Positions 1 to 64,000 of a DNA stretch of 64,000 nucleotides are shown here, one piece after another. The DNA lies in the sequence record PZ386980.1. One strand, given 5' to 3'. A model generated the notes under the pieces. It was not told where the DNA came from. It worked only from the letters and a program-made list of their open reading frames with translations, and ran no database searches. Position 1 is the first letter of the stretch. The number at the start of each line of letters is the position of its first letter. This stretch comes from a phage. A program made the position numbers and the translations under genes.

Positions 1-255
1 CTCTAGATATCGATATACACCCTCAAAACCCTCGTTGAATTCGTCGATGAGGGTTTTCTTATCTTCTTGAGTTAATTCAGAAACAATTTTACGGAATGAA
101 TTCTGATTTAATTTTCTACCTTCATGCATTACTCCAATCTCATTCAGAAATGCAATAAAATTAGCACGATTCTCAACAATATCTTCTCTGGAAAATTTAA
201 TCAAAATAGACGCAACAGTAATAATTTCACGAACTGTATCAATATTTTTATTCAT
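1..255 (-). CDS. asiA: AsiA anti-sigma-70 factor, 3' end cut by window edge
   Basis: minus-strand translation from ATG at 253-255 reads MNKNIDTVREIITVASILIKFSREDIVENRANFIAFLNEIG...; matches T4 AsiA from memory; last ~5 codons outside window. Confidence 0.85.
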   Translation of the reverse strand, partial: MNKNIDTVREIITVASILIKFSREDIVENRANFIAFLNEIGVMHEGRKLNQNSFRKIVSELTQEDKKTLIDEFNEGFEGVYRYLE

Positions 256-267
256 TAACTATACCAC

Positions 268-420
268 TCAATTAGTTGACTTTGTTATAATATCATCAGA
301 CGCTTGATTTGTAAACTGGTCTGTGTTATTTTCTTCAAAAATTTTTTCTACGAATTCCTTGAACGACTCACGTTCCTGAGCTACATTATGCTCGATTACT
401 TTTTCAAGATTATGACTCAT
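268..420 (-). CDS. small hypothetical protein (~50 aa)
   Basis: own translation MSHNLEKVIEHNVAQERESF...; ATGA overlap with upstream ORF stop; below ORF-track size cutoff. Confidence 0.35.
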   Translation of the reverse strand: MSHNLEKVIEHNVAQERESFKEFVEKIFEENNTDQFTNQASDDIITKSTN

Positions 421-695
421 TCGAAATAATCTTCAATTTCATAATCATGGACATAAATCATTATAGTTTTTAATACATCATCAATACTTTTTCCTGGTGC
501 TGGAATTACGTAGAAATATCCTGCTTTTGAGAGGTCTTTATAAGTTCCAATCAAGAAATCATTATTCTCAAGATGTAACTCTTCAACTAATTCATTAACA
601 ATTGAGTGGTATAAATTTGGTAGAAACTTATATAGCTTTTCTAGAATATCAATTTTGATTGTGTATTGAACCACAGACTGAGAATCAATAATCAT
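417..695 (-). CDS. arn: probable Arn anti-restriction protein (92 aa)
   Basis: 92-aa ORF MIIDSQSVVQYTIKIDILEKLYKF... with acidic C-terminus, between asiA and motA as in T4. Confidence 0.55.
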   Translation of the reverse strand: MIIDSQSVVQYTIKIDILEKLYKFLPNLYHSIVNELVEELHLENNDFLIGTYKDLSKAGYFYVIPAPGKSIDDVLKTIMIYVHDYEIEDYFE

Positions 696-778
696 AGACC
701 TTCCCCTTATGTTTCTGTTTGCGATTAGATTCTTTAAACGCTTTCTTCTTATCCTTATGAACAGAAGCTTTATTAAAA

Positions 779-997
779 TTATGCTTTGCGACTAAATTGT
801 TCATAGTGCTGAATTACCTCTCTTAAACATTTGCATGTGAATGAAAACTTTTTAGCTACACCGCATTCAAATATATGTTCTCTTAAATCACATGTATCAG
901 TATATCCCATCTCAACAATAAAATGCCTTATTAGATTTTTATCTTTATCATTGAGAGAATTAAAATAATCAGATTTTGAATTAATTTCCCTGGCCAA
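779..997 (-). CDS. hypothetical early protein (72 aa)
   Basis: ORF track; Cys-containing small protein in motA-asiA interval. Confidence 0.45.
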   Translation of the reverse strand: MAREINSKSDYFNSLNDKDKNLIRHFIVEMGYTDTCDLREHIFECGVAKKFSFTCKCLREVIQHYEQFSRKA

Positions 998-1277
998 ATT
1001 GAATCACCTTCAGTTGACGTTTTAATTCTTTTATCATTTCTTCGTTCATCGCAATATAAAGATCGCGTAAAGCAGGTTTTAGCATTCCATTTACCGGAGA
1101 ACTAAATGGGCATACATAATCTTTTCCTACAAGCTTTTTGGTAAATTCCATATCACAAAATTTAAATGCTGGCTCATTCGCATAAATTCCCCAATTAGTT
1201 GACATCATTTTATTGGCATATTCCAGTGCCTGAATTTGATTCATAATTCCATCAATTTGAAACTTTTTAATATTCAT
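981..1277 (-). CDS. hypothetical early protein (98 aa)
   Basis: ORF track; tightly packed with neighbours. Confidence 0.45.
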   Translation of the reverse strand: MNIKKFQIDGIMNQIQALEYANKMMSTNWGIYANEPAFKFCDMEFTKKLVGKDYVCPFSSPVNGMLKPALRDLYIAMNEEMIKELKRQLKVIQFGQGN

Positions 1278-1738
1278 TAGTAAAGGTCCTCAGAGTAAAG
1301 TTCTTTTTCACTGCCACCACGTTCAATACGTACTTGTCCAGCGTAAGTTGCAATAATCATTGCTTCTTCACGTGTCCAATAATTACTGTATTGGTCAATA
1401 AACCCTTGGTCATCATCACAAACTTGTTGAGTAACTAATTGAGGTTTAACTACATCTAAAACTTCTGCCATATCTTTAGAATAATGACGAGCACCTGGAA
1501 CAACGAGAGTTCGTCCATCTTTTAATTTAAAACGGTTGGCTGCACAGACAATTCGTCGTTGATACTTTTGGTTTTCATCCCAATACGCAGTCTGCCAACA
1601 TATTTCAGGAACTTCATCTAAAACATTTTGTTCTGTATATTCACCGCCGTAAGAAGCTAATTTAGCAGCCAGACTTTCCGGAGTCTCACGCAACAAAGCT
1701 TTATCTAACAGAGCTAAACGTTCTTTAAAAGTTTTCAT
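1277..1738 (-). CDS. hypothetical early protein (153 aa)
   Basis: ORF track; stop/start abut neighbouring genes. Confidence 0.5.
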
Positions 1739-2064
1739 TTAAACCATCCTTTAATACGTTGCCACAAAGTTTTCTGTTGAGCTTTGTTAACACCAATTGA
1801 ACGAATAACTGGTTGAGATTCCTGGAATTCTTTATAATCAGCAAGGTAAATTTCATAAGCCACTTGAACAAAAGTACTGATCGCTGCCATAAAGTTCTTG
1901 CGAATTCCCATAGAGGCTTCAGAACCGCCACGGATGATTAAATATTTACCAGTCTTAATCTTTACGATACTTCCAAGATAAGCTCCATGGTACCAGATAT
2001 CCCAACCTTCTTGAGTAGGTTCTGCGCAACGACGAAGTTCATTGATAATTTCTAACTTGTTCAT
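1735..2064 (-). CDS. hypothetical early protein (109 aa)
   Basis: ORF track; ATGA-type overlap with downstream ORF. Confidence 0.5.
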
Positions 2065-2074
2065 TATTTATTCC

Positions 2075-2710
2075 TCACAGTTCAGATGCTACAGTGATTA
2101 CTGCTTCAATGTTTTCTTCCGAGCGTTTAATGTCAAGATACACATTACCGTTTTTAGCAATTTTACATGACATTCCGATATCAGTAAATTTCTGAATATG
2201 ATGTTCCATCATTTTGTATCCAAAAATTCGCATATTTCCATTATTGTTAATTTCAAAATTGCGAATTCCATGAGTACGTTTTTCTAAAATAGCGAGATAG
2301 TTACTACGATAAGTTTCAACCTTTTTAAGAACAAATCCATTTTCATCTAAAAGTTTTAACATGAAGTCTTTATCTTCTTCCATATCAGAAGTAATTTCGC
2401 GAGCTTTACGAGTTGCTCGTTTTTTCAGCAGTTCAGGAGCGTTTTCCTGTGCGTATAAAGTTGCTGCATTTGAAATAATATCCTGAGCTTCACCAGTAAT
2501 GATTAATCCATCACCTGATTTCTCCACCAGGCCTTTTTTAATCAACACCCCAATATTACTATTAACTACTGCGTTACCTAAATCTGGATGCACCTCACGA
2601 ACTTCTGCAGCTGTAATGAAATCTTTCTTAGCAATAGTAATTAAAATCGCAGCAGTTTTTTCATTCAGAACATCGTTAGAAGCTTTGATGATGTAAGTTA
2701 CTTTAGACAT
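2075..2710 (-). CDS. motA: MotA middle-transcription activator
   Basis: 211 aa, MSKVTYIIKASNDVLNEKTAAILITIAKKDFITAAEVREVHPDLGNAV...; matches T4 MotA length and sequence from memory. Confidence 0.9.
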   Translation of the reverse strand: MSKVTYIIKASNDVLNEKTAAILITIAKKDFITAAEVREVHPDLGNAVVNSNIGVLIKKGLVEKSGDGLIITGEAQDIISNAATLYAQENAPELLKKRATRKAREITSDMEEDKDFMLKLLDENGFVLKKVETYRSNYLAILEKRTHGIRNFEINNNGNMRIFGYKMMEHHIQKFTDIGMSCKIAKNGNVYLDIKRSEENIEAVITVASEL

Positions 2711-2739
2711 TTTCTAATCTCCGTAATTCTGTATCAGTA

Positions 2740-2805
2740 GTTGATAGTTGTATAATACCACAGTATGCTTTGGTTGTAAACCGGTTTGTGAAAAAAATTT
2801 TTGAA
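2740..2805 (-). promoter_or_regulatory. early promoter cassette (PeSL-type) upstream of motA
   Basis: minus strand reads GTTTAC - 17 nt - GTGGTATTATAC, flanked by A/T-rich UP-like stretch; same cassette recurs at >10 sites. Confidence 0.5.
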
Positions 2806-2834
2806 ATAAAAAAAGGGAGAGCCGAGGCTCTCCC
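2806..2834 (-). terminator. rho-independent terminator downstream of the small ORF 2840-2989
   Basis: GGGAGAGCC/GGCTCTCCC hairpin followed by a U-run on the minus-strand transcript. Confidence 0.55.
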
Positions 2835-2839
2835 TAAAA

Positions 2840-2989
2840 TTACTGCATGACAGTTATCACAGTCATGATAACACGTTGAATTCCGAACGCAAGAAGACCT
2901 CCTGCTACGGCTGGAACAACACCTAAACCCGTCAGTAAAATGCTACCGGATACTAATGCAGCGCTTGTAATACCTATGAATGGACTCAT
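2840..2989 (-). CDS. small hydrophobic membrane peptide (49 aa)
   Basis: own translation MSPFIGITSAALVSGSILLTGLGVVPAVAGG...; ATGA overlap with gene 52 stop. Confidence 0.4.
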   Translation of the reverse strand: MSPFIGITSAALVSGSILLTGLGVVPAVAGGLLAFGIQRVIMTVITVMQ

Positions 2990-4314
2990 TTGATTTCCTC
3001 TAAATCTTTGGTGTATTCAGTAACTACATCAGTAGTTTTCCAATATTCGTTTTCTTCTTTTTTAGCTTTAGCTTCTTCAGCAAGTTTCTTTGCTTCATCG
3101 GAAGTCATATGAAAAATATTCATTCCAACTAGTTTATCAACATAAGAAGAATACATATCGATTTTCGAAAGTTCTTCGGTCAGTTCTTTACGAGTTTTAC
3201 CTTGAACAACAATTTCACCTGAAATTACTTTCTTAATGAAATGTGCCTTGGCAAAGGCTAAACGAAAAGCTGACTCAGTTTCTTTGATTTTGTTATCAAT
3301 TCGTTTTTGGACATAAGTTTTACGAACTTCAACAAAGTCTTTAATTAAATCGACTACGTTATCGTAAACTTGTAGTTTTCCTTTCTCATTAATAACCGTA
3401 ATATTCTGAGAACGACGCTCAATCAACCCGAAGTCTTTCATAATTTTTGCGTGGCGTTCTTCTTCATTATCGCTCAAAGAATATTCTTTACGGAATTTAA
3501 CTTTGAATCCAAAACCGTGCTCACCGCAAGCATCATCCCATGTAATGAAGCCTTTATCTTCAAGTGGGTCTAAAATTTTACTCACATAAGTTTCACGATC
3601 ATACTTATACGGAATCTCAGTGATATGCATTTGAGTTCGTGAAGTAAACTTATATGTTCCACGAATTTCATATTGCCCATCAATTTCAACGACTTCACCA
3701 CGAAATTCTGGGAATTCTACCTTCGGTTTAGTTACTTTCTTTCCTTGAAGAGCTTGTAATACAGCTTTCTTGACAGAAGAAACACTATGAGGAAGAATGT
3801 AAGTTGCATAACCAGTTGCAATACCGGAAACACCATTAAGAAGAACAGTAGGAATAATAGGCAAATAGAAAGCAGGCGGAATGTGTTCTTTATCTTGATG
3901 TACCGGAGCATATTCAGTATCTTTATATACGTTATAGAAATTTTTACTTACACGAGCAAAAATATAACGACTTGCTGCTGCTTTTTGGACGGTACGAGAA
4001 CCAAAGTTTCCTTGACCATCTAACAGAGGAAAGTTATTATTCCAAGTGTTAGCCATCAAAGCACCTGCGTCTTGTGCAGAGTTTTCGCCATGGTGATATC
4101 CAAGGTCCGCTACACCACCTGCAATAGAAGCGAGTTTGTGAAACTTATCTTTATTTCCTCGTGCCAAATCAAGAGCTCGAGCAATAACAAATCGTTGAAC
4201 TGGCTTAAATCCATCAATCATATTTGGAATAGCACGATTTTCAACCGTGTACATAGCATAAGCCAATGCTTCATTATCAATGATACTTTTTAAATCGCGA
4301 TTATTCAGTTGCAT
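2986..4314 (-). CDS. 52: DNA topoisomerase II medium subunit (GyrA-like)
   Basis: 442 aa; N-terminus MQLNNRDLKSIIDNEALAYAMYTVENRAIPNMIDGFKPVQRF is GyrA-like; length equals T4 gp52. Confidence 0.9.
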   Translation of the reverse strand: MQLNNRDLKSIIDNEALAYAMYTVENRAIPNMIDGFKPVQRFVIARALDLARGNKDKFHKLASIAGGVADLGYHHGENSAQDAGALMANTWNNNFPLLDGQGNFGSRTVQKAAASRYIFARVSKNFYNVYKDTEYAPVHQDKEHIPPAFYLPIIPTVLLNGVSGIATGYATYILPHSVSSVKKAVLQALQGKKVTKPKVEFPEFRGEVVEIDGQYEIRGTYKFTSRTQMHITEIPYKYDRETYVSKILDPLEDKGFITWDDACGEHGFGFKVKFRKEYSLSDNEEERHAKIMKDFGLIERRSQNITVINEKGKLQVYDNVVDLIKDFVEVRKTYVQKRIDNKIKETESAFRLAFAKAHFIKKVISGEIVVQGKTRKELTEELSKIDMYSSYVDKLVGMNIFHMTSDEAKKLAEEAKAKKEENEYWKTTDVVTEYTKDLEEIK

Positions 4315-4318
4315 AAAT

Positions 4319-4459
4319 TTACCATACTAGTGAATGTAGTGCCATAATAACATCAGAAATGAAAAGCACGACTTGAATTAATCCGAACATTATTCCGTAA
4401 TATAACGCTATCAATAAAATAACAAGGGTTAATGAATAGCCCAAGATTTTCTTAATCAT
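4319..4459 (-). CDS. small hydrophobic peptide (46 aa)
   Basis: own translation MIKKILGYSLTLVILLIALYYGIMFGLIQ...; in the position of the T4 ac/stp small genes. Confidence 0.35.
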   Translation of the reverse strand: MIKKILGYSLTLVILLIALYYGIMFGLIQVVLFISDVIMALHSLVW

Positions 4460-4607
4460 TTTTTGAACCGATACAAGCGAATAATGATAAAACTGCTAAT
4501 GTCCCTTGAGCTGTTGACTGCAAAAATACTGAAGTTTCTCCAGTTATTATTGTTCCGGCGAATGAAAAGGACCAACAGAAAAAGGCTATACCATTAACAA
4601 ATTTCAT
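4452..4607 (-). CDS. small hydrophobic peptide (~51 aa)
   Basis: own translation MKFVNGIAFFCWSFSFAGTIITGE...; SD-like GAGG upstream. Confidence 0.3.
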   Translation of the reverse strand: MKFVNGIAFFCWSFSFAGTIITGETSVFLQSTAQGTLAVLSLFACIGSKND

Positions 4608-4694
4608 ATTTTCCTCATTAGCGTCCGAAGACGCCTTTAGTTTTAAAATTATTACGATAGAACTGCATCACATGTTCGTTATGGAAATTACTCA

Positions 4695-5138
4695 TTAATA
4701 TGCCTGCAAAACGAATTTAAAGTTATCAGCCAACATACGGTTCATTTCTTCAAGTGTTTGATACTCAGAATGATGATTACGAGTAAACGCTAAAGCTAAC
4801 TGACCTTTACCAAATCCCGTCGTCAGAGGTTTCATCTTAGAAGCAGGCAGATAAAATACTGTGTATGCCATATTGTTATTTGCAATAGTACGCGCAAGCT
4901 GAGACCGGCGTTGACGAATATGACTTAGAACTGCGCTGAATCCTTGCTTAGAACGCTGATTACCAACATAAAATCGTGCAGACACACATGAACCATCGAA
5001 TTCACTTACTAAAAAGTAAAATCCAGGTTTAGATAAAATGTCTTTATGTGGAGTTCCCAAAAACCACTCACCGCCCTTGATTGTACCAATAACAGTAGCG
5101 CCTGCATTATTCAGATCAGTAACAGTCATATATTTCAT
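4695..5138 (-). CDS. possible Ndd nucleoid-disruption protein (147 aa from MKYMTV)
   Basis: track ORF trimmed to ATG preceded by GAGGAAA; size and position between 52 and denB fit T4 ndd; identity by synteny only. Confidence 0.45.
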
Positions 5139-5198
5139 ATTAATTTCCTCTAAATTATTTTCTACTCCAAGGCCGTATGTATTCATACGGCCATTAAA

Positions 5199-5414
5199 TT
5201 AATCGTCGCAGTCGACGCTCAATTCCCAAAACTCTTCTACAGTATAAGTTTCAGTATCATTTTCAATACAGAAACGTTCATTACTATTATTTTCTAAAGT
5301 AGCATTAACTGTCGGTTTCTCGCTAGTGCTCTTAAGAGGTGAAATACGAATTAACTGATCACCGTTATCTAAACAGAAAATTTCACCAACTTTTACATCT
5401 TTAAAACTTTTCAT
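5199..5414 (-). CDS. hypothetical protein (71 aa)
   Basis: ORF track. Confidence 0.45.
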   Translation of the reverse strand: MKSFKDVKVGEIFCLDNGDQLIRISPLKSTSEKPTVNATLENNSNERFCIENDTETYTVEEFWELSVDCDD

Positions 5415-5529
5415 AATTCACCTCAAGGAGTATAAAATCCAAATGCAGTTGTTGACCATCCCATCCAATATGGAAAATTTGCACCAATGTAAAACATAAG
5501 AATATAAAACCAAATGTTTAGTAAATTCA

Positions 5530-5727
5530 TTATTTTACACCATTCCAAATTGTTTCAACCACAGATTTTAAACCATTTTGATGAATATCAATTCCGACTA
5601 CTGTCATCAAATAGATTCCAACTACAACTGAACCCAAGGCAAAAATCAGCATGAAAATGAATAAAGCCGGAAAAATATTATCGAAAAACCATTCAATAAA
5701 TGTAAAAGCACTGCGTTTACGCTTCAT
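5530..5727 (-). CDS. small membrane protein (65 aa from MKRKRS)
   Basis: ATG at 5725-5727 preceded by GAGGAAAA; hydrophobic core FPALFIFMLIFALGSVVVGIYLMTVVG. Confidence 0.45.
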   Translation of the reverse strand: MKRKRSAFTFIEWFFDNIFPALFIFMLIFALGSVVVGIYLMTVVGIDIHQNGLKSVVETIWNGVK

Positions 5728-5734
5728 ATTTTCC

Positions 5735-5848
5735 TCACATAAATCCAAAGTAAACGTTTAATACATCAATCATTAAAACGATTGGGAATATACTCAAAAC
5801 TATTAGTATTATAACTACATTCCATATAGCTTTAACAATCTTTTTCAT
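5735..5848 (-). CDS. tiny membrane peptide (37 aa)
   Basis: MKKIVKAIWNVVIILIVLSIFPIVLM...; ATG directly after conserved cassette leader ...CAACTACGGAGGAACAGAAA. Confidence 0.35.
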   Translation of the reverse strand: MKKIVKAIWNVVIILIVLSIFPIVLMIDVLNVYFGFM

Positions 5849-5854
5849 TTTCTG

Positions 5855-5910
5855 TTCCTCCGTAGTTGATAGGGTAATAGTACCACGGAAGAACAGTCTT
5901 GTAAACAACT
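5855..5910 (-). promoter_or_regulatory. early promoter cassette (PeSL-type)
   Basis: GTTTAC -35, GGTACTAT -10 region, inverted repeat CTGTTCCTCC/GGAAGAACAG and conserved leader with GGAGG. Confidence 0.5.
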
Positions 5911-6091
5911 TTTTTAAAAATATTCGTAATAAATGTGAATACCAACTACTACCGCTGAAACTTGCACAACCCACCACGCACAAGCAATAAGTACAGAATT
6001 CAAAATTTTCATAATAACCTCATTACAAAAGTAAATGTTAAACAAATTACTGGAATACTAATTAACCAAACAAAACACCACCATAATGAAC

Positions 6092-6355
6092 TCATAGTTC
6101 AATCTCAGCGATTTTCATTTCATTACTATTAATAGCCTCTTTAAGACTATCTGAAAGAATTACATTCCAGTGGTCATTCATATGACCATTAACTAAGCGT
6201 GTAATTTCTTCAGGAGTTGAAAAATAAGGCTGATCAGACTCCCAATGCGATAATCCTAAGCGAGTATAAATCATGCCTTCATCATCACTAGAATATTCAA
6301 CTGACACAAACTCATCAGTTATTTTATGCTTAGCATAATAAAATTTAAATTTCAT
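6092..6355 (-). CDS. hypothetical protein (87 aa from MKFKFYY)
   Basis: track ORF trimmed; the first 33 track codons are read-through of the upstream promoter cassette. Confidence 0.5.
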   Translation of the reverse strand: MKFKFYYAKHKITDEFVSVEYSSDDEGMIYTRLGLSHWESDQPYFSTPEEITRLVNGHMNDHWNVILSDSLKEAINSNEMKIAEIEL

Positions 6356-6364
6356 TTTACTCTC

Positions 6365-6440
6365 CAAATCCGTATCAGTTGATAGTTGTATAGTACCACG
6401 GTCCTTGTGGTATGTAAACTGTTTTGTGAAATTTTTTAAA
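6365..6440 (-). promoter_or_regulatory. early promoter cassette (PeSL-type)
   Basis: minus strand GTTTACATACCACAAGGACCGTGGTACTATACAACTATCAACTGATACGG. Confidence 0.5.
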
Positions 6441-6993
6441 TGGAAAGATACCATCCGTTGTAGTTGCTTTTTCTTACAACCTTACGAAGGTCTTCTCTGT
6501 CACCGATGAACTTCGGAGTGTACTGGATGACACCTGGATGAATTTCTTTAGTGTTGAATATAATTATACAGTCAGCGACTTGATGATTTAGAATGGGCCC
6601 TAGATTTATTCCAGAACCATATGGATACTCTCCGCTGCATCCTGTTGTTACCGAAATCCAACGTGAGTCAGTTTGATGTGTCTTAACTTCTACACGAAGC
6701 CCGCAGTATTTTGGATGCGCCAATACATCCCATGCATATGTGTACGGATCATCGACATCTTCTTGGCCTTTATTGACATATCCGCTTAGCCAATCTGCCA
6801 CAAAAAACTCTGCGTACACAGCAATACGACATCTTTCGATAACTTCTGCCTTATCCTGATTTGGGTTCTGTTTTAAAGAGTATCTTGCAGTATCAGCAAT
6901 TTTGACCTTCATTTCATTGGTTAAATCGCTGTTCGATAGAGTAAATGTCGGAATCTGAAATAGTCTCTGTAACCCAGGATTCGTTTTCTGCAT
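6436..6993 (-). CDS. denB: probable DenB endonuclease IV
   Basis: 185 aa, same length and position (adjacent to rIIB) as T4 denB; sequence itself not recalled. Confidence 0.55.
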   Translation of the reverse strand: MQKTNPGLQRLFQIPTFTLSNSDLTNEMKVKIADTARYSLKQNPNQDKAEVIERCRIAVYAEFFVADWLSGYVNKGQEDVDDPYTYAWDVLAHPKYCGLRVEVKTHQTDSRWISVTTGCSGEYPYGSGINLGPILNHQVADCIIIFNTKEIHPGVIQYTPKFIGDREDLRKVVRKSNYNGWYLSI

Positions 6994-7050
6994 TTAAACT
7001 TTCCTTTATGTCGGAATCACTGATATTCATATAAATCATAATTTCTCTTA

Positions 7051-7075
7051 AAACAAAAGGGCCGAAGCCCCTTAT
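7051..7075 (-). terminator. CUUCGG hairpin with U-run (terminator-like)
   Basis: minus strand GGGGCUUCGGCCC followed by UUUUGUUUU. Confidence 0.45.
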
Positions 7076-7076
7076 T

Positions 7077-7271
7077 TTATTTGAATTGTGCAATTCTTTT
7101 CTCTAAACATTCAGCATAAGATTTCATTGAGATAAACTGCGAAAGTAGCAGTTCTTGCTCAACTGCGCTAACTGTTAGAAACTTTGCGCTTTCTAAAAAT
7201 TTACTCAGTGCATTAATTTTGAGCATTAATTGATCGTATTCTTCTTTTACTCGTGCTTGATAACCTAACAT
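7077..7271 (-). CDS. hypothetical protein (64 aa)
   Basis: ORF track; AAGGA SD upstream. Confidence 0.5.
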   Translation of the reverse strand: MLGYQARVKEEYDQLMLKINALSKFLESAKFLTVSAVEQELLLSQFISMKSYAECLEKRIAQFK

Positions 7272-7299
7272 AATTTTCCTTAGTTAAGGGCCGAAGCCC

Positions 7300-8238
7300 T
7301 TATTTAAATTGTTCAGTAACGTCTTCAACTACTTCGTATTGGCAGGTACGCATTTTAGCATCATTGTAATCAATCGGAATTGATACTACATCACGTGGAT
7401 GTACTTTAACTTTTACAACTCGGCTGGTTGAACCACCGAAGTGACGAATATAAGATTTAGAACACACATGCAGACCACGAGAACAAGTTTGTGTATCATC
7501 GTCATTCACACGAGTACGTGGCATTTTAACTACTTTACCAGGACTGTTATCAAAGGTGTTTGAGTGACAGTCAAAGTAATTGCTGCGAACTACTTTCCAA
7601 GCATAGAAGTAACCATCTTCTGTAATTTCAATATCGTTTGCTACCAAGAAATCAAAAAGTCGAGATACCGCTTTCTGGCTTGGGTTTTCCAGCAGATTTT
7701 CCAAGAACGGAAAATAAAATTCAAAGTTTTCGCCTTTTTCCATCGAATCAAGAATACGATCAACCAAACCAGACCGCAATTCAATATTTTGATAGAATAA
7801 GCTTCCACCTTCAATTCGAACATCGCCGGAAATATATTTTTCAACAGCGCGACGAACATTAATTTTTTGTGCCGCTTCTTCCAGCTTATCCGCTACAAGC
7901 AGATTGAGAATTTCCTGGAAGTTTGAATGAGTATTAGGTGTTGCATTATAAGTTACACCATCGACAGTAATCGAAATGAATTTTTTAGATGCATTCCAAA
8001 TAATGTCAGATTTAGTAACTGGAGCAATAACTGCATCGCTATTAACTTTAACTGTAATATCACCGCTAATAGTAACTTTAGAGCGTTTAGCTTCTTCAGC
8101 ATTTTTCAAAACACGACGGATTGTATCAACCGATACACCTTGCCAATCAGCCAATTCCTGCTGAGTATAATTACCGCTTGAATACAGTTTAACAATTTCA
8201 GCTTGTTCGTTTTTGGTCAGGCATTTAATATTGTACAT
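7300..8238 (-). CDS. rIIB: rIIB rapid-lysis / membrane-associated protein
   Basis: 312 aa, MYNIKCLTKNEQAEIVKLYSSGNYTQQELADWQGVSVDTIRRVL...; length and sequence match T4 rIIB from memory. Confidence 0.9.
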   Translation of the reverse strand: MYNIKCLTKNEQAEIVKLYSSGNYTQQELADWQGVSVDTIRRVLKNAEEAKRSKVTISGDITVKVNSDAVIAPVTKSDIIWNASKKFISITVDGVTYNATPNTHSNFQEILNLLVADKLEEAAQKINVRRAVEKYISGDVRIEGGSLFYQNIELRSGLVDRILDSMEKGENFEFYFPFLENLLENPSQKAVSRLFDFLVANDIEITEDGYFYAWKVVRSNYFDCHSNTFDNSPGKVVKMPRTRVNDDDTQTCSRGLHVCSKSYIRHFGGSTSRVVKVKVHPRDVVSIPIDYNDAKMRTCQYEVVEDVTEQFK

Positions 8239-8249
8239 AATTTTCCTTA

Positions 8250-10427
8250 TTAGGCCGCAAGGGCCTTCATAGTTTTAGCGATTTGGGAAACTTCATCATC
8301 ACTTAAAGAGTTGCGATATCCGATGAAGTCGGAAACAATACGGAATTTCTTGGTAAACTCAGCAACCATTTTATCACTATTTTTTGAAGCATTATTTGAT
8401 AATACATCAAAAAGATTAGTTACTGTCCAGATATCATGACCGATGGTATCTTTTCCACCATTAAAATATACACCGCGCAATGAACTAACTATATTAGCGA
8501 GTCGTGTATATTCTTCAGAAACTTCATCTGTACTGAAGTACTTCATCATAAAATCTAGCTCAGGATACTTGATAATTTTATCAATATATCGTTGAGCTGA
8601 ACTTGAATAACCTACATACTTATCATAATCTACATCATCAAAAGCATCTATATATAAATCACGCAAAGCTTCAAAAATACATTGGCACTGACCGAGTTCT
8701 TTTACCTTTTTCTGTAAAAGCGGACGAATAACATAAAATTCATTAATGCCAATAAGATTAGCCATACGAATCAAAATATTCATAGATGGATGACAAAGAG
8801 ATGTAGTACCATCCATAGAGAAAATATCAGAACGATGCATATACGCTACATAACCAGTAATTTCATCTGCTTCTGACGTAAGTGTAAATAGTTCCTCTTT
8901 TTCCCATCGCCCATCTTTAATTTCAAATTTAAATGCTGTAGCAGCTTTAGGACGAGGAGCTTTACTTTTAACTACCTTTGGAATATAGCTTTTAACTAAA
9001 TTTTCAATTTCTGACAAATAATGAATGTTAACTTCATCACTTTCAAACATTGCCATAATATCAGGTAGTAAATCAATCTGCGATTCTACTTCCGGATTAA
9101 TAAACAGAAGACGCTCATTGTGATGAATATTCAAAGTGTTATTAAATTCACTATCATCTAACGCGTGTGCTAATCCACGGACAATATTAACACGATTTTT
9201 AATATTATCAATAACGATATTAATTTTTGTTGTATTAATACCAAACAGACGATAACTTGATGCAACGGCTGAAGTTTCATGACTTTGCTTAATGCGTTTC
9301 AGTCGAGGGTCAAGATTTACTTCATACACCACGCCTGCATTACATAACTTACTGTCAGGTTCAAACATGCTCTGCATCTTTTTATATGACAGATTTTTAG
9401 TCGTGAATTTGACTGAATTACTAATCATATAATCTCGAGCAGAATACCCCATCTTCATCAATTCACGATATGTGTGACGGGGAGATGTTGATTCTTTAAA
9501 TCGTTTTACATCTTCATTAAATGCTTTCTCACTGAGTTCTTTAACTCGTTCAATAATATTTTTACGAGTACGATCATCCAGCGAAAGAGCCTCGCGAGAT
9601 GGAGCAATATCAAGTGAACCCATTGGAAACTTAATGTAATTCACTTCATTGCGAATGCTTAGCCAGTTACGGTCTCTAATAACACCATCGATAGGATAAA
9701 CAATACCGCCATAGATAGCATATAATCCACCACGATCTGGCCAGTATCTTTCTGGATTTACGCCATAATAATCATCAAAATCCGGAAAATAATCAATTTC
9801 GCGGTCAAGACCATTAATGATAGCCAAATCTTTGAACGGTCGCATGATATAAGAAACTTCATAAGCAAAGTTTCTAAAGTCTTTTTCTTCAACTGGAACT
9901 ACGATTTCAATACCAGTTTTATCATCTGGACCCATTTCTTTTACGAATGTAGGTTTAATCTGTGGGCCATCACCATCCATGTAAGCTACATAACCACGAA
10001 TTTCACCTTTATGATACGAAGTAATACTAAACGTATCAGTATAACTAAACGGAGATTTAGAACCTAAACCAAATCCGCCAATGAAATCGTTAGATTCAGC
10101 TTTAGATGAACTGAAGTATGAATTATACAAACCAGGAGAATTATCATCACCCTGAATATCAAAATCACTCATACCCGGACCAAAATCTCGGCAAACAAAT
10201 CGTGGATCTAAACGTCCAGGAACTTGAATGATAAATTTTTCAGGATTTCCATTGAGAGCATGGGCATCAATCATGTTGGTAATCAATTCACGGACTACTG
10301 CGCGAATTTTGTTTGTATACAAATCAGACGACAGAATTTTAAATACTTTAGGAGATGCTGTGATGCTAAATGCTTTTGATTTAGAACCATTACCAAGAAT
10401 TGTTTCTTTTTCAGTGGTGATAATCAT
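8250..10427 (-). CDS. rIIA: rIIA rapid-lysis protein (GHKL-type ATPase fold)
   Basis: 725 aa, [56 protein letters not shown]...; same length as T4 rIIA. Confidence 0.92.
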
Positions 10428-10437
10428 AATTTCCTCA

Positions 10438-10641
10438 TTAATTCATATTACGCTTAATGACTTCAGCAACTTCTAGTAGTTCATCTTTAGTTGCGGTGTC
10501 GGATTGAATTTTATCTCTAATATCTTTAAAGCGGTTTTTAAATTCTTCGGCTTCTCCCATATCGAAAAAGCGTTGAATGATTCTATATTCTCGATGAACT
10601 GCTTTATCAAAAAGTTCTAAATTTACTCTATATGATTTCAT
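10438..10641 (-). CDS. hypothetical protein upstream of rIIA (rIIA.1 position, 67 aa)
   Basis: ORF track; ATG at 10639-10641. Confidence 0.5.
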
Positions 10642-10654
10642 TTCAATATCCTCA

Positions 10655-10700
10655 TTTGCCCAATTAATTATACCACATCCTTGTGGTAAAGTAAACTACT
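10655..10700 (-). promoter_or_regulatory. early promoter for the rIIA.1-rIIA-rIIB unit
   Basis: minus strand GTTTAC - 17 nt - GTGGTATAATTA; the ~30-bp core recurs at 57689-57720. Confidence 0.5.
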
Positions 10701-12513
10701 GGCTCATCCATTCTTTACGAAGGTCAGCATTATCTCCCATGAGCATTTCAAAAAGCTCTTTCCAGTTCTCAGGAAGTTTAACAACATCATATACTGGATT
10801 TTGAATCATCTCACGATATTCAGATTTTTCCAAAGAGCCAAGTCCCTTAATATAACGGATACTATGTTTAGGTAGAGCATCTTTAGCACTCTCATATTCA
10901 GCGACTGTATAAAACCATTCTTGTTTTTTACCGACCTGAGCGATGATTACAGGAGTTTTGACAAAGCGAATTCGTCCTTGCTCAAACAGTTCTGGCCAAT
11001 TACTAAAAAATCCAAGAAGAGAAGGATAAATGCTTCCTAGACCATCATGGTCAGCATCAGTCATAATAGCAATATTGCGATAATTCAAGTTTTCAGCTTT
11101 TTCACCAAGAACTAGACCAGTGATTGCGCAAATATCAAATAGTTCTTTGTTTTTAAGCATATCGGCATATGACATACCCCAGCTATTAAGAACTTTACCG
11201 CGCAATGGATAACCACCATGAAGTTCTTTATCGCGAACATCAATAAGATATCCGATAGCTGAATCACCCTCAGTCAAGAACAATGTAGTGTCAGCATCTT
11301 TACCGCAAAGATTCGCTTTAATATGTTTATGAACCTTAGCTTTAGAAGCCTTTTTAGCTGCTTTAGTTTCTGCTGCTTTTTCTGCCGCCAATTTACGAGC
11401 CAAAGCAGCTTCAATAATCGGCATTAAAATTGCTTCATTATTTAGAATAGCGCGTGAAATCTTTTTAGCATCAAGCTGAATATGACTACGAATTTCGCCA
11501 AATGGAGAAGTCAAACGCTCTTTAGTTTGAGAATCAAATCGCATGTTTTTCATATCACGAACAAACATAACGATAGTCAAACATTCTTTGACACGTGCTT
11601 TAGTTACATCAATTTTGAATTTACGTTTGATTTGTGGAATAAGGTCTTCACAAATATCATCCATAACGCAGTCAATGTGATGGCCACCATTCTTAGTGTG
11701 AATGTTATTCACGTAAGTTAATTGACGAAATCCATCCGGTGAACGACCAACCGCAATAGAACAATTTTCTTGTTCTTGAACGATAGCATGTTCATCATAC
11801 TGTCGTGCATATTTCTTAAAATTGCCCTGAACCTTTTTACCATTAAAGGTAAATTGAATATCAGGATAAACGACAGCAAGTGTCTGGAGACGATCCAGTG
11901 TAATGTCAAGATAAACCTGGGACAGCTCATTAGTTTCAAATGACATAAAATCAGGAATGAAAGTAACACGAGTTCCTTTCCATTTTCCAGGAATAGTTTC
12001 CCAGGATTTATTTTCCATACCATTTGAACAACGAACTACAATATTATTTTGACCATCGCCAGTTTCACCAACAAACATCACAGAAAAAATGTTTGTCAAA
12101 CTAGAACCAACGCCATTCATACCACCGGTGACGCGTTCTTTATCATCACCGAAGTTACCACCTGCTTTTGGAATAGTCCAGGCAGCAACAGGACCAGGAA
12201 TTTCTTCACCAGTAGGTGTTTTAACCATCGCTTGTGGAATACCACGACCGTTATCTTCAACTGTTACTTGATTGTTTTTGATAGTAACATTAATTTTATT
12301 TGCGAATTTAAACTTAGTACGAATACCTTCATCTACTGAGTTATCGATAATTTCATCAATAAGCTTAACAAGACCAGGTACATACTGAACACTTTCCCAT
12401 TTACCAAACAGAAAGCGCTCATGCATTTCATTAGCAGAAGAGCCAATATACATGCCGCTACGCTTTTTGATATGTTCAATATCGCTCAGAATTTTAATTT
12501 CATTCTTAATCAT
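10696..12513 (-). CDS. 39: DNA topoisomerase II large subunit (GyrB-like), uninterrupted
   Basis: 605 aa from ATG at 12511-12513 (track start is GTG one codon upstream); GyrB-like N-terminus; ...DADHDGLGSIYPSLLGFF... is contiguous. Confidence 0.9.
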   Translation of the reverse strand: MIKNEIKILSDIEHIKKRSGMYIGSSANEMHERFLFGKWESVQYVPGLVKLIDEIIDNSVDEGIRTKFKFANKINVTIKNNQVTVEDNGRGIPQAMVKTPTGEEIPGPVAAWTIPKAGGNFGDDKERVTGGMNGVGSSLTNIFSVMFVGETGDGQNNIVVRCSNGMENKSWETIPGKWKGTRVTFIPDFMSFETNELSQVYLDITLDRLQTLAVVYPDIQFTFNGKKVQGNFKKYARQYDEHAIVQEQENCSIAVGRSPDGFRQLTYVNNIHTKNGGHHIDCVMDDICEDLIPQIKRKFKIDVTKARVKECLTIVMFVRDMKNMRFDSQTKERLTSPFGEIRSHIQLDAKKISRAILNNEAILMPIIEAALARKLAAEKAAETKAAKKASKAKVHKHIKANLCGKDADTTLFLTEGDSAIGYLIDVRDKELHGGYPLRGKVLNSWGMSYADMLKNKELFDICAITGLVLGEKAENLNYRNIAIMTDADHDGLGSIYPSLLGFFSNWPELFEQGRIRFVKTPVIIAQVGKKQEWFYTVAEYESAKDALPKHSIRYIKGLGSLEKSEYREMIQNPVYDVVKLPENWKELFEMLMGDNADLRKEWMSQ

Positions 12514-12534
12514 CACTTATCCTCGTTTGGTTTC

Positions 12535-12566
12535 GGGAATATTATACTCCGGCAATCATAAAGCTA
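12535..12566 (-). promoter_or_regulatory. candidate MotA-dependent middle promoter for gene 39
   Basis: minus strand AGCTTTA - 12 nt - TATAAT immediately after a CUUCGG hairpin. Confidence 0.4.
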
Positions 12567-12582
12567 AAGGCCCGAAGGCCTT

Positions 12583-12852
12583 TTATTTAAAACGAATAGT
12601 TGAATCCTTAAAGAACAGCCCAGAACATACTGTTCCTTCTACTTTCTGCCCAGTAGGTCCAATAGCACGAAATCCAGTATGTTGGAAATCATTTTCAGAG
12701 CAACCGAACCAGTTATATCCAGTGATTTCAATATTCGTAAAACCACTTGATGATAAAATTTTAGTTGCATTATCAGCATCAGTACATCCTACTAAAGATA
12801 CTGCTAATACTAATGCTGCAATAGAACGATTAATATATTTCATAGTTTTCAC
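12583..12852 (-). CDS. predicted lipoprotein (89 aa)
   Basis: signal peptide with lipobox LVGC (MKTMKYINRSIAALVLAVSLVGCTD...). Confidence 0.5.
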   Translation of the reverse strand: MKTMKYINRSIAALVLAVSLVGCTDADNATKILSSSGFTNIEITGYNWFGCSENDFQHTGFRAIGPTGQKVEGTVCSGLFFKDSTIRFK

Positions 12853-13223
12853 TTAAATTTAATGGCTTGAAGGAGACTAATAATTCTCAAACGGCTTCTT
12901 TCATCTTTAACTGTAAAAGAAAGAGGGTCGCCAGATTTCATGGTAATAGTGCATTCAAAATCAAAATCTTCAGTGACTTCTTCGAAGAAGTCAAATTCTT
13001 CATCATAAATTAGAACACTACTTTGCAGACTGTGAAGAGTTTTTCCAGCATTTCTGCTAACTGCTGTACTAATCATTGTAACATTATGACCTTTCATATC
13101 TTCGACGATAAATTCACTAGTCAATATTACAGCATTAATAGAACTATTCCTATTACTAGCAGAAAGTAGAAATTTCTGTTCTTCACCTTCACGAATACGA
13201 TATTTCTTACCAATTTTAAACAT
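12849..13223 (-). CDS. hypothetical protein (124 aa)
   Basis: ORF track; ATGA overlap with upstream gene. Confidence 0.5.
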   Translation of the reverse strand: MFKIGKKYRIREGEEQKFLLSASNRNSSINAVILTSEFIVEDMKGHNVTMISTAVSRNAGKTLHSLQSSVLIYDEEFDFFEEVTEDFDFECTITMKSGDPLSFTVKDERSRLRIISLLQAIKFK

Positions 13224-13225
13224 AA

Positions 13226-13402
13226 TTATCCCTTAAGTAAGTCGTAAAATCCACCATTCACATGCTTAGGAGCAGAAGGCCGACGAGTAGACAAACGATG
13301 ACATTTAGGACAAACATCATTTTCTCGTTCAGAAATCTTTTTAATTTTTTCATATTCATGCCCGCAATCTTTAGATTGGCATTTATAATCATACATCGGC
13401 AT
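13226..13402 (-). CDS. small zinc-ribbon protein (58 aa, two CxxC pairs)
   Basis: own translation MPMYDYKCQSKDCGHEYEKIKKISERENDVCPKCHRLSTRRPSAPKHVNGGFYDLLKG; below track cutoff. Confidence 0.45.
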   Translation of the reverse strand: MPMYDYKCQSKDCGHEYEKIKKISERENDVCPKCHRLSTRRPSAPKHVNGGFYDLLKG

Positions 13403-13404
13403 AA

Positions 13405-13830
13405 TTATTCCTTAAAATGTGCTTTCAACATCTGATACAAGGACCATGCCTGTTCATTATTTTCAATAGTAACTTTCATGACTGGAAATTCTGTGAAATC
13501 TTCTATTTGTTCTTGCTCTTTCTCTTCCTGCTCTTGCTCTTCAGCTGCCTGGTATGGATTTTCCACTTCATCAAAGAACACAGCTTCACTCGTTGAAAGC
13601 CAGATAAAATCTTCATCCAAAATATCTTTACCAGAAGATAACGCCAATTTTCCACTAGATGTCACAAGTTTAGTAGGACGACCAAGATAGTCAATATCTG
13701 TAACTCTAAAAGGTTCCATACCAAGACGTCGTGCATAAATTCCGTTTTCAGTATGGTCCTTGATAAAATCTTCTTGAGCTTGTTTATTTTTAAATTGATA
13801 CCATTTATTAACTTCAAATTTAATAGCCAT
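13405..13830 (-). CDS. hypothetical protein (~142 aa), acidic [11 protein letters not shown] tract
   Basis: ORF track trimmed to second ATG (MAIKFEV) to remove overlap. Confidence 0.5.
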
Positions 13831-14045
13831 TAATAAGTTTCCTTCCAATAAGTTGTACCATCTTCAGTAATTTCGCGAAACACACCATAAATTGGTTGTT
13901 TATCACCAACTTTTTCGTACACATAAACCGAAGTCAAGTGAGTAAACTTATTAGTATGTTCCTTTTGAACTACTACCAGATTTGGATCAAATAATACATC
14001 TTCAAATTCGTCATTAGTGCAATTCTGAACAATTTTACGTTTCAT
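13830..14045 (-). CDS. hypothetical protein (71 aa)
   Basis: ORF track. Confidence 0.45.
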
Positions 14046-14058
14046 TACAATTTCCTCA

Positions 14059-14328
14059 TTAATTGAACAGTGGAGCGATGCGTTTCAGAAGAGTAGCAGC
14101 ACCTTTAGCGAATTTTACATCATGAAAAACAGTTTCTTCTTCCGTTACAACACGAACTTTAATGTTTTCACAATCCCAATTTTTACGAACAATCTTCAAA
14201 AGCTGCAGTAAATCTTTACATTCAGCAATATCGATAACACATCCACGAGAATCTTCCATTATCGCACGATAACCGTAAGCCATACCATAATCGTTGAAAG
14301 ATTGCTCGATGATAATTAAGTTTTCCAT
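14059..14328 (-). CDS. hypothetical protein (89 aa from ATG; track start is TTG)
   Basis: ORF track; ATG at 14326-14328. Confidence 0.5.
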   Translation of the reverse strand: MENLIIIEQSFNDYGMAYGYRAIMEDSRGCVIDIAECKDLLQLLKIVRKNWDCENIKVRVVTEEETVFHDVKFAKGAATLLKRIAPLFN

Positions 14329-14341
14329 TTTATTCTCCAAG

Positions 14342-14400
14342 TTATTTTCTGTATCAGTAGTTGATATTGATATAGTACCATAATCAACTACTGATGTATA
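14342..14400 (-). promoter_or_regulatory. promoter-early-stem-loop element
   Basis: inverted repeat ATCAGTAGTTGAT ... ATCAACTACTGAT enclosing GGTACTATAT. Confidence 0.45.
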
Positions 14401-14435
14401 TAGTTTTATGAAAAAATTTTAAACTTTATGCAAAT

Positions 14436-14855
14436 TTATGCTAAAGCTGCTTCGCACCATTTTTTAATTTGGAATTCAGGAACTACCATGAACTGGCCTG
14501 CAAAAACAATATTGTAGAGCTTGACACCATCTTCTACCCAACGGTCCGAAATAAAACCAGCGACTTGATTCGTTGTCCATGGAGTTCCATCTGTTGCCGC
14601 CGCAATTGTGAATTTATGGTCTTTTACAACTAAAACTGAAGAACAAAGTTTCCATTTAAATGCGCTTTCTTCTGGCTCAATGAACTGACTTGAGACATAG
14701 CCAATGTTACCATCAGCGTCACGAACTTTAACCTCGTTACGACCAAAAACTGGATCACTTACAGAAAGAACTTCAACCAGCTTTCCTGCAACTTTAGAAC
14801 GAGAAGCAACGGATACATATACGTAATCACCAGTAGAGAGATTTACAATATTCAT
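14436..14855 (-). CDS. paralog family member A (139 aa), unknown function
   Basis: shares C-terminal module GFISDRWVEDGVKLYNIVFAGQF and N-terminal SRSKVAGKLVEV with the next ORF. Confidence 0.55.
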   Translation of the reverse strand: MNIVNLSTGDYVYVSVASRSKVAGKLVEVLSVSDPVFGRNEVKVRDADGNIGYVSSQFIEPEESAFKWKLCSSVLVVKDHKFTIAAATDGTPWTTNQVAGFISDRWVEDGVKLYNIVFAGQFMVVPEFQIKKWCEAALA

Positions 14856-14864
14856 AATAATTCC

Positions 14865-15338
14865 TTAAGCTTTACGAGGAGAAGCATAACGAGTGATTTC
14901 AGATTCTTCAACAACCCGGAAGTCACCTAAGAATACGATATTGTAGAGCTTTTCACCATCTTCAACCCATTGGTCTGTGATGAAGCCACACATCCTATCA
15001 GTTTTACTTGGACCAGCGAAATCATCAATATAATCGAATTCTTCATCAGTTACAAATTCAACGCCTTTACACAACGCCCATTTAAATTGTGCATTAGACT
15101 CAGTGGATTCAACTTCTTCAACAGAAGTAAAATGAGAGCTAACACGAGTTTCCAGAAATTTAGGACTTACGTAAGCGTACTGAGTTTCAGTTTTTCCAGA
15201 ACTAGGAATGATTCGAACTTTAACTTCTTTAACACGACCAGTACCATTAGTACGAAGTCCTACCACTTCAACTAGACGACCTGCAGCTTTAGAACGAGAT
15301 GCAGACGATACACGCTTAATTTCACCGATAGTAATCAT
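14865..15338 (-). CDS. paralog family member B (157 aa), unknown function
   Basis: C-terminal GFITDQWVEDGEKLYNIVFLGDF; N-terminal SRSKAAGRLVEV. Confidence 0.55.
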   Translation of the reverse strand: MITIGEIKRVSSASRSKAAGRLVEVVGLRTNGTGRVKEVKVRIIPSSGKTETQYAYVSPKFLETRVSSHFTSVEEVESTESNAQFKWALCKGVEFVTDEEFDYIDDFAGPSKTDRMCGFITDQWVEDGEKLYNIVFLGDFRVVEESEITRYASPRKA

Positions 15339-15410
15339 AATTTTTCTCTCTTTGTTGTTAAGATTTATTCTCCATGAGAGCCATTATAACAGGCTCTCTA
15401 TAAAGTAAAC

Positions 15411-15920
15411 TTAATTAAGGATATTAATTACTGCACTGCGTGGAACTACACTAAAATCACCTGCATGAACAACGTTCAGAAGTTCAACACCATCTTCAAG
15501 CCACTGGTCAGTTACCCAACCACTTACTGGACCAGCAAATGGTCGACGAATTGAAACAGCTTTACACAACAAGTCAGTAGGCTCGATAGGCTTAACCAGA
15601 GTACCGTACATACAAGCAATGTCCATATCAAAGTGGAGACCAGTGCTAACAGGTGCTTCTTCAATCAACAATTCGAAATCTTGTTCTGTAATATAGACCG
15701 TAGATATTGTACCATATAAGTTTTTAATTCTTAAGAATGATACAGATGAAGCTGTGGCAGTTGATGCAAAAATAGGACCAGCATTTACAATAGTGAAACC
15801 TTTACCTTGGGTAACACCAATAAGCTCGCAAAACTTACTATAAGAACCATTATTTGCTTCAAACCAGTTTACTTGCTTTTCGTCTTTCAGGATGTAAGTA
15901 GCTGTAGTACTGATATTCAT
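15411..15920 (-). CDS. paralog family member C (169 aa), unknown function
   Basis: C-terminal GWVTDQWLEDGVELLNVVHAGDF; N-terminus unrelated to A/B. Confidence 0.55.
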   Translation of the reverse strand: MNISTTATYILKDEKQVNWFEANNGSYSKFCELIGVTQGKGFTIVNAGPIFASTATASSVSFLRIKNLYGTISTVYITEQDFELLIEEAPVSTGLHFDMDIACMYGTLVKPIEPTDLLCKAVSIRRPFAGPVSGWVTDQWLEDGVELLNVVHAGDFSVVPRSAVINILN

Positions 15921-15932
15921 GATGTTTTCCCC

Positions 15933-16436
15933 TTAATCTAAGGTAATAAAGCCTTTTAATTCGGCATGTGACTTGCGGAACATTACTTGATGACCGCCAA
16001 TGATAACTTGGTCATCAGGTACTTCGTATACAGCGAGATAAAATCCTTTAGAAGCTAATTCTTCGCGCTCTTCTCGTGTGAACCATCTCATCATATCATA
16101 TTCGCTAGCGAAAGCAAAATGATAAAGAGCTATAAACCATCCTGGAATATAGTGATCTACGCCTACATATTCTTCTTTCTCAAAATTAGTATTAATTGCT
16201 ATATTAGCATTTTTAACTAATAATTTGTCTTCATGCGGCACAGGAATTCTTTTATTATCATTACTATGATGCATAAAATTGGGTCTGTCATAACCTACGC
16301 GTAATAACCACTCTTCGCTCCATGAATCTATTATACTCCTGTATGGCGTTATTTGAACACAAAGATCTCGACGTATTGTTATAGCATCTTCATAATTAAG
16401 AATACTAAATGATGATTCAACACGATAAATTTTCAT
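15933..16436 (-). CDS. hypothetical protein (167 aa from MKIYRV)
   Basis: track start is TTG; ATG at 16434-16436 preceded by GAGGA. Confidence 0.5.
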   Translation of the reverse strand: MKIYRVESSFSILNYEDAITIRRDLCVQITPYRSIIDSWSEEWLLRVGYDRPNFMHHSNDNKRIPVPHEDKLLVKNANIAINTNFEKEEYVGVDHYIPGWFIALYHFAFASEYDMMRWFTREEREELASKGFYLAVYEVPDDQVIIGGHQVMFRKSHAELKGFITLD

Positions 16437-16454
16437 TTTATTATCCTCAGTAGC

Positions 16455-16495
16455 TATGGTGTTATAATACCACAACTAACCGAGGAAGTAAATAA
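16455..16495 (-). promoter_or_regulatory. candidate early promoter
   Basis: minus strand ATTTAC ... GTGGTATTATAAC. Confidence 0.4.
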
Positions 16496-16499
16496 CTTT

Positions 16500-17183
16500 T
16501 TATCGTTTTGTTGGAAGAGATAGAGGATCGCATTCTTCCTCTGATGGAGCGTCTTCAAGACCCATAGCATAGCGCAAAGCATACTTCATCATCAGGATGT
16601 CTTTCGCACAGTCATGAATAGAATCATGCGCAACGAATCCATCTAAAGTTCCTTTTGGAAGAGGACACGTGGTCATATCACGAACAAGGAGAAGTGCTTC
16701 AATTCTGGTACGAATATCACGCTGATTCCAGAATTTACATGGTTCTAACTTAAATGTGTCAAGCTCATTCTCGGAAACGCCGTTAAGACGTTGAATATCG
16801 CGAATGAGATCGACTAAAATTGGAAAATCAAACGACATTCCACGGCACCAGCCTTGAGATTTCCAAGGATCGATATTATGCGCATTGATGTAATCATTAA
16901 ATTTTGCAATACCATCGATAGTGCTTACATCTTCATCTGATGGCGCAATATTTTTTCGAGCTTCAGGAGATTGATTCTTCCACCATTCGATAGTGCTTTT
17001 AGTAAAAAGACGATGTCCTTTTTGGCTTTTTAAATCAAATTTGATTTTAATGCCACGTGAAACTAATTCATCAAATGTTTCAACGACTTCTGGATTAGGG
17101 TCAAAAGCAATTACAGCCAAATCAATAACAGCTGCTTTTTCACCGCTTCCCATTGTTTCAAAATCTATAATAAAATCAAACAT
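16500..17183 (-). CDS. dexA: DexA 3'-5' exonuclease A
   Basis: 227 aa, MFDFIIDFETMGSGEKAAVIDLAVIAF...; matches T4 DexA from memory. Confidence 0.9.
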   Translation of the reverse strand: MFDFIIDFETMGSGEKAAVIDLAVIAFDPNPEVVETFDELVSRGIKIKFDLKSQKGHRLFTKSTIEWWKNQSPEARKNIAPSDEDVSTIDGIAKFNDYINAHNIDPWKSQGWCRGMSFDFPILVDLIRDIQRLNGVSENELDTFKLEPCKFWNQRDIRTRIEALLLVRDMTTCPLPKGTLDGFVAHDSIHDCAKDILMMKYALRYAMGLEDAPSEEECDPLSLPTKR

Positions 17184-17440
17184 TAAATTTTCCTTGCTAA
17201 ATCGCGAATTTGACCTACAGTATAATCTTGGATATAAACTTTATTAATAGGCTCATCAATAAATTTTGCCATAGATTCAATATCTTTTTGTATCTCTTCA
17301 AGACTGTATACTATCTTTAAAGCTTTTTCGCGAATAGTAACATTATCAGGTCCTGGATTTTCTTGAATGACAGCTTTAACATTTGTCATAAGAGATTTAA
17401 ACTGGTACCAACTTAATTCAATCATTAATAATCGCCTCAT
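17183..17440 (-). CDS. small protein, tandem paralog 1 (85 aa)
   Basis: ORF track; shares LEEIxxDL ... DYxxGxI pattern with the next two ORFs. Confidence 0.45.
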   Translation of the reverse strand: MRRLLMIELSWYQFKSLMTNVKAVIQENPGPDNVTIREKALKIVYSLEEIQKDIESMAKFIDEPINKVYIQDYTVGQIRDLARKI

Positions 17441-17678
17441 AAAGATAGCTAATTTCGCCTAAAACGTAATCATTGATTGTAACAGTTTTCACTTCACCAC
17501 AAAAGAATTCTAACGCAATTAAATCTCGTTCAATTTCTTCTAATTGAAGCATCAACTTACTAGATTCAATTTTTACAGTTTCACGATTTTTACCATGAGC
17601 AATTTCATAAATTTCGCTCACTTTATCTTGAAGCAGATAAAACTGGTCTTTAGTTATTTCCACGAATAGCTTCCTCAA
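17418..17678 (-). CDS. small protein, tandem paralog 2 (86 aa)
   Basis: ORF track; same pattern. Confidence 0.45.
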   Translation of the reverse strand: MRKLFVEITKDQFYLLQDKVSEIYEIAHGKNRETVKIESSKLMLQLEEIERDLIALEFFCGEVKTVTINDYVLGEISYLYEAIIND

Positions 17679-17910
17679 ATTTAATTAGTAATTTACAGAC
17701 ACTTTCATCTAGTGTAATTACCGTATCTGTATTACTGTGATATGATTGTTTTTCAATTCGTTTAATTGCTAATATAGTATCACTTATAAGATAAAGCTTA
17801 TGAAGGAGCTCAGCTCCTGTTACCATAACATCGAGATTATCTTGCTTATTAGTATGCTTCCTTATACCATCTATTAGACGATTTAAATATTTTGAATTGA
17901 TGTTAATCAT
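17650..17910 (-). CDS. small protein, tandem paralog 3 (86 aa)
   Basis: ORF track; weaker similarity. Confidence 0.4.
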   Translation of the reverse strand: MININSKYLNRLIDGIRKHTNKQDNLDVMVTGAELLHKLYLISDTILAIKRIEKQSYHSNTDTVITLDESVCKLLIKFEEAIRGNN

Positions 17911-17916
17911 ATAGCC

Positions 17917-19236
17917 TCACACATAAAACACATCATAACGACCACGTGTTACACCAACATAAAGAAGCTGCTGAGCTAGTTCAGCATCTGCATAATGAAT
18001 ACAAGGCGTATAAATGAAAGCACGGTCTACAGACATACCCTGAGCTTTATGGAATGTTGATGCAGGAAGTGCTTTCACTTTACTAAACTGTGATTTAGCA
18101 TCCCAAAAATCACTCCACGGAGCCTTTCCGCCTTTATTCCAATTTTTATAAGTTTCTGCTGTTTTACCTAAAAACAGGTTAAACTTATATAGCTCTTCAT
18201 CAGATGAAATTATTTTAATCTTTTCACGATAATATTCATCATCGCCGTAAGTTTCTACTGTTAAATCCCAATGACGAATTAAGTATTCTCCAGGAACACC
18301 ACGAGCTTTAACAAACGTCGATGTATACTCTGCTTCTATAATACGAACTAATTGTCCATTATTAAAAATAATTTCTGATACAGGCTTTCCATCAATTTTA
18401 TATGTTTTAATTAACGGTTCTTGCATTACAATAATTTCACCGACAATAAAGTCTTTATCAGTTTCAAAAATCTTTTTACGAATAATGCTATTTAACTTGT
18501 CAACAGATTTATTCGTAAATGCCATTACGCGATTTTCAAACAAATCATCTAGTGATTTGACGATTGAAAAATAATTTACCATAAAATCGCGTAAAGCGGT
18601 ATCACCAGTAAATCCACGTACTCCATGCCCATCAACAACTTTATCATAAATCCATTTACCGTTGCGAACATCAGTAGCTACATCAATAATAGGAGCATTA
18701 CTGCGTTTAACTTCAGTAAGTTCACACTGATAAAAATCTTTGTGTGTAAAGAATGGACTGATATAAGCAGTATTTTCTCCTGGGTCAACAGGTCTAATTT
18801 GCTTATTATCGCCTATTCCAATTATAGTACACCACGGTGGGATAGTTGAAAGCAAAATTTTGAAGAGCTTTCTATCATACATTGACACTTCGTCGCAGAT
18901 TAATACCCTGCATTTAGCTAAATCTGGTACTTCTTTTTGTTCAAAAAGAACGTTTTCTTCATATGTTACTGGGTTAATTTTAAGAATACTGTGAATAGTA
19001 CTCGCTTCTTTCCCCGACAGTTTTGAAAGAATCTTTTTAGCTGCATGTGTAGGAGCTGCCAAAATGATACCAGTTTCACCCGTAGATATTAAAGCTTCAA
19101 TGATGAACTTAGTAAGAGTAGTCTTACCAGTACCAGCAGGTCCATTAATAGTTACATGATGTTTCTTTTCTTTAATAGCCCTCATAGCGATGTTAAAGGC
19201 GTTTTTCTGGCCTTCTGTCAAATCATCAAATGTCAT
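17917..19236 (-). CDS. dda: Dda DNA helicase (SF1)
   Basis: 439 aa, MTFDDLTEGQKNAFNIAMRAIKEKKHHVTINGPAGTGKTT (Walker A); matches T4 Dda. Confidence 0.92.
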   Translation of the reverse strand: MTFDDLTEGQKNAFNIAMRAIKEKKHHVTINGPAGTGKTTLTKFIIEALISTGETGIILAAPTHAAKKILSKLSGKEASTIHSILKINPVTYEENVLFEQKEVPDLAKCRVLICDEVSMYDRKLFKILLSTIPPWCTIIGIGDNKQIRPVDPGENTAYISPFFTHKDFYQCELTEVKRSNAPIIDVATDVRNGKWIYDKVVDGHGVRGFTGDTALRDFMVNYFSIVKSLDDLFENRVMAFTNKSVDKLNSIIRKKIFETDKDFIVGEIIVMQEPLIKTYKIDGKPVSEIIFNNGQLVRIIEAEYTSTFVKARGVPGEYLIRHWDLTVETYGDDEYYREKIKIISSDEELYKFNLFLGKTAETYKNWNKGGKAPWSDFWDAKSQFSKVKALPASTFHKAQGMSVDRAFIYTPCIHYADAELAQQLLYVGVTRGRYDVFYV

Positions 19237-19544
19237 CGGAAAGTCCCTGCAATTGGAATACTAACAATACGCCCAGTATCTAGAATTCGTTGATATAATC
19301 TTTGTGTATCTACATCAGGCTTAACATGTTTAACTTCTATTTTATTAAACCAAAACTTGCGTGGAGTCTCAACTAGTCTTGGAATTCCCATACCTAAAGC
19401 TAGTTTATATTGGTCTTTGAGAGTAGTAAAAACTCTATCAGCAATCTCTCTTTCAAAAAACACAGCAGGACGATGTTCATCAAGTGGAACTGGCGCCGTA
19501 AATCCGTCTTTGTCTCGGTAAACTATCGCATATACATAAACCAT
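19233..19544 (-). CDS. hypothetical protein (103 aa; dda.1 position)
   Basis: ORF track; ATGA overlap with dda. Confidence 0.5.
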   Translation of the reverse strand: MVYVYAIVYRDKDGFTAPVPLDEHRPAVFFEREIADRVFTTLKDQYKLALGMGIPRLVETPRKFWFNKIEVKHVKPDVDTQRLYQRILDTGRIVSIPIAGTFR

Positions 19545-19545
19545 A

Positions 19546-20292
19546 TTATCCTCGGATAAGTTTAAAAATTGAACAATTTAGCGGGTATCCTCTTTTCAGT
19601 TTAAGTTTATCAATAAAAGACAAGTTTTGATACCGCTCTACACCTTGAATAATTTTATCACACATATCATATTGCATTTCTGCTTCTGACAACTTTTTCA
19701 CAATTTTCCAATCCGAGCCTTTAAGAAGAACGTTCAGTTTAACAACTTCAGCGCCTTCTGCTATGCGAGAACCATCAATACGAGCTTTAAGTGCTATAAT
19801 CCTTAGCTTAATGTCAGAGGTCTGTTTTGATTTAGAAAGCTGAGAAATGTGTTCAATTCGATTTTCACGCTTTTTCTGTATAGCTTTAATTTGATTATAA
19901 GTCTTTTTGATTTTAGCCCATTTCTTTTCATCTAAATTTAGTTTATGAACTTTTTTCGCAGATGAACGACCAATTCGCAAAGCAAATAAATCCCGTTTTT
20001 CAATCAACTCTTCTAAAGTATAATCAGAACGAAATGTATTATACTTTTTCTTTACTGCAATAACATTCCCTTTAATGTATCCAATGTTATTATCAAAACG
20101 TTCTAATGATAATTTCTCTCCTTCAATACGATTATCAAAAGGTTCTCCTGAATAGGCACAAACTTTTTGATCTAAAATGTTCTTAATGTAATTGAAGTCT
20201 AAGTTAAAATCTTTAGAACGTCTTTTTGCAGATGCCTGAGTGTGCTCTAAACGACGTTTAATTTTACGAATTTGATTATTAGACAGTTTCAT
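19546..20292 (-). CDS. Srd-like protein (248 aa), by position and size
   Basis: lies between dda.1 and modA as srd does in T4; basic K/R-rich; sequence identity not verified. Confidence 0.4.
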   Translation of the reverse strand: MKLSNNQIRKIKRRLEHTQASAKRRSKDFNLDFNYIKNILDQKVCAYSGEPFDNRIEGEKLSLERFDNNIGYIKGNVIAVKKKYNTFRSDYTLEELIEKRDLFALRIGRSSAKKVHKLNLDEKKWAKIKKTYNQIKAIQKKRENRIEHISQLSKSKQTSDIKLRIIALKARIDGSRIAEGAEVVKLNVLLKGSDWKIVKKLSEAEMQYDMCDKIIQGVERYQNLSFIDKLKLKRGYPLNCSIFKLIRG

Positions 20293-20414
20293 ATTTTTCT
20301 CACATCTTACGGACGATTGACTACTATACTATAACATTTTTACCTTAGCTTGTAAACAACTTTATGTAAAAATGCTTTAAAAATTTCATGGTATAATGAA
20401 TCTAAGTCCTTCCA

Positions 20415-21017
20415 TTATAGATTAAATCCTTCAAAATCAAGAGTATAGATAGTGTATGTTGAATACTTTTTATACTCATATCTATCCGCAATTCTAAATA
20501 CACTTCCAGCTGGTATCATTACTTCTTGTTCATCTGAAACTAATTCCATATTACGATAACGATGGCTATCCGGAAACTTAAAGTTTGGATTGTATTCTTT
20601 ACAGCGTAGAGCTTTTATAGCATACTCCTGGAAATTGAATACCATAGGAGCTTTGAATTCAAAAATAACCTGTGTGTTATACTCTAAACCGGAAGCAAAA
20701 TGTAGAGCTATATTTTTATCATATGAAGCTGATACTACTTTATCAAATGTAATAATATCAATTCCTTGATTTAACACTTGCTTAGTCTCGACTGGAACAC
20801 CTCTCCAAAGAGGTTTATCGTTTGGAACCAAACGAGATTTGATTATTTCATTTAACCAAGAATGGTCATCTGGTTTGTTGGTAATACAATGAATTAAAAG
20901 TTCAATTTCAGATAAATTAAACCCTTCAGAAAGCAATTCTTCACGAATAGAAGCACGCACCGATGCATCCATTGATTTTATTTTAAAATCTTTTAGTTGC
21001 ATTACTGAGTATTTCAT
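20415..21017 (-). CDS. modA: ModA ADP-ribosyltransferase
   Basis: 200 aa; R-S-E ART signature (LWRG, SAS, EQEVMIP); size and order match T4 modA. Confidence 0.8.
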   Translation of the reverse strand: MKYSVMQLKDFKIKSMDASVRASIREELLSEGFNLSEIELLIHCITNKPDDHSWLNEIIKSRLVPNDKPLWRGVPVETKQVLNQGIDIITFDKVVSASYDKNIALHFASGLEYNTQVIFEFKAPMVFNFQEYAIKALRCKEYNPNFKFPDSHRYRNMELVSDEQEVMIPAGSVFRIADRYEYKKYSTYTIYTLDFEGFNL

Positions 21018-21637
21018 TCAACTACCTCAATATCATAAACTTTAAATGTTCCAAATGAATCGTGTAATTTTTCTTTTGAAATAGAATTTATTTTATACTT
21101 TCCAATTGGAATCATCCATTCTTGTTCATGTACAATCATCATTAAGTTATCAGTTCTTTCTGAATCTAACCCATCAGTATCTTCATACGTGTACTTAAAC
21201 TCAGTATTAGGAGAAGAAAGTATAATATCGCTGATATGGTCAGAATAATTAAAAGCTTTATCAGTTTTTAAACGAAGTATTGTTTCAGTGAAATATTCAG
21301 CATAAGAAAAAGAACACGCTGTATGCAAACTAGTAGTAAATGAATCTACCCTGTTCGTTGAAAACACTTCTCCAACCTGTAAATCTTTAATAAGTTCTTT
21401 TGTCGATTTTGATATACCACGATATAATTGATAAGGCGATTTAGTTAAATGCTTTTTAATGATTTTATTCAACTGTCTGTGAAGAGCTTCATTCTTTTTG
21501 GCTTCCATACATTGCCAAAGAACAGACTGCTCAAAGTCAGTAAATTTTTCACAGACTTTTTTATACATATCATATTGAAAATCAACGCTTTCAGCTTTTA
21601 TAGATAACTGTTCAACATCTGCAGGATTAATAATCAT
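21014..21637 (-). CDS. modB: ModB ADP-ribosyltransferase
   Basis: 207 aa; ART-like (LYRG ... STN ... EQEWMIP); immediately upstream of modA. Confidence 0.8.
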   Translation of the reverse strand: MIINPADVEQLSIKAESVDFQYDMYKKVCEKFTDFEQSVLWQCMEAKKNEALHRQLNKIIKKHLTKSPYQLYRGISKSTKELIKDLQVGEVFSTNRVDSFTTSLHTACSFSYAEYFTETILRLKTDKAFNYSDHISDIILSSPNTEFKYTYEDTDGLDSERTDNLMMIVHEQEWMIPIGKYKINSISKEKLHDSFGTFKVYDIEVVE

Positions 21638-21704
21638 GATAGCCTCCGTATACTTCAGAAGCTATCATATCATCGTTAGAAAGGAAAGTAAACAACTTTT
21701 TGAA

Positions 21705-21887
21705 TTATTTTGCCCAGGGAGCCCAAGGCGGAGGGTCAAGATGGTATGAAGCTAGTTCTTCTAGAAGAGCATCTGGGGCTTCAATTCCATAATTCTGTAA
21801 TACTATACGGTACTCTTTCTTATAATCACTAGAATCATTCTGGATATTCGTAGAATGATTATCTTCTAACATCTCAAATAAATCCAT
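21705..21887 (-). CDS. hypothetical protein (60 aa)
   Basis: ORF track. Confidence 0.4.
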   Translation of the reverse strand: MDLFEMLEDNHSTNIQNDSSDYKKEYRIVLQNYGIEAPDALLEELASYHLDPPPWAPWAK

Positions 21888-21895
21888 ATTAATTC

Positions 21896-22378
21896 CTAGC
21901 GATAAAAACCAAATTGACGATTAGCTTCAATAATCTTTCTTTCTTCTTCGGACATTCTCCAGCGTAGTCCAACATCAAAATGAGCCCAGACCATCTTAAC
22001 AAATGCATTTATATCTTTAATATCTTCAATAATGAATGTTTTACTTTTAGAAGGTTGACCTGCTAAATTAAGTGCTAATTTAACGTTATCATCTTCAAAC
22101 AAGTCAAAAAGACCATATTCATGAGCTCTTTTATAGCCTTTAATAGTTAAAGCTTCGGAAGAAGAAAACGGTGAATCAGTATTCTGTAAAATATCTTCAG
22201 TATGCTTTATAATTAGAATAACATTTTCTGGATATTTTCTTTCTTTTATATCTTTAATTAAAAAATCCGGATTTTCTGCTAAAGGAATAATTAATGAGCA
22301 TTTTTTATCAAGTGTATTTACTGATTTACCTTCTTTGGACATAAATTCTATTGAATAATGTTTTGCTACTTCAATCAT
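21896..22378 (-). CDS. hypothetical protein (160 aa)
   Basis: ORF track. Confidence 0.5.
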
Positions 22379-22535
22379 GTGATTTCCTTTTGCCTACTAA
22401 TGGACCGTCAGGAATTTTATTTTCCTGGATATACTTCTCATTTTCTTCCATCATTTTACTGCCAATTTTAAGAAGCAAATCCAAGGCTTCATTTGCTTTA
22501 GCCTTTGCCTCTTCTAACGTCATATCTTTGGTCAT
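22371..22535 (-). CDS. small hypothetical protein (~54 aa)
   Basis: own translation [31 protein letters not shown]...; ATGA overlaps both neighbours. Confidence 0.3.
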
Positions 22536-22735
22536 GATTTATCACCATAGATGTCTCTCATCAATTTAAGCGCTGAGCGTTCTAATTTCTTTTCTTTCTC
22601 AGCACTAATCATTGATTTCATCCATTCTTCCGATTCGTTCTGCATTTCTTTATTTGCTTGTTCAACCCAACCATCATCAATATACATTGAGTTTGGTCTA
22701 TTGAACCATTCAAGAATCTTCTTGAGAGCTTTCAT
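22532..22735 (-). CDS. hypothetical protein (67 aa)
   Basis: ORF track. Confidence 0.45.
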
Positions 22736-23207
22736 TTATTTTACCTAAAACAATAGTATGGACACCGTCAAATTCATGAATTTTTAGCAAATTTGGATTT
22801 AAATTATTCCATAAAGAAGTAATAAAATATGATAACGCACTTTCGTCCGTAATTATAAATTTATTTCCTTTATCTATTTTCCAATCATATATTGAATCAT
22901 ATGAATAGAAGGATAACGGTTTATTATTATAATATGCTTCAGCAACATCAATATAGTTAGATTTAGTAAATGCTTGAATTGCCATAAATGGAGAATTTTG
23001 TACAGTTTCAATAATTCCGATCTTTTTAAGTTTTATTTCAACATCTTCTGGAACTGGCATTGAAATAAAATCTTCTACTAGATACATGTTATTGTCATAT
23101 CTTTTGTCAATCATTACTGCTACGGTAATTGGAACATCCTTGACAAACGCCATACTAATACTATTGATAGACATTTCAAACAAAATCGCTTCCATAATTT
23201 TCCTCAA
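22710..23207 (-). CDS. hypothetical protein (165 aa)
   Basis: ORF track; start may be a downstream Met. Confidence 0.5.
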
Positions 23208-23548
23208 TCACAAGATGTAGATGAACAACTAGAATCACAAGAACTTCCACATGAATCGCCCGTCCATACATGAACAGGAACATTAGTATCATATGAATCA
23301 GAACTAGATTGTGTATTCTGTGTGTTAGATGATGTAGTAGGTGTTGACCAGCGCCAAGGATTTTTATAATATTCTTGGGCTTCTTCATAAGTCATAGTAA
23401 CTGCTTCTACTGTTCCATCTCCCATATAAACATACTCAACTACAGTTAAAGGAAGGTAGTTATTTGAAATAGGAACTACACCTTCCCCAGGAGTCGTAGA
23501 GAAAAAATCCGTAAAGAATCTTTTAAACCATTTAAAGATAAACATCAC
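23204..23548 (-). CDS. hypothetical protein with Cys/Ser-rich tail (114 aa)
   Basis: ends ...[20 protein letters not shown]. Confidence 0.5.
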
Positions 23549-23757
23549 AAAAATCCTCTTTGAAATTCGACTCTTTGAAATCCATCCCAGTCAGTATATC
23601 GCATTTCAGCATTGAACTCGACTGAACCATCCGCATGCATCATGAATGAATGCGTGACAACATCACAATCCCAGCTTTTCATACCCCATTTATCAGAGAT
23701 AGCTTTATCAAGAACCTTCTGAAGGTCTTCATTTGGTTTAATCCAACGATTTAACAT
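23545..23757 (-). CDS. hypothetical protein (70 aa)
   Basis: ORF track. Confidence 0.45.
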   Translation of the reverse strand: MLNRWIKPNEDLQKVLDKAISDKWGMKSWDCDVVTHSFMMHADGSVEFNAEMRYTDWDGFQRVEFQRGFL

Positions 23758-23821
23758 AGTGTTCTCCTCTATAAGATATTTTTATTATACCACACTCATT
23801 TTGACATGTAAACCATAAAAT

Positions 23822-23848
23822 GAAAAAAGGAATCCCGAAGGATTCCTT
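23822..23848 (-). terminator. rho-independent terminator downstream of soc
   Basis: GGAAUCCUUCGGGAUUCC hairpin plus U-run on the minus transcript, 8 nt past the soc stop. Confidence 0.55.
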
Positions 23849-23855
23849 AAATTAT

Positions 23856-24113
23856 TTAACCACCTACACCTGGTGTAGGTGTAACAGTCCAAAGACCTTC
23901 ATTAGCAGTGATCCATTCAGTACGCTGATTTTCTTCATATACTGTAGAATATGCTGCTTTTTCAGAAGGGAATGTCTGATAATGAGCACCAGAAATTTTG
24001 TGAACATCAGAATAAAGAGGGAAAGCTACAGAAATTTCTTTACCCTGAATTGTACCACCATCAACTGTTTGGTCAAATGTTTTAATATTAACATAACCGC
24101 GAGTACTAGCCAT
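23856..24113 (-). CDS. soc: Soc small outer capsid protein
   Basis: 85 aa, MASTRGYVNIKTFDQTVDGGTIQGKEISVAFPLYSDVHKISGAHYQTFPSEKAAYSTVYEENQRTEW...; matches T4 Soc. Confidence 0.85.
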   Translation of the reverse strand: MASTRGYVNIKTFDQTVDGGTIQGKEISVAFPLYSDVHKISGAHYQTFPSEKAAYSTVYEENQRTEWITANEGLWTVTPTPGVGG

Positions 24114-24181
24114 GTAATTCTCCTTTTATTTAAATTACATGATTATTTATAATAAATTCTCGCGGCTTTTAAGACGAGCTG

Positions 24182-24700
24182 TTAATAACCTCGGTCTTGA
24201 CGTGCGAAATTTTCAGCATTTTTCAGGTAATAAAGTTTAAAGATTTCTTCAGCTGTAAGACCAAGACCCTGGAACATATTCAGAACGAAATGGAGAATAT
24301 CAATCATTTCAAATTTAATTTCCAATTGGTCTTGTGGAGACAAATCAGTAATCAGAGTTTCACGGCGTTCACCATGCTGCGACTTCCAAGGCTTCCATAC
24401 AGCAGATGCATCTTTTTCACCATTGCTCATACCACCAAGAGAAGTCAGAAGTTCGCGGAATTCATCATCAATATAATCTTTCTGATTACGCAGCCAATCA
24501 ACAACTTCACCTGCGGTAGCCAAATCATCAGGATGACGGTTATATTCAGGTTTATCTTTAGCTAAACGAACCTGTAGAGATTTCTGCATATCAAGCATAA
24601 CCTGCAGCGGGTCTTTTTCATCACCAAGAATATCCCAGTATTCATTTTGAGCTTTATCAGCGCCTTCAATCAGTTGTGAACATTCGTTAAAGTAAGCCAT
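24182..24700 (-). CDS. 56: dCTPase/dUTPase (MazG-like)
   Basis: 172 aa from MAYFNECSQLIEG (track ORF over-extended upstream); matches T4 gp56. Confidence 0.88.
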   Translation of the reverse strand: MAYFNECSQLIEGADKAQNEYWDILGDEKDPLQVMLDMQKSLQVRLAKDKPEYNRHPDDLATAGEVVDWLRNQKDYIDDEFRELLTSLGGMSNGEKDASAVWKPWKSQHGERRETLITDLSPQDQLEIKFEMIDILHFVLNMFQGLGLTAEEIFKLYYLKNAENFARQDRGY

Positions 24701-24729
24701 TATTTTTCCTTTCAATTCATGGGTTAGTA

Positions 24730-24762
24730 GATTAATTATACAATAAATATATAAAGCAATAA
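24730..24762 (-). promoter_or_regulatory. candidate MotA-dependent middle promoter for gene 56
   Basis: minus strand ATTGCTTTAT - spacer - TATAAT. Confidence 0.45.
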
Positions 24763-24771
24763 GGAGGACAT

Positions 24772-24972
24772 ATGGTACAAAAATTAATGGCACTTGTTAA
24801 TGCCATCAAAGGTAATAAAAAGCGTATAGCTTTTACTATTTCTGCTATGGTAGGAATTTTACTCTGGAACTTTATTTTATCACCAATTGCAATTGCGCAT
24901 GGTGTTAATATTCCAGTAGTTACTCTTGATACATTTGTAGATTTAGCATTTGCTTTAGTTGGGTTAATTTAA
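24772..24972 (+). CDS. candidate plus-strand small membrane protein (66 aa)
   Basis: ATG 4 nt after AAGGAGGA; two hydrophobic segments; sits in the 56-61 gap, convergent with gene 61. Confidence 0.4.
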   Translation: MVQKLMALVNAIKGNKKRIAFTISAMVGILLWNFILSPIAIAHGVNIPVVTLDTFVDLAFALVGLI

Positions 24973-25997
24973 ATCTTAGCATATTTAGATAACCGCATTT
25001 TAGCCATCAACCCCTGTGCAATATTATTTTTCATATATTCCATAATTTGTTCAGGGGTTGCACCTTCCTTTCTAATCATATCATTAACATCTTTTGATTT
25101 CCAGGGAGATTTATCCCAAAACATAACCCTTTCTCCTGCATCAACTAATTTAGTCATTCGTTTGATAGTGTCAGGGTGACGAGGTTCATTATCTAAAACC
25201 CACACACGTCTATCTTTAAATGGAACAACTTCTAGGTCTAATTGACCACCTGTAATAGCTATACCATTTTCAATAAAAAGTGAATCTATAGGTCCTTCTA
25301 GAACATATACATCACCATCTTTAACTCGTTCGACTCCATAGATTTTTGTTGCTTCAGGATAAGCTTTGATAGTGATATATTTTTGGGGAGCATCTTTCTT
25401 TAATGCACGTCCTTGAAAAGACTCGGCTTTTCCATTAGCATTATAAATTGGAATAACAAGACGAGGCTCAGAAATTTCCTTTTTGTATGTTCCCGGTGCT
25501 ATGCTATTAACTAATTTAGGCCATTCAGTTGTAAACCAAAGATATTTCCATTTATCCTTTGGAATACAACGAGCTTTTACATATTTTATAATTGGATGGT
25601 CTTCCGCCAGTTTATCTAATCTAACACATGACGGAAGAGATTTAATCATTTTCTTCTCAGGTTGTTTAGGAAGTTCTTTAGGTTTTTCTACTGGACGACT
25701 TTTACCTTTTTCTTTTCTTATTTCAAAGATATACTCACGATATAAATCAGGTTCAAACTCCTTTAAATATATTCCGATTGGTGCATGATAGTTACAGTTA
25801 TAACAATGAATATTTCCTTCATTATTATCACCATAATACCATCCACGAGCTTTATTCTGGTCGGTTTTTGAATCTCCGCAAACAGGGCATCTAAACCGTA
25901 ATTTAAAAGTTGAACTATTATTTACTTGTGTGAATTTAGGTAAATGAGCCAATGCACGATACGCAAACTCATTATCAATCCAAGGTATTGATGACAT
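24969..25997 (-). CDS. 61: DNA primase
   Basis: 342 aa, MSSIPWIDNEFAYRALAHLPKFTQVNNSSTFKLRFRCPVCGDS (zinc ribbon); matches T4 gp61. Confidence 0.9.
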   Translation of the reverse strand: MSSIPWIDNEFAYRALAHLPKFTQVNNSSTFKLRFRCPVCGDSKTDQNKARGWYYGDNNEGNIHCYNCNYHAPIGIYLKEFEPDLYREYIFEIRKEKGKSRPVEKPKELPKQPEKKMIKSLPSCVRLDKLAEDHPIIKYVKARCIPKDKWKYLWFTTEWPKLVNSIAPGTYKKEISEPRLVIPIYNANGKAESFQGRALKKDAPQKYITIKAYPEATKIYGVERVKDGDVYVLEGPIDSLFIENGIAITGGQLDLEVVPFKDRRVWVLDNEPRHPDTIKRMTKLVDAGERVMFWDKSPWKSKDVNDMIRKEGATPEQIMEYMKNNIAQGLMAKMRLSKYAKI

Positions 25998-25999
25998 TT

Positions 26000-26164
26000 T
26001 TACTCTTCTTTTTCTTTAGATTCCTCTTTTTTCTTTTTAGGAATCTGTTCAGGACCTTTATTTACTACAGCACCTGATGTTGTTCCAGTAGAGATATTTT
26101 CAGGATTACCACCTGAATCTCCAGCTACCATATCTTCTTTAATAAATTCTTTATATGTTTTCAT
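26000..26164 (-). CDS. small hypothetical protein (54 aa)
   Basis: own translation MKTYKEFIKEDMVAGDSGGNPENISTGTTSGAVVNKGPEQIPKKKKEE... Confidence 0.4.
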   Translation of the reverse strand: MKTYKEFIKEDMVAGDSGGNPENISTGTTSGAVVNKGPEQIPKKKKEESKEKEE

Positions 26165-26165
26165 A

Positions 26166-26522
26166 TTAACCTCTATTCATAAAAGCATTAAAAATTTGGT
26201 CATCAATAGATGGAATAGCAACCTTTTCGGCATCATTTAGCAAATCATTAATTTCATCAGATAACATAACACATGTGCCTTTATTTCCTGTAATTGTTAC
26301 TGCACAATTACGAACGTTTTCTTTATCAAATTTTAGGTTAATATTTTCGTAGTGAAAATCCTTTAATGCCGAATATATCTTTAAAATGAAATTGTCTTTT
26401 ACTACAATAAACCCAACCTCACTATTAAAACATGGTTCATGGAAACTGTAATAAACCTTTTCATCTATAAAATCGTATGAAATTTTTTCCATTTTTAAAT
26501 ATGAAAATTCAGAACTATACAT
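26166..26522 (-). CDS. hypothetical protein (118 aa) with shared C-terminal cassette
   Basis: C-terminus ...SIDDQIFNAFMNRG almost identical to the next ORF. Confidence 0.5.
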   Translation of the reverse strand: MYSSEFSYLKMEKISYDFIDEKVYYSFHEPCFNSEVGFIVVKDNFILKIYSALKDFHYENINLKFDKENVRNCAVTITGNKGTCVMLSDEINDLLNDAEKVAIPSIDDQIFNAFMNRG

Positions 26523-26523
26523 A

Positions 26524-27165
26524 TTAACCTTTATTCATAAAAGCATTAAAAATTTGATCGTCAATAGAAACATTTACTTTAGACTGTTCTTCAAACGGTA
26601 ATTCATATCCACATATTACAATTTTGTGATCGATACCAAAATACACAGAAGCAATATGATTAATATTATTTTCAGTGAAATCTAAATCAACATCAATATC
26701 TTTTTGACTAACGCTCAAAGGATAATTAATACGAATAATTCGATTATCTTTAACAAAGATTCCACCGACATACTCTGTGTTGCGTTTAAAGTTTACACGT
26801 TTCCTAAATGAAAAATATTCAGGTTCTTTATGAGCCCGACTCATAGGACACAATGAGTAGCTAGAATAAGAGATGTCAAATCCTACACCTTCAATATGAG
26901 CCAACGTGTCATGATTAAACCAATTATAATCATATGCCAAATCCATTATATTGTAATATGTGAAAGGCACCGGATTAACATCATGTGTTGTACCTTTAAA
27001 ATCTGCCCAGGCAACGATTTCGTTATCTTTAACAATTACAAAAATTGTGCCAATAAGATATCCACGGTTATTTTCATCAGGCGTTATATTATAACATTGC
27101 GCATCAGGAAATTTACCGTATTTAAACGGTGGATTTTTGTGCATATAATAAATCATATTATTCAC
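26524..27165 (-). CDS. hypothetical protein (213 aa) with shared C-terminal cassette
   Basis: C-terminus ...SIDDQIFNAFMNKG. Confidence 0.5.
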   Translation of the reverse strand: MNNMIYYMHKNPPFKYGKFPDAQCYNITPDENNRGYLIGTIFVIVKDNEIVAWADFKGTTHDVNPVPFTYYNIMDLAYDYNWFNHDTLAHIEGVGFDISYSSYSLCPMSRAHKEPEYFSFRKRVNFKRNTEYVGGIFVKDNRIIRINYPLSVSQKDIDVDLDFTENNINHIASVYFGIDHKIVICGYELPFEEQSKVNVSIDDQIFNAFMNKG

Positions 27166-27451
27166 CTGTGATTTCGGTTACGATATTTTTGTTATTAAAG
27201 TTTTTATCGCAATACAGAACATAATTATACTGCATTACACCACCAGACTTAAGTTGTTTTTGCACTTCAGCTTTCATTTTAGGACGATCGCGCTCAACAA
27301 TATTCATAATATCCGCTTCAATTTGAGTTTCAACTTCAGTCTGATCTGCAGTCATAGACCATTCACACAAGTCTTTATCATATCCTGCCATAGCAGGCTG
27401 AGCAGCACAAGAAGCCAAAGTAAAAATTGTAGCAAAAATAAATTTTTTCAT
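27158..27451 (-). CDS. periplasmic or lipoprotein, possible Spackle (61.3 position)
   Basis: 97 aa; signal peptide MKKFIFATIFTLASCAAQPAMA; same size and location as T4 sp, identity by synteny only. Confidence 0.45.
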   Translation of the reverse strand: MKKFIFATIFTLASCAAQPAMAGYDKDLCEWSMTADQTEVETQIEADIMNIVERDRPKMKAEVQKQLKSGGVMQYNYVLYCDKNFNNKNIVTEITGE

Positions 27452-27459
27452 GATAATCT

Positions 27460-27512
27460 CCTCAGTAGTTTATGTTTATATAGTATCTCAATTTCCAACA
27501 AAAGTAAACAGC
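27460..27512 (-). promoter_or_regulatory. early promoter
   Basis: minus strand GTTTAC - 17 nt - GATACTATATAAAC. Confidence 0.45.
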
Positions 27513-27811
27513 TATTTTAAAACTTCTGCGTAATCACATGTTACAAACTGTTTCTCTAGCTTAACGATTTTACGAAAATACCTTTTATACTGACGAATCT
27601 GCCTCTTCGTAGGACGTACAGCAAACTTAATAAATTCCACTCGACCAAATGGAGGACTTTCTTCTGCTGGAATATCTAACACCAATTCCCATGTATCCGC
27701 AATAAGTGCTTTGAATTGAGTATTTTTCCTGACGTTATACGGAGTAGGTTTAAATAAAACAATATGCATATTATCCTCGGCAATCCACTTCGCACACTTT
27801 CTTGTCATCAA
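27512..27811 (-). CDS. hypothetical protein (99 aa)
   Basis: ORF track. Confidence 0.45.
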   Translation of the reverse strand: MMTRKCAKWIAEDNMHIVLFKPTPYNVRKNTQFKALIADTWELVLDIPAEESPPFGRVEFIKFAVRPTKRQIRQYKRYFRKIVKLEKQFVTCDYAEVLK

Positions 27812-27953
27812 TGAAAGCTTTAACTAATGCTTTATTAACTTCAGCATATTGAGTAGTAGCCCATTGAACGTCATCTTTCATCATTGTGATTTCTTTAGTA
27901 AACATGCTTTCATTCTTAAACCACCCCATAAAAACTACCTTTACCAATTCCAT
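27771..27953 (-). CDS. 60-aa protein at the dmd (61.5) position, possible Dmd antitoxin
   Basis: exactly 60 aa, immediately downstream of gene 41; assignment by size and synteny only. Confidence 0.4.
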   Translation of the reverse strand: MELVKVVFMGWFKNESMFTKEITMMKDDVQWATTQYAEVNKALVKAFIDDKKVCEVDCRG

Positions 27954-27974
27954 AACAATCTCCTCATTTAACCA

Positions 27975-28012
27975 ACAAGACTACTATACCATAGTCTTGT
28001 CAGCTTGTAAAC
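27975..28012 (-). promoter_or_regulatory. early promoter overlapping gene 41 stop
   Basis: minus strand GTTTAC - 17 nt - GGTATAGTAG. Confidence 0.45.
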
Positions 28013-29439
28013 TAAAATTTTAATTCATTTGCCAAAGCATCTAACTGAGCTCGAGCTGATTCATTTCTTTGATAGCGATTCTGTTCAGCCTGAATCTGTT
28101 GTGAACCTGCTACTTCACTCACTTCGGTTGGAGTAGAATCTTGTTCAATTTCTACCCATTTTTGATTTCCTTTTTGAACACCCATCAAAAACTTATTCCA
28201 CTTATTCTTATCACCATATCGTGATTTGATTTGCTTAATAAGTTGTTGTTCAGCAGCTGCTAGCTCCTCGGTTTCAATGACCGCAAGCATAAAATCAGCT
28301 GTTGCTGGAAGACCAGCAGATTCTGCAATATCGCTCATGTTAACATCGGAAGAGTCCCAAGCTTGTTTACCGACCTGTGCTGCAGTCCAAAGAACAGTTT
28401 CGGTTTCAACAGCCAGAGCACGCAATTCCTCTGCGATAGCTTTAACAGTTGTGTAACTATTTTCTGAATAAACTCTAATGCGGCAAGATTTACAAATACC
28501 TAGATAGTCGACAATAATGATTGTTGGAACAAAATTCTTTTTGAGCTTTAATTCATTTAAAAGTGATCGAAATGTATTAGCGTCTGCTCCACCAGTAGGA
28601 TATTGCTTAACGATTAAACGACCAAGGGTAGATTTCTCACGCCATTTTTCCATTTTTCCTTTATATTCAGCGTAAGAAATATGCCCATCATCAATGTCAT
28701 CAAGAGAAACATCAAGCATGTTAGCGTCAATACGCTTAGCACAGACTTCTTCTGCCATTTCCATGGAAATGTAAAGAACATTATGTCCGAGCTGTAAATA
28801 ATCTGCTGCTAATGAACACAATCCTAATGATTTACCAACGTTAACGCCAGCCATTAAAACGTTCAGTGTTCCAGTTTCAGCTCCGCCTTTCGTAATTTTG
28901 TTTAGAATTCTGAGTTTAAATGGAACTTTACGAGCTTTATTCATATAAGATAGCCAGCGTGCTTCGTAGTCATCCATCCAATCATGACCAACGTAGCTAT
29001 CAAATGAAATTGATAATGCTTGACGCATGATGTCAGGAATAGCACCAACATCCGGCATTTTCTTATTTCGTTTTTCCGGAGGAAGCTCAGCATTAGTTTG
29101 AATTTCGATTATTTTAGACGTAGCATTAAACATCGCCCTTTGCTGAACATATTTTTCTGTTTCTTTTACTAACCAGCTGTGGTCTTCTGGAGAATCGGCT
29201 AGTTTTGAAATAAGTGTTTTTACACCAGAATATTCCGTTTCAGTAAATGAACTATTTTCTAATGCAACATTTAACGCATTAATAGATGGAACGCTATGAT
29301 ACTCATTAACATGAGATTTAATTAATTTGAACGTATTTTTAGCTGGACCACTTTCAAAATATTCTGAATCCATATATGGCCAAACTTTTGAAAAATAAGC
29401 TTGATCAAATATAAGATGAGAAAGAATAATTTCTACCAC
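28012..29439 (-). CDS. 41: replicative DNA helicase (DnaB-like)
   Basis: 475 aa, MVEIILSHLIFDQAYFSKVWPYMDSEYF...; Walker A GVNVGKS; matches T4 gp41. Confidence 0.92.
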   Translation of the reverse strand: MVEIILSHLIFDQAYFSKVWPYMDSEYFESGPAKNTFKLIKSHVNEYHSVPSINALNVALENSSFTETEYSGVKTLISKLADSPEDHSWLVKETEKYVQQRAMFNATSKIIEIQTNAELPPEKRNKKMPDVGAIPDIMRQALSISFDSYVGHDWMDDYEARWLSYMNKARKVPFKLRILNKITKGGAETGTLNVLMAGVNVGKSLGLCSLAADYLQLGHNVLYISMEMAEEVCAKRIDANMLDVSLDDIDDGHISYAEYKGKMEKWREKSTLGRLIVKQYPTGGADANTFRSLLNELKLKKNFVPTIIIVDYLGICKSCRIRVYSENSYTTVKAIAEELRALAVETETVLWTAAQVGKQAWDSSDVNMSDIAESAGLPATADFMLAVIETEELAAAEQQLIKQIKSRYGDKNKWNKFLMGVQKGNQKWVEIEQDSTPTEVSEVAGSQQIQAEQNRYQRNESARAQLDALANELKF

Positions 29440-29448
29440 ACTTACTCC

Positions 29449-29811
29449 TTAAAAGAATTTAAACTTTTTCTTTGACCTTTTATTAAATGCATCTTGTAGT
29501 TGCATTGTAATACATTTTTCTACATGAGGAGCTAACTCAGCTTTTCTTTCTTGGTCAAGAACAGCAAAGTCCATTACGACTTTTCCATCAACCCAATCTA
29601 ATTTTGTCACATACACAATGTGTGTAGAACCATCTTCTAGTTTAATGACAATCTCCTGGATAACATTTTCCATGGCAGATTTAATTATCTTAAGAGATTC
29701 ATTAAAAAGACGTTCTTTTCTTTCTTCTTCCCCCTCCGAAGAGGGGGATTCATCGATAATTTCTAGATCTAAATCTAAATCATCTTTATTCATTAAATTC
29801 TTCCATATCAC
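29449..29811 (-). CDS. 40: probable gp40 head-vertex assembly protein
   Basis: 120 aa between uvsX and 41 as in T4; start may be the second Met. Confidence 0.5.
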   Translation of the reverse strand: MIWKNLMNKDDLDLDLEIIDESPSSEGEEERKERLFNESLKIIKSAMENVIQEIVIKLEDGSTHIVYVTKLDWVDGKVVMDFAVLDQERKAELAPHVEKCITMQLQDAFNKRSKKKFKFF

Positions 29812-30967
29812 TTAACTGCTCGAGGTCAGTTTCTAAATCAGCAGCTGATTTACTTTTACTTTCTGGAGATTTAAATTTTTCAACCTTTGAGTTAATCAAT
29901 TCATCAACTTCAGCTTCAACAATTTCATTACTATCAATAGCACCTAACTGATAAGCACGTTTAATAGCATCTCGGAATGGTTGATGCTTAAATAAAGGAC
30001 CCCAGAATGTGGTGCAGTTGGTATCTTTTGCACGCCAAGATTTTTCTTCGCGAATCATCTCACCGGTTTCTTCATCAAGAAATTCACGAGCATACCAACC
30101 ATTTTTAGGTTTTACCACGAATCCTAATTCTAGAGCCATATCTAACAATCCAGAATAAGGATCGATACCGCCGTCAAATTTAACATCAATAAAGAATTTA
30201 CTTTTTTCTTTAACGGTACGAGATTTTTCTACATTTAGAACAAATTGATACCCTTGAAGATCAGAACCATCTTTAATCTGACGTTTACCGATAATGAATA
30301 CGGTATCAGCCGAATACATTACGCCTGTACCACCTGTCATCACGGTTTTACTAAACATTTCAATTGTTTCAATTGTATGGTTAACCGCAACACATGGAAT
30401 ATTTTTAATGCTAAAGTAAGGAGTAACAATACGGAATAATGACTTCAGTGATTTAGCACGAGTCATATCTGCCACAGATTTTTCATTCAAGGCATCTTCC
30501 GTTTCTTTCTTAGAAGCCATATTACCAATTGAGTCGATGAATACAATAACCTTTTCACCACGCTCAATAGCTTCAAGCTGGTTCACCATATCAATTTTCA
30601 GCTGTTCAACTGACTGAATCGGCGTATGAATTACTCGTTCCGGGTCAACTCCCATGGATCGCAAATAAGCTGGAGTAATACCAAATTCACTATCATAGAA
30701 TAGACAAACCGCGTCAGGATATTTGTTCAAATATGCCGCAACCATAGTCAAAGACATATTTGATTTAAAGTGTTTAGAAGGCCCTGCGAAAATAGTTAAA
30801 CCAGACTGCATGCCGCCATCAATCGCACCAGAAATAGCAATATTAAGCATTGGAATTTTTGTACGAATTACATCCTTTTCATTAAAGAATTTAGATGTAG
30901 TCAGTTCAGCAGTCATTTTAGAAGTGGAAGCTTTAATCAAACGGGATTTTAAATCTGCAATAGACAT
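29786..30967 (-). CDS. uvsX: UvsX RecA-like recombinase
   Basis: 393 aa, MSIADLKSRLIKASTSK...GLTIFAGPSKHFKS (Walker A); matches T4 UvsX. Confidence 0.92.
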   Translation of the reverse strand: MSIADLKSRLIKASTSKMTAELTTSKFFNEKDVIRTKIPMLNIAISGAIDGGMQSGLTIFAGPSKHFKSNMSLTMVAAYLNKYPDAVCLFYDSEFGITPAYLRSMGVDPERVIHTPIQSVEQLKIDMVNQLEAIERGEKVIVFIDSIGNMASKKETEDALNEKSVADMTRAKSLKSLFRIVTPYFSIKNIPCVAVNHTIETIEMFSKTVMTGGTGVMYSADTVFIIGKRQIKDGSDLQGYQFVLNVEKSRTVKEKSKFFIDVKFDGGIDPYSGLLDMALELGFVVKPKNGWYAREFLDEETGEMIREEKSWRAKDTNCTTFWGPLFKHQPFRDAIKRAYQLGAIDSNEIVEAEVDELINSKVEKFKSPESKSKSAADLETDLEQLSDMEEFNE

Positions 30968-31044
30968 TCATTTTTTCCATAGGCATCATTATATTTTCCT
31001 CACTGGTTAAAGATAGAGTAATTATAACACAATAAATTTAGGCA

Positions 31045-31893
31045 TTAATCAACTGCTATTGGATGAATAGCATTAAACTTATGAAATGCTTCTGATTTTT
31101 CTTTACGTGAAACGCACATGCGAAGAACCTTTAATGGTTCGTCTTCTTCACCCAACGATTTTCGTTTTTCAATATTAGAAGTTTTCCAACGAGCTTGCTC
31201 TGGAAACTCTCTATTAATCTGCTCAAGCGCTCTATTATGTTTAGAATTACTACGAATTGAACTGCACCCGCCAGGAGCTTGTGCTTTTCCAGATACAACT
31301 AGATATTTGAACAAGGCCAAATGCGGATAACCTTGATTAATTAAATTGAGAAATGCATACATATCTTCGCATAAATCAATTTTTCCATACCCAATTTGTT
31401 CTGTCGTAAGTTTTCCGAGGTCATACCATGTATTCGTGAATCCATATGAATTTTCACGATAATTACCCCAAGATGAAGTAATTTTAAAAATAGGTAGACG
31501 AGCATGGCCATGATAATACCCGCAATCCATGGCATCCTCAACATATTGAATCAATTCATAGAACTGTTCACGAGTCAATTGATTGACTTTATCTACGCAA
31601 CGACGATCATCTCTTTTTCGCATTGAACTCATACGAATAGTAGTATCATCGTCAATCATCCAGATTCGTTGACCTGCATACATATCGGTAATTGCTTTAC
31701 GAGTACCGGCAATTCCGTTTACATCATCAGGAATAGTTATAATTTTAGCTCTAGACCCATAAGCGTCATGATAAGCTTTTTCTTCATGTTCACGCACTAC
31801 AATATGCGGTTCATAATCAGTCGGAAACATATCAAGGGCAGAAACTGCCCTGACACGCTGATAACTTGGAATTACGAATTGAATCATTTCCAC
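31045..31893 (-). CDS. GT-A-like glycosyltransferase at the beta-gt locus (possible T2/T6-type beta-alpha-gt)
   Basis: 282 aa with DxD-like motif RIWMIDDDTTI; sits between uvsX and 42 where T4 has beta-gt but does not resemble T4 beta-gt. Confidence 0.5.
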   Translation of the reverse strand: MEMIQFVIPSYQRVRAVSALDMFPTDYEPHIVVREHEEKAYHDAYGSRAKIITIPDDVNGIAGTRKAITDMYAGQRIWMIDDDTTIRMSSMRKRDDRRCVDKVNQLTREQFYELIQYVEDAMDCGYYHGHARLPIFKITSSWGNYRENSYGFTNTWYDLGKLTTEQIGYGKIDLCEDMYAFLNLINQGYPHLALFKYLVVSGKAQAPGGCSSIRSNSKHNRALEQINREFPEQARWKTSNIEKRKSLGEEDEPLKVLRMCVSRKEKSEAFHKFNAIHPIAVD

Positions 31894-32624
31894 TCACCTT
31901 TATAGTCTTTTTTCACAATATGAGTTTCGCCAGTATTCCACCAATGATCAACCAAGTAAAAATGACGAGAATATACATGAAGACTTCCGACATTCCATAT
32001 AATAGAACCTGCTTTATACTGACGAGATGAATCGCCGGCATTCAAATCAGATACTAATTTATCTAATACGTATTTTTGCCATGCATAATCATTACGGAAT
32101 CCGAAGACCACGTCATTTGAGCGCATGCTTACTACTGCATTGACTTTCTTATCACGAATCAGGTACTGTACTGTATTAGTACACATGAAATCTGACATAC
32201 CATCTTTATTGTAGTCAAATTGCATGGATGGACGAGTATAAATCATGATACCACGTCGAGAATCAGGATTTTGACCAAGTTCAGCTAAACACATATCATA
32301 CTGGGCATAGTTATCTTCTGACCAAATAGCCCAACCATAATTCGAGTTAATTTCGCCTTTAGAAGATGCTACCTGCTGCCAAATCTTTGGTGTTTCACCT
32401 GGAATATCTTTAACAAACAAGCTCTTAGATTTATACCATTCAAGTTCACGTTGAATGTATTCATCATTAAGAGCGCCAAAAATAAACGGTTCATCTGCTA
32501 CAAATGATGCGCCAATAATTTCAATAGTTTTAACACCAGTTTTATCAACTACGAAATCTTTTTCTTTTAATGCAAGCCCCAAATGAAGACGGATTTCTTC
32601 AACTGTCATAGAGTCACTAATCAT
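31884..32624 (-). CDS. 42: dCMP hydroxymethylase
   Basis: 246 aa, MISDSMTVEEIRLHLGLALKEKDFVVDKTGVKTIEIIGASF...; matches T4 gp42. Confidence 0.9.
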   Translation of the reverse strand: MISDSMTVEEIRLHLGLALKEKDFVVDKTGVKTIEIIGASFVADEPFIFGALNDEYIQRELEWYKSKSLFVKDIPGETPKIWQQVASSKGEINSNYGWAIWSEDNYAQYDMCLAELGQNPDSRRGIMIYTRPSMQFDYNKDGMSDFMCTNTVQYLIRDKKVNAVVSMRSNDVVFGFRNDYAWQKYVLDKLVSDLNAGDSSRQYKAGSIIWNVGSLHVYSRHFYLVDHWWNTGETHIVKKDYKGEWK

Positions 32625-32631
32625 TTAAACC

Positions 32632-32781
32632 TCAATTGATACATTCATATTTAACTTGTAACAGTAATAAACCCCAACCTAAAATAATAGTTGGAATCAT
32701 AAGAGGAACCGTTACACTATAGTATATACTTATTATAATCATCAAGATTAAAAGCAACACTGTTATAATTTTGCTTTTCAT
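32632..32781 (-). CDS. tiny membrane peptide (49 aa)
   Basis: own translation MKSKIITVLLLILMIIISIYYSVTVPLMIPTIILGWGLLLLQ...; ATGA overlap with imm stop. Confidence 0.35.
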   Translation of the reverse strand: MKSKIITVLLLILMIIISIYYSVTVPLMIPTIILGWGLLLLQVKYECIN

Positions 32782-33029
32782 TCCTTCTCTCTGATGATAA
32801 TTACCTGATTTGGTTGTGCAGACTTTTTAGTTTCACCCGCAATTGACCAAATAAATGTAATAAACCAACCAATAATTGACCAGTTAAACAGTAAAGATGT
32901 GAAAAAGATTCCTACTGTCGATTTTGACCCACGCATCAAGGCGATAAACCATGGAAGCATGTATATAATAATAGCCAACACACCTGAAACTAAAACCATA
33001 AAAATTGAACCTGCTACTAAAGTTTCCAT
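32778..33029 (-). CDS. imm: Imm superinfection immunity membrane protein
   Basis: 83 aa, two hydrophobic helices; matches T4 Imm size, position and sequence. Confidence 0.8.
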   Translation of the reverse strand: METLVAGSIFMVLVSGVLAIIIYMLPWFIALMRGSKSTVGIFFTSLLFNWSIIGWFITFIWSIAGETKKSAQPNQVIIIREKE

Positions 33030-33036
33030 GTTTTCC

Positions 33037-33417
33037 TCACTTAGTCAAATTTTTTACGCATGAATTATAAGAATTCACTACATACTCCATCGGAGCATTT
33101 TTACCAGTACGCCATTGGTAATTATTAGCCCAATTAGCCCAAAGCTCGGCGCAGTAATTTTCAATTTTTTCTTCGCGTGTAATTACATCCGAATTACGAT
33201 ATGCTTGAGCAGATTCATCTGGACGAATAGCTTCGTCAAAATTCGCCTGCATTTGTTCTACTGTTTGCTTTGGAGCTTCTTTATAACACTTGACATTAGG
33301 ATTATAAAATTTGCTTGAACAGTTTACAATTTTTCCTACATCAGACTGATTTACTACCGGTCCTTGAGCTACACAACCAGTAAGACCTAATGCAATAACC
33401 AAAATAGCGATTTTCAT
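33037..33417 (-). CDS. predicted lipoprotein (126 aa)
   Basis: signal peptide with lipobox LTGC (MKIAILVIALGLTGCVAQG); several Cys in the mature part. Confidence 0.5.
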   Translation of the reverse strand: MKIAILVIALGLTGCVAQGPVVNQSDVGKIVNCSSKFYNPNVKCYKEAPKQTVEQMQANFDEAIRPDESAQAYRNSDVITREEKIENYCAELWANWANNYQWRTGKNAPMEYVVNSYNSCVKNLTK

Positions 33418-33429
33418 AATAATTTCCTC

Positions 33430-33681
33430 TTAAAACTTAACAAATAACTTTAAAGCATCTTCAATTTTAATTCCTTTTCTTACACCCATAACAGAAATTG
33501 GCTGTGACTGAAATTTTCCTTTACCATTATAAATTTCTAATCCAGTCACCATTCCATTTTGTTCTATAATACCGTAAGTGTTGCCTTCATTTTCAAATTC
33601 TTTAACTTTAAAGAGTTTATTAGCTTTTTCTGCGTTAATAACTTTTAAATTTTGAATAAAATTAGTTTGAATATTTTTCAT
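33430..33681 (-). CDS. hypothetical protein (83 aa)
   Basis: ORF track; ATG follows conserved cassette leader with GGAGG. Confidence 0.5.
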   Translation of the reverse strand: MKNIQTNFIQNLKVINAEKANKLFKVKEFENEGNTYGIIEQNGMVTGLEIYNGKGKFQSQPISVMGVRKGIKIEDALKLFVKF

Positions 33682-33689
33682 TTTCGGTT

Positions 33690-33745
33690 CCTCCGTAGTT
33701 GATAGTTGTATAGTACCATGGAAGAACAGTCTCGTAAACAGTTTT
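33690..33745 (-). promoter_or_regulatory. early promoter cassette (PeSL-type)
   Basis: minus strand GTTTACGAGACTGTTCTTCCATGGTACTATACAACTATCAACTACGGAGGAA. Confidence 0.5.
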
Positions 33746-33855
33746 GTGAAAATTTTTTAGGGAATTCTAAAGGTCCAGAATCATCTGTTTTTCATAAGTA
33801 TAGATTTATATTACTTGTATGAAAAGGGGACCCGGAGGTCCCTAGATTTATTCTA

Positions 33856-36552
33856 TCAGCCAAACAGGAAGTCTAACGAAGCTTTTTCTTCATAGTCCAT
33901 ACCAGCCGATTCACACATGCCTGCAAGCGGTTTAACAAACGATTTTTGGAACAAAGTTGAGTAGTCAATCCAAGACAATACGTCAGAACGAATTTCTTTT
34001 GGAAGTTCTGTGCCCGACGGCCAAGCAATGCACTTGTCACCAAATGGATTTCCTTCACGCAATGGAAGAACCATTACTTTATTTCCATCCAAAATTGGAG
34101 CTACACCCAGACCACTAACAGCTCGACGATAAGTTAGCACACCACGAATATGGAACGGACATTTAAATCCTGGCCAACCTTTATCATCATATTTCGCTAT
34201 ATCGTTCGCAGTTTTTACTTCAGCAATAACTTTATAGTCAAGTTGACGATATTCTTTCTCAAAGTTCTTATAATATTCTTGAACAGACTCTTCGCCTTCT
34301 TGAAGAATACGACGAATACTTTCTTCAAGAGCTTCTTGAACTGCTTTAGGCGTTGAACTTTGCTGAGTTTCCATACCCATGATTTTTAGATGCGGTTCAG
34401 CAAAACGCTTATCTTCCATATCATATACGTTCAGAGCATAACGCTTTTTCGCTTTCCAAAATCCACCAACGCCCTTTGAACCAAGTGGAGGGCAAGAAAT
34501 AGCTTCACGGTCCATATGCATCAGATGCTCGCGGTTATTCATATAATCACATAACTCACGATATGCAACATCAATCATAGGTTCCATCTTTTTCTTACCG
34601 AACTGATTCATGAATTCAACTAAATCGTTCTGCTCTTTGAATCGGTCAAGACCAACTTTTTCAATAACTTTATCTACACAAACATATACCGAATCAGTAT
34701 CACCTGCTGCAATGAAATCTTCGCCATTAGTTCCGCACACTTTATTCAGATACTCATTAATTTTACGAGCAATCCACTGAATACCAACTTGGCCGAAAAT
34801 TGTGATAGCAGTAGCATTTCGCAAATCATAGTAACGGAAATGAATATTACCAAGAGCACCGTAAAGGCTGTTAATAAGAATTTTACGGTTCAGCTGATTT
34901 GTATTAGCAAGTGTAGCCGCTTTTTCACATTCTTCAATCAAACTATTGAGAACAGATTCAGTATAATTCGATAGTTCATTTAAGAAATCATCACTGAACT
35001 TAACATATCGTTCAACTTCAGGTTTAGTTGAACAAGACCCTGCGCCTTTCATAATAATCTTTTTAATAGCTTCGGCATTCATTTCTTCAGCGAACATTTT
35101 CTTTTTCCAATCTTTACGCTGGAAAAATACTTTAGCGATTTCCTTTGGAATGATACCTTCTTGATGCTTATCGTACATCCATCCATTCGGAGAACAAGAA
35201 TATTCATCACTCGGTTTAGGAGCTGTTCCTGCGATATATTCATGAATTGGATGAACTTTAAACTGACCACGAATAGTCTCAGGACTAATGTTAACCTGAC
35301 GAATAATGCTCGGATACAGAGACGTCAAGTCAAAACTCATAATATATCGACGAGCAATTGGTTTAGGTTCAAATACAAATGCACCCGGAAAACTCTGTTT
35401 AACATGCGAACCTTGTTGAGGAATAACCTTGTGTTCACCTTTCAATGAGTTAAAAATAATAGCATCCCAGGTTTTAATAGGACTCATTACACCAGAAAAA
35501 GGCATTTTAGCGTAATAAGACATACTTAAAACTAGATCGATAAACCCGCGAATTTTATCAATTGCTTGAACTGATTCTACGTCAATGATGTTATAACTAA
35601 TGTATCGTTGATGATTAGTCTCACGAAGTTTATTAATAGGACCGTCGTATGGTAATTTACCTTTTTTGGTTTCATGCTGAGCAACTGATTCCAAAGAGAA
35701 TGACGGCAAATTAGTAAATGCGAATTTCTTATACAAATCTAAATAATCAAGAATAGATACGCCATCAATAGAATAAATTTCTTTGCTACCGTACATATTT
35801 TGGATAAGTTTAGATTTTACTCGACCGATTGGAGAGAAGCGTTTCATACTACGTTCACCGAGAACCATTTTAACGCGATTCATGATATACGGAACGTCAA
35901 ATCCCTCAATATTCCAACCAGTAAAAATAGCAGGTCGTTTCTGTTCCCAGAGATTGATATATTCCATGAGCATATCACGCTCATTATCGAATGGCATATA
36001 AATTACTCGGTCAAGAATTTCTTGAGGAACTTCATCACCACCTTCACAGTCAAGCTTAGCAGCTAACTTTGCATCCCATTTTGATACTGAACCATACATT
36101 GAATTCAAAAGGTCGAAAACATAAAAACGATCATCAATTGAATCGTAATGAGTGATAGCATCAATTTCATATTCAGCTTTCATTGGGTCAGGAAATTTAT
36201 CACCAGTAACCTCAATGTCACAGTTAGCTACACGAACAAATTTTCGGTCATAAACAATTTCTGAACCGTATGTATCACTGATATAAGCGAGTTTAAAATC
36301 GTTCATACCGAGAGCTTCGAGACCGATGTCTTCCATTCGTTTCATCCAATCTCGAGCATCTTTCATTGATGGAAATTTTTGAGGAGCGCAGTTTTTACCA
36401 TAGATGTCTTTGTATTTTGACTCTTCCTTACAATGCCTAAACATAGTCGGAAGATATTCTACTTCACGAGTACGTTCCTTTCCGTTTTCATCAATATAAC
36501 GTTCAACAATGTTATTTCCAACTGTTTCGATAGAGATATAAAATTCTTTCAT
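33856..36552 (-). CDS. 43: DNA polymerase (family B)
   Basis: 898 aa, MKEFYISIETVGNNIVERYIDENGKERTREVEYLPTMF...; same length as T4 gp43. Confidence 0.95.
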   Translation of the reverse strand: MKEFYISIETVGNNIVERYIDENGKERTREVEYLPTMFRHCKEESKYKDIYGKNCAPQKFPSMKDARDWMKRMEDIGLEALGMNDFKLAYISDTYGSEIVYDRKFVRVANCDIEVTGDKFPDPMKAEYEIDAITHYDSIDDRFYVFDLLNSMYGSVSKWDAKLAAKLDCEGGDEVPQEILDRVIYMPFDNERDMLMEYINLWEQKRPAIFTGWNIEGFDVPYIMNRVKMVLGERSMKRFSPIGRVKSKLIQNMYGSKEIYSIDGVSILDYLDLYKKFAFTNLPSFSLESVAQHETKKGKLPYDGPINKLRETNHQRYISYNIIDVESVQAIDKIRGFIDLVLSMSYYAKMPFSGVMSPIKTWDAIIFNSLKGEHKVIPQQGSHVKQSFPGAFVFEPKPIARRYIMSFDLTSLYPSIIRQVNISPETIRGQFKVHPIHEYIAGTAPKPSDEYSCSPNGWMYDKHQEGIIPKEIAKVFFQRKDWKKKMFAEEMNAEAIKKIIMKGAGSCSTKPEVERYVKFSDDFLNELSNYTESVLNSLIEECEKAATLANTNQLNRKILINSLYGALGNIHFRYYDLRNATAITIFGQVGIQWIARKINEYLNKVCGTNGEDFIAAGDTDSVYVCVDKVIEKVGLDRFKEQNDLVEFMNQFGKKKMEPMIDVAYRELCDYMNNREHLMHMDREAISCPPLGSKGVGGFWKAKKRYALNVYDMEDKRFAEPHLKIMGMETQQSSTPKAVQEALEESIRRILQEGEESVQEYYKNFEKEYRQLDYKVIAEVKTANDIAKYDDKGWPGFKCPFHIRGVLTYRRAVSGLGVAPILDGNKVMVLPLREGNPFGDKCIAWPSGTELPKEIRSDVLSWIDYSTLFQKSFVKPLAGMCESAGMDYEEKASLDFLFG

Positions 36553-36570
36553 AGATATTCCTTAGTTTAT

Positions 36571-36589
36571 AGCCCGAGTTATTAGGCTC
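36571..36589 (-). promoter_or_regulatory. gp43 translational operator hairpin
   Basis: mRNA reads GAGCC-UAAUAACUC-GGGCU about 20 nt upstream of the gene 43 AUG, as recalled for the T4 gp43 operator. Confidence 0.6.
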
Positions 36590-36632
36590 TTGATATATTA
36601 TACTCCAAATAAGGGGCCGAAGCCCCTTTGCT

Positions 36633-36920
36633 TTAAATTTCTATTGTACAACGCGATATAACGGACTTGCCATCTTTATTTGTGGTTTTGATAATCGCAT
36701 GAAATGCGCGTTGGCGTGGGTAAACTAATCGTTGGAATTCTTTTTGGAATTCTATTTGTTTATCTTCCGGGAGGTCAAAAACCAGTTGGGTAGAAGACAG
36801 ACCATATGTTTGTTTTAGATTTTCGAATATTAGAAAAGCTTCGGTAAACTGAATCTCTGATTGTGTCATATAATTTACCTTAATTACCAATCGTATATTT
36901 AGGAACGAGTTTCCATTCAT
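36633..36920 (-). CDS. hypothetical protein between regA and 43 (95 aa, or 78 aa from second Met)
   Basis: ORF track; overlaps the regA 3' end. Confidence 0.4.
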   Translation of the reverse strand: MNGNSFLNIRLVIKVNYMTQSEIQFTEAFLIFENLKQTYGLSSTQLVFDLPEDKQIEFQKEFQRLVYPRQRAFHAIIKTTNKDGKSVISRCTIEI

Positions 36921-37248
36921 GTTTTTGTTTAAAAGAAATAACTCGGAAGTTATTAGTTAAATCTTTCATAAAAGTTCTTTGACCAGGAACGATTTCAATC
37001 AGTCCCCAATCTTCTAACAGCCATGCAATCGAATCACGACGAACTTCATCTTCTTCTGTCATTTCAACTTGACGGCCATCCATACGAAGCATTTCTTTAA
37101 AATGAACGATATAGTATAGTCCTTTTTTCTGAAGAATATGACAGGACTGATACAGAACTTTATCTTTATTATTAGCAATTCCCATACGAGTCAAAGTTTC
37201 TTTTACTTTCAGAAAATCTTCAGGTTTTTTAAGAGTAATTTCAATCAT
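36880..37248 (-). CDS. regA: RegA translational repressor
   Basis: 122 aa, MIEITLKKPEDFLKVKETLTRMGIANNKDKVLYQSCHILQKKGLYYIVHFKEM...; matches T4 RegA. Confidence 0.88.
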   Translation of the reverse strand: MIEITLKKPEDFLKVKETLTRMGIANNKDKVLYQSCHILQKKGLYYIVHFKEMLRMDGRQVEMTEEDEVRRDSIAWLLEDWGLIEIVPGQRTFMKDLTNNFRVISFKQKHEWKLVPKYTIGN

Positions 37249-37249
37249 T

Positions 37250-37813
37250 TTACCATTCCAATGCTAGTTTTTTGAGTTGTTTCTGTTCTTTTACGTTCTT
37301 AGTCACTTCTTTCAAAAAATCATCCGTGACTAATCCTTTAAGTTCTTTTAATACTAAAGGTAGTTTTCCATTTTTAGTAAGAATTGATTTATAGTTAATT
37401 GCATCATTTGTGTTAACTTGATACCGCTTAGCAAGTAACTTAATAATCAATACTTCGGTGGAATCTTCAACTAGTTTTGCCCATTTACCATATCTTTTAC
37501 CACGAGGAACTGCAGCCATCAGATAATTAAAATGGGCTTCATCGCTTAAACCTGATCCAATTAAATTCATAGCATATACAGCTGGCATGCACTCCGGAAA
37601 TTGTGATAATGCATTTTCAACCATGAATTTTGAATAATCTTTTTGAGCAATAGAGCATTTAGTTTTATTATTAATAGCTCCAATTATTTCAAAAAACTCA
37701 TTTTCAGCTTTTTCTTTAAAAGAATCAGCAGCGGATTGGACAGCTGTCCAATCTTTTGAATACCAAGCAACTTGATGCTCGTTTAATTGAATATCATCTT
37801 CAAATAAGCTCAT
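37250..37813 (-). CDS. 62: clamp-loader small subunit
   Basis: 187 aa from [22 protein letters not shown]; ATGA overlap with gene 44. Confidence 0.88.
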
Positions 37814-37814
37814 A

Positions 37815-38774
37815 TCACTTCCACTGCATTTCACATGCTAACTGAATGAAAAGATAAGCTAAATGCAATTCAGTATTAGCTGCAATACCATGATACTGAT
37901 TATTTTCGCCGACAATTTCGTACATACGAATAATACTCTGTGGAGTTACACGTGAATAGATTTCTTCGGCAAGTTTACCCACGAACCACGAATAATCGGC
38001 TGCATATTTTGGTGCTAAAGCTCTGAGTTGTTTAACATCTTTATTTTTGAGAGACTCAAGAACATCATCAATAGCACCACGATCGTTAGTAACCAGTGAT
38101 AAAATACCAGCATCCAAAACACCTTTAGATGAATAACTATCGAGCTCGCCAATAGTTTTACGAAAATCAGGAAAATTCTTTTTAACCAAAGCTGCTACAA
38201 CTTTCATATCAGCTATAGCAATTCCTTCATGCTTGCAGATTTCAGTCAATCGACGAATCATCTGCTTCATCATTTCAATTTTATCTTCATCGGTCGGTTG
38301 ACCGAACGTAATAACTCGGCAGCGTGACTGAAGCGGTTTAATAATACCATCAATATTGTTAGCAGTAATAATAATACTACAGTTTGAACTATAAGCTTCC
38401 ATAAAGGAACGAAGATGTCGCTGAGACTCTGCTAATCCTGAGCGGTCAAATTCATCAATAACGATTACTTTTTGACGACCATCAAATGAAGCGGCGCTGG
38501 CAAAATTAGTCAAAGGACCACGAACGAAATCAATTTTACAGTCTGATCCATTCACAAACATCATATCAGCATTTACATCATGACACAATGCTTTTGCTAC
38601 AGTTGTTTTACCTGTTCCTGGAGAAGGAGAATGAAGAATAATATGTGGAATCTTACCTTTACTTGTAATAGATTTAAAGGTTTCTTTATCAAAGGCGGGA
38701 AGAATACATTCATCGATAGTAGATGGACGATATTTCTGTTCAAGAATGTGTTCTTTTTCATTTACGGTAATCAT
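37815..38774 (-). CDS. 44: clamp-loader large subunit (AAA+)
   Basis: 319 aa from [17 protein letters not shown]; Walker A GTGKTT; matches T4 gp44. Confidence 0.9.
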
Positions 38775-38825
38775 AATTTCCTCATTCAAGTTTTAGTGTA
38801 AATTATAAAGGGCCGAAGCCCTCTA

Positions 38826-39512
38826 TTAAAAATCGTGGGTAGAATCAGCTTCAAGAGCTACTACATAATTCGCGTGTTCACCTTCAAATTTAGCAGCGCC
38901 TTGTTTACCTTTTGCCCAGAGCAGAAGTTTATAATTTCCTGGTTGCATTTTCATATTTGCCATATTGATAATGAAATTAAATGTATTTTCACCATCATAA
39001 TCACCAAGAGTCAAAGAATATTTAACACGGGTAAGAGCAGAATCTTCTACTTTATTAAAACCATTAATTACGATTTTACCTTCTTTTACCGTGATAGCAA
39101 TTGTATCAATTTGCAGACCACGAGATACACGCAACAGTTGTTGAAGGTCTTCAGCTTTAATTTCAGTAACAACAGATGCTACCGGGAATGGAATTGGTTT
39201 ATTAGGAGCAACTACTGTACTCGGATCGGCTGCTGGCCAAAAAATTGTTGAGCGGGCATCAGCAATTTTAATATTTCCATCTTCTGACTGGGAAATTTCT
39301 GCATCATCATTAACTAGAGACAGAATACCGAGAAAACCGTTCAAATCGTAAATTGCTACATCAAAATCAATAACGTCAGAAATATTTGCTTCCGCGTAAG
39401 TTGTACCATTAACTGCGCGAGTCATAATAAATTGACCGGATTTAAGCATAATGCCAGAGTTAATAGTAGCGAAATTTTTAAGCAGAGCAGTAGTATCTTT
39501 AGACAGTTTCAT
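38826..39512 (-). CDS. 45: sliding clamp
   Basis: 228 aa, MKLSKDTTALLKNFATINSGIMLKSGQFIMTRAVNG...; matches T4 gp45. Confidence 0.92.
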   Translation of the reverse strand: MKLSKDTTALLKNFATINSGIMLKSGQFIMTRAVNGTTYAEANISDVIDFDVAIYDLNGFLGILSLVNDDAEISQSEDGNIKIADARSTIFWPAADPSTVVAPNKPIPFPVASVVTEIKAEDLQQLLRVSRGLQIDTIAITVKEGKIVINGFNKVEDSALTRVKYSLTLGDYDGENTFNFIINMANMKMQPGNYKLLLWAKGKQGAAKFEGEHANYVVALEADSTHDF

Positions 39513-39539
39513 GTAATTTCCTTCAATTCAAATGAGATT

Positions 39540-39570
39540 TAATTTTATAACTAATTTAATAAAGCAATTA
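39540..39570 (-). promoter_or_regulatory. candidate MotA-dependent middle promoter for gene 45
   Basis: minus strand ATTGCTTTA - 10 nt - TATAAA. Confidence 0.35.
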
Positions 39571-39957
39571 ACGATTAAAATCAGTTGCGATTGTTTCGGC
39601 AACAATTTGTGCAGCAACAATTAGACGTTCATCTGCATTACCGCAATAATCATCTTCAAGGCGTTCACCACATGAAGTCATAATAAATTTAGCACCGGCG
39701 TTTAGGGATTCTGTAGTATGTTTGCGCATTAGTTCAATCCATTTATTACTTACTTCACGATCGATAGCTTCATAATACGCATGACGAGCAGGTGCAGATT
39801 TAATTTTGTTCTGAATAACTTCCATTGCGTTATCAGAAAGAGACAAAACCCATGCGCGACGAATTTTATTTTGGTTTTGTGGATTTGATTCAGAACGCAC
39901 GTGTTTTGGCTGAATATCTTTTACATCAACAGTATAATTCACAGTAATTTTAGTCAT
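39568..39957 (-). CDS. rpbA: RpbA RNA-polymerase-binding protein
   Basis: 129 aa, directly upstream of gene 45 as in T4. Confidence 0.75.
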
Positions 39958-39966
39958 AATACACCT

Positions 39967-40158
39967 TTAGTCATAATAATCAGTAACAGTCCAAGCTTCA
40001 TTTCTATTGGACATTATTTTTGTATATTCTGCTTTAAATGCATTCCTAAGCATAGATTCAGTAACTATATGCTCTTCATTAGAAAAATTATTTCTCAGAA
40101 TATATCGTTTTATTTCAGGAAAAGTTAATAAATGCTGTCCAGTTGAATATTCTGCCAC
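39967..40158 (-). CDS. hypothetical protein (63 aa; 45.2 position)
   Basis: ORF track. Confidence 0.5.
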   Translation of the reverse strand: MAEYSTGQHLLTFPEIKRYILRNNFSNEEHIVTESMLRNAFKAEYTKIMSNRNEAWTVTDYYD

Positions 40159-40168
40159 AGTTCCTCCG

Positions 40169-40176
40169 TATAAATA
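40169..40176 (+). promoter_or_regulatory. candidate late promoter (TATAAATA) for the HNH gene
   Basis: exact TATAAATA on the plus strand 34 nt upstream of ATG 40210; AAAAGGA SD in between. Confidence 0.45.
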
Positions 40177-40209
40177 TGTTTATCACTCGCTGTATCAAAA
40201 GGATATGTT

Positions 40210-40923
40210 ATGAATTATAAACTAATTTATGAAAAGTTAATCTCTAATGCTAAATCTCGAAAACTTGATTGCTATACTGAATCTCATCACATTATACCAC
40301 GCTGTTTAAATGGCAGCGATGATGCTTCAAACTTAGTAGATTTAACACCGGAAGAGCACTATGTAGCTCATCAACTTTTAGTAAAAATTTATCCTTCTGA
40401 ACCAAAATTAATCTATGCTGCTAACATGATGACAGTTTCCACGAAATACGCTAAACGTAACAATAAAACTTTCGGTTGGATTCGTCGTAAACTCTGGGAA
40501 ATAGAAAAGAATAAAGAATTCTCCCAGGAGACACGAAAGAAAATGTCTGATGCAGTAGCTAATAAAGCAAGACTAACTTGTCCACATTGCGGTAAGTCCG
40601 GATTAAGCGGGAATATGAATCGATGGCATTTTGATAACTGCCCGAATCACCCTAATCCTAAAGTTAGACCACCGATGTCTAAAGAACACAGAAATAATAT
40701 CTCAAACGGGCTTAAAGCAATCATTCTTGAAGAAACATCCTGCGAATTCTGCGGAATGATAGGCAAGAAATGCGTTATTGCAGCGCATAGAAATTTCTGC
40801 AAGAAAAATCCAAATGGACGCAAGAAAACTGAAAAGACTGGTACTTGCGTCCATTGTGGTAAAGTTACCACTTTCGGAAATTTATCAAGGTGGCATAATG
40901 ATAACTGTAAGCACAAACATTAA
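40210..40923 (+). CDS. free-standing HNH homing endonuclease (237 aa), plus strand
   Basis: HNH motif ESHHIIPRCLNGSDDASNLVDLTPEEHYVAH; two C-terminal repeats CPHCGK...NMNRWHFDNC / CVHCGK...NLSRWHNDNC. Confidence 0.75.
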   Translation: MNYKLIYEKLISNAKSRKLDCYTESHHIIPRCLNGSDDASNLVDLTPEEHYVAHQLLVKIYPSEPKLIYAANMMTVSTKYAKRNNKTFGWIRRKLWEIEKNKEFSQETRKKMSDAVANKARLTCPHCGKSGLSGNMNRWHFDNCPNHPNPKVRPPMSKEHRNNISNGLKAIILEETSCEFCGMIGKKCVIAAHRNFCKKNPNGRKKTEKTGTCVHCGKVTTFGNLSRWHNDNCKHKH

Positions 40924-42608
40924 TTAATAGTGGCAACACTAAATCTACCAACTTTTTCCATTTTAATATGCTGTCCATAATCCTGCGGATCATGGTCTTT
41001 ATGCGAAATTATGAAGAAGTTGGTATCCTTCAAACCATCTAAAATTTTAGCTACATTTTTAATGCCTTCAGCATCAAATGCACCGTCATACACTTCATCA
41101 AGAAATAAACAACTTATTTTAACACCTGAAACTTTTTCAGCAATATCACGCCAAGTAAATAAAAGAGCAATATCAATTCGCGCTTTTTCACCTTGACTGA
41201 ATGAAGCATAACTAAAATCTTCACGACCACGGGATTTAATTGTCTCATTAAATTCTTCATCTAATGTAAACACATAATCCGCTTCCATTATTTTAAGATA
41301 ATGGTTAATCTGCTTATTAAATAATGGAATGTACTTTTTAATAATAGCACCTTTAATACCAGAATCTTTGAGCATATCAGTCAAAATTCCTCGGTGGTAT
41401 TTTTCCATTACTAAATTAGTTTTTGTCTTAACAATTTTATCAAGTTCTTCTTGAAGCAGTGCTATTTCATCAGCATGGTCAATAAACTCAGAAGATGCTT
41501 TTTCTATAGCTGCTTTAACTTTTTTAGCTTTATCTACCGTCGTGATTAGAGATTGCTTTTTATTGCGAATATCATTTGCCAACGACTGCTGAGTTTTAAT
41601 ATTATCTCGGTATTCATCAACAAGAACTTTTAAATTATCACGGTGTGTTGAAAGCTGTTCAAACGAATGCGTACATTCAGAAACTTTATCTTTAATTTTA
41701 GAAACAACTTTATCACCGGAACTTAATTGTGACAAACAGGTTGGACATAATCCACCTTCGTGATACATATTAATGACTTTATTATACGAGTCAATTTTTG
41801 ATTTAATTAAAACTGCTTCTTGACCGATTTTATTAAACGCATCAGTCGGATCTTCATCCAAAACAATATTAACTAATCTTTCATTAGCTTCTTCTATTTC
41901 CGATTTTAGCGTTCTAGCTTCTTTTGCCAAATCATCATACATATTTTGCAGACGAGTAAGATTGTCACCCGTTAATTTTTTCTGGCGTTCAACGTTATCA
42001 TTATATATTTTAATTTGTTGGATAATACTATCTTTTTTAACATCAAGCACTTGGTTCTGCGAATTTAATTCACGTATTAGTGCTTTATTAAGCTTATCCA
42101 TTTCAGCTAATGTTCCTACCTCAAGCAGGTCTTCCACAAGCTTTCTTCGTGCAGGGGTCGACAAACCCATGAAAGGGGTATACCCTGCTGTACCAAGGAC
42201 AACAATCTGCTTGAAACTGGCATATGACATTCCGATAAGCTGTTCAAATTCTGCTTGGAAATCTTTACTGCTGGCAGATTCATTAAGACGTGTACCGTTA
42301 ACGGTGATTTCGAAAACGTTTGGTTTTTGTCCTCTTTTGATATAGTACTTTTTCTCATCATATTCCATCCACAGTTCAACTAAAAGTTCTTTCTTATTTG
42401 TGCTGTTTATTAATTGACCTTTCTTTACATCACGAAATGGCTTACCAAAAAGCCCAAATGTGATGGCTTCTAACATAGTAGACTTACCACCGCCATTTCG
42501 TCCAGTAATAAGAGTTTTTTGAACCTTATCTAATTGAATGTCAACTCCATTTTGACCAACTGACATTATATTTTTATATTTTACTCTATTAAGTTTAAAT
42601 GATTTCAT
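40920..42608 (-). CDS. 46: recombination nuclease ATPase subunit (Rad50/SbcC-like)
   Basis: 562 aa; Walker A GRNGGGKST, long coiled coil, CPTC hook, C-terminal ABC signature; matches T4 gp46. Confidence 0.9.
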   Translation of the reverse strand: MKSFKLNRVKYKNIMSVGQNGVDIQLDKVQKTLITGRNGGGKSTMLEAITFGLFGKPFRDVKKGQLINSTNKKELLVELWMEYDEKKYYIKRGQKPNVFEITVNGTRLNESASSKDFQAEFEQLIGMSYASFKQIVVLGTAGYTPFMGLSTPARRKLVEDLLEVGTLAEMDKLNKALIRELNSQNQVLDVKKDSIIQQIKIYNDNVERQKKLTGDNLTRLQNMYDDLAKEARTLKSEIEEANERLVNIVLDEDPTDAFNKIGQEAVLIKSKIDSYNKVINMYHEGGLCPTCLSQLSSGDKVVSKIKDKVSECTHSFEQLSTHRDNLKVLVDEYRDNIKTQQSLANDIRNKKQSLITTVDKAKKVKAAIEKASSEFIDHADEIALLQEELDKIVKTKTNLVMEKYHRGILTDMLKDSGIKGAIIKKYIPLFNKQINHYLKIMEADYVFTLDEEFNETIKSRGREDFSYASFSQGEKARIDIALLFTWRDIAEKVSGVKISCLFLDEVYDGAFDAEGIKNVAKILDGLKDTNFFIISHKDHDPQDYGQHIKMEKVGRFSVATIN

Positions 42609-42623
42609 TTTGTATCCAATTGT

Positions 42624-42944
42624 TCACAATGAAGAAAATTCTTTAACTAAAGCCTGTAATGAAGCCTCTATTGGATATCCATTCTTAACTAACATTTTCC
42701 TAAACATTACATGTTTAGGACGATTATATGATATCCACAATTCATACAATTTATCTTTATTATCCCAATGATAGCCTTTTCGTCGAGATGCTATATGAGC
42801 TTTTCTAATCTCCGGATTTTTCCAACTAGCAGCTACTGAATTTGATATAGCTATTTTATATTCAGGTTTTGATAAAGCAGCACGAACAGCCTTTTGGTGT
42901 TTAATTTTATTTTCTTCGTTATTAAACCATTCCCTTGAAGCCAT
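42624..42944 (-). CDS. NUMOD-like DNA-binding repeat module, out of frame with the upstream HNH ORF
   Basis: 106 aa with repeated K/R-rich motifs (KHQKAVRAALSKPEYK, RKAHIASRRKG); overlaps 42851-43477 by 94 nt in another frame. Confidence 0.4.
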   Translation of the reverse strand: MASREWFNNEENKIKHQKAVRAALSKPEYKIAISNSVAASWKNPEIRKAHIASRRKGYHWDNKDKLYELWISYNRPKHVMFRKMLVKNGYPIEASLQALVKEFSSL

Positions 42945-43477
42945 TGAAATTTTTGTTTTGTTTTAAAATTATTTAATCTTTCTTTATTATCTTTCCTATT
43001 TTTTGCTACTGAAAAATATTTTAATGCCCTTTCTCTAGCAGCATTTCTATTTTGCGGATTTGAATAATACTGTTGAAGCCTTTTTGATATTGTGTCACTT
43101 ACATCTTGTTTTATAAAACTATATTCAGCAGCTATTAAATCAACTTCGGCTAAAGATAAATTTTTATATGTTTTTCCTGACATCATTCTATTTAAAGCAT
43201 TTAGCATTTTTCCATTTTTACCTTTTGCTAATAAGAAGTGTGCTTTAAAATGATTAAAATGACTTAAATTAACTAAATTCCATGTAGATTTTAAATATTC
43301 AGGAAATATTGATTTAGGAAGCACGTGGTGTGCTTCCGTTTTACCTGGAGTTTTAACAGTTGAATTCACAGAAATAAAATTAATGTAAGACTTGGCGTCT
43401 TCTTCACTCAACGCTAATTTTTCAACTAATTCCTTTATTAAAAATTCATCATTAATGTCAAGTTTAAAATTCTTCAC
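42851..43477 (-). CDS. HNH homing endonuclease, catalytic part (208 aa)
   Basis: HNH motif EAHHVLPKSIF...NLVNLSHFNHFKAHFLL; track start is GTG. Confidence 0.6.
   Translation of the reverse strand: MKNFKLDINDEFLIKELVEKLALSEEDAKSYINFISVNSTVKTPGKTEAHHVLPKSIFPEYLKSTWNLVNLSHFNHFKAHFLLAKGKNGKMLNALNRMMSGKTYKNLSLAEVDLIAAEYSFIKQDVSDTISKRLQQYYSNPQNRNAARERALKYFSVAKNRKDNKERLNNFKTKQKFQWLQGNGLITKKIKLNTKRLFVLLYQNLNIK
43443..43477. repeat. 35-bp direct repeat, copy 1 (encodes the KNFKLDINDEF start of the HNH gene)
   Basis: aattcatcattaatgtcaagtttaaaattcttcac; 29/35 identical to 43646-43680. Confidence 0.6.
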
Positions 43478-43737
43478 AAAAGATTCCTTTTAATGTATCT
43501 TTTAGACCATTCTATCATATCATCATAATCTAAAAAGTATTCATCAAATTCAGCCATGCAAACAACGCCTTGTGCTGTTTTTGATGTAATATAAATTATT
43601 CCAACATATCTAGAATCTTCTTCGGTATAATCAATATTTGCTATAAATTCATCATTAATGTCAAATGTCGAAAACTTCACAGTATGCATCCTTAATACAA
43701 GATACAGCCATATCTCGTAATGATTTAGGTGTGTCAT
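43474..43737 (-). CDS. hypothetical protein (87 aa; likely shorter, from MHTVKF)
   Basis: contains KFSTFDINDEF, encoded by repeat copy 2. Confidence 0.4.
   Translation of the reverse strand: MTHLNHYEIWLYLVLRMHTVKFSTFDINDEFIANIDYTEEDSRYVGIIYITSKTAQGVVCMAEFDEYFLDYDDMIEWSKRYIKRNLL
43646..43680. repeat. 35-bp direct repeat, copy 2
   Basis: aattcatcattaatgtcaaatgtcgaaaacttcac. Confidence 0.6.
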
Positions 43738-43924
43738 TATCTAAAATGTTGAAGTTAAAAGATACAGCCCAGTCAGTGCAGACCGTAACCTTTTTAATAC
43801 AATTATCTTCAACCTCTAACGGTTCAAACCAATATTCAATAATTTCTTTATGCCCAATATCATCTTTTACTTCGCATTCAAAATGCTGACTCATCATAAC
43901 ATTTTTAAATTCATCAAAAGTCAT
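43661..43924 (-). CDS. hypothetical protein (87 aa)
   Basis: ORF track; ATGA overlap with gene 47. Confidence 0.45.
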   Translation of the reverse strand: MTFDEFKNVMMSQHFECEVKDDIGHKEIIEYWFEPLEVEDNCIKKVTVCTDWAVSFNFNILDNDTPKSLRDMAVSCIKDAYCEVFDI

Positions 43925-44940
43925 TGTGTTGCCTCTACATATAACTGATTTGCATATTGAATAAGTGCTTCGCGGTCAGAATCAGTGATGTCTGGAATTG
44001 CATTAATGTATTCTTCCATCAACGTCTGAAGAGATTGAACTTCAACTTCTTCGCTTTCATCTGACTCGACAGAGTTATCAATTTTTGACACAACTCGTAA
44101 TGAATGCACAACTTTTTCTAGTTCAGATTCGAACTTCGTCAGATTTTTGTCTACCTCAGTTACTATAACACGTACTGATAGATTTGTAAAATCTTTATAG
44201 TCAATTTTTCCTTTAAATGGATAATGAATTCTACGATGCCAGGTAGTATTGTTTGGAATAAATTCCATTCGTTCTGTTTCTGTATCAAACATCCAGAACC
44301 CGCGAGGGTCATTCTCGTCACCTGCAGTTAGTGTCCATGGTGTCCCAATATATCTGACGTTTGCAGCCTCAGAAATAGTATGGAAGTGACCAGACCACAC
44401 TTCTTTATAAGTCTTAAGGAAATCAGGTTCAAGACCGTGAGATTTCATTCCTTTATAAAAATAAAATCCATTCAGTTCCCAGTGACCAACACAAAAAGAA
44501 GCAGATGAAGTTTTTATGTGCTCGAGAATTTCACCAGTATTTTCTTCACACATCCAAGGAATTAAATCAATTAAACATCCGTCAAAATCTACTGTAGTAG
44601 GCTTATCATATACTTTAACATTAGGATATTTAGCCAAAAGCTCAGTAGAGGCATTTGGAGTTAAAGTATTTTTAAAGTGCATATCATGGTTTCCTACAAC
44701 AGTATGTAGGGTAATACCAGCATCATCAAGCATTTGAACTATTTCACGAGCGAACTCCATAGTTTTATGCGTGATTGCTTTTCGCACATCAAAAATATCG
44801 CCATATTGAATCCAGGTAGTAATTCCATTTTTCTTAGAATATTCTATTGCTTGTTTAATTCCATCCAACTGAATGGATTGAACCCACTCGTCATCGGCTT
44901 TAACGCCTAAATGCCAATCACCTAAATTTAAAATTTTCAT
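43921..44940 (-). CDS. 47: recombination nuclease (Mre11/SbcD-like)
   Basis: 339 aa, MKILNLGDWHLGVK...GNHDMHF phosphoesterase motifs; matches T4 gp47. Confidence 0.9.
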   Translation of the reverse strand: MKILNLGDWHLGVKADDEWVQSIQLDGIKQAIEYSKKNGITTWIQYGDIFDVRKAITHKTMEFAREIVQMLDDAGITLHTVVGNHDMHFKNTLTPNASTELLAKYPNVKVYDKPTTVDFDGCLIDLIPWMCEENTGEILEHIKTSSASFCVGHWELNGFYFYKGMKSHGLEPDFLKTYKEVWSGHFHTISEAANVRYIGTPWTLTAGDENDPRGFWMFDTETERMEFIPNNTTWHRRIHYPFKGKIDYKDFTNLSVRVIVTEVDKNLTKFESELEKVVHSLRVVSKIDNSVESDESEEVEVQSLQTLMEEYINAIPDITDSDREALIQYANQLYVEATQ

Positions 44941-45069
44941 ATATCAAGAACCGTCATTGAAATGCAAAATAAAATTATTGAAATAAACCCATCTGGTGTG
45001 CTAAAGAACCCAATCCAACATGCTCTAGTGAATAGATAAAATGCAAGAAAAAGTATCACATATCCAAGA

Positions 45070-45100
45070 AATATCATTATATCAAACTCCGTATAAAGCT
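45070..45100 (-). promoter_or_regulatory. candidate MotA-dependent middle promoter for gene 47
   Basis: minus strand AGCTTTA - 12 nt - TATAAT right after a CUUCGG hairpin at the agt stop. Confidence 0.4.
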
Positions 45101-45116
45101 AAAGGGCCGAAGCCCT

Positions 45117-46319
45117 TTATTTTGTAATAATGTCAAACTGTTCTTTAAAGCAGAAGCTTGAATCTTGATGCTGATACAAAAATTCATAAGCTTTTTCGCG
45201 TTCGCGGTCATAAAGAGTTCGGTCAGATGACAGTTCTTTAATACGTTCAAATGTTGATTCCATGTCATTTTCATCAAACCAAATGATACCGCTATCATGC
45301 GAGGTCAAAGGAGTATTATCAACACGGAATTTTAAATTTTCGCCAGTAGATTTCCAAAATACCGGAATTGTTCCACATGCACCAAGCTCGAGATGAGTAT
45401 ATTCTAAAGAACGTTGTAGATATTTTTTATCCAACTTACTCAACTGATAACCAAAACCGGATTTACTCATACGTTCAAGCATTTCGCTATTTACATAACG
45501 GTCAAGAATTTGCGTTGGCAAATTAGGAGCAATTTTAATTTGGTCTACTTGATGAAGACGATAATACTCGTATGGAATTCCTTTTTCTTTAATAGGAATG
45601 AACGCTGGAGAACGTTCCAGACCTTCCATAATAGTACTTAGTCCTGCAGGTTTAAGATGTTTTTCGTGAAAATCAAACATCTGATAAAAACCTTTCCATG
45701 TAGTCGTACGACCAATCCAACGGTTGATATTCATGTTAATTTCAGAAACATCTTTCCAGTAAGTTGACCGAACCTTCGCAATATCCATAGGAGGCTGAAA
45801 GTTATATACGGTCGGTGCTTCTTCAATATCATCAAACAGAGAAACAGTTTCTGGATACCACTCTTTCATCAGAACTTTATTAAAATCACCATTATCAGAA
45901 TGGCTAAAAATAACATCAGCTCGACGAACAGTTTCTTCTAATCCCAAATTTCGACGCAAAGAAAGAGAAGAATGGTCATGCTGATAAACTACAACACGAA
46001 CAGAAGGTTTAATATTATCAATAATTTTTTTATAGTTATTAATAGTGTCTTCTTCAACCGAAGTAGCAGGAACTGAATTGATAATTAGAATATCACAATC
46101 ATTTACCAGCTTAAGTGTTTTATCGTATTCTTTTGCCAATAAAACCGGAATTGAAAATGATTTATAATCATGCGCGCAATTACGAGTAAATGATTTATCT
46201 TTAGCATAAACCAAAGTCACTTCATGACCATTTTTAATAAACCAATCACGTTGCTCGAGTGAGAATTTTGTTACACCACAACCTTCAAGACCTCGAGCCA
46301 TAAAAATACATACTTTCAT
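45117..46319 (-). CDS. agt: alpha-glucosyltransferase
   Basis: 400 aa, MKVCIFMARGLEGCGVTKFSLEQRDWFIKNGHEVTLVYAKDKSF...; matches T4 alpha-gt. Confidence 0.9.
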   Translation of the reverse strand: MKVCIFMARGLEGCGVTKFSLEQRDWFIKNGHEVTLVYAKDKSFTRNCAHDYKSFSIPVLLAKEYDKTLKLVNDCDILIINSVPATSVEEDTINNYKKIIDNIKPSVRVVVYQHDHSSLSLRRNLGLEETVRRADVIFSHSDNGDFNKVLMKEWYPETVSLFDDIEEAPTVYNFQPPMDIAKVRSTYWKDVSEINMNINRWIGRTTTWKGFYQMFDFHEKHLKPAGLSTIMEGLERSPAFIPIKEKGIPYEYYRLHQVDQIKIAPNLPTQILDRYVNSEMLERMSKSGFGYQLSKLDKKYLQRSLEYTHLELGACGTIPVFWKSTGENLKFRVDNTPLTSHDSGIIWFDENDMESTFERIKELSSDRTLYDREREKAYEFLYQHQDSSFCFKEQFDIITK

Positions 46320-46339
46320 TTAATATCCTCTTTGTTTTG

Positions 46340-46370
46340 GTTTATTTTACCAAAAATTTATAAAGCAATA
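46340..46370 (-). promoter_or_regulatory. candidate MotA-dependent middle promoter for agt
   Basis: minus strand ATTGCTTTA - 11 nt - TAAAAT preceded by GGAGCUUCGGCUCC hairpin. Confidence 0.45.
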
Positions 46371-46385
46371 TAGGAGCCGAAGCTC

Positions 46386-46559
46386 CTATCCACATAATAC
46401 GCCATACAGAGGCTCATTAGAACTTTTAAATTTTATACGCTTATATGTTATAGTTCCTTCTGCTTTAGCTTTATCATGAGACTCTTTAAAGCGTCTCATC
46501 ATTTCCTCTTTAGAGGAACGAATTTTATTATAATCTATTTCAGAAGTCTGGATGTTCAT
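46386..46559 (-). CDS. small hypothetical protein (57 aa)
   Basis: own translation MNIQTSEIDYNKIRSSKEEMMRRFKESHDKAKAEG... Confidence 0.35.
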   Translation of the reverse strand: MNIQTSEIDYNKIRSSKEEMMRRFKESHDKAKAEGTITYKRIKFKSSNEPLYGVLCG

Positions 46560-46562
46560 CTT

Positions 46563-46769
46563 TCATAACTGCCACCATTTTTTGACTTGATAAGAATCAA
46601 CCCACACTTTCATATTAGGGTCTGCTCTTACAATAGGAGGATTAACTTCTTTAATTGAACTATCATGGTATTCTTTTTCAGAAATTTTCACACAAAGATG
46701 ACCATTCAAAGATTCAGTAAATCCTGCATTAATTTTAAGACGCTTGAATTTTACGTGTGTAAGCATCAA
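46563..46769 (-). CDS. hypothetical protein (68 aa)
   Basis: ORF track. Confidence 0.45.
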   Translation of the reverse strand: MMLTHVKFKRLKINAGFTESLNGHLCVKISEKEYHDSSIKEVNPPIVRADPNMKVWVDSYQVKKWWQL

Positions 46770-47052
46770 TCATATCCTCAATCTGCGATCTAGTAGTCTT
46801 CCAAAGAATACTGATAAGTTCATCGTTATATGGCTGTTTTAGAATATCCCGACTTTTCTTGATAGCATATTCGTATTGAGCAAAATTATTATTTTCAGCC
46901 GCAATCTGAGCATGCTTATAAAGACGATTCAGTTCGCGTTTGTTTTTAGACAATAACTTATTTGCTTTTCTTTCTGCTTCAAGACGGTTCTTTTCTTCAA
47001 TAGAAGAAATAAGCTTTTCCACTTCATCATTAATTTCGGGTTTATCAGTCAT
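46735..47052 (-). CDS. hypothetical protein (105 aa)
   Basis: ORF track. Confidence 0.5.
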   Translation of the reverse strand: MTDKPEINDEVEKLISSIEEKNRLEAERKANKLLSKNKRELNRLYKHAQIAAENNNFAQYEYAIKKSRDILKQPYNDELISILWKTTRSQIEDMIDAYTRKIQAS

Positions 47053-47053
47053 A

Positions 47054-47272
47054 TTATTTCTCTAATATAAAATAAAAATCATCATCTGTTAAATGATACC
47101 GATAGTTTAATTCTACACCATTAGATTTAAAAGCGGTATCATACGGATTTTCTGGATCAATATCAATGTCAAGAGCTAAAACTTCCCTGAGATACATTTT
47201 AAGTAAATAGGGAATAGCTTCAACTTCAGGTATTTCTTCCAAGAATCCGGAGAGGTTAATCGTTAGCCTCAT
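47054..47272 (-). CDS. hypothetical protein (72 aa)
   Basis: ORF track. Confidence 0.5.
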
Positions 47273-47813
47273 ATAAAAAATCCAAACTAGGAGAATCGTC
47301 TACAACACTTTTCTTTTCAGCCCCCGGTGTTCTATAGGTTGATTCTTCGTAATGCGTCATTTTATCATAGATGTCTTGAATAAAAGTTTCATCTACTAAC
47401 GCAACCATATCGTCGTCACGACTGTCATAGACATTGTGAACGAAGTAACTATATTTCTTTGCAACTTCCTTACGTTCTTTTTTAATACGTTGGACGAATG
47501 CATTAAAACAAGCTTGAGTTATATACGCATGTGGGTTTTTATATTTCGTTTCATCAAAATTGTGAAGCCCCTTAATAGAAGCTTCTATACCATCTGCAAT
47601 CATTTCTTGTTTCCAAGACTGGGTGTATCCTGAAAAGTTGAAACGTTTAGATAAGCCTTCTGCAATAAGCATAATGGCTAATCCGATAGTATCATTCTGA
47701 CGAACTACTTTATTTGGGTCTTTATTATTTGCTAATTCTGTTTTCCAATCAATAATAGCTTGTAAAAGCTCTTTATTGTTTACGTAATTATATTTAGGCT
47801 TAGTTTCTGACAT
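47256..47813 (-). CDS. 55: late sigma factor gp55
   Basis: 185 aa from [35 protein letters not shown]...; matches T4 gp55. Confidence 0.9.
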
Positions 47814-47891
47814 TTTCACCTCTTAGCTCAATTCATAGATCTATTATATCATAATATTTGAAGATCTATCTTAAAGCATAGAGGATATCAG

Positions 47892-48161
47892 TTATCTAAG
47901 TAAACAGTATGCTTGGAACACTTTCTCCATCATCTTTTTAAATTCATGAATATCTATGTAATGACTAGTTAGTTCAGCATGATATAAAAAGTCTAAAAAC
48001 TTTTCATGTGTACTAACATATTCACTTTCATTTAATTCAGAAACATGGCTTTCCCAGTATCCAACACCAGTCTTATTTGGGAAAAATGAAATTTTCATGT
48101 ATTGGTCAACATAGAAAATGCCATAATTTTCAATAGTAATAGAAATATTAATAAATTTCAT
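47892..48161 (-). CDS. hypothetical protein (89 aa)
   Basis: ORF track. Confidence 0.5.
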   Translation of the reverse strand: MKFINISITIENYGIFYVDQYMKISFFPNKTGVGYWESHVSELNESEYVSTHEKFLDFLYHAELTSHYIDIHEFKKMMEKVFQAYCLLR

Positions 48162-48373
48162 ACATTCATCAACTTAGCCGCTTCAAGAGCTGCATCTAGT
48201 GAATCAAATTGGTCAACGTATTCAATCAATTCGCCGTAATTGGCATATAACCACCATTGGCTAAATTCATACTCAAGGATGAATCCATTTCCTTCAATTT
48301 GAGTTAAACCATTGCCGTTTGTATTTACTTCATATCCGGCAAGACGCAAATCGTTAATAAGAGCTTCGTTCAT
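48158..48373 (-). CDS. hypothetical protein (71 aa)
   Basis: ORF track; ATGA overlap. Confidence 0.5.
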   Translation of the reverse strand: MNEALINDLRLAGYEVNTNGNGLTQIEGNGFILEYEFSQWWLYANYGELIEYVDQFDSLDAALEAAKLMNV

Positions 48374-48375
48374 AA

Positions 48376-48702
48376 TTATACCTTAGTAATTTTCAGGTCT
48401 GCAAATTTTTTCTTGCGTTGATTTTTCATGCGACGAATAGTTTTATCGGAAATTTCATGCTTTTGATAAGCTTTAGATTCTACACCAAAAGCTTTAACAT
48501 CAAATTCTGACAAGATATATTGAACCAACAATTCACGGACAGTATTGCGTCCAATTTTCTGATCATTCTGTTTCATCGTCTGATGAAGTTCTTTTTCCCA
48601 TTTATCCAAAATTTGAGGAGTTACAATATCGCCTTTTTCTAGCAAAGAAACTACTTTATCATATGCATAAGAATTAATGACGTTTTTAATCTGAATAGTC
48701 AT
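48376..48702 (-). CDS. hypothetical protein (108 aa)
   Basis: ORF track. Confidence 0.5.
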   Translation of the reverse strand: MTIQIKNVINSYAYDKVVSLLEKGDIVTPQILDKWEKELHQTMKQNDQKIGRNTVRELLVQYILSEFDVKAFGVESKAYQKHEISDKTIRRMKNQRKKKFADLKITKV

Positions 48703-48754
48703 ACATTATCCTCAATTACGTTAAAATTTTATTATCCAAAAAGGGCCGAAGCCC

Positions 48755-48955
48755 TTAGCTAAACTTTTTGGCACCCTTCCAGCCTTCATACATCATTGCG
48801 GCTGATATTAATATTGCTCCTGAGCAACTTGAATATTTGTGATTCCAAAACCAGTTTAGAAAAACTTCGTCATCAATACCTTGGGCTATCATATTTTCAA
48901 AGAACTGACGACGAGCTTCGGCAATTCGCTGCGATAATTTAGATTCAGGATTCAT
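48755..48955 (-). CDS. hypothetical protein (66 aa)
   Basis: ORF track. Confidence 0.5.
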   Translation of the reverse strand: MNPESKLSQRIAEARRQFFENMIAQGIDDEVFLNWFWNHKYSSCSGAILISAAMMYEGWKGAKKFS

Positions 48956-49087
48956 TTAAATTTCCCAATTGCCATTTTCATCAATAAATTTAATCCAGTC
49001 ATTTACTGACCACTTAGTTGTATCGCCTTTTGGAGTAACATTTAAAGTGTATAACCCCTGCTTAAAAAGCATTCGTTTAATATTCAT
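48956..49087 (-). CDS. small hypothetical protein (~43 aa from MNIKRM)
   Basis: track ORF trimmed to remove overlap with the next gene. Confidence 0.3.
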   Translation of the reverse strand: MNIKRMLFKQGLYTLNVTPKGDTTKWSVNDWIKFIDENGNWEI

Positions 49088-49094
49088 ATTTTCC

Positions 49095-49388
49095 TCAGCT
49101 GTAACGATAACATTCGTTTGATTTGCGCTTAGCAACTCGTTGAGATGTATTATAATCAAAATCATCGTCAATGTAAACTGATTTTTTCAACTTTCTTACT
49201 TCACCACGCAGTTGACGATTCAATTCATTCTTAACCTCTGAATCAACACCTCGCATACGTCGCCATTTATCTGAACGAAAAATGTTTTCAACCATATCTT
49301 TATGACTTACCCCATCAGGAGCTTTACGCTTTCCGAAATAGTCATAATCACGAACTTTCAAGTCTTTACGACGATACGTTTTACCCAT
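49095..49388 (-). CDS. basic hypothetical protein (~97 aa from MGKTYRR)
   Basis: track ORF trimmed; K/R-rich. Confidence 0.4.
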   Translation of the reverse strand: MGKTYRRKDLKVRDYDYFGKRKAPDGVSHKDMVENIFRSDKWRRMRGVDSEVKNELNRQLRGEVRKLKKSVYIDDDFDYNTSQRVAKRKSNECYRYS

Positions 49389-49563
49389 GGAGTTTAATTT
49401 CCTTAGCAACTGAACTAAATACAGCACGATCACAAATCATGTGTTTATGTAACTTAAGTATAAGATAATAAACATCATAACCATTTACGTAAGTAACACG
49501 AACAACATTACCATTAATAAAATAATATTGTCCCTTTTTAATTTCTTTATCAATCATAACCAT
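49381..49563 (-). CDS. hypothetical protein (60 aa)
   Basis: ORF track; ATG at 49561-49563. Confidence 0.45.
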   Translation of the reverse strand: MVMIDKEIKKGQYYFINGNVVRVTYVNGYDVYYLILKLHKHMICDRAVFSSVAKEIKLHG

Positions 49564-49584
49564 ATCAATTCCTCAAAGGCAATT

Positions 49585-49625
49585 CATGTGTTAATAATAC
49601 CACAGTTTGAGCTTGTTGTAAACAA
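49585..49625 (-). promoter_or_regulatory. early promoter
   Basis: minus strand GTTTAC - 17 nt - GTGGTATTATTAAC. Confidence 0.45.
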
Positions 49626-49721
49626 CTTTGTGAAAATTATTTTAGGGAATGATAAGAAGGGAACGATAGCTTAGAATGGTAATATACAGAATGTGAGAAA
49701 GAAAGGCCCAGAGGGCCCGTC

Positions 49722-50045
49722 TTAGTCTTCTATGATATCTCTATCATATCCAAGTGAAATGAGAGTTTCTTTGAAGTGTTTAATGTTCTTTTGTCTAGAA
49801 TCATTAATGAAAATGACTGGATAACGAATGTTAAGAGATGTGAATCCAGCGCGTTTAGCAAGAGATACAATCAGTGGGCGATCATACTCAATCTTACCAT
49901 TATTTGTAAGAACTTTATAGAAAGTAAAAGGAGCATTAAGCTCCTTTAGAAGTTTTGTAACTGATTGACATCCAGGACAACGACCTACTTCATCTGGAAT
50001 TCCATAGACTTCAATCTTATTCTTTAAGTTCGAGTTTTGTTCCAC
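49722..50045 (-). CDS. glutaredoxin-like protein (NrdH-like), probable GTG start
   Basis: KIEVYGIPDEVGRCPGCQSVTKLLKE (CPGC redox motif); no in-frame ATG near the N-terminus. Confidence 0.5.
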   Translation of the reverse strand: MEQNSNLKNKIEVYGIPDEVGRCPGCQSVTKLLKELNAPFTFYKVLTNNGKIEYDRPLIVSLAKRAGFTSLNIRYPVIFINDSRQKNIKHFKETLISLGYDRDIIED

Positions 50046-50328
50046 GAGAAATAATTCCTTGGTAAGCCCAATAAGGAGGATTAACAGAATCCTCACCAGA
50101 GTTTTCTTCAGGAAAATAAACCTGGATAACGAAGCCGGATTCATCAAAGGTGAAATAAGTAGTAGGCAGTTCACCTAACAAATCGGCACGAGCGTTGATT
50201 TCTTCGAGGTCTTGTTCACGTCCAGCCCAGAAGCTTGGGTTCAGACTACATTCATAGAAATAATAGTCATTACCGAACATATCAAAACCATTCCAACTCT
50301 CTACTACATACCGCTCAAAACTAATCAT
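50017..50328 (-). CDS. hypothetical protein (103 aa)
   Basis: ORF track. Confidence 0.5.
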   Translation of the reverse strand: MISFERYVVESWNGFDMFGNDYYFYECSLNPSFWAGREQDLEEINARADLLGELPTTYFTFDESGFVIQVYFPEENSGEDSVNPPYWAYQGIISRGTKLELKE

Positions 50329-50330
50329 AA

Positions 50331-50546
50331 TTAAGCCTTTTTATCAAGAACAGCATTCAGCTTGTTAGTAATTTTATCCAGACGCTTATTGAACTCACTA
50401 GAAGATAAGCCCTTTTCTGGAGAAATTAAACTAATCACGAAAAATATAGCAATAAAAGGAATAAGGAAAATAGCTCCAACTGCCATAAACAGAAAGAATG
50501 TTACAGTTGTAAGAAAATCAGCTAAACCTTTACGAAATTTATACAT
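50331..50546 (-). CDS. small membrane protein (71 aa)
   Basis: hydrophobic core FFLFMAVGAIFLIPFIAIFFVISLI. Confidence 0.5.
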   Translation of the reverse strand: MYKFRKGLADFLTTVTFFLFMAVGAIFLIPFIAIFFVISLISPEKGLSSSEFNKRLDKITNKLNAVLDKKA

Positions 50547-50661
50547 ATTTTACCCTTAATTGATTAACCAAGCATTGATAAGCACTAAACTATATTGCGA
50601 ATAAAATTCTGGACCAAAATGAAAAATCATATCATTTATAGTATCCATAATGTAATTCAAT

Positions 50662-51132
50662 TTAATCATGTGTCCACACCCCATCGGTATTTGACCAAAG
50701 TCGCTGATTATCTGATCCTCGCCACAGCTTTTTGGTCGGAAGATTTTTCTCATACTTCCCATCAATAATAACATCAACATATTTAAGCATTTCTAGTTGT
50801 TTAATATCTTCAAACTTATATCCTGTCCACAACCAAATGCTTTTATTGGGATAAAGATTTTTAATAGTTTGAACCACAGAGTGAATCACGTCTCTGTTAT
50901 CAGGATAAAGAGGGTCACCTCCGGTTATAGTTAATCCTTCTATATAATCATTATTCAAACATTCAATCAATTGTTCTAGTGTTTCACCAGTGAATGGAAT
51001 ACCATTTCTAGCATTCCATGTTGATTTATTATAACACCCTTCGCATTTATGCAAACAACCTGTAACGAAAAGAACGACCCTGCATCCAGGGCCATTCACA
51101 AAATCACAGGGATAAAATCTATCGTAATTCAT
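50662..51132 (-). CDS. nrdG: anaerobic ribonucleotide reductase activase (radical SAM)
   Basis: 156 aa; CxxxCxxC motif GCLHKCEGCYN; ATGA overlap with nrdD. Confidence 0.88.
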   Translation of the reverse strand: MNYDRFYPCDFVNGPGCRVVLFVTGCLHKCEGCYNKSTWNARNGIPFTGETLEQLIECLNNDYIEGLTITGGDPLYPDNRDVIHSVVQTIKNLYPNKSIWLWTGYKFEDIKQLEMLKYVDVIIDGKYEKNLPTKKLWRGSDNQRLWSNTDGVWTHD

Positions 51133-52946
51133 TGGTGTTTAACCCTATGCATGATTTCTTTATTTTTACCGAGATTAAATCCGCGCTCGTTCGGATTTCC
51201 CAAATAACCACATGTTCTTCTTATTGTGTTCATCTTTTTAGGATCAGTTTCTCCACAAATAGAACAAACAAATCCGTTTTCAGTAGGAGTCATTTCATGG
51301 GTACTTCCACATGTAAAACATTTATCTACTGGCATATTAACACCAAAATAATCTAAATGTTGTGCGGCATAATCCCATACAGCCTCAAGACCTTTTAAGT
51401 TATTTTTCATATCAGGAAGTTCAACATAAGAAATGTGACCACCTGTCGCAATGAAATGATATGGCGCTTCACGAGAAATCTTTTCAAACGGAGTAACATT
51501 TTCTTCTACTGAAACGTGGAAACTGTTAGTGTACCAGCCTTTATCAGTAACATCCTTTACACTTCCATATTTTTCTGTATCAAGTTTACAGAAGCGATAG
51601 CAAAGGTTTTCAGCAGGAGTAGAATACAAACTAAAAGCAAACCCAGTTCTTTCAGTCCACTGTTTAAGATGAGCATTCATTTTAGTTAAAATTTCTTGTC
51701 CAATATCACGACCGATAAGAATATTCAATTCGTGAATACCAATGTATCCTAAAGACACTGAACTTCTACCGTTTTTAAATAACTCAATTATATCGTCATC
51801 GGGTTTAAGACGAACCCCGAATGCACCTTCTTGGTAAAGAATAGGAGCAACAGTAGCTTTAACTCCTTTTAAGGAACTAATTCTACACATCAAAGCTTCA
51901 AAACATAAATCCATTCGTTCATTGAACAATTCGATAAATTTCTGTTCATTGAGCTGTGTTCCAATATAAGAATCTAATGCGATACGAGGAAGATTCAGTG
52001 TTACAACACCGAGATTATTACGTCCATCAAGAATTTCATTGCCAGTCGAATCTTTCCATACGCTCAAGAAACTACGACAACCCATTGGAGAAACAGGAAC
52101 AGATGAACCAGTGATAGCTTTATTGTTCTTAGCTGAAATAATATCAGGATACATCCTTTTGCTTGCACACTCTAAAGCAAGCTGCTTAATATCATAGTTC
52201 GGATCGTCTTTATAAAGATTAACACCTTCTTCAACAAACATAACAAGCTTAGGGAAAATAGGAGTTATCCCATCACGACCAAGACCTTTAATACGATTTT
52301 TCAGAATTGCTTTCTGAATCATTCGTTCAGTCCAGTCAGTTCCTGTACCAAATGTAATTGTTACAAAAGGTGTTTGTCCGTTTGAACTAAAGAGAGTATT
52401 TACTTCATATTCATAAGCTTGGAATGCATCGTATACATCTTTTTCTGTTTTAGATTGAGCATAATTTAACGCATCAGCGATTTGCCATTTTTCTGCATCC
52501 TCAATATGTTTTGCATAGGTGCGTTTAACATAAGGAGAAAGTACTTTATCTACATTAGCAAAAGTCGTTCCGCCGTATTGATGGGAAGCAACCTGTGCAG
52601 TAATTTGTGCCATAATTGCAGTAGCAACACCGATTGATTTAGGAGTTTCAATCTGTGCATTACCAAGCTTAAATCCGTTCTCAAGCATTCCTTTTAAATC
52701 TACTAAACAACAATTAGTAAATGGAAGAGCAGGGGAATAATCAATATCATGGAAATGAATAATTCCGCTTTCATGCGCTTTCATAATAAAAGACGGGACC
52801 ATATTTTTGGCAATGTGTTTAGACACAATACCAGCCATAAGGTCCCGTTGAGTTGGAAAAACACGAGAATCTTTATTAGCATTCTCGTTTAAAAGGTCTT
52901 TATTAGTTTTATGAATCAATCCTTCAATTTCTTTTTCAATTGTCAT
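51129..52946 (-). CDS. nrdD: anaerobic ribonucleotide reductase, intronless
   Basis: 605 aa; C-terminal glycyl-radical motif RTCGYLGNP; single continuous ORF. Confidence 0.92.
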   Translation of the reverse strand: MTIEKEIEGLIHKTNKDLLNENANKDSRVFPTQRDLMAGIVSKHIAKNMVPSFIMKAHESGIIHFHDIDYSPALPFTNCCLVDLKGMLENGFKLGNAQIETPKSIGVATAIMAQITAQVASHQYGGTTFANVDKVLSPYVKRTYAKHIEDAEKWQIADALNYAQSKTEKDVYDAFQAYEYEVNTLFSSNGQTPFVTITFGTGTDWTERMIQKAILKNRIKGLGRDGITPIFPKLVMFVEEGVNLYKDDPNYDIKQLALECASKRMYPDIISAKNNKAITGSSVPVSPMGCRSFLSVWKDSTGNEILDGRNNLGVVTLNLPRIALDSYIGTQLNEQKFIELFNERMDLCFEALMCRISSLKGVKATVAPILYQEGAFGVRLKPDDDIIELFKNGRSSVSLGYIGIHELNILIGRDIGQEILTKMNAHLKQWTERTGFAFSLYSTPAENLCYRFCKLDTEKYGSVKDVTDKGWYTNSFHVSVEENVTPFEKISREAPYHFIATGGHISYVELPDMKNNLKGLEAVWDYAAQHLDYFGVNMPVDKCFTCGSTHEMTPTENGFVCSICGETDPKKMNTIRRTCGYLGNPNERGFNLGKNKEIMHRVKHQ

Positions 52947-53416
52947 TTTAAACTCTTTCTAAGCTGCTTCTTAAATGAAGCTATTAATTGTGTTTTAGTG
53001 TCAGATTCATTATATTCAAATCCTCTTTGAAGCATCTCAGCCATCATTTCCTCTTTTCCTAAACGAGAAAATTCCTTTGATTTATCTCCAACAAAGTTAG
53101 GGTGAATATTATTTTGGGTGTAATCGGATTTTAAATAAGTAAGTAAATTTTCTAACCATTCAAGATAATCAACACCCTGTCCCTTTAAGCCAGAACGATT
53201 AAATTTATGCTTCATTTGACCTTCTGCGGCATTGCAGAGATTACAAAGCAATCCACGTACCTTTCCTGCTTTTGGTCCATTTAATTCATGGTCATGATCA
53301 AGATGATTAGCTTGAACATCAGGATTTAGTTCTCGTTGGCAAATTAAACATTTACCATTTTGTGCATCATAAAATTTCTGTTTTTCTTCTTTATATAATT
53401 TGCCAGTCAATAACAT
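52943..53416 (-). CDS. 49: endonuclease VII (Holliday junction resolvase)
   Basis: 157 aa; CLICQRELN...HLDHDH...CNLCN motifs; matches T4 gp49. Confidence 0.85.
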   Translation of the reverse strand: MLLTGKLYKEEKQKFYDAQNGKCLICQRELNPDVQANHLDHDHELNGPKAGKVRGLLCNLCNAAEGQMKHKFNRSGLKGQGVDYLEWLENLLTYLKSDYTQNNIHPNFVGDKSKEFSRLGKEEMMAEMLQRGFEYNESDTKTQLIASFKKQLRKSLK

Positions 53417-53457
53417 AATAAACCCTTACCTTAAATAGATAAGGGTATTTATTATTT

Positions 53458-53943
53458 TCAAGTATTGTAAAACATTTGATTCAATCGCTTATATTGCCGA
53501 ATCTTTTGGTCAGAAAAAGAAATTTGGGTTTCAAGCCATTCAATATATTCTGCCGCAGCTTGCATCAAATTTCCTTCATAGCCATCGTTATTTTCTTGTG
53601 CAGCTAATTTAGCTAATGCGTATGAAATACGTTCACCTTGAAAATCAGCTTTAGGCTTCTGAACAACTTGATTAGTTCTCTCTACAACTTCTTCAATTTC
53701 GCCATTTTCTACTGATTCAGTATTCCACAAGCACCAATACGTAATTGGCTTATCGTAGATGTTAATAATCTTTCCATCAGAAAGTTCAATTTCAATAATT
53801 CCAGTATCAGGCTCTATATCATCTTCACATTCTTTTGCAAGTTCACGAACTTTAAAGACAGTACCTGCACTAAGTTCCGGCCAGTAATTACACAGCCCTA
53901 TATCAGCACGATTAATTCTAAACCACTTATCTACTGTAATCAT
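53458..53943 (-). CDS. possible Pin protease inhibitor (161 aa from second Met)
   Basis: size and position next to gene 49 match T4 pin; sequence not verified. Confidence 0.4.
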   Translation of the reverse strand: MITVDKWFRINRADIGLCNYWPELSAGTVFKVRELAKECEDDIEPDTGIIEIELSDGKIINIYDKPITYWCLWNTESVENGEIEEVVERTNQVVQKPKADFQGERISYALAKLAAQENNDGYEGNLMQAAAEYIEWLETQISFSDQKIRQYKRLNQMFYNT

Positions 53944-54066
53944 GTCCCATCTCCATATCAATTAAGTCATTTATCGTCGGTTCATTATATATTGTTTCTT
54001 CATCAGTGTAAACCGGTTCTTCCGGCTCTGGCTCTACAGTTTCCCATCTAGCCGCCCACCAAGGTT

Positions 54067-54387
54067 TTATAGCGTAATCCATTCTCGTACTGTCTGAGTT
54101 ACTACACGTTCATGGGGCTCGACTAGTTCAACAGTCGGAACTGCATAATACCAGTCAGAATGATAAGAACCTGACCGAGATTCATTTACCGCTACATGTA
54201 CATTATGTTTTGGACTAAAGTAAACACACTGACGATATTGACATTTACCATCTTGCACCCAGTCTTCTATTTCGACAGGTTTAAGATAATCGGAAAAATC
54301 GAAATCATAGTTTTCCGAAAATGCATCATGGTCTTCAATGATTTCGCTCAGAACTGCATCAACATCTAATTTATTTTCAATAGTCAT
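54067..54387 (-). CDS. hypothetical protein (106 aa)
   Basis: ORF track. Confidence 0.5.
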   Translation of the reverse strand: MTIENKLDVDAVLSEIIEDHDAFSENYDFDFSDYLKPVEIEDWVQDGKCQYRQCVYFSPKHNVHVAVNESRSGSYHSDWYYAVPTVELVEPHERVVTQTVREWITL

Positions 54388-54400
54388 TTTTCACCAATTA

Positions 54401-54568
54401 ATTTCGCAATTTATTAAGTTCTTCATCATCAATCCAGGATTCTAGTCCTGATGGCAGGGCACATTCAATTTCCCAAAGAAGTTCTTCAATTTTCTGAAGA
54501 CGATCTAGTTCTTCGGCTGGAATAGTAACCATTGACGGAGCTCGTGATACATTAATATCGTAAATCAT
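54401..54568 (-). CDS. small hypothetical protein (~55 aa)
   Basis: own translation MIYDINVSRAPSMVTIPAEELDRLQKIEELLWEIECALPS... Confidence 0.3.
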
Positions 54569-54570
54569 AT

Positions 54571-54786
54571 TTACCCCAATTTAACCATACAATCGCCGTA
54601 TTTCCACTTAGAAATAGACTTTTCACCATTAGAATAATAAACTTCGAGTTTAGCACGATTATTTTTAATTTGAATAACCTTGGCTGTCATCAAAGTTCCA
54701 TACCCATAATAAACTGCAACTTCATCACCTACATATACCGCGCTTCCGCGGTAATCATGAATATAGTCAGTTCCTTCGAGCATCAT
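54571..54786 (-). CDS. hypothetical protein (71 aa)
   Basis: ORF track. Confidence 0.45.
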   Translation of the reverse strand: MMLEGTDYIHDYRGSAVYVGDEVAVYYGYGTLMTAKVIQIKNNRAKLEVYYSNGEKSISKWKYGDCMVKLG

Positions 54787-55046
54787 TTAAAATATTCTCG
54801 CAGTTGGTCAAATCCACCAATATGACTTCCATCAGGAGCAAATACCTGGGGCATTGTCAAGCCGATTTGAGTATCACGACCTAGTTTAGTCAGAAGCTCA
54901 GCGATTTTCTCATCATCAAAAACACCTTTTTCCGGCATAATGTTGATAAATTCAAACGGCTGTTTCTTCACGGTCAAAAGACGTTTTGCATTATCGCAAT
55001 ACACACATTTATGAATGTTGCTATCATAACCATATACTTTAAACAT
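54783..55046 (-). CDS. nrdC: NrdC thioredoxin/glutaredoxin
   Basis: 87 aa, MFKVYGYDSNIHKCVYCDNAKRLL (CVYC active site); matches T4 NrdC. Confidence 0.85.
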   Translation of the reverse strand: MFKVYGYDSNIHKCVYCDNAKRLLTVKKQPFEFINIMPEKGVFDDEKIAELLTKLGRDTQIGLTMPQVFAPDGSHIGGFDQLREYFK

Positions 55047-55047
55047 A

Positions 55048-55290
55048 TTATTCCTTAATTCCTAGTACTTGTTTAAAAGTCTCGTCGTAATCAAGACTTT
55101 GGCCTGTTTGTTCTTTATGTTTGTATATAATATCACTTACTTCTGATAGCATATTTTTATATGAACGAGTTAAAGCAGATTTAAGTACGCTGTACCTATC
55201 AGGAAATTTACCATGTTCATTATAATAAGCTATTGCTAATTCACGGACTGCCTTTTCAGCAGCCTCCATATATTCTTTACGCTTGGTCAT
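55048..55290 (-). CDS. hypothetical protein (80 aa)
   Basis: ORF track. Confidence 0.5.
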
Positions 55291-55292
55291 TT

Positions 55293-55682
55293 TTAATCCA
55301 AAATATTATTAGGCATTGGTTGAACACTCACAAGTTCTTTAAAGAACTCAGTAGAGTCAGGCAATTTAACCATTTCCGGAGCATGCTTACTGAATTTATG
55401 TTTACATTGACGGCATTTATATTCAAGCTCTGGTTTACGCCAGTTAATCAATTGAACTTGTTCAGTACCGCATTCAGGGCAATTAGGAACGTTTTTAGAA
55501 GCTCTTTCACGTCGTTCAACCATAGCCATAATAGCATCCCATGCTGGAGGTTTAAAATCTAAATCGTCGCAGCCGTGAATCTTTCCACGCATTTCCAAAT
55601 CGTCTTCTTCACCAGCCATAATAATTTTAATTAGACTAGAATTACTTGAAGCTGCAATGTCTTCTAATAAACGCTTTTTCAT
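55293..55682 (-). CDS. zinc-ribbon protein (129 aa)
   Basis: CPECGTEQ ... CRQCKHKF motif pairs. Confidence 0.5.
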
Positions 55683-56605
55683 TTCAATACCTCAATAGCA
55701 TTACGTAAACCATTTGCTTTGGCGGTTAAAGCCTTAAGAACTTTAGTATGCTCTTCAATCTGTTTTTCAACTTCAATCAAACGGGCACTGAGATATTCGC
55801 GTTCTTCTTTCATAGTATCATTTCCATGATTGGATTTTGGTGTAGGTTTAAATTCACTAGGGTCCTTTAATTTAATAACAAATTTAGTTTCAAACAGTGA
55901 AAGACCATAATTCGTATTATCATCAAAGGATTTGACTACATCCATATCAGATAATAACACGCGCAAATTATAAGCCAAAGAACTAATAGTTTCATTGTGT
56001 TTATTAGCTTCGCGTGGTTTCATATACGGAAGATTTTTATATATCTCATGCGGAGCGCAAACGATAATTGACAATTCAAATTGTCCATTCTGGGACGATG
56101 GAGTGAATTTAGCCGTAACCCAGTCTTTTACATTCACATTAATAGTACGGTTATCACCATGACAAAACAGTCTACGAGAATGCTTAAAAAGCATATTCAC
56201 GTTATTATTGAATTCGTGTGAAAATTCACTAGCAAATTTTTCTTTACTATCTTTAGAAAACCATTCTTCTAAATAAGTTCTTTTCACGTCGTTAATAATA
56301 TTAAATGTAACAACACTAGCATTTGATACATTAGTCTCAATGTAGCTTGGATACATAAATTTTTTAATATTATTAACAGCTATCACAGAAGATAGTAATC
56401 GGGAACGTTTGAACCACTCGAGCAAAGAACCAAGAGAATGTGAATACGCATTTTGTGTATCTTTACAAATATGGTTTTCCCATCCAATATAGTCTAAAAA
56501 ATCACGAAGAATATTATTGATTACTTCTCTATGTCCTTTCTGATAATCACGATGTTTAGTAATAAGACTGTCAAAATAATCAATATAATGTTTACGAGTT
56601 TTCAT
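55679..56605 (-). CDS. coiled-coil-tailed family member 1 (308 aa)
   Basis: N-terminus MKTRKHYIDYF; C-terminal ~45 aa predicted coiled coil. Confidence 0.55.
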   Translation of the reverse strand: MKTRKHYIDYFDSLITKHRDYQKGHREVINNILRDFLDYIGWENHICKDTQNAYSHSLGSLLEWFKRSRLLSSVIAVNNIKKFMYPSYIETNVSNASVVTFNIINDVKRTYLEEWFSKDSKEKFASEFSHEFNNNVNMLFKHSRRLFCHGDNRTINVNVKDWVTAKFTPSSQNGQFELSIIVCAPHEIYKNLPYMKPREANKHNETISSLAYNLRVLLSDMDVVKSFDDNTNYGLSLFETKFVIKLKDPSEFKPTPKSNHGNDTMKEEREYLSARLIEVEKQIEEHTKVLKALTAKANGLRNAIEVLK

Positions 56606-56659
56606 GTTCTTCTCACTTGGTTAATGATTTATACTCCGAGCCATCCTTGGCTTTAAATT

Positions 56660-57661
56660 TTACTTAATTAACTGTAAAGCTTGTTCCAGACGATCAAGAC
56701 GATTAACAGATTCTTCCCAAATCCTTTTAGCCTGCTCATATTCTTTCTGTGCTTTATTAGAAATTTCTAGAACTTCTTTATAAGCTTTTTCTAGTGCAAT
56801 AACTTCTGGACGAATTTCTATCGGTTCAGGTGAATCATCAAGATTATCCATTAGTTCCTCAAGGGTAGTTTCTTCTTTAGGAGTATTCACAATTTCATCA
56901 CATTTTTGTTGATAAATTTCTTTATCAGTAGGTGAGTACGCGCACTTTACTTCACGAAGACTAATTACAATTTTATATCCTTCCCAACCACCCATATTTT
57001 TGAAAGGATATGTATGAATACTTTTTACAGTTTCCATACAATCCAAAGCCGTCTCTAATTGATGAGTTATAGTGCTAGCAATTGAGAAAAATTTATTAAT
57101 ATTCTTTTGGTTAGCTTCTGGTGTAAAAAATTCGTAATTCACAAAAATAGCTACTTTATTTTTATCAAGCTCATATTCTTTTACGATAATCATATCAGAA
57201 GCCAAAGGATGAATTTGACGATAATCGCCATAACATAATTTAGAAGCTGATTTTAGAATTTGTCCTTTAAAAAGTCTGAAATTGCTAATCCAACGACGAG
57301 TAAAAATATTCTTAGGGTCTTCTTTGATATTAAGATGATAAGAATTAACATCACCGAACCAATTGTATCCTATTACACCTTTAGTTCGTTTAATTTCTTT
57401 CCCAAAATTACCAAGAATATCCCGATTAACCAAATATGAAAGAAGACGAGACCCTTTAAAGATTATCTTAATATCATCTTTATCTACACGGCTAGAAATT
57501 TCACGAACTTCATGAATAAATTTACTGGAAGAAACAATACTTGCATCAATACTGCTGAGCCATTGATTGATAATAGAAAGAACAGCGTTCTGACTAGACA
57601 TGGGTTTAACTTTATCATCAATAACACTATTGAATGATTTGATATATTCGTTACGAGTCAT
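56660..57661 (-). CDS. coiled-coil-tailed family member 2 (333 aa from MTRNEYIKSF)
   Basis: track ORF over-extended into the promoter; ATG at 57659-57661 with GAGGAG SD. Confidence 0.55.
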   Translation of the reverse strand: MTRNEYIKSFNSVIDDKVKPMSSQNAVLSIINQWLSSIDASIVSSSKFIHEVREISSRVDKDDIKIIFKGSRLLSYLVNRDILGNFGKEIKRTKGVIGYNWFGDVNSYHLNIKEDPKNIFTRRWISNFRLFKGQILKSASKLCYGDYRQIHPLASDMIIVKEYELDKNKVAIFVNYEFFTPEANQKNINKFFSIASTITHQLETALDCMETVKSIHTYPFKNMGGWEGYKIVISLREVKCAYSPTDKEIYQQKCDEIVNTPKEETTLEELMDNLDDSPEPIEIRPEVIALEKAYKEVLEISNKAQKEYEQAKRIWEESVNRLDRLEQALQLIK

Positions 57662-57688
57662 AATAATCTCCTCAGTAGAAAGTAAGAA

Positions 57689-57720
57689 CATTATACCACA
57701 TCCTTGTGGTAAAGTAAACT
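57689..57720 (-). promoter_or_regulatory. early promoter, near-identical copy of the rIIA.1 promoter
   Basis: CATTATACCACATCCTTGTGGTAAAGTAAACT matches 10665-10697; CCACA/TGTGG stem between -35 and -10. Confidence 0.5.
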
Positions 57721-58744
57721 AGTTCAGTGCATTTAATGCATTGTTCAGTTTAGAACGTTGCTTCGTGAGATTTTTGACTTTTTCTTGTGCTTTTTCTAGC
57801 ATCTTTTCAGCTTCTAACACTTCATTGGTCGCTTTAACGAGTTCATCATCTACTGCCTTGATAGACTTCTCAATCGCATCCGCGTGCCATTTTTCAACAG
57901 GTTTAAGACTCGGATTTTCAATAGGAAGAAAATTCACTTTATTGAATTTCCATGCATCCTTATTACCTGAACTATACATCCAAAATTTAGGATCGTTTGA
58001 TGAGTAATTGGATAAATTTAAATTTAAGTTATCTTGCACTTCCTGCTTCTTCTCTTGCGTGACTTCGTCCTTTCTCAAAAAATCATATTTAAATGAAACA
58101 ATCATATCAAGTTCATATGTTGTTGTGTCTAATTTAAATCGTTCGAAATGCTGTGAAATCTTAGACTGAACAGCGGCAACAACATCCATATACTTAAATG
58201 CTTCTGTCAACTGTGATTTAAGGCATTCACAAATTGAAAGAGAATTTTTTGTATTAGGTTTAAAGCTAATTCGTGCAGTTCTATTATTTTCTTTTAATGG
58301 TCTTACTTCCATCTGAAGAGTATAACCATCAAATTTCAAGTTCTTTAAGTTAATATCAGAACCTTTTAATCGACTAGCAGTTGATAAAATTTGCTTTAAT
58401 TGTCTACGGAACAGAGCAATAAATCTCCATTCAATACGATAATGATTTGGATTGAAAAATCCAGATGATAAATCGACCTTACTCTGACCAACACCTTGAA
58501 CAAATAGAGGATTTTTATAATCAATAGTTTTACAGAAATCGGTGAGCTGCTCACGAGCAGTCATTTGTGTAATATATCCCGCTTTACTAAAATGACGTAA
58601 CCATTCACTGCTATTCATATACTTAAAGTGAATGGAACTATTAACTCTATCAGGGTCTAAATTATTTTGGCACAAAAATGTCATAACATCACGAGTATAG
58701 CTGGCATTACGAACCATATCTTCAATTTGAGAACGAGTTTTCAT
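57719..58744 (-). CDS. coiled-coil-tailed family member 3 (341 aa)
   Basis: N-terminus MKTRSQIEDMV; coiled-coil C-terminus. Confidence 0.55.
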   Translation of the reverse strand: MKTRSQIEDMVRNASYTRDVMTFLCQNNLDPDRVNSSIHFKYMNSSEWLRHFSKAGYITQMTAREQLTDFCKTIDYKNPLFVQGVGQSKVDLSSGFFNPNHYRIEWRFIALFRRQLKQILSTASRLKGSDINLKNLKFDGYTLQMEVRPLKENNRTARISFKPNTKNSLSICECLKSQLTEAFKYMDVVAAVQSKISQHFERFKLDTTTYELDMIVSFKYDFLRKDEVTQEKKQEVQDNLNLNLSNYSSNDPKFWMYSSGNKDAWKFNKVNFLPIENPSLKPVEKWHADAIEKSIKAVDDELVKATNEVLEAEKMLEKAQEKVKNLTKQRSKLNNALNALN

Positions 58745-58752
58745 AGTGTTCC

Positions 58753-59658
58753 TTAAGATTTAAGTAAATCAACAATTTTAATTAATTTTTCACGCTCAGA
58801 TTTAGCTTTATTACTCAATCCAGATAGTCTGAAAATTTCATCGTCATACTGTTGAATAGAAATATTCAGCTCTTCAATTTGCTTATTAAAATAATCAATT
58901 TGCTCAGAATGTTTTTCGTTACTACGAACTGGTACAGGGTTTGTAGGCAATTTAGTTAAACTGGATTCATCCGGGCGATAAATTAAAATGCAATTTGAAC
59001 CAATCGGGCATTTAGCACCAGATGAATATTCTAACGTTCCAGCTTCTTTTAAAACTTCAAAAGCTAAACAGAGATGATGCCCCATATTAACATAATCTGT
59101 AGAGTGAGCTCTGACGTAATAATCATCTCCACGAGTACTAAATTTAAAGCATTTAAGGTCTTCTGTATTATTAGTTTTAAAAATCATTTGTTTATCTAGA
59201 CCTTTAGCCAATCGAGCACCTAATGCTAATAATCGTCGTTGATTTTCCCACAAATCCGCAATCATTTGATCGAATGACAATTTCGGCATTAGTCGACCAT
59301 AAAGGTCATATCCTTTATTATAATTGCGAAGAATTTCACTCGCGTTAATGCGAGACAATGCTCCAATTTTATTAAGGGCTTTCATGATGCGATTAGATAA
59401 ACTCATTCCAGACCCATTTGTTCGCTGTAAATGTTTTTCTAATCCAAACCCAATATCAACTTTAAATTTATCTAAAATTTCAGCATGAACATCTCTGTCA
59501 ATAACATTCAAATCCAAAGTTGGGTTAAATCTATGAAAAAATTTATCTGGCTCTCCACGACGAAATACAGTCCATTCATTCATCATTTTTTTATTAACTA
59601 AAGATTTAATTACTGCATTGACATTATTAATTACTACTGACATATTTTTCTCACTCAA
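58753..59658 (-). CDS. coiled-coil-tailed protein 4 (301 aa)
   Basis: coiled-coil C-terminus. Confidence 0.55.
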   Translation of the reverse strand: MSEKNMSVVINNVNAVIKSLVNKKMMNEWTVFRRGEPDKFFHRFNPTLDLNVIDRDVHAEILDKFKVDIGFGLEKHLQRTNGSGMSLSNRIMKALNKIGALSRINASEILRNYNKGYDLYGRLMPKLSFDQMIADLWENQRRLLALGARLAKGLDKQMIFKTNNTEDLKCFKFSTRGDDYYVRAHSTDYVNMGHHLCLAFEVLKEAGTLEYSSGAKCPIGSNCILIYRPDESSLTKLPTNPVPVRSNEKHSEQIDYFNKQIEELNISIQQYDDEIFRLSGLSNKAKSEREKLIKIVDLLKS

Positions 59659-60059
59659 TTTTCAATTTTACTAAATACACAGAATATGATGGAAAAGACT
59701 ATATAAGCACCGCACACAGATTGAACTAATACCATTCCAAAGAACCAAATAATATTATCAAACAGTGTCTGTTTTACGTCGAAAGGACGTAAACTTACAG
59801 TAATATTATCACCTTTTTCTATTGAAGAATACATCTCTGGTGAAATATATTCACTAAATCTATAACCGTCTTTGAGTTCATATACAGCAATAAACGATAA
59901 ACTAGACCCCTTTCCTTGAGTTCCTGTAAGGGTATTAACTACAGTAACATCATAATCTTTATAATGCATATAATCATTAATTGCGTAATAACCATATGCA
60001 ACTACTACACATAAACAACATATCAATAAATTCAATCTTTTAATTATCAACTGTTTCAT
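59655..60059 (-). CDS. membrane protein (134 aa)
   Basis: N- and C-terminal hydrophobic segments. Confidence 0.5.
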   Translation of the reverse strand: MKQLIIKRLNLLICCLCVVVAYGYYAINDYMHYKDYDVTVVNTLTGTQGKGSSLSFIAVYELKDGYRFSEYISPEMYSSIEKGDNITVSLRPFDVKQTLFDNIIWFFGMVLVQSVCGAYIVFSIIFCVFSKIEN

Positions 60060-60084
60060 AATAATCTCAATTAAAAGGGCTTAG

Positions 60085-60115
60085 AACCATTATACCATCC
60101 TTGGTATAAAGCGGT
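60085..60115 (-). promoter_or_regulatory. candidate middle/early promoter with stem-loop
   Basis: minus strand GCTTTA - 12 nt - GGTATAATGG; TACCA/TGGTA inverted repeat. Confidence 0.4.
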
Positions 60116-60642
60116 TATGCGAGTACCGTCTTTAACCGTTCTTCAAACTTCCGAAGAGTATTCTGGCGTTCAGCTCTTTGCTTTTTGTAAGTTTCAATAC
60201 GCTCTGAAATGAGATTGTATCGTTCATTTACTGTTTCTTTCATAAAATCAGGAATTTCACGAGAAGCTTTAATCTCGTCAAATTTATCAATAACAGCTTG
60301 CTCTTCAGCAATTAAGTTATCATACATCAAAATATCTTTCTTGATGAACTCAATATCTTCTTGAGTTACACGAGATAACTTAGATGCTTTATCCTTTTTG
60401 TACTGTTCGTTAGTATCACGAGACCAGTGTAATGTACGATTTTTATTCGTATTCTTGTAAATTTCTACAATACCAATCTCATCGATAATAACGATCCAAT
60501 TCCAACGGGATTTGTAAATTTGTCCTCCATCAACAGTGATTTCACCACCGATTGAGACATCATTAAAGAACTTGCTTTGAGCTTCAGATTTAAATTTACC
60601 ATCATTGTAGTTTACCAAGTTGAAAATATCTTTAGCATTCAT
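60115..60642 (-). CDS. coiled-coil-tailed protein 5 (175 aa)
   Basis: coiled-coil C-terminus; ATG after the conserved cassette leader. Confidence 0.55.
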   Translation of the reverse strand: MNAKDIFNLVNYNDGKFKSEAQSKFFNDVSIGGEITVDGGQIYKSRWNWIVIIDEIGIVEIYKNTNKNRTLHWSRDTNEQYKKDKASKLSRVTQEDIEFIKKDILMYDNLIAEEQAVIDKFDEIKASREIPDFMKETVNERYNLISERIETYKKQRAERQNTLRKFEERLKTVLA

Positions 60643-60644
60643 TT

Positions 60645-60702
60645 TCTGTTCCTCCGTAGTTGATAGTTGTATAGTATCACAGAGGAACAGTCTTGTAAAC
60701 CA
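60645..60702 (-). promoter_or_regulatory. early promoter cassette (PeSL-type)
   Basis: GTTTAC -35, GATACTATAC -10, 9-bp inverted repeat CTGTTCCTC/GAGGAACAG enclosing the -10. Confidence 0.5.
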
Positions 60703-61017
60703 CTAAAAGAAACTTCTTTCACAATTTTTTCCACTGAACCACGCGCTCACTGCTTTCTTAGTCTCAGGAGCAGTGTTATCCATAAACCATTCAAAGGCAG
60801 CCTTTTTATGATTCTGGAGGGCTTCTCGGGCTTTAATCTGCTCACGGTCTATTAACACTAACATATGAGCCTTTCTTGTCACCAGGGGCTTCTTATGATT
60901 TTTTGAATATTCCCAATCATTTGTCCATCGCATTGTTGTTGCGAACTGAAATACTGCTTCTTTAATTTTAGTTTCATAAATTTCACGAGCCTTTGAGTAT
61001 AACATCATTACCTCCAT
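60703..61017 (-). CDS. hypothetical protein (104 aa)
   Basis: ORF track. Confidence 0.5.
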   Translation of the reverse strand: MEVMMLYSKAREIYETKIKEAVFQFATTMRWTNDWEYSKNHKKPLVTRKAHMLVLIDREQIKAREALQNHKKAAFEWFMDNTAPETKKAVSAWFSGKNCERSFF

Positions 61018-61087
61018 TTACCAGTTTAATTCTAGTCATCTTTTTGATGGCAGTCCATATAATCTATTTCTGAACTGCCTTTTTGTC

Positions 61088-61807
61088 TTAGGATTCTTCT
61101 AAATGTCTTTTCTGAAAAGTTGATACCATACTACGATACGGTTCATTTGGATATCCGTGTTTTATAGCTTCCTTTGTAAATTTTCTCCATCCATATTTAG
61201 TTTCTTTCCAAAGCTCGAATAATTCATCTTCATATTGCCATATAGTTAAATGAGAACGCTTTGCAGCTTTAATTCCATTAATATGCTTTTCTTTTACTAC
61301 AGGATTGCTTAGTTTCTTTTTAATAATATTACTAACTTTTCTAACAAAAACTGGGTCCTTATATCGTTGCGAAGTTTTTATTGAAGTGTTTAATTTAGCT
61401 TCCGGCGTGGATGTGACCTCTTTCATCTTTTTCTTCATATGCTGTATATGATTAGGATTTTTCCATAAATTTATAGAATGCTTTTTGCATTTTATCCTAG
61501 TTTCATCTGCAACCTTTCCTCCTTCACCCCCGTATGACAGGTTAACACAGTTTTTTCCATATTTCAATTTACCTGCCATGATATATAATATTTCAGCTTG
61601 TACCATTTTATCATAATTATCAAAAACTTCTAAAACCGTTTTTGATAATATGTGGTCATTTGACACTTTTACACGTTCTATATAATTTCCACTACCAACA
61701 TACGAATCATTGATGTTATTAGTTATATGTCGACCATAATAGTATTTCTTAATACCTGTCTTTAAATTTAATATTTCAGTTTTATAGATAGTAAAATATT
61801 TTTTCAT
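61088..61807 (-). CDS. GIY-YIG homing endonuclease (Seg-like, 239 aa)
   Basis: N-terminal FTIYKTEILNLKTGIKKYYYGRH (GIY-x11-YIG-like); K-rich repeats in the C-terminal half. Confidence 0.55.
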   Translation of the reverse strand: MKKYFTIYKTEILNLKTGIKKYYYGRHITNNINDSYVGSGNYIERVKVSNDHILSKTVLEVFDNYDKMVQAEILYIMAGKLKYGKNCVNLSYGGEGGKVADETRIKCKKHSINLWKNPNHIQHMKKKMKEVTSTPEAKLNTSIKTSQRYKDPVFVRKVSNIIKKKLSNPVVKEKHINGIKAAKRSHLTIWQYEDELFELWKETKYGWRKFTKEAIKHGYPNEPYRSMVSTFQKRHLEES

Positions 61808-62772
61808 TTTAATAATACCGTTTCAGCGATTTCTTCCCAACCGTTTTTGTCGGTCATAATAAAGTCAGCAAGATAAAGTGCAGTACGCAGTGAAACATTA
61901 CGTAAACGATTAACATTGACTTTCATCCATGATAATGCTTTATAAGTTTCTTCATCAGAAAGACCGCGCTTTTGCATCATGTCGGTTGAAAGAATAACAT
62001 CTTCAACCCTGACCATAATTTCTTCATTAGTGTGAACACCCAAATCCAAATAAACTGAGCGGGACACTAATGCTTGTAAATGTGGAGCAAGTTTAGTACC
62101 ACGGTCTAATTCGCGGTCAATGTCAACGTTTGTGATAAAAACAATCGTTCCTTTAAATTCAAACTCACGCTCAATGCCTTTTTCTTCTAAGTAAGAAGAT
62201 GCGGTGCTCCAGCAGACTTTACGGGTCTCTCCAGTGTCCAGAGCAGCTTTCAGAAGATTAAGAATGTCCATATCAGAGAAAACATCCACATCATCAATCA
62301 AAAGGACAGAATTCTCTTCACGATTATTCCAAAGCTGTTCATAAAGACCAATACCAGAGATTTTACCATTAATGCTTTTATACTCAATGTATCCAATATC
62401 ATTTGCTTTATTTAAAGCTTTATCTAAAGAATACGTTTTACCAATACCTGCTGCTCCCGAGATAATTAATGAACGAATGTTTCCGTTAATAATACCATTC
62501 GTCATCATTCCCATAACATTAAATCTTTTATTAATGCGGGTTTTCATATCTTCATACGATTCTTTAACTTCTTCAACTTTTACACCATCATATGAAATGT
62601 CTGATTTGTAAACCCAAACACCGCGACGCTTACCGTCAATTTCAACAAAAACTTTACCATCTCCTTGTGCATCTACCGGAGCATTATCTGGGAACCATTC
62701 GCCTAAGAGCTCAAAAGTTCCAGAGATTTCTTTACCGAAGTAGATACCCTTATTGATAGTTACAGTTTTCAT
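61804..62772 (-). CDS. AAA+/P-loop ATPase (322 aa from MKTVTINKG)
   Basis: Walker A GAAGIGKT, Walker B VLLIDDVD; first 22 track codons are promoter read-through. Confidence 0.65.
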   Translation of the reverse strand: MKTVTINKGIYFGKEISGTFELLGEWFPDNAPVDAQGDGKVFVEIDGKRRGVWVYKSDISYDGVKVEEVKESYEDMKTRINKRFNVMGMMTNGIINGNIRSLIISGAAGIGKTYSLDKALNKANDIGYIEYKSINGKISGIGLYEQLWNNREENSVLLIDDVDVFSDMDILNLLKAALDTGETRKVCWSTASSYLEEKGIEREFEFKGTIVFITNVDIDRELDRGTKLAPHLQALVSRSVYLDLGVHTNEEIMVRVEDVILSTDMMQKRGLSDEETYKALSWMKVNVNRLRNVSLRTALYLADFIMTDKNGWEEIAETVLLK

Positions 62773-62774
62773 TT

Positions 62775-62840
62775 TATTCTCCAAATCTGTATCAGTTGAT
62801 AGTTGTATAGTACCATAAAGCTTTATGCTTGTAAACAACT
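62775..62840 (-). promoter_or_regulatory. early promoter cassette (PeSL-type)
   Basis: minus strand GTTTACAAGCATAAAGCTTTATGGTACTATACAACTATCAACTGATACAG. Confidence 0.5.
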
Positions 62841-62857
62841 TTGTGAAAAATTTTTGA

Positions 62858-62885
62858 AATAAAAAAGGGAGCCCGAAGGCTCCCT
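62858..62885 (-). terminator. rho-independent terminator downstream of the 337-aa gene
   Basis: GGGAGCCUUCGGGCUCCC hairpin plus U-run; same terminator-UP-promoter arrangement as 2740-2834. Confidence 0.5.
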
Positions 62886-62886
62886 A

Positions 62887-63900
62887 TCATTTATAATAAC
62901 TTCGATGGTTTTCGAGATACACCTTCTCAAGGAAGTCATCCCAGAAACCCATGTCTACTTTTTGCTGCATACCGTTCTTAGAAGCTTCAGTAGATGCTGC
63001 TTCTACTTGATCGACCACATCTTCCAAAAACTCTTGAACTGTTTTAAATGGATGTTTACCCAACTTCACGTCGAGAATAAATGGAGCATCTTGGAGTGGA
63101 TAAATCAAGTCGCCAGTTTTGTAAATTTCCAATAGTTGAAGTCCACCACGACAAGCATGACTTAGTGCTTTCCAATCAATGCCTTCATTGGCTTCGGCCT
63201 TACGAGCACGTTCACCATATTCAGCATCTAATTTGTTCAGTGACTGCTTAAGCTCAATAAGAGAAAGCGTTGTCTGATATTTACGACCCAACACAGTGTA
63301 GAACGTTTGCGGGCCTGTTTTCTCGTGATTATGGAACACCCATTCACAGAATTCGTTTTCTGGAAGACGATGCTTAATATCTTCAATTTTAGTGCGACGT
63401 TGTCCTTGTGTTCCATCTTCTCGGTAGACATTCCGTTGATCAGGAATTTGATTAACTACTTTCAATACATCACGTAATGCAGCCAAACGAGAACCCTTGA
63501 CACCGTATTTAGAAGCTTGCTTGCGAACATATCCTAAATAGGATTTCATGTTAGTCGTATAAAAACGAGAACGGTTGTCTTGAATAAACTTCCACACATC
63601 AGGCAAATCTGATTTAACTACTAGCTCAGGTGGAGTGTGAAGCATATCCAATGCTACGGTTTCACCATCTGCTGCTAATTTAAAGAAATATTTAAGACTG
63701 TATAGTTCATGGTCAATATCATCTTTAGTGTTTTTAGATGATGTGTTGTTAGTGTTTTTACTCATGTGCTCTTTGACATTTCCGATAAGAATATCACGAG
63801 CAGGAGGAACAAAGATTTCTTTAAAATCTACATCAGATTCTGGGGTAGAAGTTCCATAAAGATGACTACCAAAATAGCTTTTCATTACTGTTTTCATCAT
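62887..63900 (-). CDS. predicted nucleotidyltransferase-fold protein (337 aa)
   Basis: N-terminal FGSHLYGTSTPESDVDF (GS ... DxD, Pol-beta-type NTase signature). Confidence 0.5.
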   Translation of the reverse strand: MMKTVMKSYFGSHLYGTSTPESDVDFKEIFVPPARDILIGNVKEHMSKNTNNTSSKNTKDDIDHELYSLKYFFKLAADGETVALDMLHTPPELVVKSDLPDVWKFIQDNRSRFYTTNMKSYLGYVRKQASKYGVKGSRLAALRDVLKVVNQIPDQRNVYREDGTQGQRRTKIEDIKHRLPENEFCEWVFHNHEKTGPQTFYTVLGRKYQTTLSLIELKQSLNKLDAEYGERARKAEANEGIDWKALSHACRGGLQLLEIYKTGDLIYPLQDAPFILDVKLGKHPFKTVQEFLEDVVDQVEAASTEASKNGMQQKVDMGFWDDFLEKVYLENHRSYYK

Positions 63901-64000
63901 TCAGCCTTATATTCAATAACAGGACATACTTTAGCTTTACGAGCTTTTAAAAATTCAACGATAATCGATTTCTTGGGTTGAATAGGAGGTAAACCTTTAT
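63901..64000 (-). CDS. 3' end of a gene that starts beyond the window
   Basis: in-frame ...KGLPPIQPKKSIIVEFLKARKAKVCPVIEYKAE*; stop overlaps the start of the downstream gene. Confidence 0.5.

Follow-up and report, generated by a model that had tools for sequence, protein, structure and literature searches.

A small open reading frame convergent with primase gene 61 is a likely late gene of T4-type phages encoding a predicted membrane protein

For the 64,000-nt stretch of phage DNA analysed here (the window), 100% identity to Enterobacteria phages RB51 and RB68 (Tequatrovirus) was observed over the tested stretch. Direct reading of the sequence gave an intact ATG-to-TAA open reading frame (ORF) of 66 codons on the plus strand (24772..24972), and the coordinates and the translation quoted in the initial annotation were both exact. 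The ORF is bounded on its 5' side by an in-frame TAA (24760-24762), so the ATG at 24772 is the first possible start of the 66-aa product. Gene 56, encoding dCTPase, lies before it on the minus strand (24182..24700, its 5' side ending at 24700), and primase gene 61 lies after it, also on the minus strand (24969..25997) and convergent with the ORF. The two stop codons overlap by 4 nt (24969..24972), in agreement with the earlier description of a convergent end at the gene 61 stop, and the identical 4-nt overlap with gene 61 was found in five of the seven genera compared. Among the minus-strand genes checked across 24772..24972, no real one overlaps the ORF; a 203-aa minus-strand ORF that reaches 24793 is simply a GTG-extended reading of gene 56, and the interval had rightly been described as free of minus-strand ORFs. 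The anti-defence/exclusion genes dmd, 61.2/AdfA and sp are present in the neighbourhood of the ORF, with sp 2 kb away.

A Shine-Dalgarno (SD) sequence, AAGGAGGA, was read directly at 24761..24768 on the plus strand, 3 nt from the ATG and 4 nt from it when counted from the GGAGG core, the latter being the spacing given when a strong ribosome-binding site was first proposed. The window holds 113 plus-strand ORFs that start with ATG and encode at least 35 aa, and the SD of this one is the strongest of all. When these ORFs were screened for a properly spaced SD run of 5 nt or more and for freedom from minus-strand ORFs, only two passed, namely the 66-aa ORF and a 237-aa ORF for an HNH endonuclease (40210..40923), and the claim that, endonuclease genes aside, no other plus-strand ORF has a strong ribosome-binding site was thus upheld. 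GGAGG or AGGAG is kept ahead of the ORF in all nine genera that carry it. The length of the ORF by itself is within chance expectation for this AT-rich DNA, and it is the combination of ribosome-binding site, promoter motif, purifying selection and cross-genus conservation that places it beyond chance.

In the RB51 annotation, the coding sequence at 24772..24972 corresponds to RB32ORF030w (RB51ORF032, YP_002853987.1), a hypothetical protein "similar to RB69ORF029w". The 66-aa ORF belongs to the family phrog_2024, whose profile was matched with E=1.5e-31, residues 2-66 aligning to positions 1-65 of the 65 profile positions, and homologues from seven other genera also matched phrog_2024 (E=1.7e-15 to 4.8e-28). 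With tblastn, the product was found in 693 phage records, in 687 of which at least 80% of the query was covered. The gene is already known and is not a new find, being annotated in RB51 and hundreds of relatives and having its own PHROG; some homologues carry misnomers such as "dCTP pyrophosphatase" and "DNA packaging ATPase". Searches of Pfam, NCBIfam, PADLOC and PDB sequences gave no credible match to the product, whose family has neither a Pfam model nor a solved structure, and literature searches under the locus names RB32ORF030w and RB69ORF029w found nothing. Literature on T4 ribosome profiling, small ORFs, late antisense transcripts and Tequatrovirus time-course RNA-seq likewise gave nothing at this locus.

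In the T4 reference genome (NC_000866), the ORF is intact at 17738..17938 on the plus strand with two conservative amino acid substitutions, within a 309-bp interval that separates dam from gene 61 and carries no annotation in NC_000866, whereas some other T4 records list it as hypothetical. The T4 genes of this locus had been described as absent from the window, and dam and segF (the old "gene 69" locus) are indeed missing in comparison with T4, where segF lies between soc and 56 (PMC2988022); the ORF is nevertheless no substitute for them, as T4 has it intact. The T4D gene table used in a 2025 transposon screen also omits the ORF (bioRxiv 10.1101/2025.11.20.689424). Because NC_000866 and the annotations derived from it leave the gene out, T4 omics studies and screens cannot report on it.

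A search of this junction in further T4-like phages had been proposed as a check, and homologues were found in nine genera, all matching phrog_2024. These homologues have 63-74 aa, occupy the same convergent position beside gene 61, and are carried by Tequatro-, Mosig-, Gapriver-, Dhaka-, Kanagawa-, Jiaoda-, Gelderland- and Marfavirus and by the Mosigvirus-like phage ESCO47, those beyond Tequatro-, Mosig- and Gaprivervirus having been reached from a weak-similarity search seeded with the Gaprivervirus homologue. The ORF was absent from 44RR (Biquartavirus), KP15 (Slopekvirus), AM101 (Lazarusvirus) and FL37 (Krischvirus), four T4-like phages in which a same-strand gene directly follows gene 61. 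In the phage collection, a primase of at least 60% identity was detected in about 954 records and a homologue of the ORF in 912, so the ORF is near-universal in this group. A HMMER search of 1.84 billion representative proteins with a three-clade profile recovered members of the family only, together with fragments and one false hit to a repetitive protein of 1822 aa. Apart from Marfavirus, for whose record neither a family nor a subfamily is given, the gene is essentially restricted to Tevenvirinae.

Purifying selection on the reading frame was observed within two genera. Nearly all informative pairs of Tequatrovirus or of Mosigvirus sequences gave a dN/dS ratio of 0.07-0.15, and the variable sites at codon positions 1:2:3 were 6:2:12 and 6:0:13, respectively. 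Between Mosig- and Gaprivervirus the synonymous divergence exceeds 1.3 and the frame is still open. The ORF product is 55% identical to its Mosigvirus homologue, against 73% for gp61, and 20-29% identical to those of other genera, against 60-64% for the primase; it evolves about twice as fast as the primase, around a fixed core. This core, W-N-[FLYI]-x-x-x-P-x-A-x-x-x-G-x-x-[LIV]-P, comprises residues 32-48. W32, N33 and P38 are invariant in 23 diverse members, A40, position 47 and P48 are kept in at least 90% of them, and G44 and P48 are invariant across the 8-genus set. In ESCO47, the ORF is represented by tandem paralogues that are translationally coupled. On this comparative evidence, the 66-codon ORF is a real protein-coding gene, as the initial annotation had proposed for the plus strand of the 56-61 gap, and it can now be treated as such instead of as an annotation guess.

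Upstream of the ORF, a late-promoter (gp55-type) -10 element, AATAAATA, is predicted on the plus strand at 24742..24749, 22 nt 5' of the ATG. It is an A(-13) variant, with one mismatch to the full consensus TATAAATA; T4 carries GATAAATA at this position, and the full consensus is present in Kanagawa- and Marfavirus. From the promoter motif, transcription would start at about 24755-24756, which would place the SD in a leader of about 16 nt. Among the listed T4 late promoters, A(-13) is more frequent than any other variant (9 of 50; PMC2988020). When both strands of the 64-kb window are counted, the heptamer ATAAATA occurs only five times compared with 41.4 +/- 5.8 expected, an 8-fold depletion, and four of the five sites lie 22-33 nt before an ATG, namely those of the 66-aa ORF, soc, endonuclease VII (gene 49) and the HNH endonuclease, while the fifth lies inside an SD-ATG spacer. 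Of these genes, soc and gene 49 are known late-promoter genes. The motif NATAAATA is found 12-22 nt before the ATG in eight of the nine genera, in surrounding DNA that can no longer be aligned, and it also precedes the ESCO47 homologue; exact ATAAATA is lacking upstream of the Gelderlandvirus homologue.

The orientation of the ORF points to the same timing of expression. In T4, all early and middle transcripts run in the direction of genes 56, 61 and 41, and only late transcription takes either direction (PMC2988020). Since early and middle T4 transcription is confined to the opposite strand, no other promoter class can make the mRNA of the ORF, and examination of its vicinity for a sigma-70-type plus-strand promoter gave none that was convincing. 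A T4 dRNA-seq study gives 150 T4 transcription start sites, 22 of them antisense (bioRxiv 10.1101/2024.04.04.588121). The 66-aa ORF is thus very probably a late gene as judged from its promoter region, and gp55-RNA polymerase acting at AATAAATA would, with good support, transcribe it late only. A probable late gene that is read against the early-gene strand is directly testable.

Two signals on the minus strand overlap the locus. A putative MotA-type middle promoter for gene 56, consisting of TTGCTTTA, an 11-nt spacer and TATAAT, was identified by consensus match at 24735..24759; it is back-to-back with the late promoter and overlaps it, and its spacer holds the reverse complement of ATAAATA. 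The pattern TGCTTNA-N10-13-TANNNT occurs 19 times in the window compared with 6.45 +/- 2.47 expected. The idea that ATAAATA is kept merely for this middle promoter was rejected, because Mosigvirus and other genera keep the distance of the motif to the ATG of the ORF instead. A terminator-like hairpin of 11 pairs with the loop AACA, followed by UUUUUG, was found on the minus (gene-61) strand at 24774..24809, within codons 5-13 of the ORF. The folding energy of its RNA is -12.4 kcal/mol (z=-3.8), it is weaker in T4 (-8.9), and it is absent in Mosig-, Gapriver-, Dhaka- and Jiaodavirus. As a family-wide feature the hairpin was therefore rejected, being found in Tequatrovirus only.

The product was described at first as having two hydrophobic segments, and both are present, but only one of them, residues 19-41, was scored as membrane-spanning (Kyte-Doolittle about 2.0; summed apparent dG of about +0.4 for residues 19-37). 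The segment before it, residues 2-18 (24775..24825), is cationic and amphipathic, with K4, K13, K16, K17 and R18 and a hydrophobic moment of 1.19, and it is predicted to be cytoplasmic. A single strong transmembrane helix is predicted by hydropathy and AlphaFold2 at residues 19-42 (24826..24897). The conserved core, placed by the member alignment at residues 32-48 (24865..24915), covers the outer half of this helix and the following loop. Toward the end, the hydrophobic stretch 47-66 includes D53 and D57 and has a summed dG of about +6.5, and a short hydrophobic acidic helix is predicted there from dG and AlphaFold2 at residues 52-63 (24925..24960). The C-terminus reads ...DLAFALVGLI, D53 and D57 are the only charges past residue 18 (net -2), and an acidic residue (D or E) is present at position 53 in most members. 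AlphaFold2, run on an 11-sequence alignment, gave a mean pLDDT of 78 with helices at residues 2-12, 16-42 (pLDDT about 80) and 52-63. A fold search against BFVD found, above noise, family members only.

Based on simple hydropathy scales and the positive-inside rule, the product is probably a single-span inner-membrane protein with its N-terminus inside, and the C-terminal helix (residues 52-63) is probably periplasmic or interfacial, not a second span. A two-span hairpin topology was considered less likely, as the second segment has two Asp and only 18-20 residues remain to the C-terminus. According to this model, the 66-aa product would insert in the inner membrane with a cytoplasmic N-terminus, helix 19-42 in the membrane and a 24-residue acidic tail in the periplasm. 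The concentration of conserved residues in the outer helix half and the adjoining loop suggests a specific contact with another membrane protein.

The classical hunts for T4 rapid-lysis (r) mutants are not known to have mapped a gene at this locus, which argues against a strong role in lysis inhibition. The orthologue in phage Bas37, bas37_0144, has coordinates equal to those of the KarlGJung tblastn match. In the HIDEN-SEQ data for Bas37, bas37_0144 is placed at 91945-92145 on the plus strand, overlapping the primase gene bas37_0145 by 4 nt; transposons had inserted at 20 of its 24 TA sites, and it is classed as "Non-essential". In three host comparisons it did not change significantly, with log2FC values of +0.33, +0.20 and -0.28, all with q=1 (bioRxiv 10.1101/2025.11.20.689424). 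The deposited genome of the viable genome-reduced phage T4_583L has a 2-nt frameshift deletion at about codon 22 of the ORF, as well as a 4-nt deletion between its SD and ATG. The burst size of T4_583L is 109, compared with 120 for the wild type (PMC9825161). The Bas37 insertions and the T4_583L frameshift together indicate that the gene is dispensable in the laboratory, and it is therefore an accessory gene under these conditions.

With regard to function, we offer the speculative and tentative proposal that the product acts as an accessory factor by binding a second membrane protein via the conserved outer-leaflet face of its helix and the juxtamembrane loop. Candidate partners would be host proteins, membrane-acting defence effectors, or components of phage lysis or exclusion, and late in infection the binding would adjust the timing of lysis or the integrity of the envelope, the product itself being neither a pore-former nor a structural protein. 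Fast divergence, restriction to one group, dispensability, the anti-defence/exclusion neighbourhood and the ESCO47 paralogue pair fit an accessory protein that interacts with the host or its envelope. A more specific form of this proposal, which is doubtful at present, would be that T4 and nearly all Tevenvirinae have here a late gene whose single-span product performs a specific late role in the envelope through the W-N...P..A...G..LP face, with a phenotype only in hosts or conditions that have not been screened. Examples of such a role would be guarding the membrane against a membrane-acting defence triggered late, or tuning holin, antiholin or spanin, and such a function, if found, would extend the short list of T4 accessory proteins of envelope and lysis.

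The small size, the transmembrane helix and the predicted late expression would also suit a holin or another direct lysis effector that permeabilises the inner membrane late, and the OE5505 homologue (P0025/A0A482MZV5) bears the UniProt/BFVD label "Holin". This reading is unlikely to be correct, since the label appears to be automatic or a depositor's guess, and no holin family was matched in Pfam or PHROGs even at E<=1 and none in NCBIfam. The C-terminus is hydrophobic with a net charge of -2, whereas a typical holin tail is charged and hydrophilic. T4-type phages already have a holin, T, which is required for their lysis, and the Bas37 insertions and the T4_583L frameshift leave growth or burst size nearly normal.

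The same helix could be read as part of a long cleavable signal peptide (residues 1-42), which would release a mature hydrophobic acidic peptide of 24 residues starting at H43. The n-h-c layout and the residues P38 at -5, A40 at -3 and A42 at -1 fit such a peptide in this phage, P38 and A40 are conserved, and a small residue is found at position 42 in most members. However, the hydrophobic region of about 20 residues has the length of an anchor, the pattern is poorly conserved, with Thr, a poor -1 residue, at position 42 in most type-B members, Met there in one member, and Leu at position 40 in Mosigvirus, and A40xxxG44 can also be read as a helix-packing motif. Cleavage is considered unlikely.

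An RNA-level role was considered for the late plus-strand transcript, which would run antisense into gene 61 and shut down the primase, with the peptide being secondary. The ORF ends inside the gene 61 stop codon, no canonical plus-strand terminator was found within 400 nt (only a 9-bp stem at 25008-25060), and several T4 sites are transcribed from both strands at different times (PMC2988020). As an explanation of the locus this seems highly unlikely, because it leaves unexplained the dN/dS of about 0.1 and the third-position bias, the conserved SD and W-N...P...G..P motif in unalignable DNA, and the coupled paralogue pair of ESCO47; antisense-RNA and protein roles may coexist. That the ORF is a chance frame and no gene, its sequence being kept for a minus-strand gene 56/dam promoter and a gene 61 terminator, would suit the minus-strand middle-promoter match and the terminator-like hairpin, which do overlap the locus, and the empty interval in the T4 reference annotation. 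This reading can practically be dismissed, since the hairpin is Tequatrovirus-specific, the promoter lies upstream of the ORF and outside it, the frame is open at similar length in nine genera with dN/dS far below 1, and the protein motif and SD are conserved. As a whole, the locus is likely best explained as a genuine protein-coding late gene of T4-type phages.

Compared with holins such as T4 T (class III, N-in/C-out) and the small class I/II holins of other phages, the product of this late gene shares the predicted single-span topology and the predicted late expression, but it is without the charged C-terminal tail, the large periplasmic domain and profile similarity, it is dispensable, and it is not a member of that group. 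T4 Imm and Sp are, like the predicted ORF product, small non-essential envelope proteins from an accessory neighbourhood; their genes are read from the early strand, unlike the ORF, which lies on the opposite strand and is predicted to be expressed late only. As for homology to Imm or Sp, no PHROG other than phrog_2024 matched at E<=0.1, and the PADLOC profiles, which cover defence-system proteins, gave no match at E<=1 to four family members, a result that does not speak against an anti-defence role. Small transmembrane-helix proteins that regulate or inhibit other membrane proteins include phiX174 E, which acts on MraY, and E. coli AcrZ, which acts on AcrB. The ORF product likewise has one predicted transmembrane helix, with an invariant Pro and the polar W-N inside it, and the conservation of one part of this helix suggests a specific helix-helix contact; this is a resemblance only and without homology.

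In its expression signals, the ORF resembles the T4 late genes embedded on either strand in the early region (soc, gene 49 and the genes of intron and free-standing endonucleases), with which it shares (T/A)ATAAATA 22-33 nt before the ATG, a strong SD and a short leader (PMC2988020, PMC2988022). Unlike soc and the nuclease genes, whose products serve in capsid decoration or as nucleases, it would encode a tiny predicted membrane protein, and its late transcription is deduced from these signals. With phrog_2024 (RB32ORF030w/RB69ORF029w/bas37_0144), the ORF agrees in length, in position beside gene 61 and in the conserved core, and nothing differs.

The late-promoter core ATAAATA was strongly depleted, with 5 sites in the whole window against 41 expected (8-fold), and TATAAATA occurred twice against 10.9 expected. 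The five ATAAATA sites were located at 2065(-), 24144(-), 24743(+), 40170(+), and 53446(-), and the remaining late-promoter sites almost only precede genes, namely soc, the 66-codon ORF RB32ORF030w (24772-24972, +), the HNH endonuclease gene, and the endonuclease VII gene. The HNH-type homing-endonuclease ORF (237 aa; 40169-40923, +, including its upstream motif) was, besides RB32ORF030w, the sole credible gene on the plus strand of the window, and the consensus TATAAATA was found 33 nt upstream of its ATG.

On the minus strand, a textbook match to a MotA-type middle promoter was observed at 24735-24759 (TTGCTTTA, 11-nt spacer, TATAAT), with gene 56 beginning about 35 nt downstream. This match and the predicted late promoter of the ORF are arranged back-to-back and overlap; the MotA-type pattern was over-represented, matching at 19 places in the window where 6.5 would be expected. 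In addition, a terminator-like hairpin followed by a U-run (24774-24809, -; -12.4 kcal/mol, z=-3.8) was present downstream of gene 61 and within codons 5-13 of the ORF. The T4 version of this hairpin was weaker, none was present in the other genera compared at the ORF locus, and a 'terminator' is annotated there in some records of close relatives (fPS-65 and SA20RB). For the plus strand, a 9-bp G+C-rich stem with a 35-nt loop (25008-25060, +; CAACCCCUG / CAGGGGUUG), starting 36 nt past the ORF stop and within the 3' end of gene 61, was the sole candidate structure predicted from sequence that could end or stabilise a late transcript.

An intact copy of the ORF was found in the T4 reference at NC_000866 17738-17938 (+; 2739-2939 of the T4 stretch L002), differing from the window ORF by the substitutions A25T and I39V. 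It is housed in the 309-bp dam-61 gap, for which NC_000866 gives no annotation of the ORF, and it is also missing from the T4D annotation table of the HIDEN-SEQ transposon study (2025; bioRxiv 10.1101/2025.11.20.689424). Since the ORF was left out of the T4 annotation, gene-based T4 omics and screens are silent on it. In the viable, genome-reduced T4 clone T4_583L (MZ375356.1), lesions were observed at about 1495-1570 of the compared stretch (L022), where a deletion shortens the spacer between the Shine-Dalgarno sequence and the ATG by 4 nt and a 2-nt deletion causes a frameshift at about codon 22. The dam gene was likewise truncated in this clone. Either escape from Cas9 or errors in sequencing may account for these changes.

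Two tandem paralogues of the ORF family were present in Escherichia phage vB_EcoM_ESCO47 (OM386662.1; L021 2501-2704 and 2697-2894, +), one of the 'MG..FYQIWKL' type (67 aa) and one of the 'M.KL..LI.AIKG' type (65 aa). The two genes share 8 nt, the ATG lying inside ...GCATGCTTAA, and a single CATAAATA precedes both, indicating that the two subfamilies can coexist; they may act together. Both types were also found on a 30-kb metagenomic contig (P0036 and P0080).

Several family members (L014 1468-1692, P0057, and P0025) carry misleading public product names, namely 'dCTP pyrophosphatase' in Salmonella phages CGG4-1 and SEA1, 'DNA packaging ATPase' in Klebsiella phage SAKp28, and, in UniProt, 'Holin' for the OE5505 homologue. 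In homologue P0040 (61 aa, representative library), Ala, Thr, Ser, Pro, and His were replaced throughout by Val, Ile, Phe/Leu, Leu, and Tyr, as C-to-T conversion of DNA would yield, and because of this match P0040 probably derives from an assembly of bisulfite-type reads of a T4 spike-in.

The adjacent genes RB32ORF033c and 61.2 (26166-26522 and 26524-27165, -) share the C-terminal motif SIDDQIFNAFMN(R/K)G and, judged by their sequences, appear to have arisen by tandem duplication of 61.2; the ESCO47 homologue of 61.2 (L021) contains a Pfam AdfA (anti-DarT) domain.

Follow-up and report, generated by a model that had tools for sequence, protein, structure and literature searches.

In the 64-kb window, the whole stretch of phage DNA analyzed, the genes for spackle (sp), anti-DarT factor A (adfA, gene 61.2), a 118-aa protein (ORF118), 61.1 and DNA primase (gene 61) lie on the minus strand (Table 1), and the sequence at the repeat locus described here is identical to that of phages RB51 and RB68. 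Both adfA and ORF118 end in a copy of a 49-nt direct repeat, hereafter the cassette; the two copies start 358 nt apart and were identical at 46 of 49 positions in both the repeat search and the DNA search. These are the only two matches to the repeat in the window, and there were none in 100 dinucleotide-preserving shuffles. The original prediction placed a repeat of ~45 bp at 26161-26210 and 26519-26568. On exact alignment the copies do not differ substantially and the claim stands, but the repeat is 49 nt long and begins one base later, as positions 26161 and 26519 differ. Each copy does span, as had been proposed, the last codons of the upstream gene, its stop codon and the start of the downstream gene: 14 codons (S-I-D-D-Q-I-F-N-A-F-M-N-[R/K]-G) are followed by TAA, a T and the next ATG. 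The upstream gene thus accounts for 45 of the 49 nt (14 sense codons and the stop), and the last 3 nt are the start codon of the next gene. Two synonymous GAY changes and one AGA/AAA (Arg/Lys) difference make up the three mismatches. Beyond the 49 nt, identity drops abruptly, from 94% in the cassette to 36-54% in the aligned gene bodies. The TAA-T-ATG form of the junction is common to sp/adfA, adfA/ORF118 and ORF118/61.1. RNA folding at the cassettes revealed no stable structure beyond that of shuffled controls (z-scores 0.04 and +2.36), and the cassette was accordingly rejected as an RNA element.

Table 1. Genes and sequence elements at the adfA-ORF118 locus (window coordinates)
Feature	Position	Strand	Remarks
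sp (spackle), upstream neighbor	27158..27451	-	junction with adfA also TAA-T-ATG
adfA / gene 61.2, 210 aa, anti-DarT factor A	26524..27156	-	Pfam, annotation of relatives, alignment, AF2 model
Upstream cassette copy	26520..26568	-	last 14 codons of adfA/61.2 26527-26568, TAA 26524-26526, T, ATG of ORF118 26520-26522
MotA-box region, upstream P61-like copy	26539..26549	-	same sequence as downstream copy
-10 TAATAT, upstream P61-like copy	26521..26526	-	predicted start 26514, 8 nt inside ORF118
ORF118 (= RB32ORF033c, phrog_4122), 118-aa single-unit paralog of the AdfA C-terminal half	26166..26522	-	BLASTP, Pfam, AF2
Downstream cassette copy	26162..26210	-	last 14 codons of ORF118 26169-26210, TAA 26166-26168, T, ATG of 61.1 26162-26164
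MotA-box region of P61, TTAATGCTTTT, about -35 to -25	26181..26191	-	Phe-Asn-Ala-Phe codons of tail; T4 register
Shine-Dalgarno core GAGG for 61.1	26170..26173	-	from Arg-Gly codons (AGA GGT), 5 nt before ATG; read from sequence
-10 TAATAT of P61	26163..26168	-	ORF118 stop, spacer T and AT of 61.1 start; predicted start 26156, 8 nt inside 61.1
Gene 61.1, 54 aa	26000..26164	-	translated from junction in downstream cassette
Gene 61 (DNA primase)	24969..25997	-	served by middle promoter P61

The two proteins, taken to be 118 and 213 aa long, had been predicted to end in the same C-terminus. The shared tail was confirmed, but the larger protein is 210 aa long when read from the ATG at 27156 (MIYYMHK...), a start shared by every annotated relative and database protein; the 213-aa form begins at an upstream GTG. 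It had further been suggested that the repeat is a footprint of recombination giving two genes one C-terminus. A mere footprint is not supported, since the two genes are homologous over ~106 residues by BLASTP and the Pfam AdfA family. The 210-aa protein matches PF23813 (AdfA) over its full length (profile positions 1-211, E 9e-138), while ORF118 matches only positions 129-211 of 211, scoring 33.2 bits where the gathering cut-off is 27 (E 4e-8), and its T2 ortholog reaches 32.5 bits. With BLASTP, ORF118 is 38% identical to AdfA residues 114-213 (E 2e-10), and the alignment contains an invariant G.I.VKDN.I block in addition to the tail. ORF118 lacks the full-length, ~210-aa two-unit architecture, as its 118 residues align to AdfA residues ~105-210 only; in the AF2 models AdfA has two sheet-plus-helix units and ORF118 one. 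Foldseek links ORF118 both to AdfA and to gp038 of phage VR25. The 210-aa gene and ORF118 are therefore paralogs, not unrelated genes with a common junction. A profile comparison of the N- and C-terminal halves of AdfA (hhalign probability 44%, E 2e-4) gives weak support for an internal duplication. No distant homologs of the family were found in an exhaustive HMMER search of 1.84 billion representatives, which returned 6 matches, and a word-indexed protein search recovered close relatives only, suggesting that the AdfA family is confined to T-even phages.

What is known of AdfA function comes from two published studies (PMC11257639, PMC11825919). In RB69 AdfA, a His at residue 164 (R164H) enables DarT1 binding, marking a specificity site (PMC11257639). 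The window AdfA has His at the aligned position (TENNINHIAS). ORF118 thus resembles AdfA in passing the Pfam threshold and in the VKDN block, the helix equivalent to that of position 164 and the tail, but it is half the size, has one unit, and carries Asn rather than His at the position-164 equivalent (ENVRNCAV); His is found there in one variant, P0005. Phage T2, in which ORF118 is present and adfA absent, becomes sensitive to DarTG1 once adfN is deleted (PMC11825919), indicating that ORF118 alone is insufficient against that DarT1. ORF118 forms a separate PHROG of unknown function and is a putative anti-defense protein.

Since ORF118 matches the C-terminal half of AdfA and its gene comes immediately after adfA, the pair could be the product of a recent tandem duplication of the adfA 3' half, with the body then diverging rapidly under an arms race and the end preserved. 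The hypervariability of adfA within Tequatrovirus, where alleles are ~74% identical, would fit such a scenario. However, the bodies of the two paralogs are saturated at synonymous sites (pS 0.78, pN 0.48), and orthologs of ORF118 with ~45-47% identity occupy the same position in Gaprivervirus, so the duplication is old. Moreover, dN/dS between ORF118 alleles is ~0.33, which points to purifying rather than runaway positive selection on ORF118. Given the above, a recent origin of the repeat by duplication is hardly credible.

The tail itself is not restricted to the two window genes. In several T-even genera, three or more widely diverged bodies end in the invariant peptide DDQIFNAFM[NK][RK][GD]. 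Across Tequatro-, Mosig-, Gapriver- and related viruses, its DDQIFNAFM portion is unchanged on AdfA of three allele classes, on ORF118/gp037 and on gp038-type bodies. The synonymous sites of the tail change between genera while the peptide stays fixed, indicating that the tail is selected at the protein level. A back-translated scan of IMG/VR viral contigs for the tail found 16 loci, adding further cassette copies, though too few for statistics. These observations bear on the possibility that a mobile junction cassette was copied onto two otherwise unrelated genes as a passive footprint of modular shuffling. Such a history would explain why identity jumps at the edge of the cassette, rising from ~40-50% to 94%, and VR25 gp038 shares nothing except the tail with AdfA and gp037 in BLASTP comparisons. 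Yet a fold comparison also places gp038 among the relatives, the window genes are homologous well beyond the cassette, the peptide is maintained across genera despite synonymous change, and a function of this DNA, as promoter P61, is already known. We consider a passive mobile cassette very improbable.

The downstream cassette copy has the same sequence as the T4 61.2/61.1 junction, the site of middle promoter P61. The start site of T4 P61, at 19122, was mapped experimentally (PMC2988021, Table 1; Marshall, Sharma & Hinton 1999), and the promoter depends on MotA and AsiA (PMC2988021, reference 100). Promoters are not annotated in the RefSeq entry for T4; P61 was placed from the start-site coordinate in PMC2988021. 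With the start at 19122 of NC_000866, TAATAT lies at -12 to -7 and TTAATGCTTT at -35 to -26, within the 61.2 tail; in a control of the register, promoters P56/69 and Pdam yielded TATAAT at the same offset. The T4 start site is thus 7 nt after TAATAT, a spacing that applies to the downstream copy through its sequence identity to T4. Middle promoters have a MotA box (consensus wwwTGCTTtA) centered near -30 and a -10 element TAnnnT 12+/-1 bp downstream. In both cassette copies the MotA box TAATGCTTTT fits 9 of the 10 consensus positions (the last base is T, not A) and TAATAT follows 12 bp after it, in agreement with the -10 consensus. A relaxed middle-promoter pattern, matched by both copies, was found 24 times in the window against 7.9 expected (3-fold), and none of 100 shuffles reached 24. 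T4 contains the promoter sequence once; here, and in about 158 database genomes, it occurs twice, 358 bp apart, with the second copy before ORF118. This upstream copy may also fire as a promoter. Among Tequatrovirus cassettes only positions 9, 12, 38 and 41 vary. In genera other than Tequatrovirus the MotA core reads TGCCTT or TGCATT; the promoter layer may therefore be genus-specific. Because the same DNA is P61 and a Shine-Dalgarno/stop/start junction, much of its nucleotide identity is kept by selection and is not a leftover of recombination.

Recombination is also supported by the distribution of the cassettes, and to this extent the suggested footprint of modular shuffling was borne out: cassettes coincide with the boundaries of gene gain, loss and replacement among T4-like phages. 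Whether other T4-like genomes carry one or both units had been raised as a check, and each of the three possible arrangements proved common. Within Tequatrovirus they are about equally so, with adfA only in ~144 records, both genes in ~158 and the short paralog only in ~141. The copies are always spaced exactly 358 bp apart, or 361 bp with ORF118 allele 2. One-gene and two-gene genomes differ by exactly one 358-bp period, with flanks ~98-99% identical, and do so on two adfA allele backgrounds. In ORF118 allele 2, divergence begins with the codon that follows the ATG and ends with the one that precedes the tail; dS is 0.51 there versus 0.10-0.11 in the flanks (5-fold), and the divergent segment is bounded within a few nucleotides by both cassettes. 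In phage L003, which has one gene, the cassette is a chimera of the 5' state of the upstream copy and the 3' state of the downstream copy. Each adfA allele type is found together with each ORF118 allele type. Considering these patterns, the one-gene form was probably made by repeat-to-repeat recombination.

Within a Tequatrovirus genome, the tails of the paralogs have 0-2 synonymous codon differences, compared to ~4.2 between orthologs from different genera and ~5.5 predicted from codon usage. In slur02, Kha5h and teqhad there are none. The window copies differ at 2 of ~9 free synonymous sites, with the promoter- and Shine-Dalgarno-constrained codons set aside, which is not clearly below chance. 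The statistical case for homogenization at the DNA level rests on genomes like slur02, which are not independent of one another.

The alternative that selection alone keeps the 49 nt alike, through constraints on the tail, promoter and junction, with the locus forms produced by unrelated illegitimate deletions and insertions, finds some support in these data. The variable positions of Tequatrovirus cassettes all lie outside the MotA box and the -10 element, and the synonymous differences between the window copies are compatible with chance. Not every event at the locus involved the cassette, either. T2-type loss of adfA left a 12-nt remnant only, not a full repeat, and was therefore not a repeat-to-repeat event. 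Similarly, the boundary between T4-type and RB51-type adfA alleles was expected at the cassette, an expectation contradicted by the finding that most differences between these alleles lie in the first ~170 nt of adfA, away from the cassette. Against selection alone stand the difference of exactly one repeat period between one- and two-gene genomes on two adfA backgrounds with ~99% identical flanks, the ORF118 allele with 5-fold dS delimited by both cassettes, the chimeric cassette of L003, and the copies free of synonymous differences in slur02, Kha5h and teqhad despite the body pS of 0.78. In addition, T4 recombination requires <50 bp of homology, for which 49 bp is enough (PMC2839356). Recombination at the cassettes, alongside selection, is thus supported, and we regard selection without it as unlikely, if not markedly so.

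The explanation we favor, and consider probable, is that tandem AdfA-family paralogs share a 3' element, comprising tail, P61 and stop-start junction, that acts as portable recombination homology. The repeated 49 nt is the common 3' end of the tandem genes, full-length adfA/61.2 and single-unit ORF118, and carries three overlapping codes. The first is the invariant C-terminal peptide SIDDQIFNAFMN(R/K)G, predicted to form a short helix on a flexible linker to the variable body. The second is the MotA-dependent P61 serving the primase gene, with its MotA box in the Asn-Ala-Phe codons and its -10 TAATAT. The third consists of the Shine-Dalgarno sequence GAGG, from the Arg-Gly codons, and the TAA-T-ATG junction, which likely couples the next gene translationally. 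With this element at the end of all family members, two adjoining members form a 49-bp direct repeat, and since 49 bp suffices for the T4 recombination system, the cassettes could act as portable homology. Gene bodies could then be precisely deleted, inserted or replaced at the cassettes, with one intact P61 presumably always left before 61.1/61.

Promoter-early stem-loop (PeSL) cassettes mediate modular shuffling in T4-type phages (PMC2839356, PMC4122927). Like them, the cassettes described here are short, repeated, promoter-bearing sequences flanking accessory genes, at boundaries of insertion, deletion or replacement by homologous recombination; the copies flank accessory ORFs at boundaries between related phages. 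PeSLs, however, lie between genes and combine a sigma70-like early promoter with a stem-loop terminator, whereas the cassette is coding, has a MotA-type middle promoter, and also bears a conserved peptide and a translational coupling junction. No sigma70-type early promoter (-35/-10) matched within either cassette, and there are no terminator-like sites in 25800-28100. Membership in the PeSL class was therefore rejected, as the cassette has no early promoter, has no stem-loop and is not intergenic. Ordinary translationally coupled (stop-N-start) junctions have in common with it the TAA-T-ATG arrangement and a GAGG five nt upstream, from the last two sense codons, but they are not 49-nt near-identical repeats with a coincident promoter and a family-wide invariant peptide. 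Finally, the internal proteins with a capsid-targeting sequence are likewise counter-defense families that evolve fast and form small, polymorphic arrays. Their bodies are very divergent, and a single short peptide at one end, next to the gene boundary, is invariant. This peptide is N-terminal and serves encapsidation, while the cassette tail is C-terminal and overlaps a promoter.

The constancy of the tail on such different bodies raises the idea that the 14-residue peptide is a docking peptide plugging fast-evolving heads (AdfA, ORF118, gp038-type) into one conserved partner, its DNA doubling as the primase middle promoter and as homology for head swapping. Candidates for this partner are a conserved surface on DarT-like toxins and a component of the phage replisome. 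In the AdfA and ORF118 models the tail helix is preceded by a linker with pLDDT <50; the helix itself has a low pLDDT of ~52-60, which weakens its reading as a tethered docking helix. On balance this idea is quite doubtful. With its S-[LI]-D start and aromatic C-terminal character, the tail bears a loose resemblance to the clamp-binding ends of two proteins of the window, gp43 (ending in ASLDFLFG) and gp55. As the tail has no scored similarity to the gp43 or gp55 ends, it was rejected as a clamp-binding motif and is kept as a low-probability lead only. If the docking idea were true, the sp-61.1 interval would be a self-contained 'plug-and-play' counter-defense array, a C-terminal counterpart of the internal-protein/capsid-targeting-sequence system.

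The components of the cassette are all known; to our knowledge, their triple overlap and its duplication have apparently not been described, and the literature examined contains no mention of the coincidence of P61 with an invariant protein tail. One practical consequence is that any removal or recoding of the adfA/61.2 or ORF118 3' end also affects P61 and the translation start of 61.1, which calls for caution in phage engineering. A half-size, uncharacterized AdfA paralog is present in about 300 sequenced Tequatroviruses, including T2, which carries ORF118 although it has been described as without an adfA homolog. ORF118 is thus a candidate counter-defense factor, perhaps against other DarT variants or other systems. 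The locus also illustrates how densely information overlaps in T-even phages, as a single 49-nt stretch combines a protein tail with a promoter, a ribosome-binding site, a stop/start junction and homology for recombination, and it offers a concrete mechanism by which counter-defense genes may be gained, lost and exchanged at the locus without disrupting expression of the essential primase gene.

The gene-junction cassette is a real, non-random feature. A repeat search of the window returned two copies of a 49-nt direct repeat, spaced by 358 nt, that are identical at 46 of 49 positions with no substantial difference on exact alignment; these were the only matches to the cassette, with none in 100 shuffles. 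The original prediction had placed a repeat of about 45 nt one base away from these positions. On the coding strand the cassette reads TCT ATT GAY GAY CAA ATT TTT AAT GCT TTT ATG AAT A[G/A]A GGT TAA T ATG: the final 14 codons of one gene, a stop codon, one base and the start codon of the next gene. This codon reading bears out the predicted span over the upstream gene's end, the stop codon and the downstream start. The predicted protein size of 118 aa also holds, while the larger protein has 210 aa from the ATG used by annotated relatives. The TAA-T-ATG junction is common to sp/adfA, adfA/ORF118 and ORF118/61.1.

Features of the locus and their T4 counterparts
Feature	Sequence	Coordinates	Strand
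Gene 61 (primase)	window	24969-25997	-
61.1	window	26000-26164	-
ORF118 (118 aa; RB32ORF033c in the RB51 annotation)	window	26166-26522	-
Gene 61.2 (adfA)	window	26524-27156	-
sp	window	27158-27451	-
49-nt direct repeat, downstream copy	window	26162-26210	-
49-nt direct repeat, upstream copy	window	26520-26568	-
T4 61.1	NC_000866	18966-19130	complement
T4 61.2	NC_000866	19132-19758	complement

All genes between 25900 and 27500 lie on the minus strand, and this interval is 100% identical to RB51 and RB68; many Tequatroviruses match it at 97-99%. A DUF7279 (61.4-like) gene is upstream of sp in the window (27512-27811) whereas in Gapriverviruses a copy immediately follows a cassette, on the downstream side of the ORF118 ortholog (comparison locus L002, 1859-2080); the gene order of the interval therefore differs between genera. 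Elsewhere in the window, the sole sizeable plus-strand ORF (40210-40923, 237 aa) within a long minus-strand run of replication genes has a weak, sub-threshold match to HNH endonucleases (17 bits against a cut-off of 21.4) and may encode a mob-type homing endonuclease.

The two genes ending in the cassette are paralogs. The 210-aa protein matches Pfam PF23813 (AdfA, anti-DarT factor A) over its full length (E 9e-138), and the C-terminal part of that profile (positions 129-211) matches ORF118 above the curated threshold. By BLASTP, ORF118 is 38% identical to AdfA residues 114-213 (E 2e-10), and an alignment of 20 sequences shows a G.I.VKDN.I block and the tail as the columns that do not vary between the two groups. 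The AF2 models show two beta-sheet-plus-helix units in AdfA (pLDDT 71) and one in ORF118 (pLDDT 78); profile comparison of the AdfA N-terminal half with the C-terminal half/ORF118 group was weakly positive (probability 44%, E 2e-4). Given its presence in 334 phage records, Gaprivervirus orthologs at about 45-47% identity, and a dN/dS of about 0.33 between two Tequatrovirus alleles, ORF118 behaves as a real gene. AdfA reportedly acts via binding of DarT1, a toxin, and its activity is decided by whether residue 164 is His or Arg (PMC11257639); the equivalent position is His in the window's AdfA and aligns with Asn in ORF118. PMC11257639 describes T2 as a phage with no natural adfA homolog. The T2 locus (AP018813.1) encodes the 118-aa paralog at 1501-1857, corresponding to window 26166-26522 and scoring 32.5 bits against the Pfam AdfA threshold of 27. 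In phage Elenatom (PP925844.1, 601-1223) and Shigella phage CT01 (OK018184.1, 601-1163), the annotation splits adfA into two ORFs, apparently through frameshift or internal deletion, and adfA seems to be decaying in some lineages with the cassette and 61.1 staying intact.

The shared tail extends beyond this pair. Gapriverviruses VR25, SP18 and MN01 and a Yersinia phage carry at the same locus two adjacent genes, a 145-aa gp038 type and an ORF118 ortholog, that both end in [VI]DDQIFNAFMKR[DG] followed by TAA-T-ATG. The same tail is found on Mosigvirus AdfA and in genomes with the gp038 type only. By BLASTP, gp038 has only the 13-residue tail in common with AdfA or gp037, and a Pfam search with gp038 gave no match; Foldseek with the ORF118 model recovered it as a relative (E 1.3e-4). 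In PHROGs, the AdfA, ORF118 and gp038 types form separate families of unknown function, cross-matching mainly through the tail. As DDQIFNAFM is unchanged across about 25 distinct cassette sequences while synonymous positions vary between genera (GCT/GCC/GCA, TTT/TTC, CAA/CAG, AGA/CGA), the tail peptide itself is under purifying selection. In both AF2 models a linker with pLDDT below 50 leads into the tail, a short helix of low confidence; this pattern is more in keeping with a tethered motif than with part of the core. The family is tiny, as exhaustive HMMER searching of 1.84 billion representatives gave six matches, and structure and fold searches found no solved structure or informative fold relative.

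The same DNA contains the known middle promoter P61. The cassette order is TAATGCTTTT, 12 nt, then TAATAT, and the T4 middle-promoter consensus in Hinton's review is (a/t)(a/t)(a/t)TGCTTtA separated by 12+/-1 bp from a -10 TAtaaT (PMC2988021). P61 was mapped with a start site at 19122, credited to Marshall, Sharma & Hinton 1999 (PMC2988021, Table 1). With that +1 in T4, TAATAT occupies -12 to -7, running from the stop codon of 61.2 through the spacer T into the AT of the ATG that starts 61.1, and TTAATGCTTT, the tail's Asn-Ala-Phe codons, occupies -35 to -26; as register controls, P56/69 and Pdam from the same table both give TATAAT in the same register. Since the downstream copy equals T4 over the entire cassette, its predicted start is 26156, 8 nt inside 61.1. 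In the upstream copy, which has the same box and -10, the only changes are one at -17 and two lying upstream of the box; its putative promoter would start at 26514, inside ORF118. Matches to a relaxed middle-promoter pattern number 24 in the window, both copies among them, a 3-fold enrichment over the 7.9 expected; no shuffle reached 24. The Arg-Gly codons AGA GGT also supply a GAGG Shine-Dalgarno sequence 5 nt before the ATG. No sigma70-type promoter, terminator or RNA structure was found in the cassette. Tequatrovirus cassettes vary only at positions 9, 12, 38 and 41, all outside the MotA box and -10; outside Tequatrovirus the MotA core is TGCCTT or TGCATT, and the promoter layer may therefore be specific to T4's close relatives.

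The cassette before ORF118 or its ortholog always carries AAAGGT or [A/C]GAGAT, not [A/C]GAGGT (window 26521-26549 versus 26163-26191; comparison loci L021, L029, L030, L002, L023 and L025). These changes fall at promoter -17 or -14 and also weaken the Shine-Dalgarno sequence; two genera show them, in at least two mutational forms. They may reflect selection to lower expression, a lower identity of the repeats or linkage alone. The first ten residues of gp61.1 (MKTYKEFIKE..., window 26135-26164) resemble what we take to be the T4 internal-protein capsid targeting sequence, MKTYQEFIAE, followed by a prohead-protease site, and several database records give 61.1 capsid- or head-related names.

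Other T4-like genomes carry one or both units, and all three locus forms are common. With junction-specific megablast queries, the adfA-to-ORF118 junction was found in about 158 records and the T2-type sp-to-ORF118 junction, with ORF118 only, in about 141; together these equal the 299 close ORF118 matches. The adfA-to-61.1 query returned 302 records, 158 being two-gene genomes joined across the insert and about 144 true one-gene genomes. The two-gene form occurs with T4-type and RB51-type adfA alleles (about 74% identical as proteins), and in both backgrounds one-gene/two-gene pairs differ by exactly one 358-bp period (T4 and teqhad, flanks 98.9/98.6%; 101112UKE3-1 and R5505, flanks 98.7/97.3%). 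A one-gene RB51-type genome has a chimeric cassette that combines the GACGAT of the upstream copy with the AGA of the downstream one, as a repeat-to-repeat crossover would produce. In ORF118 allele 2 (L019, Elenatom), divergence from the window's allele begins at the codon next to the ATG and runs up to the final codon before the tail, with a dS of 0.51 against 0.11 in adfA and 0.10 in 61.1; this is older sequence that was imported, with the cassettes as its bounds. The adfA and ORF118 allele types are found in all combinations.

The proposed footprint of recombination at gene boundaries is partly supported: cassettes bound gene gain, loss and replacement, but not the adfA allele boundary, about 170 nt into the gene, or T2-type adfA loss. 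The latter left a 12-nt remnant, TTAGAGGTTAGT, which rules out a repeat-to-repeat event. Between T4-type and RB51-type adfA (L021 versus the window), nearly all differences lie in the first ~170 nt from the sp/adfA junction (window 26986-27156, ~57 codons), the remainder being about 90% identical; this N-terminal segment looks like a module that either is exchanged on its own or evolves fast. In L017 (IMGVR_UViG_2706795394_000001; cassette at ~2303, minus strand), a gp038-type gene ending in the upstream-type CGA GAT is directly followed by the DUF7279 gene without an ORF118 ortholog between them. This could be a deletion product, with a crossover at the extreme 3' end of the cassette, or the outcome of an event not involving the repeats.

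Synonymous sites are saturated in the paralog bodies (pS 0.78), the paralog tails in Tequatrovirus show 0-2 synonymous codon differences, and orthologous tails between genera show about 4.2. Codon usage alone predicts about 5.5 tail differences (P = 0.033 for two or fewer, 0.0005 for none), and less than 50 bp of homology suffices for T4 recombination (PMC2839356). However, about one third of the tail's synonymous sites are under promoter and ribosome-binding constraint; with these removed, the likeness of the window's own pair does not clearly exceed chance, and the argument for homogenisation would then rest on genomes such as slur02, which are mutually non-independent.

The cassette resembles the PeSL cassettes of T4-type phages, repeated promoter-bearing sequences where accessory genes are inserted, deleted or replaced (PMC2839356), in working as a promoter-bearing repeat at such sites; of the four features that define a PeSL it lacks three, the early promoter, the stem-loop and the intergenic position. 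It holds the known promoter P61 and sits within the known AdfA family; none of its components is new. To our knowledge, earlier work had described neither the triple overlap, nor the duplication involving a short AdfA paralog, nor the cassette's role as the boundary of a common three-state polymorphism.

Follow-up and report, generated by a model that had tools for sequence, protein, structure and literature searches.

Which glycosyltransferase lies between uvsX and gene 42 of this phage, where T4 carries segA and a 351-aa beta-gt, is the question raised by the locus. The window analyzed here is a stretch of 64,000 nucleotides (record PZ386980.1), and a minus-strand open reading frame at 31045..31893 (-), 282 aa long when counted from a GTG at 31893, contains the segment RIWMIDDDTTI. 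The initial annotation had placed a glycosyltransferase of 282 aa between the two genes; the reading frame is present and Pfam searches confirmed both flanks, but the length had to be corrected. The supported coding sequence, named ba-gt or ggt (Pfam TAGT; beta-glucosyl-HMC-alpha-glucosyltransferase), encompasses 31045..31887 (-), stop codon included, and encodes 280 aa from an ATG at 31887, two codons 3' of the GTG. The GTG start was dropped in favor of this ATG, as close homologs all begin with MIQFVIPSY and the public annotations (RB51, T2, RefSeq) likewise start the gene at the ATG.

The locus is flanked downstream by uvsX at 29786..30967 (-), with matches to Pfam PF21134 and PF00154, and on the other side by gene 42 at 31884..32624 (-), with a match to PF00303, which encodes the dCMP hydroxymethylase that makes the HMC later glucosylated. 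The start codon of ba-gt shares the tetranucleotide ATGA with the stop of gene 42, and the two genes are probably translationally coupled. The same overlap is found in T2 and in the T6 record AP018814, but not in the T6 record MH550421, in which the coding sequence is annotated from Met20. On the uvsX side, just a 77-nt spacer (window 30968-31044) is present in the window, T2 and T6 at the place where T4 has segA, a GIY-YIG homing endonuclease gene located between its uvsX and beta-gt (segment 4571-5400 of the T4 locus).

Judged by its sequence, the locus holds a different glycosyltransferase that is unrelated to the T4 beta-gt, as the initial annotation had proposed. A BLASTP comparison of the two proteins revealed no similarity (best E = 2.2), and a tblastn search of the whole 64-kb window with T4 beta-gt gave nothing below E = 1.9. 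The Pfam families also differ, with PF20691 alone for the window protein and PF09198 for T4 beta-gt (9e-98). Descent from a beta-glucosyltransferase that was retained at the locus and diverged strongly has a negligible probability: its sole support is that both genes lie between uvsX and gene 42, and it is ruled out by the lack of sequence similarity, by the separate Pfam families and by the predicted GT-A fold of the window protein against the GT-B fold of the T4 enzyme. Both enzymes adjoin gene 42 in a syntenic slot, use UDP-glucose and form a beta linkage on T-even DNA. However, T4 beta-gt is a two-domain GT-B protein of unrelated sequence and fold, its acceptor is the hydroxymethyl group of HMC whereas that of ba-gt is glucose, and it is accompanied by segA, which is absent at the window locus.

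Enterobacteria phages RB51 (NC_012635 / FJ839693) and RB68 match the window with 100% identity over positions 30500-32700 and 39500-64000; window positions 1-25000 straddle the start of those linear records. The RB51 ortholog, YP_002853998.1, carries the RefSeq name beta-glucosyl-HMC-alpha-glucosyltransferase, with the addition 'similar to T2, T6 b-gluc-a-gluc transferases'. Over the full length, the window protein has 99% identity with the T2 ortholog and 99% (ggt record) or 98% (second T6 record) with that of T6, and the T2/T6 affiliation suggested by the initial annotation is supported. It matches PHROG 842, 'beta-glucosyl-HMC-alpha-glucosyltransferase', with E = 8e-89, and, across profile positions 2-205 of 205, the TET-associated glycosyltransferase (TAGT) family PF20691, scoring 42.2 bits where the gathering score is 27.5. 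In T2 and T6 the gene likewise lies between uvsX and gene 42, and both phages also have its partner, alpha-gt. The T2/T6 gene was reportedly first cloned by Winkler and Rueger in 1993.

The assignment is already known from the RefSeq annotation and from published comparative tables, and nothing new is learned for the window sequence itself. In Table 1 of Thomas 2018, RB51 lacks b-gt and has an alpha-gt (91% to T4) as well as YP_002853998.1 as ba-gt at 99% (PMC6024577). Petrov 2010 likewise lists RB51 as containing alpha-gt and ba-gt without beta-gt, as gene content, the glucosylation patterns being then unanalyzed (PMC2993671). A 2026 paper places TAGT at a position syntenic with T4 beta-gt (PMC13390438), and according to a 2026 NAR paper the T4 combination of alpha-gt with beta-gt is rare (PMC13216743).

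Relatives of the protein are encoded by 689 records of the phage collection. Identity is at least 90% in 473 of these, nearly all of them T-even-type phages of Escherichia, Shigella, Yersinia and Salmonella, and at least 95% in 472 of the 473. Phages of Klebsiella, Enterobacter and Citrobacter form a further group with 60-80% identity. T4-like phages of Klebsiella, Enterobacter, Salmonella and Citrobacter have a TAGT 64-66% identical to the window protein that likewise adjoins gene 42; in these phages it is paired with beta-gt and not with alpha-gt (PMC6024577, PMC2993671, PMC13216743), a pairing that raises the published question of whether TAGT enzymes discriminate the anomeric linkage of the acceptor. 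When 1.84 billion representative proteins were searched with a profile, 2129 relatives were found at E<=1e-3, including 734 at E<=1e-10.

The size of this family lends some weight to the reading that the window enzyme has a different donor or acceptor, glycosylating HMC directly or transferring a sugar other than glucose, as is probably the case for some distant TAGTs; many phages carry a solitary TAGT or a TAGT with a beta-GT, and specificity varies among them (PMC13216743). Nevertheless, a changed specificity is very unlikely in an enzyme that is 98-99% identical to those of T2 and T6, shares their synteny and, like them, has alpha-gt as its partner.

The preferred reading, a T2/T6-type ba-gt, was further analyzed at the level of fold and conserved residues. 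A PDB sequence search with the single window protein gave chance matches alone (E > 1), and a search with a 71-sequence profile gave nothing significant, the GT2 glucosyltransferase AvpGT (9jma) appearing at E = 0.27. The fold assignment therefore rests on structure prediction. In the predicted structure, the window protein has a GT-A fold, with a single Rossmann-like alpha/beta/alpha domain and a DxD motif following a central beta-strand; the DDD residues (D79-D81) are located at the end of the strand formed by residues 74-78. A GT-A fold and a sister relation to GT2 have also been described for the T6 enzyme in a 2026 NAR paper (PMC13216743).

Residue conservation was assessed in an alignment of 71 diverse homologs from the profile search, which are 18-64% identical to the window protein. 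Six residues, R11, D80, D81, D175, G186 and G207, are invariant in this alignment, and others are nearly so: I6 and P7 (69 of 71 each), D79 (Asp in 69, Glu in the other two), G206, R212 and P229. The DDD within RIWMIDDDTTI, noted as a GT-A-like DxD motif in the initial annotation, is thus a genuine conserved GT-A DxD motif; it corresponds to codons 79-81 of ba-gt (31645..31653 (-)) and is the predicted motif for binding of metal and UDP-sugar. The first beta-strand holds IPSYQR (codons 6-11, 31855..31872 (-)), the nucleotide-binding motif of GT-A and GT2 enzymes. The weak profile alignment to AvpGT (9jma, E = 0.27) has the canonical register, placing IPSYxR on IPTYNR and DDD on DDDD. In the same alignment, which is below significance, the ED of codons 174-175 (31363..31368 (-)) comes near the EED of 9jma. 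This ED, comparable to the (T)ED of GT2 enzymes, is a candidate for the catalytic base expected in an inverting GT-A transferase: E174 is present in 53 of the 71 homologs and the neighboring D175 in all of them. D175 may serve as the base, a role that would suit inversion, with a beta linkage being made from UDP-alpha-glucose.

Comparison with known GT2-like GT-A enzymes, such as the beta-1,3-glucosyltransferase AvpGT (9jma), SpsA (1h7l) and BcsA (4p00), reveals a sequence identity of just 8-15%. Unlike these enzymes, ba-gt has DNA-borne glucose as its acceptor, and a C-terminal extension of about 70 residues lies outside the coverage of the GT2 structures. The motifs found throughout Pfam family PF20691, IPSYxR, DDD, ED and GGCS..R, are all present in the window protein. 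A TET/JBP dioxygenase gene is absent beside ba-gt, the hydroxymethyl group is supplied by gene 42 at the nucleotide level, and the accepting group is a sugar that the base already bears rather than the base's own hydroxymethyl group.

The window encodes gene 42 (PF00303), ba-gt and alpha-gt (PF11440), whereas beta-gt was not found by tblastn over the 64 kb. The alpha-gt gene, reported in the initial annotation at the same coordinates, is located at 45117..46319 (-) and encodes a DNA alpha-glucosyltransferase of 400 aa (PF11440, E = 4e-237) that is annotated as a-gt in RB51. With high confidence, we regard the gene between uvsX and gene 42 as the version of the T2/T6 beta-glucosyl-HMC-alpha-glucosyltransferase (ba-gt/ggt/TAGT) that RB51 and RB68 carry, acting in a three-step pathway to gentiobiosyl-HMC. 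Identity, synteny, fold, motifs and gene content come from the present analysis, and the chemistry is taken from the T2/T6 literature. In the first step, gp42 would produce hydroxymethyl-dCMP, which would be built into the phage DNA so that HMC replaces C. Alpha-gt would then attach glucose, donated by UDP-glucose, to HMC through an alpha linkage. Finally, ba-gt, as an inverting GT-A transferase, would add a second glucose beta-1,6 to the first, giving gentiobiosyl-HMC; D79-D81 would hold a divalent metal and the diphosphate of UDP-glucose, with the invariant D175 in the putative role of base. The gene fills the slot that segA and beta-gt take in T4.

The extent of this modification varies between the two reference phages, as the gentiobiosyl form represents 5% of T2 HMC and 72% of T6 HMC (PMC6024577, PMC2993671, PMC13216743, PMC13390438). 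In Tequatrovirus phages with alpha-GT and TAGT but no beta-GT, HPLC/MS detected hmdC, alpha-glucosyl-hmdC and alpha-gentiobiosyl-hmdC (PMC13390438). We infer that RB51 DNA carries gentiobiosyl-HMC. As far as can be read from sequence, the genotype predicts glucosylation of the T2/T6 type, which was the proposal of the initial annotation, but not its extent, given that T2 at 5% and T6 at 72% have enzymes about 99% identical.

A possible though less probable reading is that the enzyme is a ba-gt ortholog with a marginal contribution, as in T2 with its level of about 5%, so that RB51 DNA would be mainly mono-alpha-glucosylated with some unglucosylated HMC, and alpha-gt rather than ba-gt would set the sensitivity to restriction. 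The T2 enzyme is intact and 99% identical to that of the window and yet yields just 5% gentiobiosyl-HMC, and D55 and R106 are common to the window protein and T2, T6 having G55 and H106 instead. On the other hand, gentiobiosyl-hmC is detectable in Durham Tequatrovirus phages that share this gene set (PMC13390438), the present evidence favors neither a T2-like nor a T6-like level, and this reading differs from the main one in amount, not in function. It is rather unlikely that the extent or the sequence context of gentiobiosylation in RB51 and RB68 differs from that in T2 and T6, with differences in the enzyme (e.g., R11) or in alpha-gt that might explain the gap between T2 and T6; were this so, the sensitivity to GmrSD- or Brig1-type defenses would be changed.

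Which host defenses can attack a T-even phage, among them McrBC, GmrSD/BrxU and the Brig1 glycosylase, depends on the type of sugar that HMC carries, and this sugar also affects the behavior of the DNA with restriction enzymes and CRISPR. The distinction between alpha-gt with ba-gt and alpha-gt with beta-gt is therefore useful for annotation.

A comparison with the individual T2 and T6 records (T2 BBF63203.1; T6 AXN58083.1 and BBF63468.1) reveals several differences. The T2 protein has the same length as that of the window, 280 aa, and four substitutions from window to T2: R11H, R13G, H40Y and P251S; the T6 proteins differ from that of the window by a few substitutions. Codon 11 (31855-31857) encodes Arg in the window, in RB51 and in 71 of 71 aligned family members, and His in the T2 record AP018813. 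A link between His11 and the 5% gentiobiosyl-HMC of T2 is pure speculation.

Both public genome records of T6 carry a lesion in the ba-gt gene, a different one in each. In MH550421, a CAG to TAG change creates an amber codon at position 10 (locus segment 3923-3980), and the coding sequence annotated from Met20 gives a protein of 261 aa without the invariant IPSYxR strand. In AP018814 (ortholog at locus segment 3135-3974), the N-terminus is intact and an in-frame 3-nt deletion converts the invariant DDD to DD. Because T6 is the classical phage with 72% gentiobiosylation, these lesions are read as mutations that arose in the stocks or as errors in sequencing. The 2026 AlphaFold 3 (AF3) model of the 'T6 TAGT' used YP_010067197.1 (PMC13216743); if this entry derives from the MH550421 annotation, the modeled protein would be a truncated form.

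A scan of the locus for promoters and terminators gave a count no higher than the shuffled expectation. It flagged a 7-bp GC-rich hairpin (AGGGCAG TTT CTGCCCT, 31835-31851 (-)) within ba-gt codons 13-18, directly upstream of the internal Met20 codon, that is kept with one change in T2 and T6 and may be due to chance. Two small open reading frames with no annotated counterpart in the T4 record lie beyond gene 42, and both are annotated in RB51. The first, 42.1, encodes a very hydrophobic protein of 49 aa between gene 42 and imm (32632-32781 (-)), and the second, RB51ncORF048c, encodes 83 aa between imm.1 and gene 43 (33430-33681 (-)) and is also present in T2.

Follow-up and report, generated by a model that had tools for sequence, protein, structure and literature searches.

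The homing endonuclease gene (HEG) located between genes 45.2 and 46 in the phage DNA analysed in this work (a stretch of 64,000 nucleotides, "the window") was predicted to encode a free-standing HNH homing endonuclease of the Mob class, similar to MobE of phage T4 (estimated probability around 0.8). The gene is an ordinary, previously annotated selfish gene of T4-like phages, sporadic among relatives, and its annotation as a putative Mob-like homing endonuclease goes back to the deposition of the RB32 and RB51 genomes: the GenBank/RefSeq label of RB51ORF057 and RB32ORF054w is [quoted passage not shown], and dozens of further phage records label the gene as a putative homing endonuclease. A 2010 survey listed for RB51 one HNH gene as mob-like and another as "other HNH" (PMC2993671), and no publication naming or treating the gene at the 45.2/46 position was found in the literature. 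Three aspects of modest value were added here: a base-precise description of the inserted cassette, including the rewritten start of 45.2, the rewritten end of gene 46 and the loss of a MotA-type promoter match; evidence that HEGs have landed repeatedly at the 45.2/46 junction, in three genera; and the recognition that this lineage had swapped the NUMOD3 repeats typical of MobE for two extra CCHC zinc fingers.

Positions 39500-41700 of the window were 100% identical to phages RB51 and RB68 (Tequatrovirus), the ATG of the HEG at 40210 corresponding to position 31961 of the RB51 record. Position 1 of the window would thus lie ahead of the first base of the linear RB51 and RB68 records, so that the window stems from a record with another permutation or from another phage identical at this locus. 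The features of the locus are summarized in Table 1. The first-pass annotation, made from the sequence alone, had described a 237-aa reading frame opposite to all flanking genes, and this was confirmed: the HEG lay in the plus strand, and its seven neighbours (45, rpbA, 45.2, 46, 46.1, 46.2 and 47) were all in the minus strand, with the Pfam models Gp45_2 and RpbA confirming the identity of those on the left-hand side. The convergent overlap of stop codons that it had reported was also correct: the HEG stop (40921-40923, plus strand) and the gene 46 stop (40920-40922, minus strand) shared the palindrome TTAA at 40920-40923.

Table 1. Features of the 45.2-46 region and of the neighbouring HEG (positions in the window; residues refer to the 237-aa HEG protein).
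Feature	Position	Strand	Basis and remarks
Gene 45.2	39967-40158	-	Left neighbour of the HEG
Whole HEG cassette, 785 bp	40153-40937	+	Alignment to T4 and 7 other HEG-less Tequatrovirus loci
Cassette-borne 45.2 start	40153-40167	-	GTG 40156-40158, extra Ala codon 40153-40155, SD GGAGGAA 40161-40167
T4-type late promoter motif (candidate), TATAAATA	40169-40176	+	Exact match, 33 nt upstream of the HEG ATG
5' leader	40177-40209	+	SD AAGGA 40199-40203; conserved TATC...CTGTATCAAA block
HEG ORF	40210-40923	+	237 aa and stop; RB32ORF054w / RB51ORF057
N-terminal Mob-type HNH nuclease domain (predicted), residues 1-100	40210-40509	+	mobB identity, invariant columns, profile matches
HNH motif, residues ~21-54, ESHHIIPRCLNGSDDASNLVDLTPEEHYVAH	40270-40371	+	E24, H26, H27, N41, H50 and H54 invariant in 79 homologues (alignment columns)
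NUMOD3-like helix, residues 103-117, SQETRKKMSDAV	40516-40560	+	Aligns with NUMOD3 repeats of homologues; predicted helix 106-117
Putative zinc module 1, residues 124-144, CPHCGKSGLSGNMNRWHFDNC	40579-40641	+	Invariant ligands; predicted beta-beta-alpha
Putative zinc module 2, residues 178-197, CEFCGMIGKKCVIAAHRNFC, divergent	40741-40800	+	Ligands C178, C181, H193 and C197, invariant in 25 lineage members; predicted beta-beta-alpha
Putative zinc module 3, residues 213-233, CVHCGKVTTFGNLSRWHNDNC, family-wide C-terminal module	40846-40908	+	Ligands C213, C216, H229 and C233, invariant in 79 homologues
Cassette-borne gene 46 end	40920-40937	-	...RFSV-ATIN and stop; stop within the TTAA shared with the HEG stop
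Gene 46	40920-42608	-	Right neighbour of the HEG
HEG-linked divergent gene 46 3' end	40938-41115	-	19-28% divergent from T4/T2; uniform among HEG+ loci
Mob-like HNH HEG, split	42624-43477	-	phrog_655, E 3.9e-36; between genes 46 and 46.1

The HNH identity proposed in the first-pass annotation was borne out by family assignment, by similarity to Mob proteins and by a family profile. The protein fell into the PHROGs family phrog_655, "homing endonuclease" (E 2e-68), to which T4 MobE is also assigned in record OZ209023. The comparison with T4 Mob proteins, which had been suggested as a check, gave an end-to-end alignment with MobE (33% identity, E 3e-33) and 69% identity over 94 aa between residues 1-94 and a mobB-annotated protein. 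An absence of the HNH domain from profile searches had been named as the result that would speak against the proposal; a profile built from 79 homologues recovered the HNH motifs of McrA (E 8.9e-5), Cas8-HNH, a group II intron maturase and IscB, the HNH region of the NCBIfam IscB model being matched with an E of 3.7e-5. The residues of the motif followed the H..N..H order of the superfamily (His general base, structural Asn and metal-ligand His/Asn), and the protein combined the two features of the T4 Mob class, a Mob-type HNH domain at the N-terminus and, at the C-terminus, a region with a zinc-finger-type module. With the single protein as query, the Pfam HNH model (PF01844) reached 17.0 bits (E 0.0068), under its gathering cut-off of 21.4, and none of HNH_3, HNH_4 and HNH_5 passed the threshold; the curated Pfam HNH models are insensitive to the Mob subtype, close homologues behaving alike. 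The sequence search of the PDB with the single protein gave no match below E 0.1. AlphaFold modelled the protein with a pLDDT of 91.8 for the full length and 87.0 for the C-terminal half, and structure searches with these models gave no significant match, the top ranks being occupied only by zinc-finger arrays and HNH domains.

The C-terminal half was described in the first-pass annotation as carrying two repeats resembling tandem zinc-binding, DNA-recognition modules. Both repeats were real (modules 1 and 3), but their number was wrong, as a third module lies between them (module 2). Modules 1 and 3 were similar beyond chance (local BLOSUM62 score of 90, reached by 0 of 2000 shuffles); in the same shuffle test the sequence similarity of module 2 to the other two was not significant. 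Module 2 had the ligand spacing C-x2-C...H-x3-C of modules 1 and 3, and all 12 ligands of the three modules were invariant in 25 members of the lineage, with identities down to 30%. A strand-strand-helix fold was predicted for each of them (pLDDT around 90), with the ligands placed on the predicted hairpin and helix as in Cys2-His-Cys beta-beta-alpha fingers, and a predicted helix preceded each of modules 1 and 2. The invariant ligands and predicted folds support the idea of zinc-binding modules, and we infer from sequence and model that these CCHC modules bind zinc and, putatively, recognise DNA. No Pfam zinc model scored above threshold on the protein. The top Foldseek matches were zinc-finger arrays (CTCF, TRAF6, Cep104), none at E <= 0.001; one module superposed on the Rad18 UBZ CCHC finger with 1.1 A over 31 residues, in a Foldseek match that was not significant.

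The family to which the protein belongs has a common layout: the HNH domain lies N-terminally, NUMOD3 repeats occupy a middle part that varies, and the protein ends in an invariant C-x2-C-x12-H-x3-C module. In the lineage at the 45.2/46 site the middle repeats have given way to two additional CCHC modules (124-144 and 178-197). One NUMOD3-like helix, which aligned with the first repeat of homologues, precedes them; many homologues with NUMOD3 repeats pass the Pfam NUMOD3 model (PF07460), and the HEG protein stayed under its threshold (E 0.13, 12.6 bits vs. a cut-off of 20.4). C-terminal zinc fingers joined to an N-terminal HNH are already described features of the Mob class (PMC10448857). Module 3 aligned with the C-terminus of T4 MobE (CPHCGKKVNKGNALRWHYDKC), and T4 MobE, an Aeromonas phage 25 GIY-YIG endonuclease and segD of Vibrio phage nt-1 all had modules of type 1, indicating that this CCHC type has also been shuffled onto GIY-YIG nucleases. 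It is conceivable, though rather unlikely, that the protein is in effect a natural "zinc-finger nuclease", in which the C-terminal half would be a modular zinc-finger array that reads DNA for an HNH nickase. The corollary of such an array, that CCHC modules and NUMOD3 helices are interchangeable and that their number and order set the length and specificity of the target, would be just as speculative. If it were true, and if each finger read a few base pairs predictably, the lineage would offer a compact scaffold for programmable nickases.

Among characterized proteins, T4 MobE was the closest in architecture (N-terminal HNH, then a NUMOD3-type helix, and C-terminal C-x2-C-x12-H-x3-C) and in genomic setting, as it is also free-standing, located between conserved genes (nrdA and nrdB) and sporadic in relatives. 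It differs in having NUMOD3-like repeats in the middle of the protein, where the HEG protein has its two extra zinc modules, and in its insertion site and presumed target. Moreover, mobE has no promoter, is co-oriented with its neighbours and is limited by an internal terminator (PMC2790892), whereas the HEG is antisense and has its own late-promoter motif. T4 MobB and mobB-annotated proteins, to which the RB32 and RB51 records refer ("similar to mobB"), were similar at residues 1-94 only: past residue 94 there was no similarity, and the C-terminal halves were unrelated, as expected because the C-terminal domains of Mob proteins are specific to each protein (PMC2790892). I-HmuI, an HNH homing endonuclease whose structure has been characterised, has by its published description (PMC2790892) an extended layout of two domains, in the order HNH domain, linker and DNA-binding domain proposed for the HEG protein, but the resemblance is architectural only, since no sequence or structure match was obtained. 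I-TevI is likewise a nuclease of modular, beads-on-a-string build that includes a zinc finger, and a late promoter drives its expression (PMC2988022); it differs in belonging to the GIY-YIG family, in being intron-encoded and in having a single Cys4 finger that acts as a distance ruler and not as a repeated module.

The insertion between 45.2 and 46, and the lack of a gene there in T4, had been proposed in the first-pass annotation, together with a comparison of the junction in endonuclease-free relatives. Alignment with HEG-less loci confirmed both. T4, T2 and most relatives had no gene at the junction, only a 45.2-46 spacer of 55 bp. Near-perfect homology to these loci ended at 40152 and resumed around 40938, and the 785-bp cassette took the place of 70 bp of T4 (the start codon of 45.2, the spacer of 55 bp, and gene 46 from its third-last codon through the stop), a difference in length of 715 bp (BLAST spans of 2201 vs. 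1486). The cassette thus carries its own versions of both gene ends. The N-terminus of gp45.2 was M/V-A-E-Y in HEG+ phages and M-E-Y in HEG-less phages, both in Tequatrovirus and in Mosigvirus. The gp46 tails before the stop codon were RFTVMV in T4 and T2, RFSVATIN in RB51 and RFSLAKIS in RB32; in Mosigvirus they were RFTVMTVS in the HEG-less RB69 and RFTVMKAS in HEG+ phages. These two rewritten junctions were the only differences that consistently separated HEG+ from HEG-less phages in the two genera.

The spacer lost in HEG+ phages contained in T4 (L002, 3657-3711) an exact match to a MotA-box middle promoter in the minus strand (TGCTTTA-N12-TATAAT), which overlapped an inverted repeat (AGAGATTAT/ATAATCTCT); the arrangement in RB69 was analogous. 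As this match is lost, HEG+ and HEG-less phages may transcribe 45.2-rpbA-45 differently. Several antisense promoter-like motifs were observed in the cassettes: a MotA-type TGCTTTA-N12-TATTAT inside the HEG ORF (40719-40694, minus strand), conserved only among 97%-identical copies; an extended -10 match (TGGTATAAT) also inside the ORF (~40290-40298, minus strand), forced by the conserved HHIIP codons; and, in Mosigvirus cassettes, a TGCTTTA-N12-TATAAT overlapping the 45.2 start codon. Judging from the sequence, these may be replacement promoters for 45.2, rpbA and 45, or chance matches. A compensating 45.2 promoter inside the HEG was not accepted, one of the internal matches being restricted to near-copies and the other codon-forced.

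The exact late-type promoter motif and the SD upstream of the ORF were found where the first-pass annotation had placed them, and the motif constitutes a candidate promoter conserved across genera. TATAAATA was depleted in the 64-kb window (2 copies vs. 10.9 +/- 3.1 expected from dinucleotide shuffles), which makes one copy correctly placed upstream of an ORF meaningful. It was kept at the corresponding position in 7 of 7 Tequatrovirus HEG+ loci, in Mosigvirus ESCO47 and in locus L004, and was replaced by CTAAATAG, at the same position, in Lw1-like cassettes. The late-promoter consensus lies at -13 to -6, with relaxed variants reported in other T4-like phages (PMC1524935), and the CTAAATAG sequence matches such variants. 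Scans of the region for sigma-70 promoters and terminators gave sigma-70 matches at or below chance and 0 terminators.

The leader also contained a non-coding block, TATC...N...CTGTATCAAA(.)AAGGA, conserved across genera (the window leader and those of L003, L004 and L005), although the synonymous sites of the ORF were saturated across the same genera. This conservation, and the precedent of I-TevI, which represses itself at its own promoter (PMC2988022), would suit a protein acting primarily as a sequence-specific DNA-binding regulator (e.g. an autorepressor) through its zinc-finger array, with the nuclease in a secondary role. Such a function was considered highly improbable: the nuclease motif was fully conserved, the leader had no similarity to nearby HEG-less sequence, and nothing ties the protein to the block. 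Other leader functions were also rejected. An SD-sequestering hairpin as in other T4 HEGs was not supported by RNAalifold (0 pairs on 6 orthologous leaders), nor was a stable fold (single-sequence -7 kcal/mol, z = -0.31), and an operator/homing-site pair as in I-TevI was discarded after finding no match to any leader 14-mer (<=2 mismatches) in nearby HEG-less DNA.

The distribution of the gene was that of a free-standing HEG, placed between conserved genes and present sporadically at the same site in close relatives. Counts were made in the phage GenBank collection, as a gp45.2 search of IMG/VR gave 6 loci. The gene was present in 60 of the 600 phage records matching a 2.2-kb RB51 query (it was missing from T4, T2, RB6 and most others), in 14 records with a Mosigvirus query, and in 24 of 59 with an Lw1-type (Pseudotevenvirus-like) query. 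Homologues at this exact position in all relatives, the finding named beforehand as contrary to the proposal, were therefore not observed; the gene was sporadic in three genera, among otherwise near-identical phages. In each of four sampled lineages, orthologues were found at this junction and were likewise antisense to their neighbours: Tequatrovirus, Mosigvirus (58% amino acid identity), L004 (whose protein matches Yersinia phage MHG19; 63%) and the Lw1 type (44%; annotated "MobE-like"). RB16 carried at this junction a different endonuclease, "RB16 2" (L106, 828-1403; 191 aa), which combines HNH_3 and AP2 and is co-oriented with its neighbours, opposite to the HEG; the presence of this unrelated HEG makes the 45.2/46 junction a recurrent landing site for unrelated HEGs. 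With so many natural HEG+/HEG-less pairs whose flanks are around 99% identical, the locus would lend itself to the mapping of a Mob target.

The ORF is under purifying selection: dN/dS was 0.03-0.13 among Tequatrovirus copies, whose differences were mainly synonymous. Selection of this strength might be taken as a sign of domestication, in which homing has ended and the nuclease is kept for a benefit to the phage (exclusion of competitor markers or another DNA target) or for the gene ends supplied by its cassette. It would fit that site and orientation are shared even by lineages with gp46 only 44% identical, and that a simple deletion could be costly, given that the cassette supplies the 45.2 start with its SD and the gene 46 terminus and that the MotA-type match is lost; promoters embedded in HEGs are considered to favour their retention (reviewed in PMC2988022). 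Domestication is nevertheless unlikely, as sporadic presence among near-identical genomes of three genera fits a mobile element, active now or until recently, and not a fixed host function, and marker exclusion and homing are one and the same biochemical act.

The two flanks of the cassette differed in their similarity to HEG-less phages. On the 45.2 side, HEG+ and HEG-less sequences were around 99% identical right up to the junction. Gene 45.2 and the rest of gene 46 were 97.5-99% identical, and identity exceeded 97% again past ~41200. Between these, the tract at 40938-41115 was 81% identical to T4, 72% to T2 and around 67% to Mosigvirus and L004, and none of these sampled sequences was its donor. 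Judging from the alignments, this tract was probably co-converted, hitch-hiking with the HEG from a donor outside the sample. The link between tract and HEG was not exclusive: HEG-less phages were themselves polymorphic for a block of this kind, and in Mosigvirus the HEG-less RB69 and HX01 had the same gene 46 3' end as HEG+ phages, so that the divergent tract of Tequatrovirus is not readable as an immunity determinant. Placing the target from HEG-linked polymorphisms was likewise rejected, because the pattern was not replicated in Mosigvirus. Several haplotypes, 15-28% divergent, were found over the last ~200-270 bp of gene 46 (40938-41200; in Mosigvirus, L103-L105), in genes otherwise 97-99% identical and in HEG-less phages included; the region encodes the Walker B and H-loop of the Rad50-like ATPase. 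The sequence pattern indicates that the 3' end of gene 46 is a local recombination mosaic.

A homing mechanism for the cassette can be inferred by analogy with MobE, which in vivo nicks T2 nrdB strand-specifically and in an HNH-dependent manner, and whose flanks are co-converted when it is inherited (PMC2790892); its activity in vitro could not be shown (PMC2790892). Late in infection, RNA polymerase with gp55 would transcribe the HEG from TATAAATA, and the protein would bind DNA through its C-terminal array, made up of three Cys2-His-Cys beta-beta-alpha fingers and two NUMOD3-like helices. When a HEG-less relative infects the same cell, its allele would then be nicked or cut by the N-terminal HNH domain in or around the 45.2/46 junction. 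T4-type recombination repair, templated by the HEG+ genome, would transfer the cassette to the recipient together with part of the flanking DNA. The rewriting of both junction sequences would protect the HEG+ genome itself.

As a last alternative, the gene could be a relic of a formerly mobile HEG, its product no longer able to cleave DNA and the gene itself carried along by hitch-hiking. Defunct HEGs are numerous in T4-like genomes, I-TevIII of T4 being one of them (PMC2790892), and the HEG between 46 and 46.1 in the window is itself frameshifted. For the gene at 45.2/46, however, this is very unlikely: the ORF was intact in all copies examined, with the low dN/dS given above, and all residues of the HNH motif and the 12 zinc ligands were conserved. 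The relic, domesticated and regulator alternatives were all considered less likely than a Mob-class homing endonuclease, since the gene is sporadic in its distribution, has intact motifs and is under purifying selection.

The HEG between 46 and 46.1 was split into ORFs of 208 and 106 aa by a 1-nt deletion (A6 to A5) near 42954, which could reflect a pseudogene, a sequencing error in a homopolymer, or slippage. The RB51 RefSeq table had no CDS in the corresponding stretch, and T4 had no gene there. In T2 the homologue was broken by an independent 2-nt deletion, and the copy in the window was 99.9% identical to an intact 284-aa gene of Citrobacter phage PhiZZ23.
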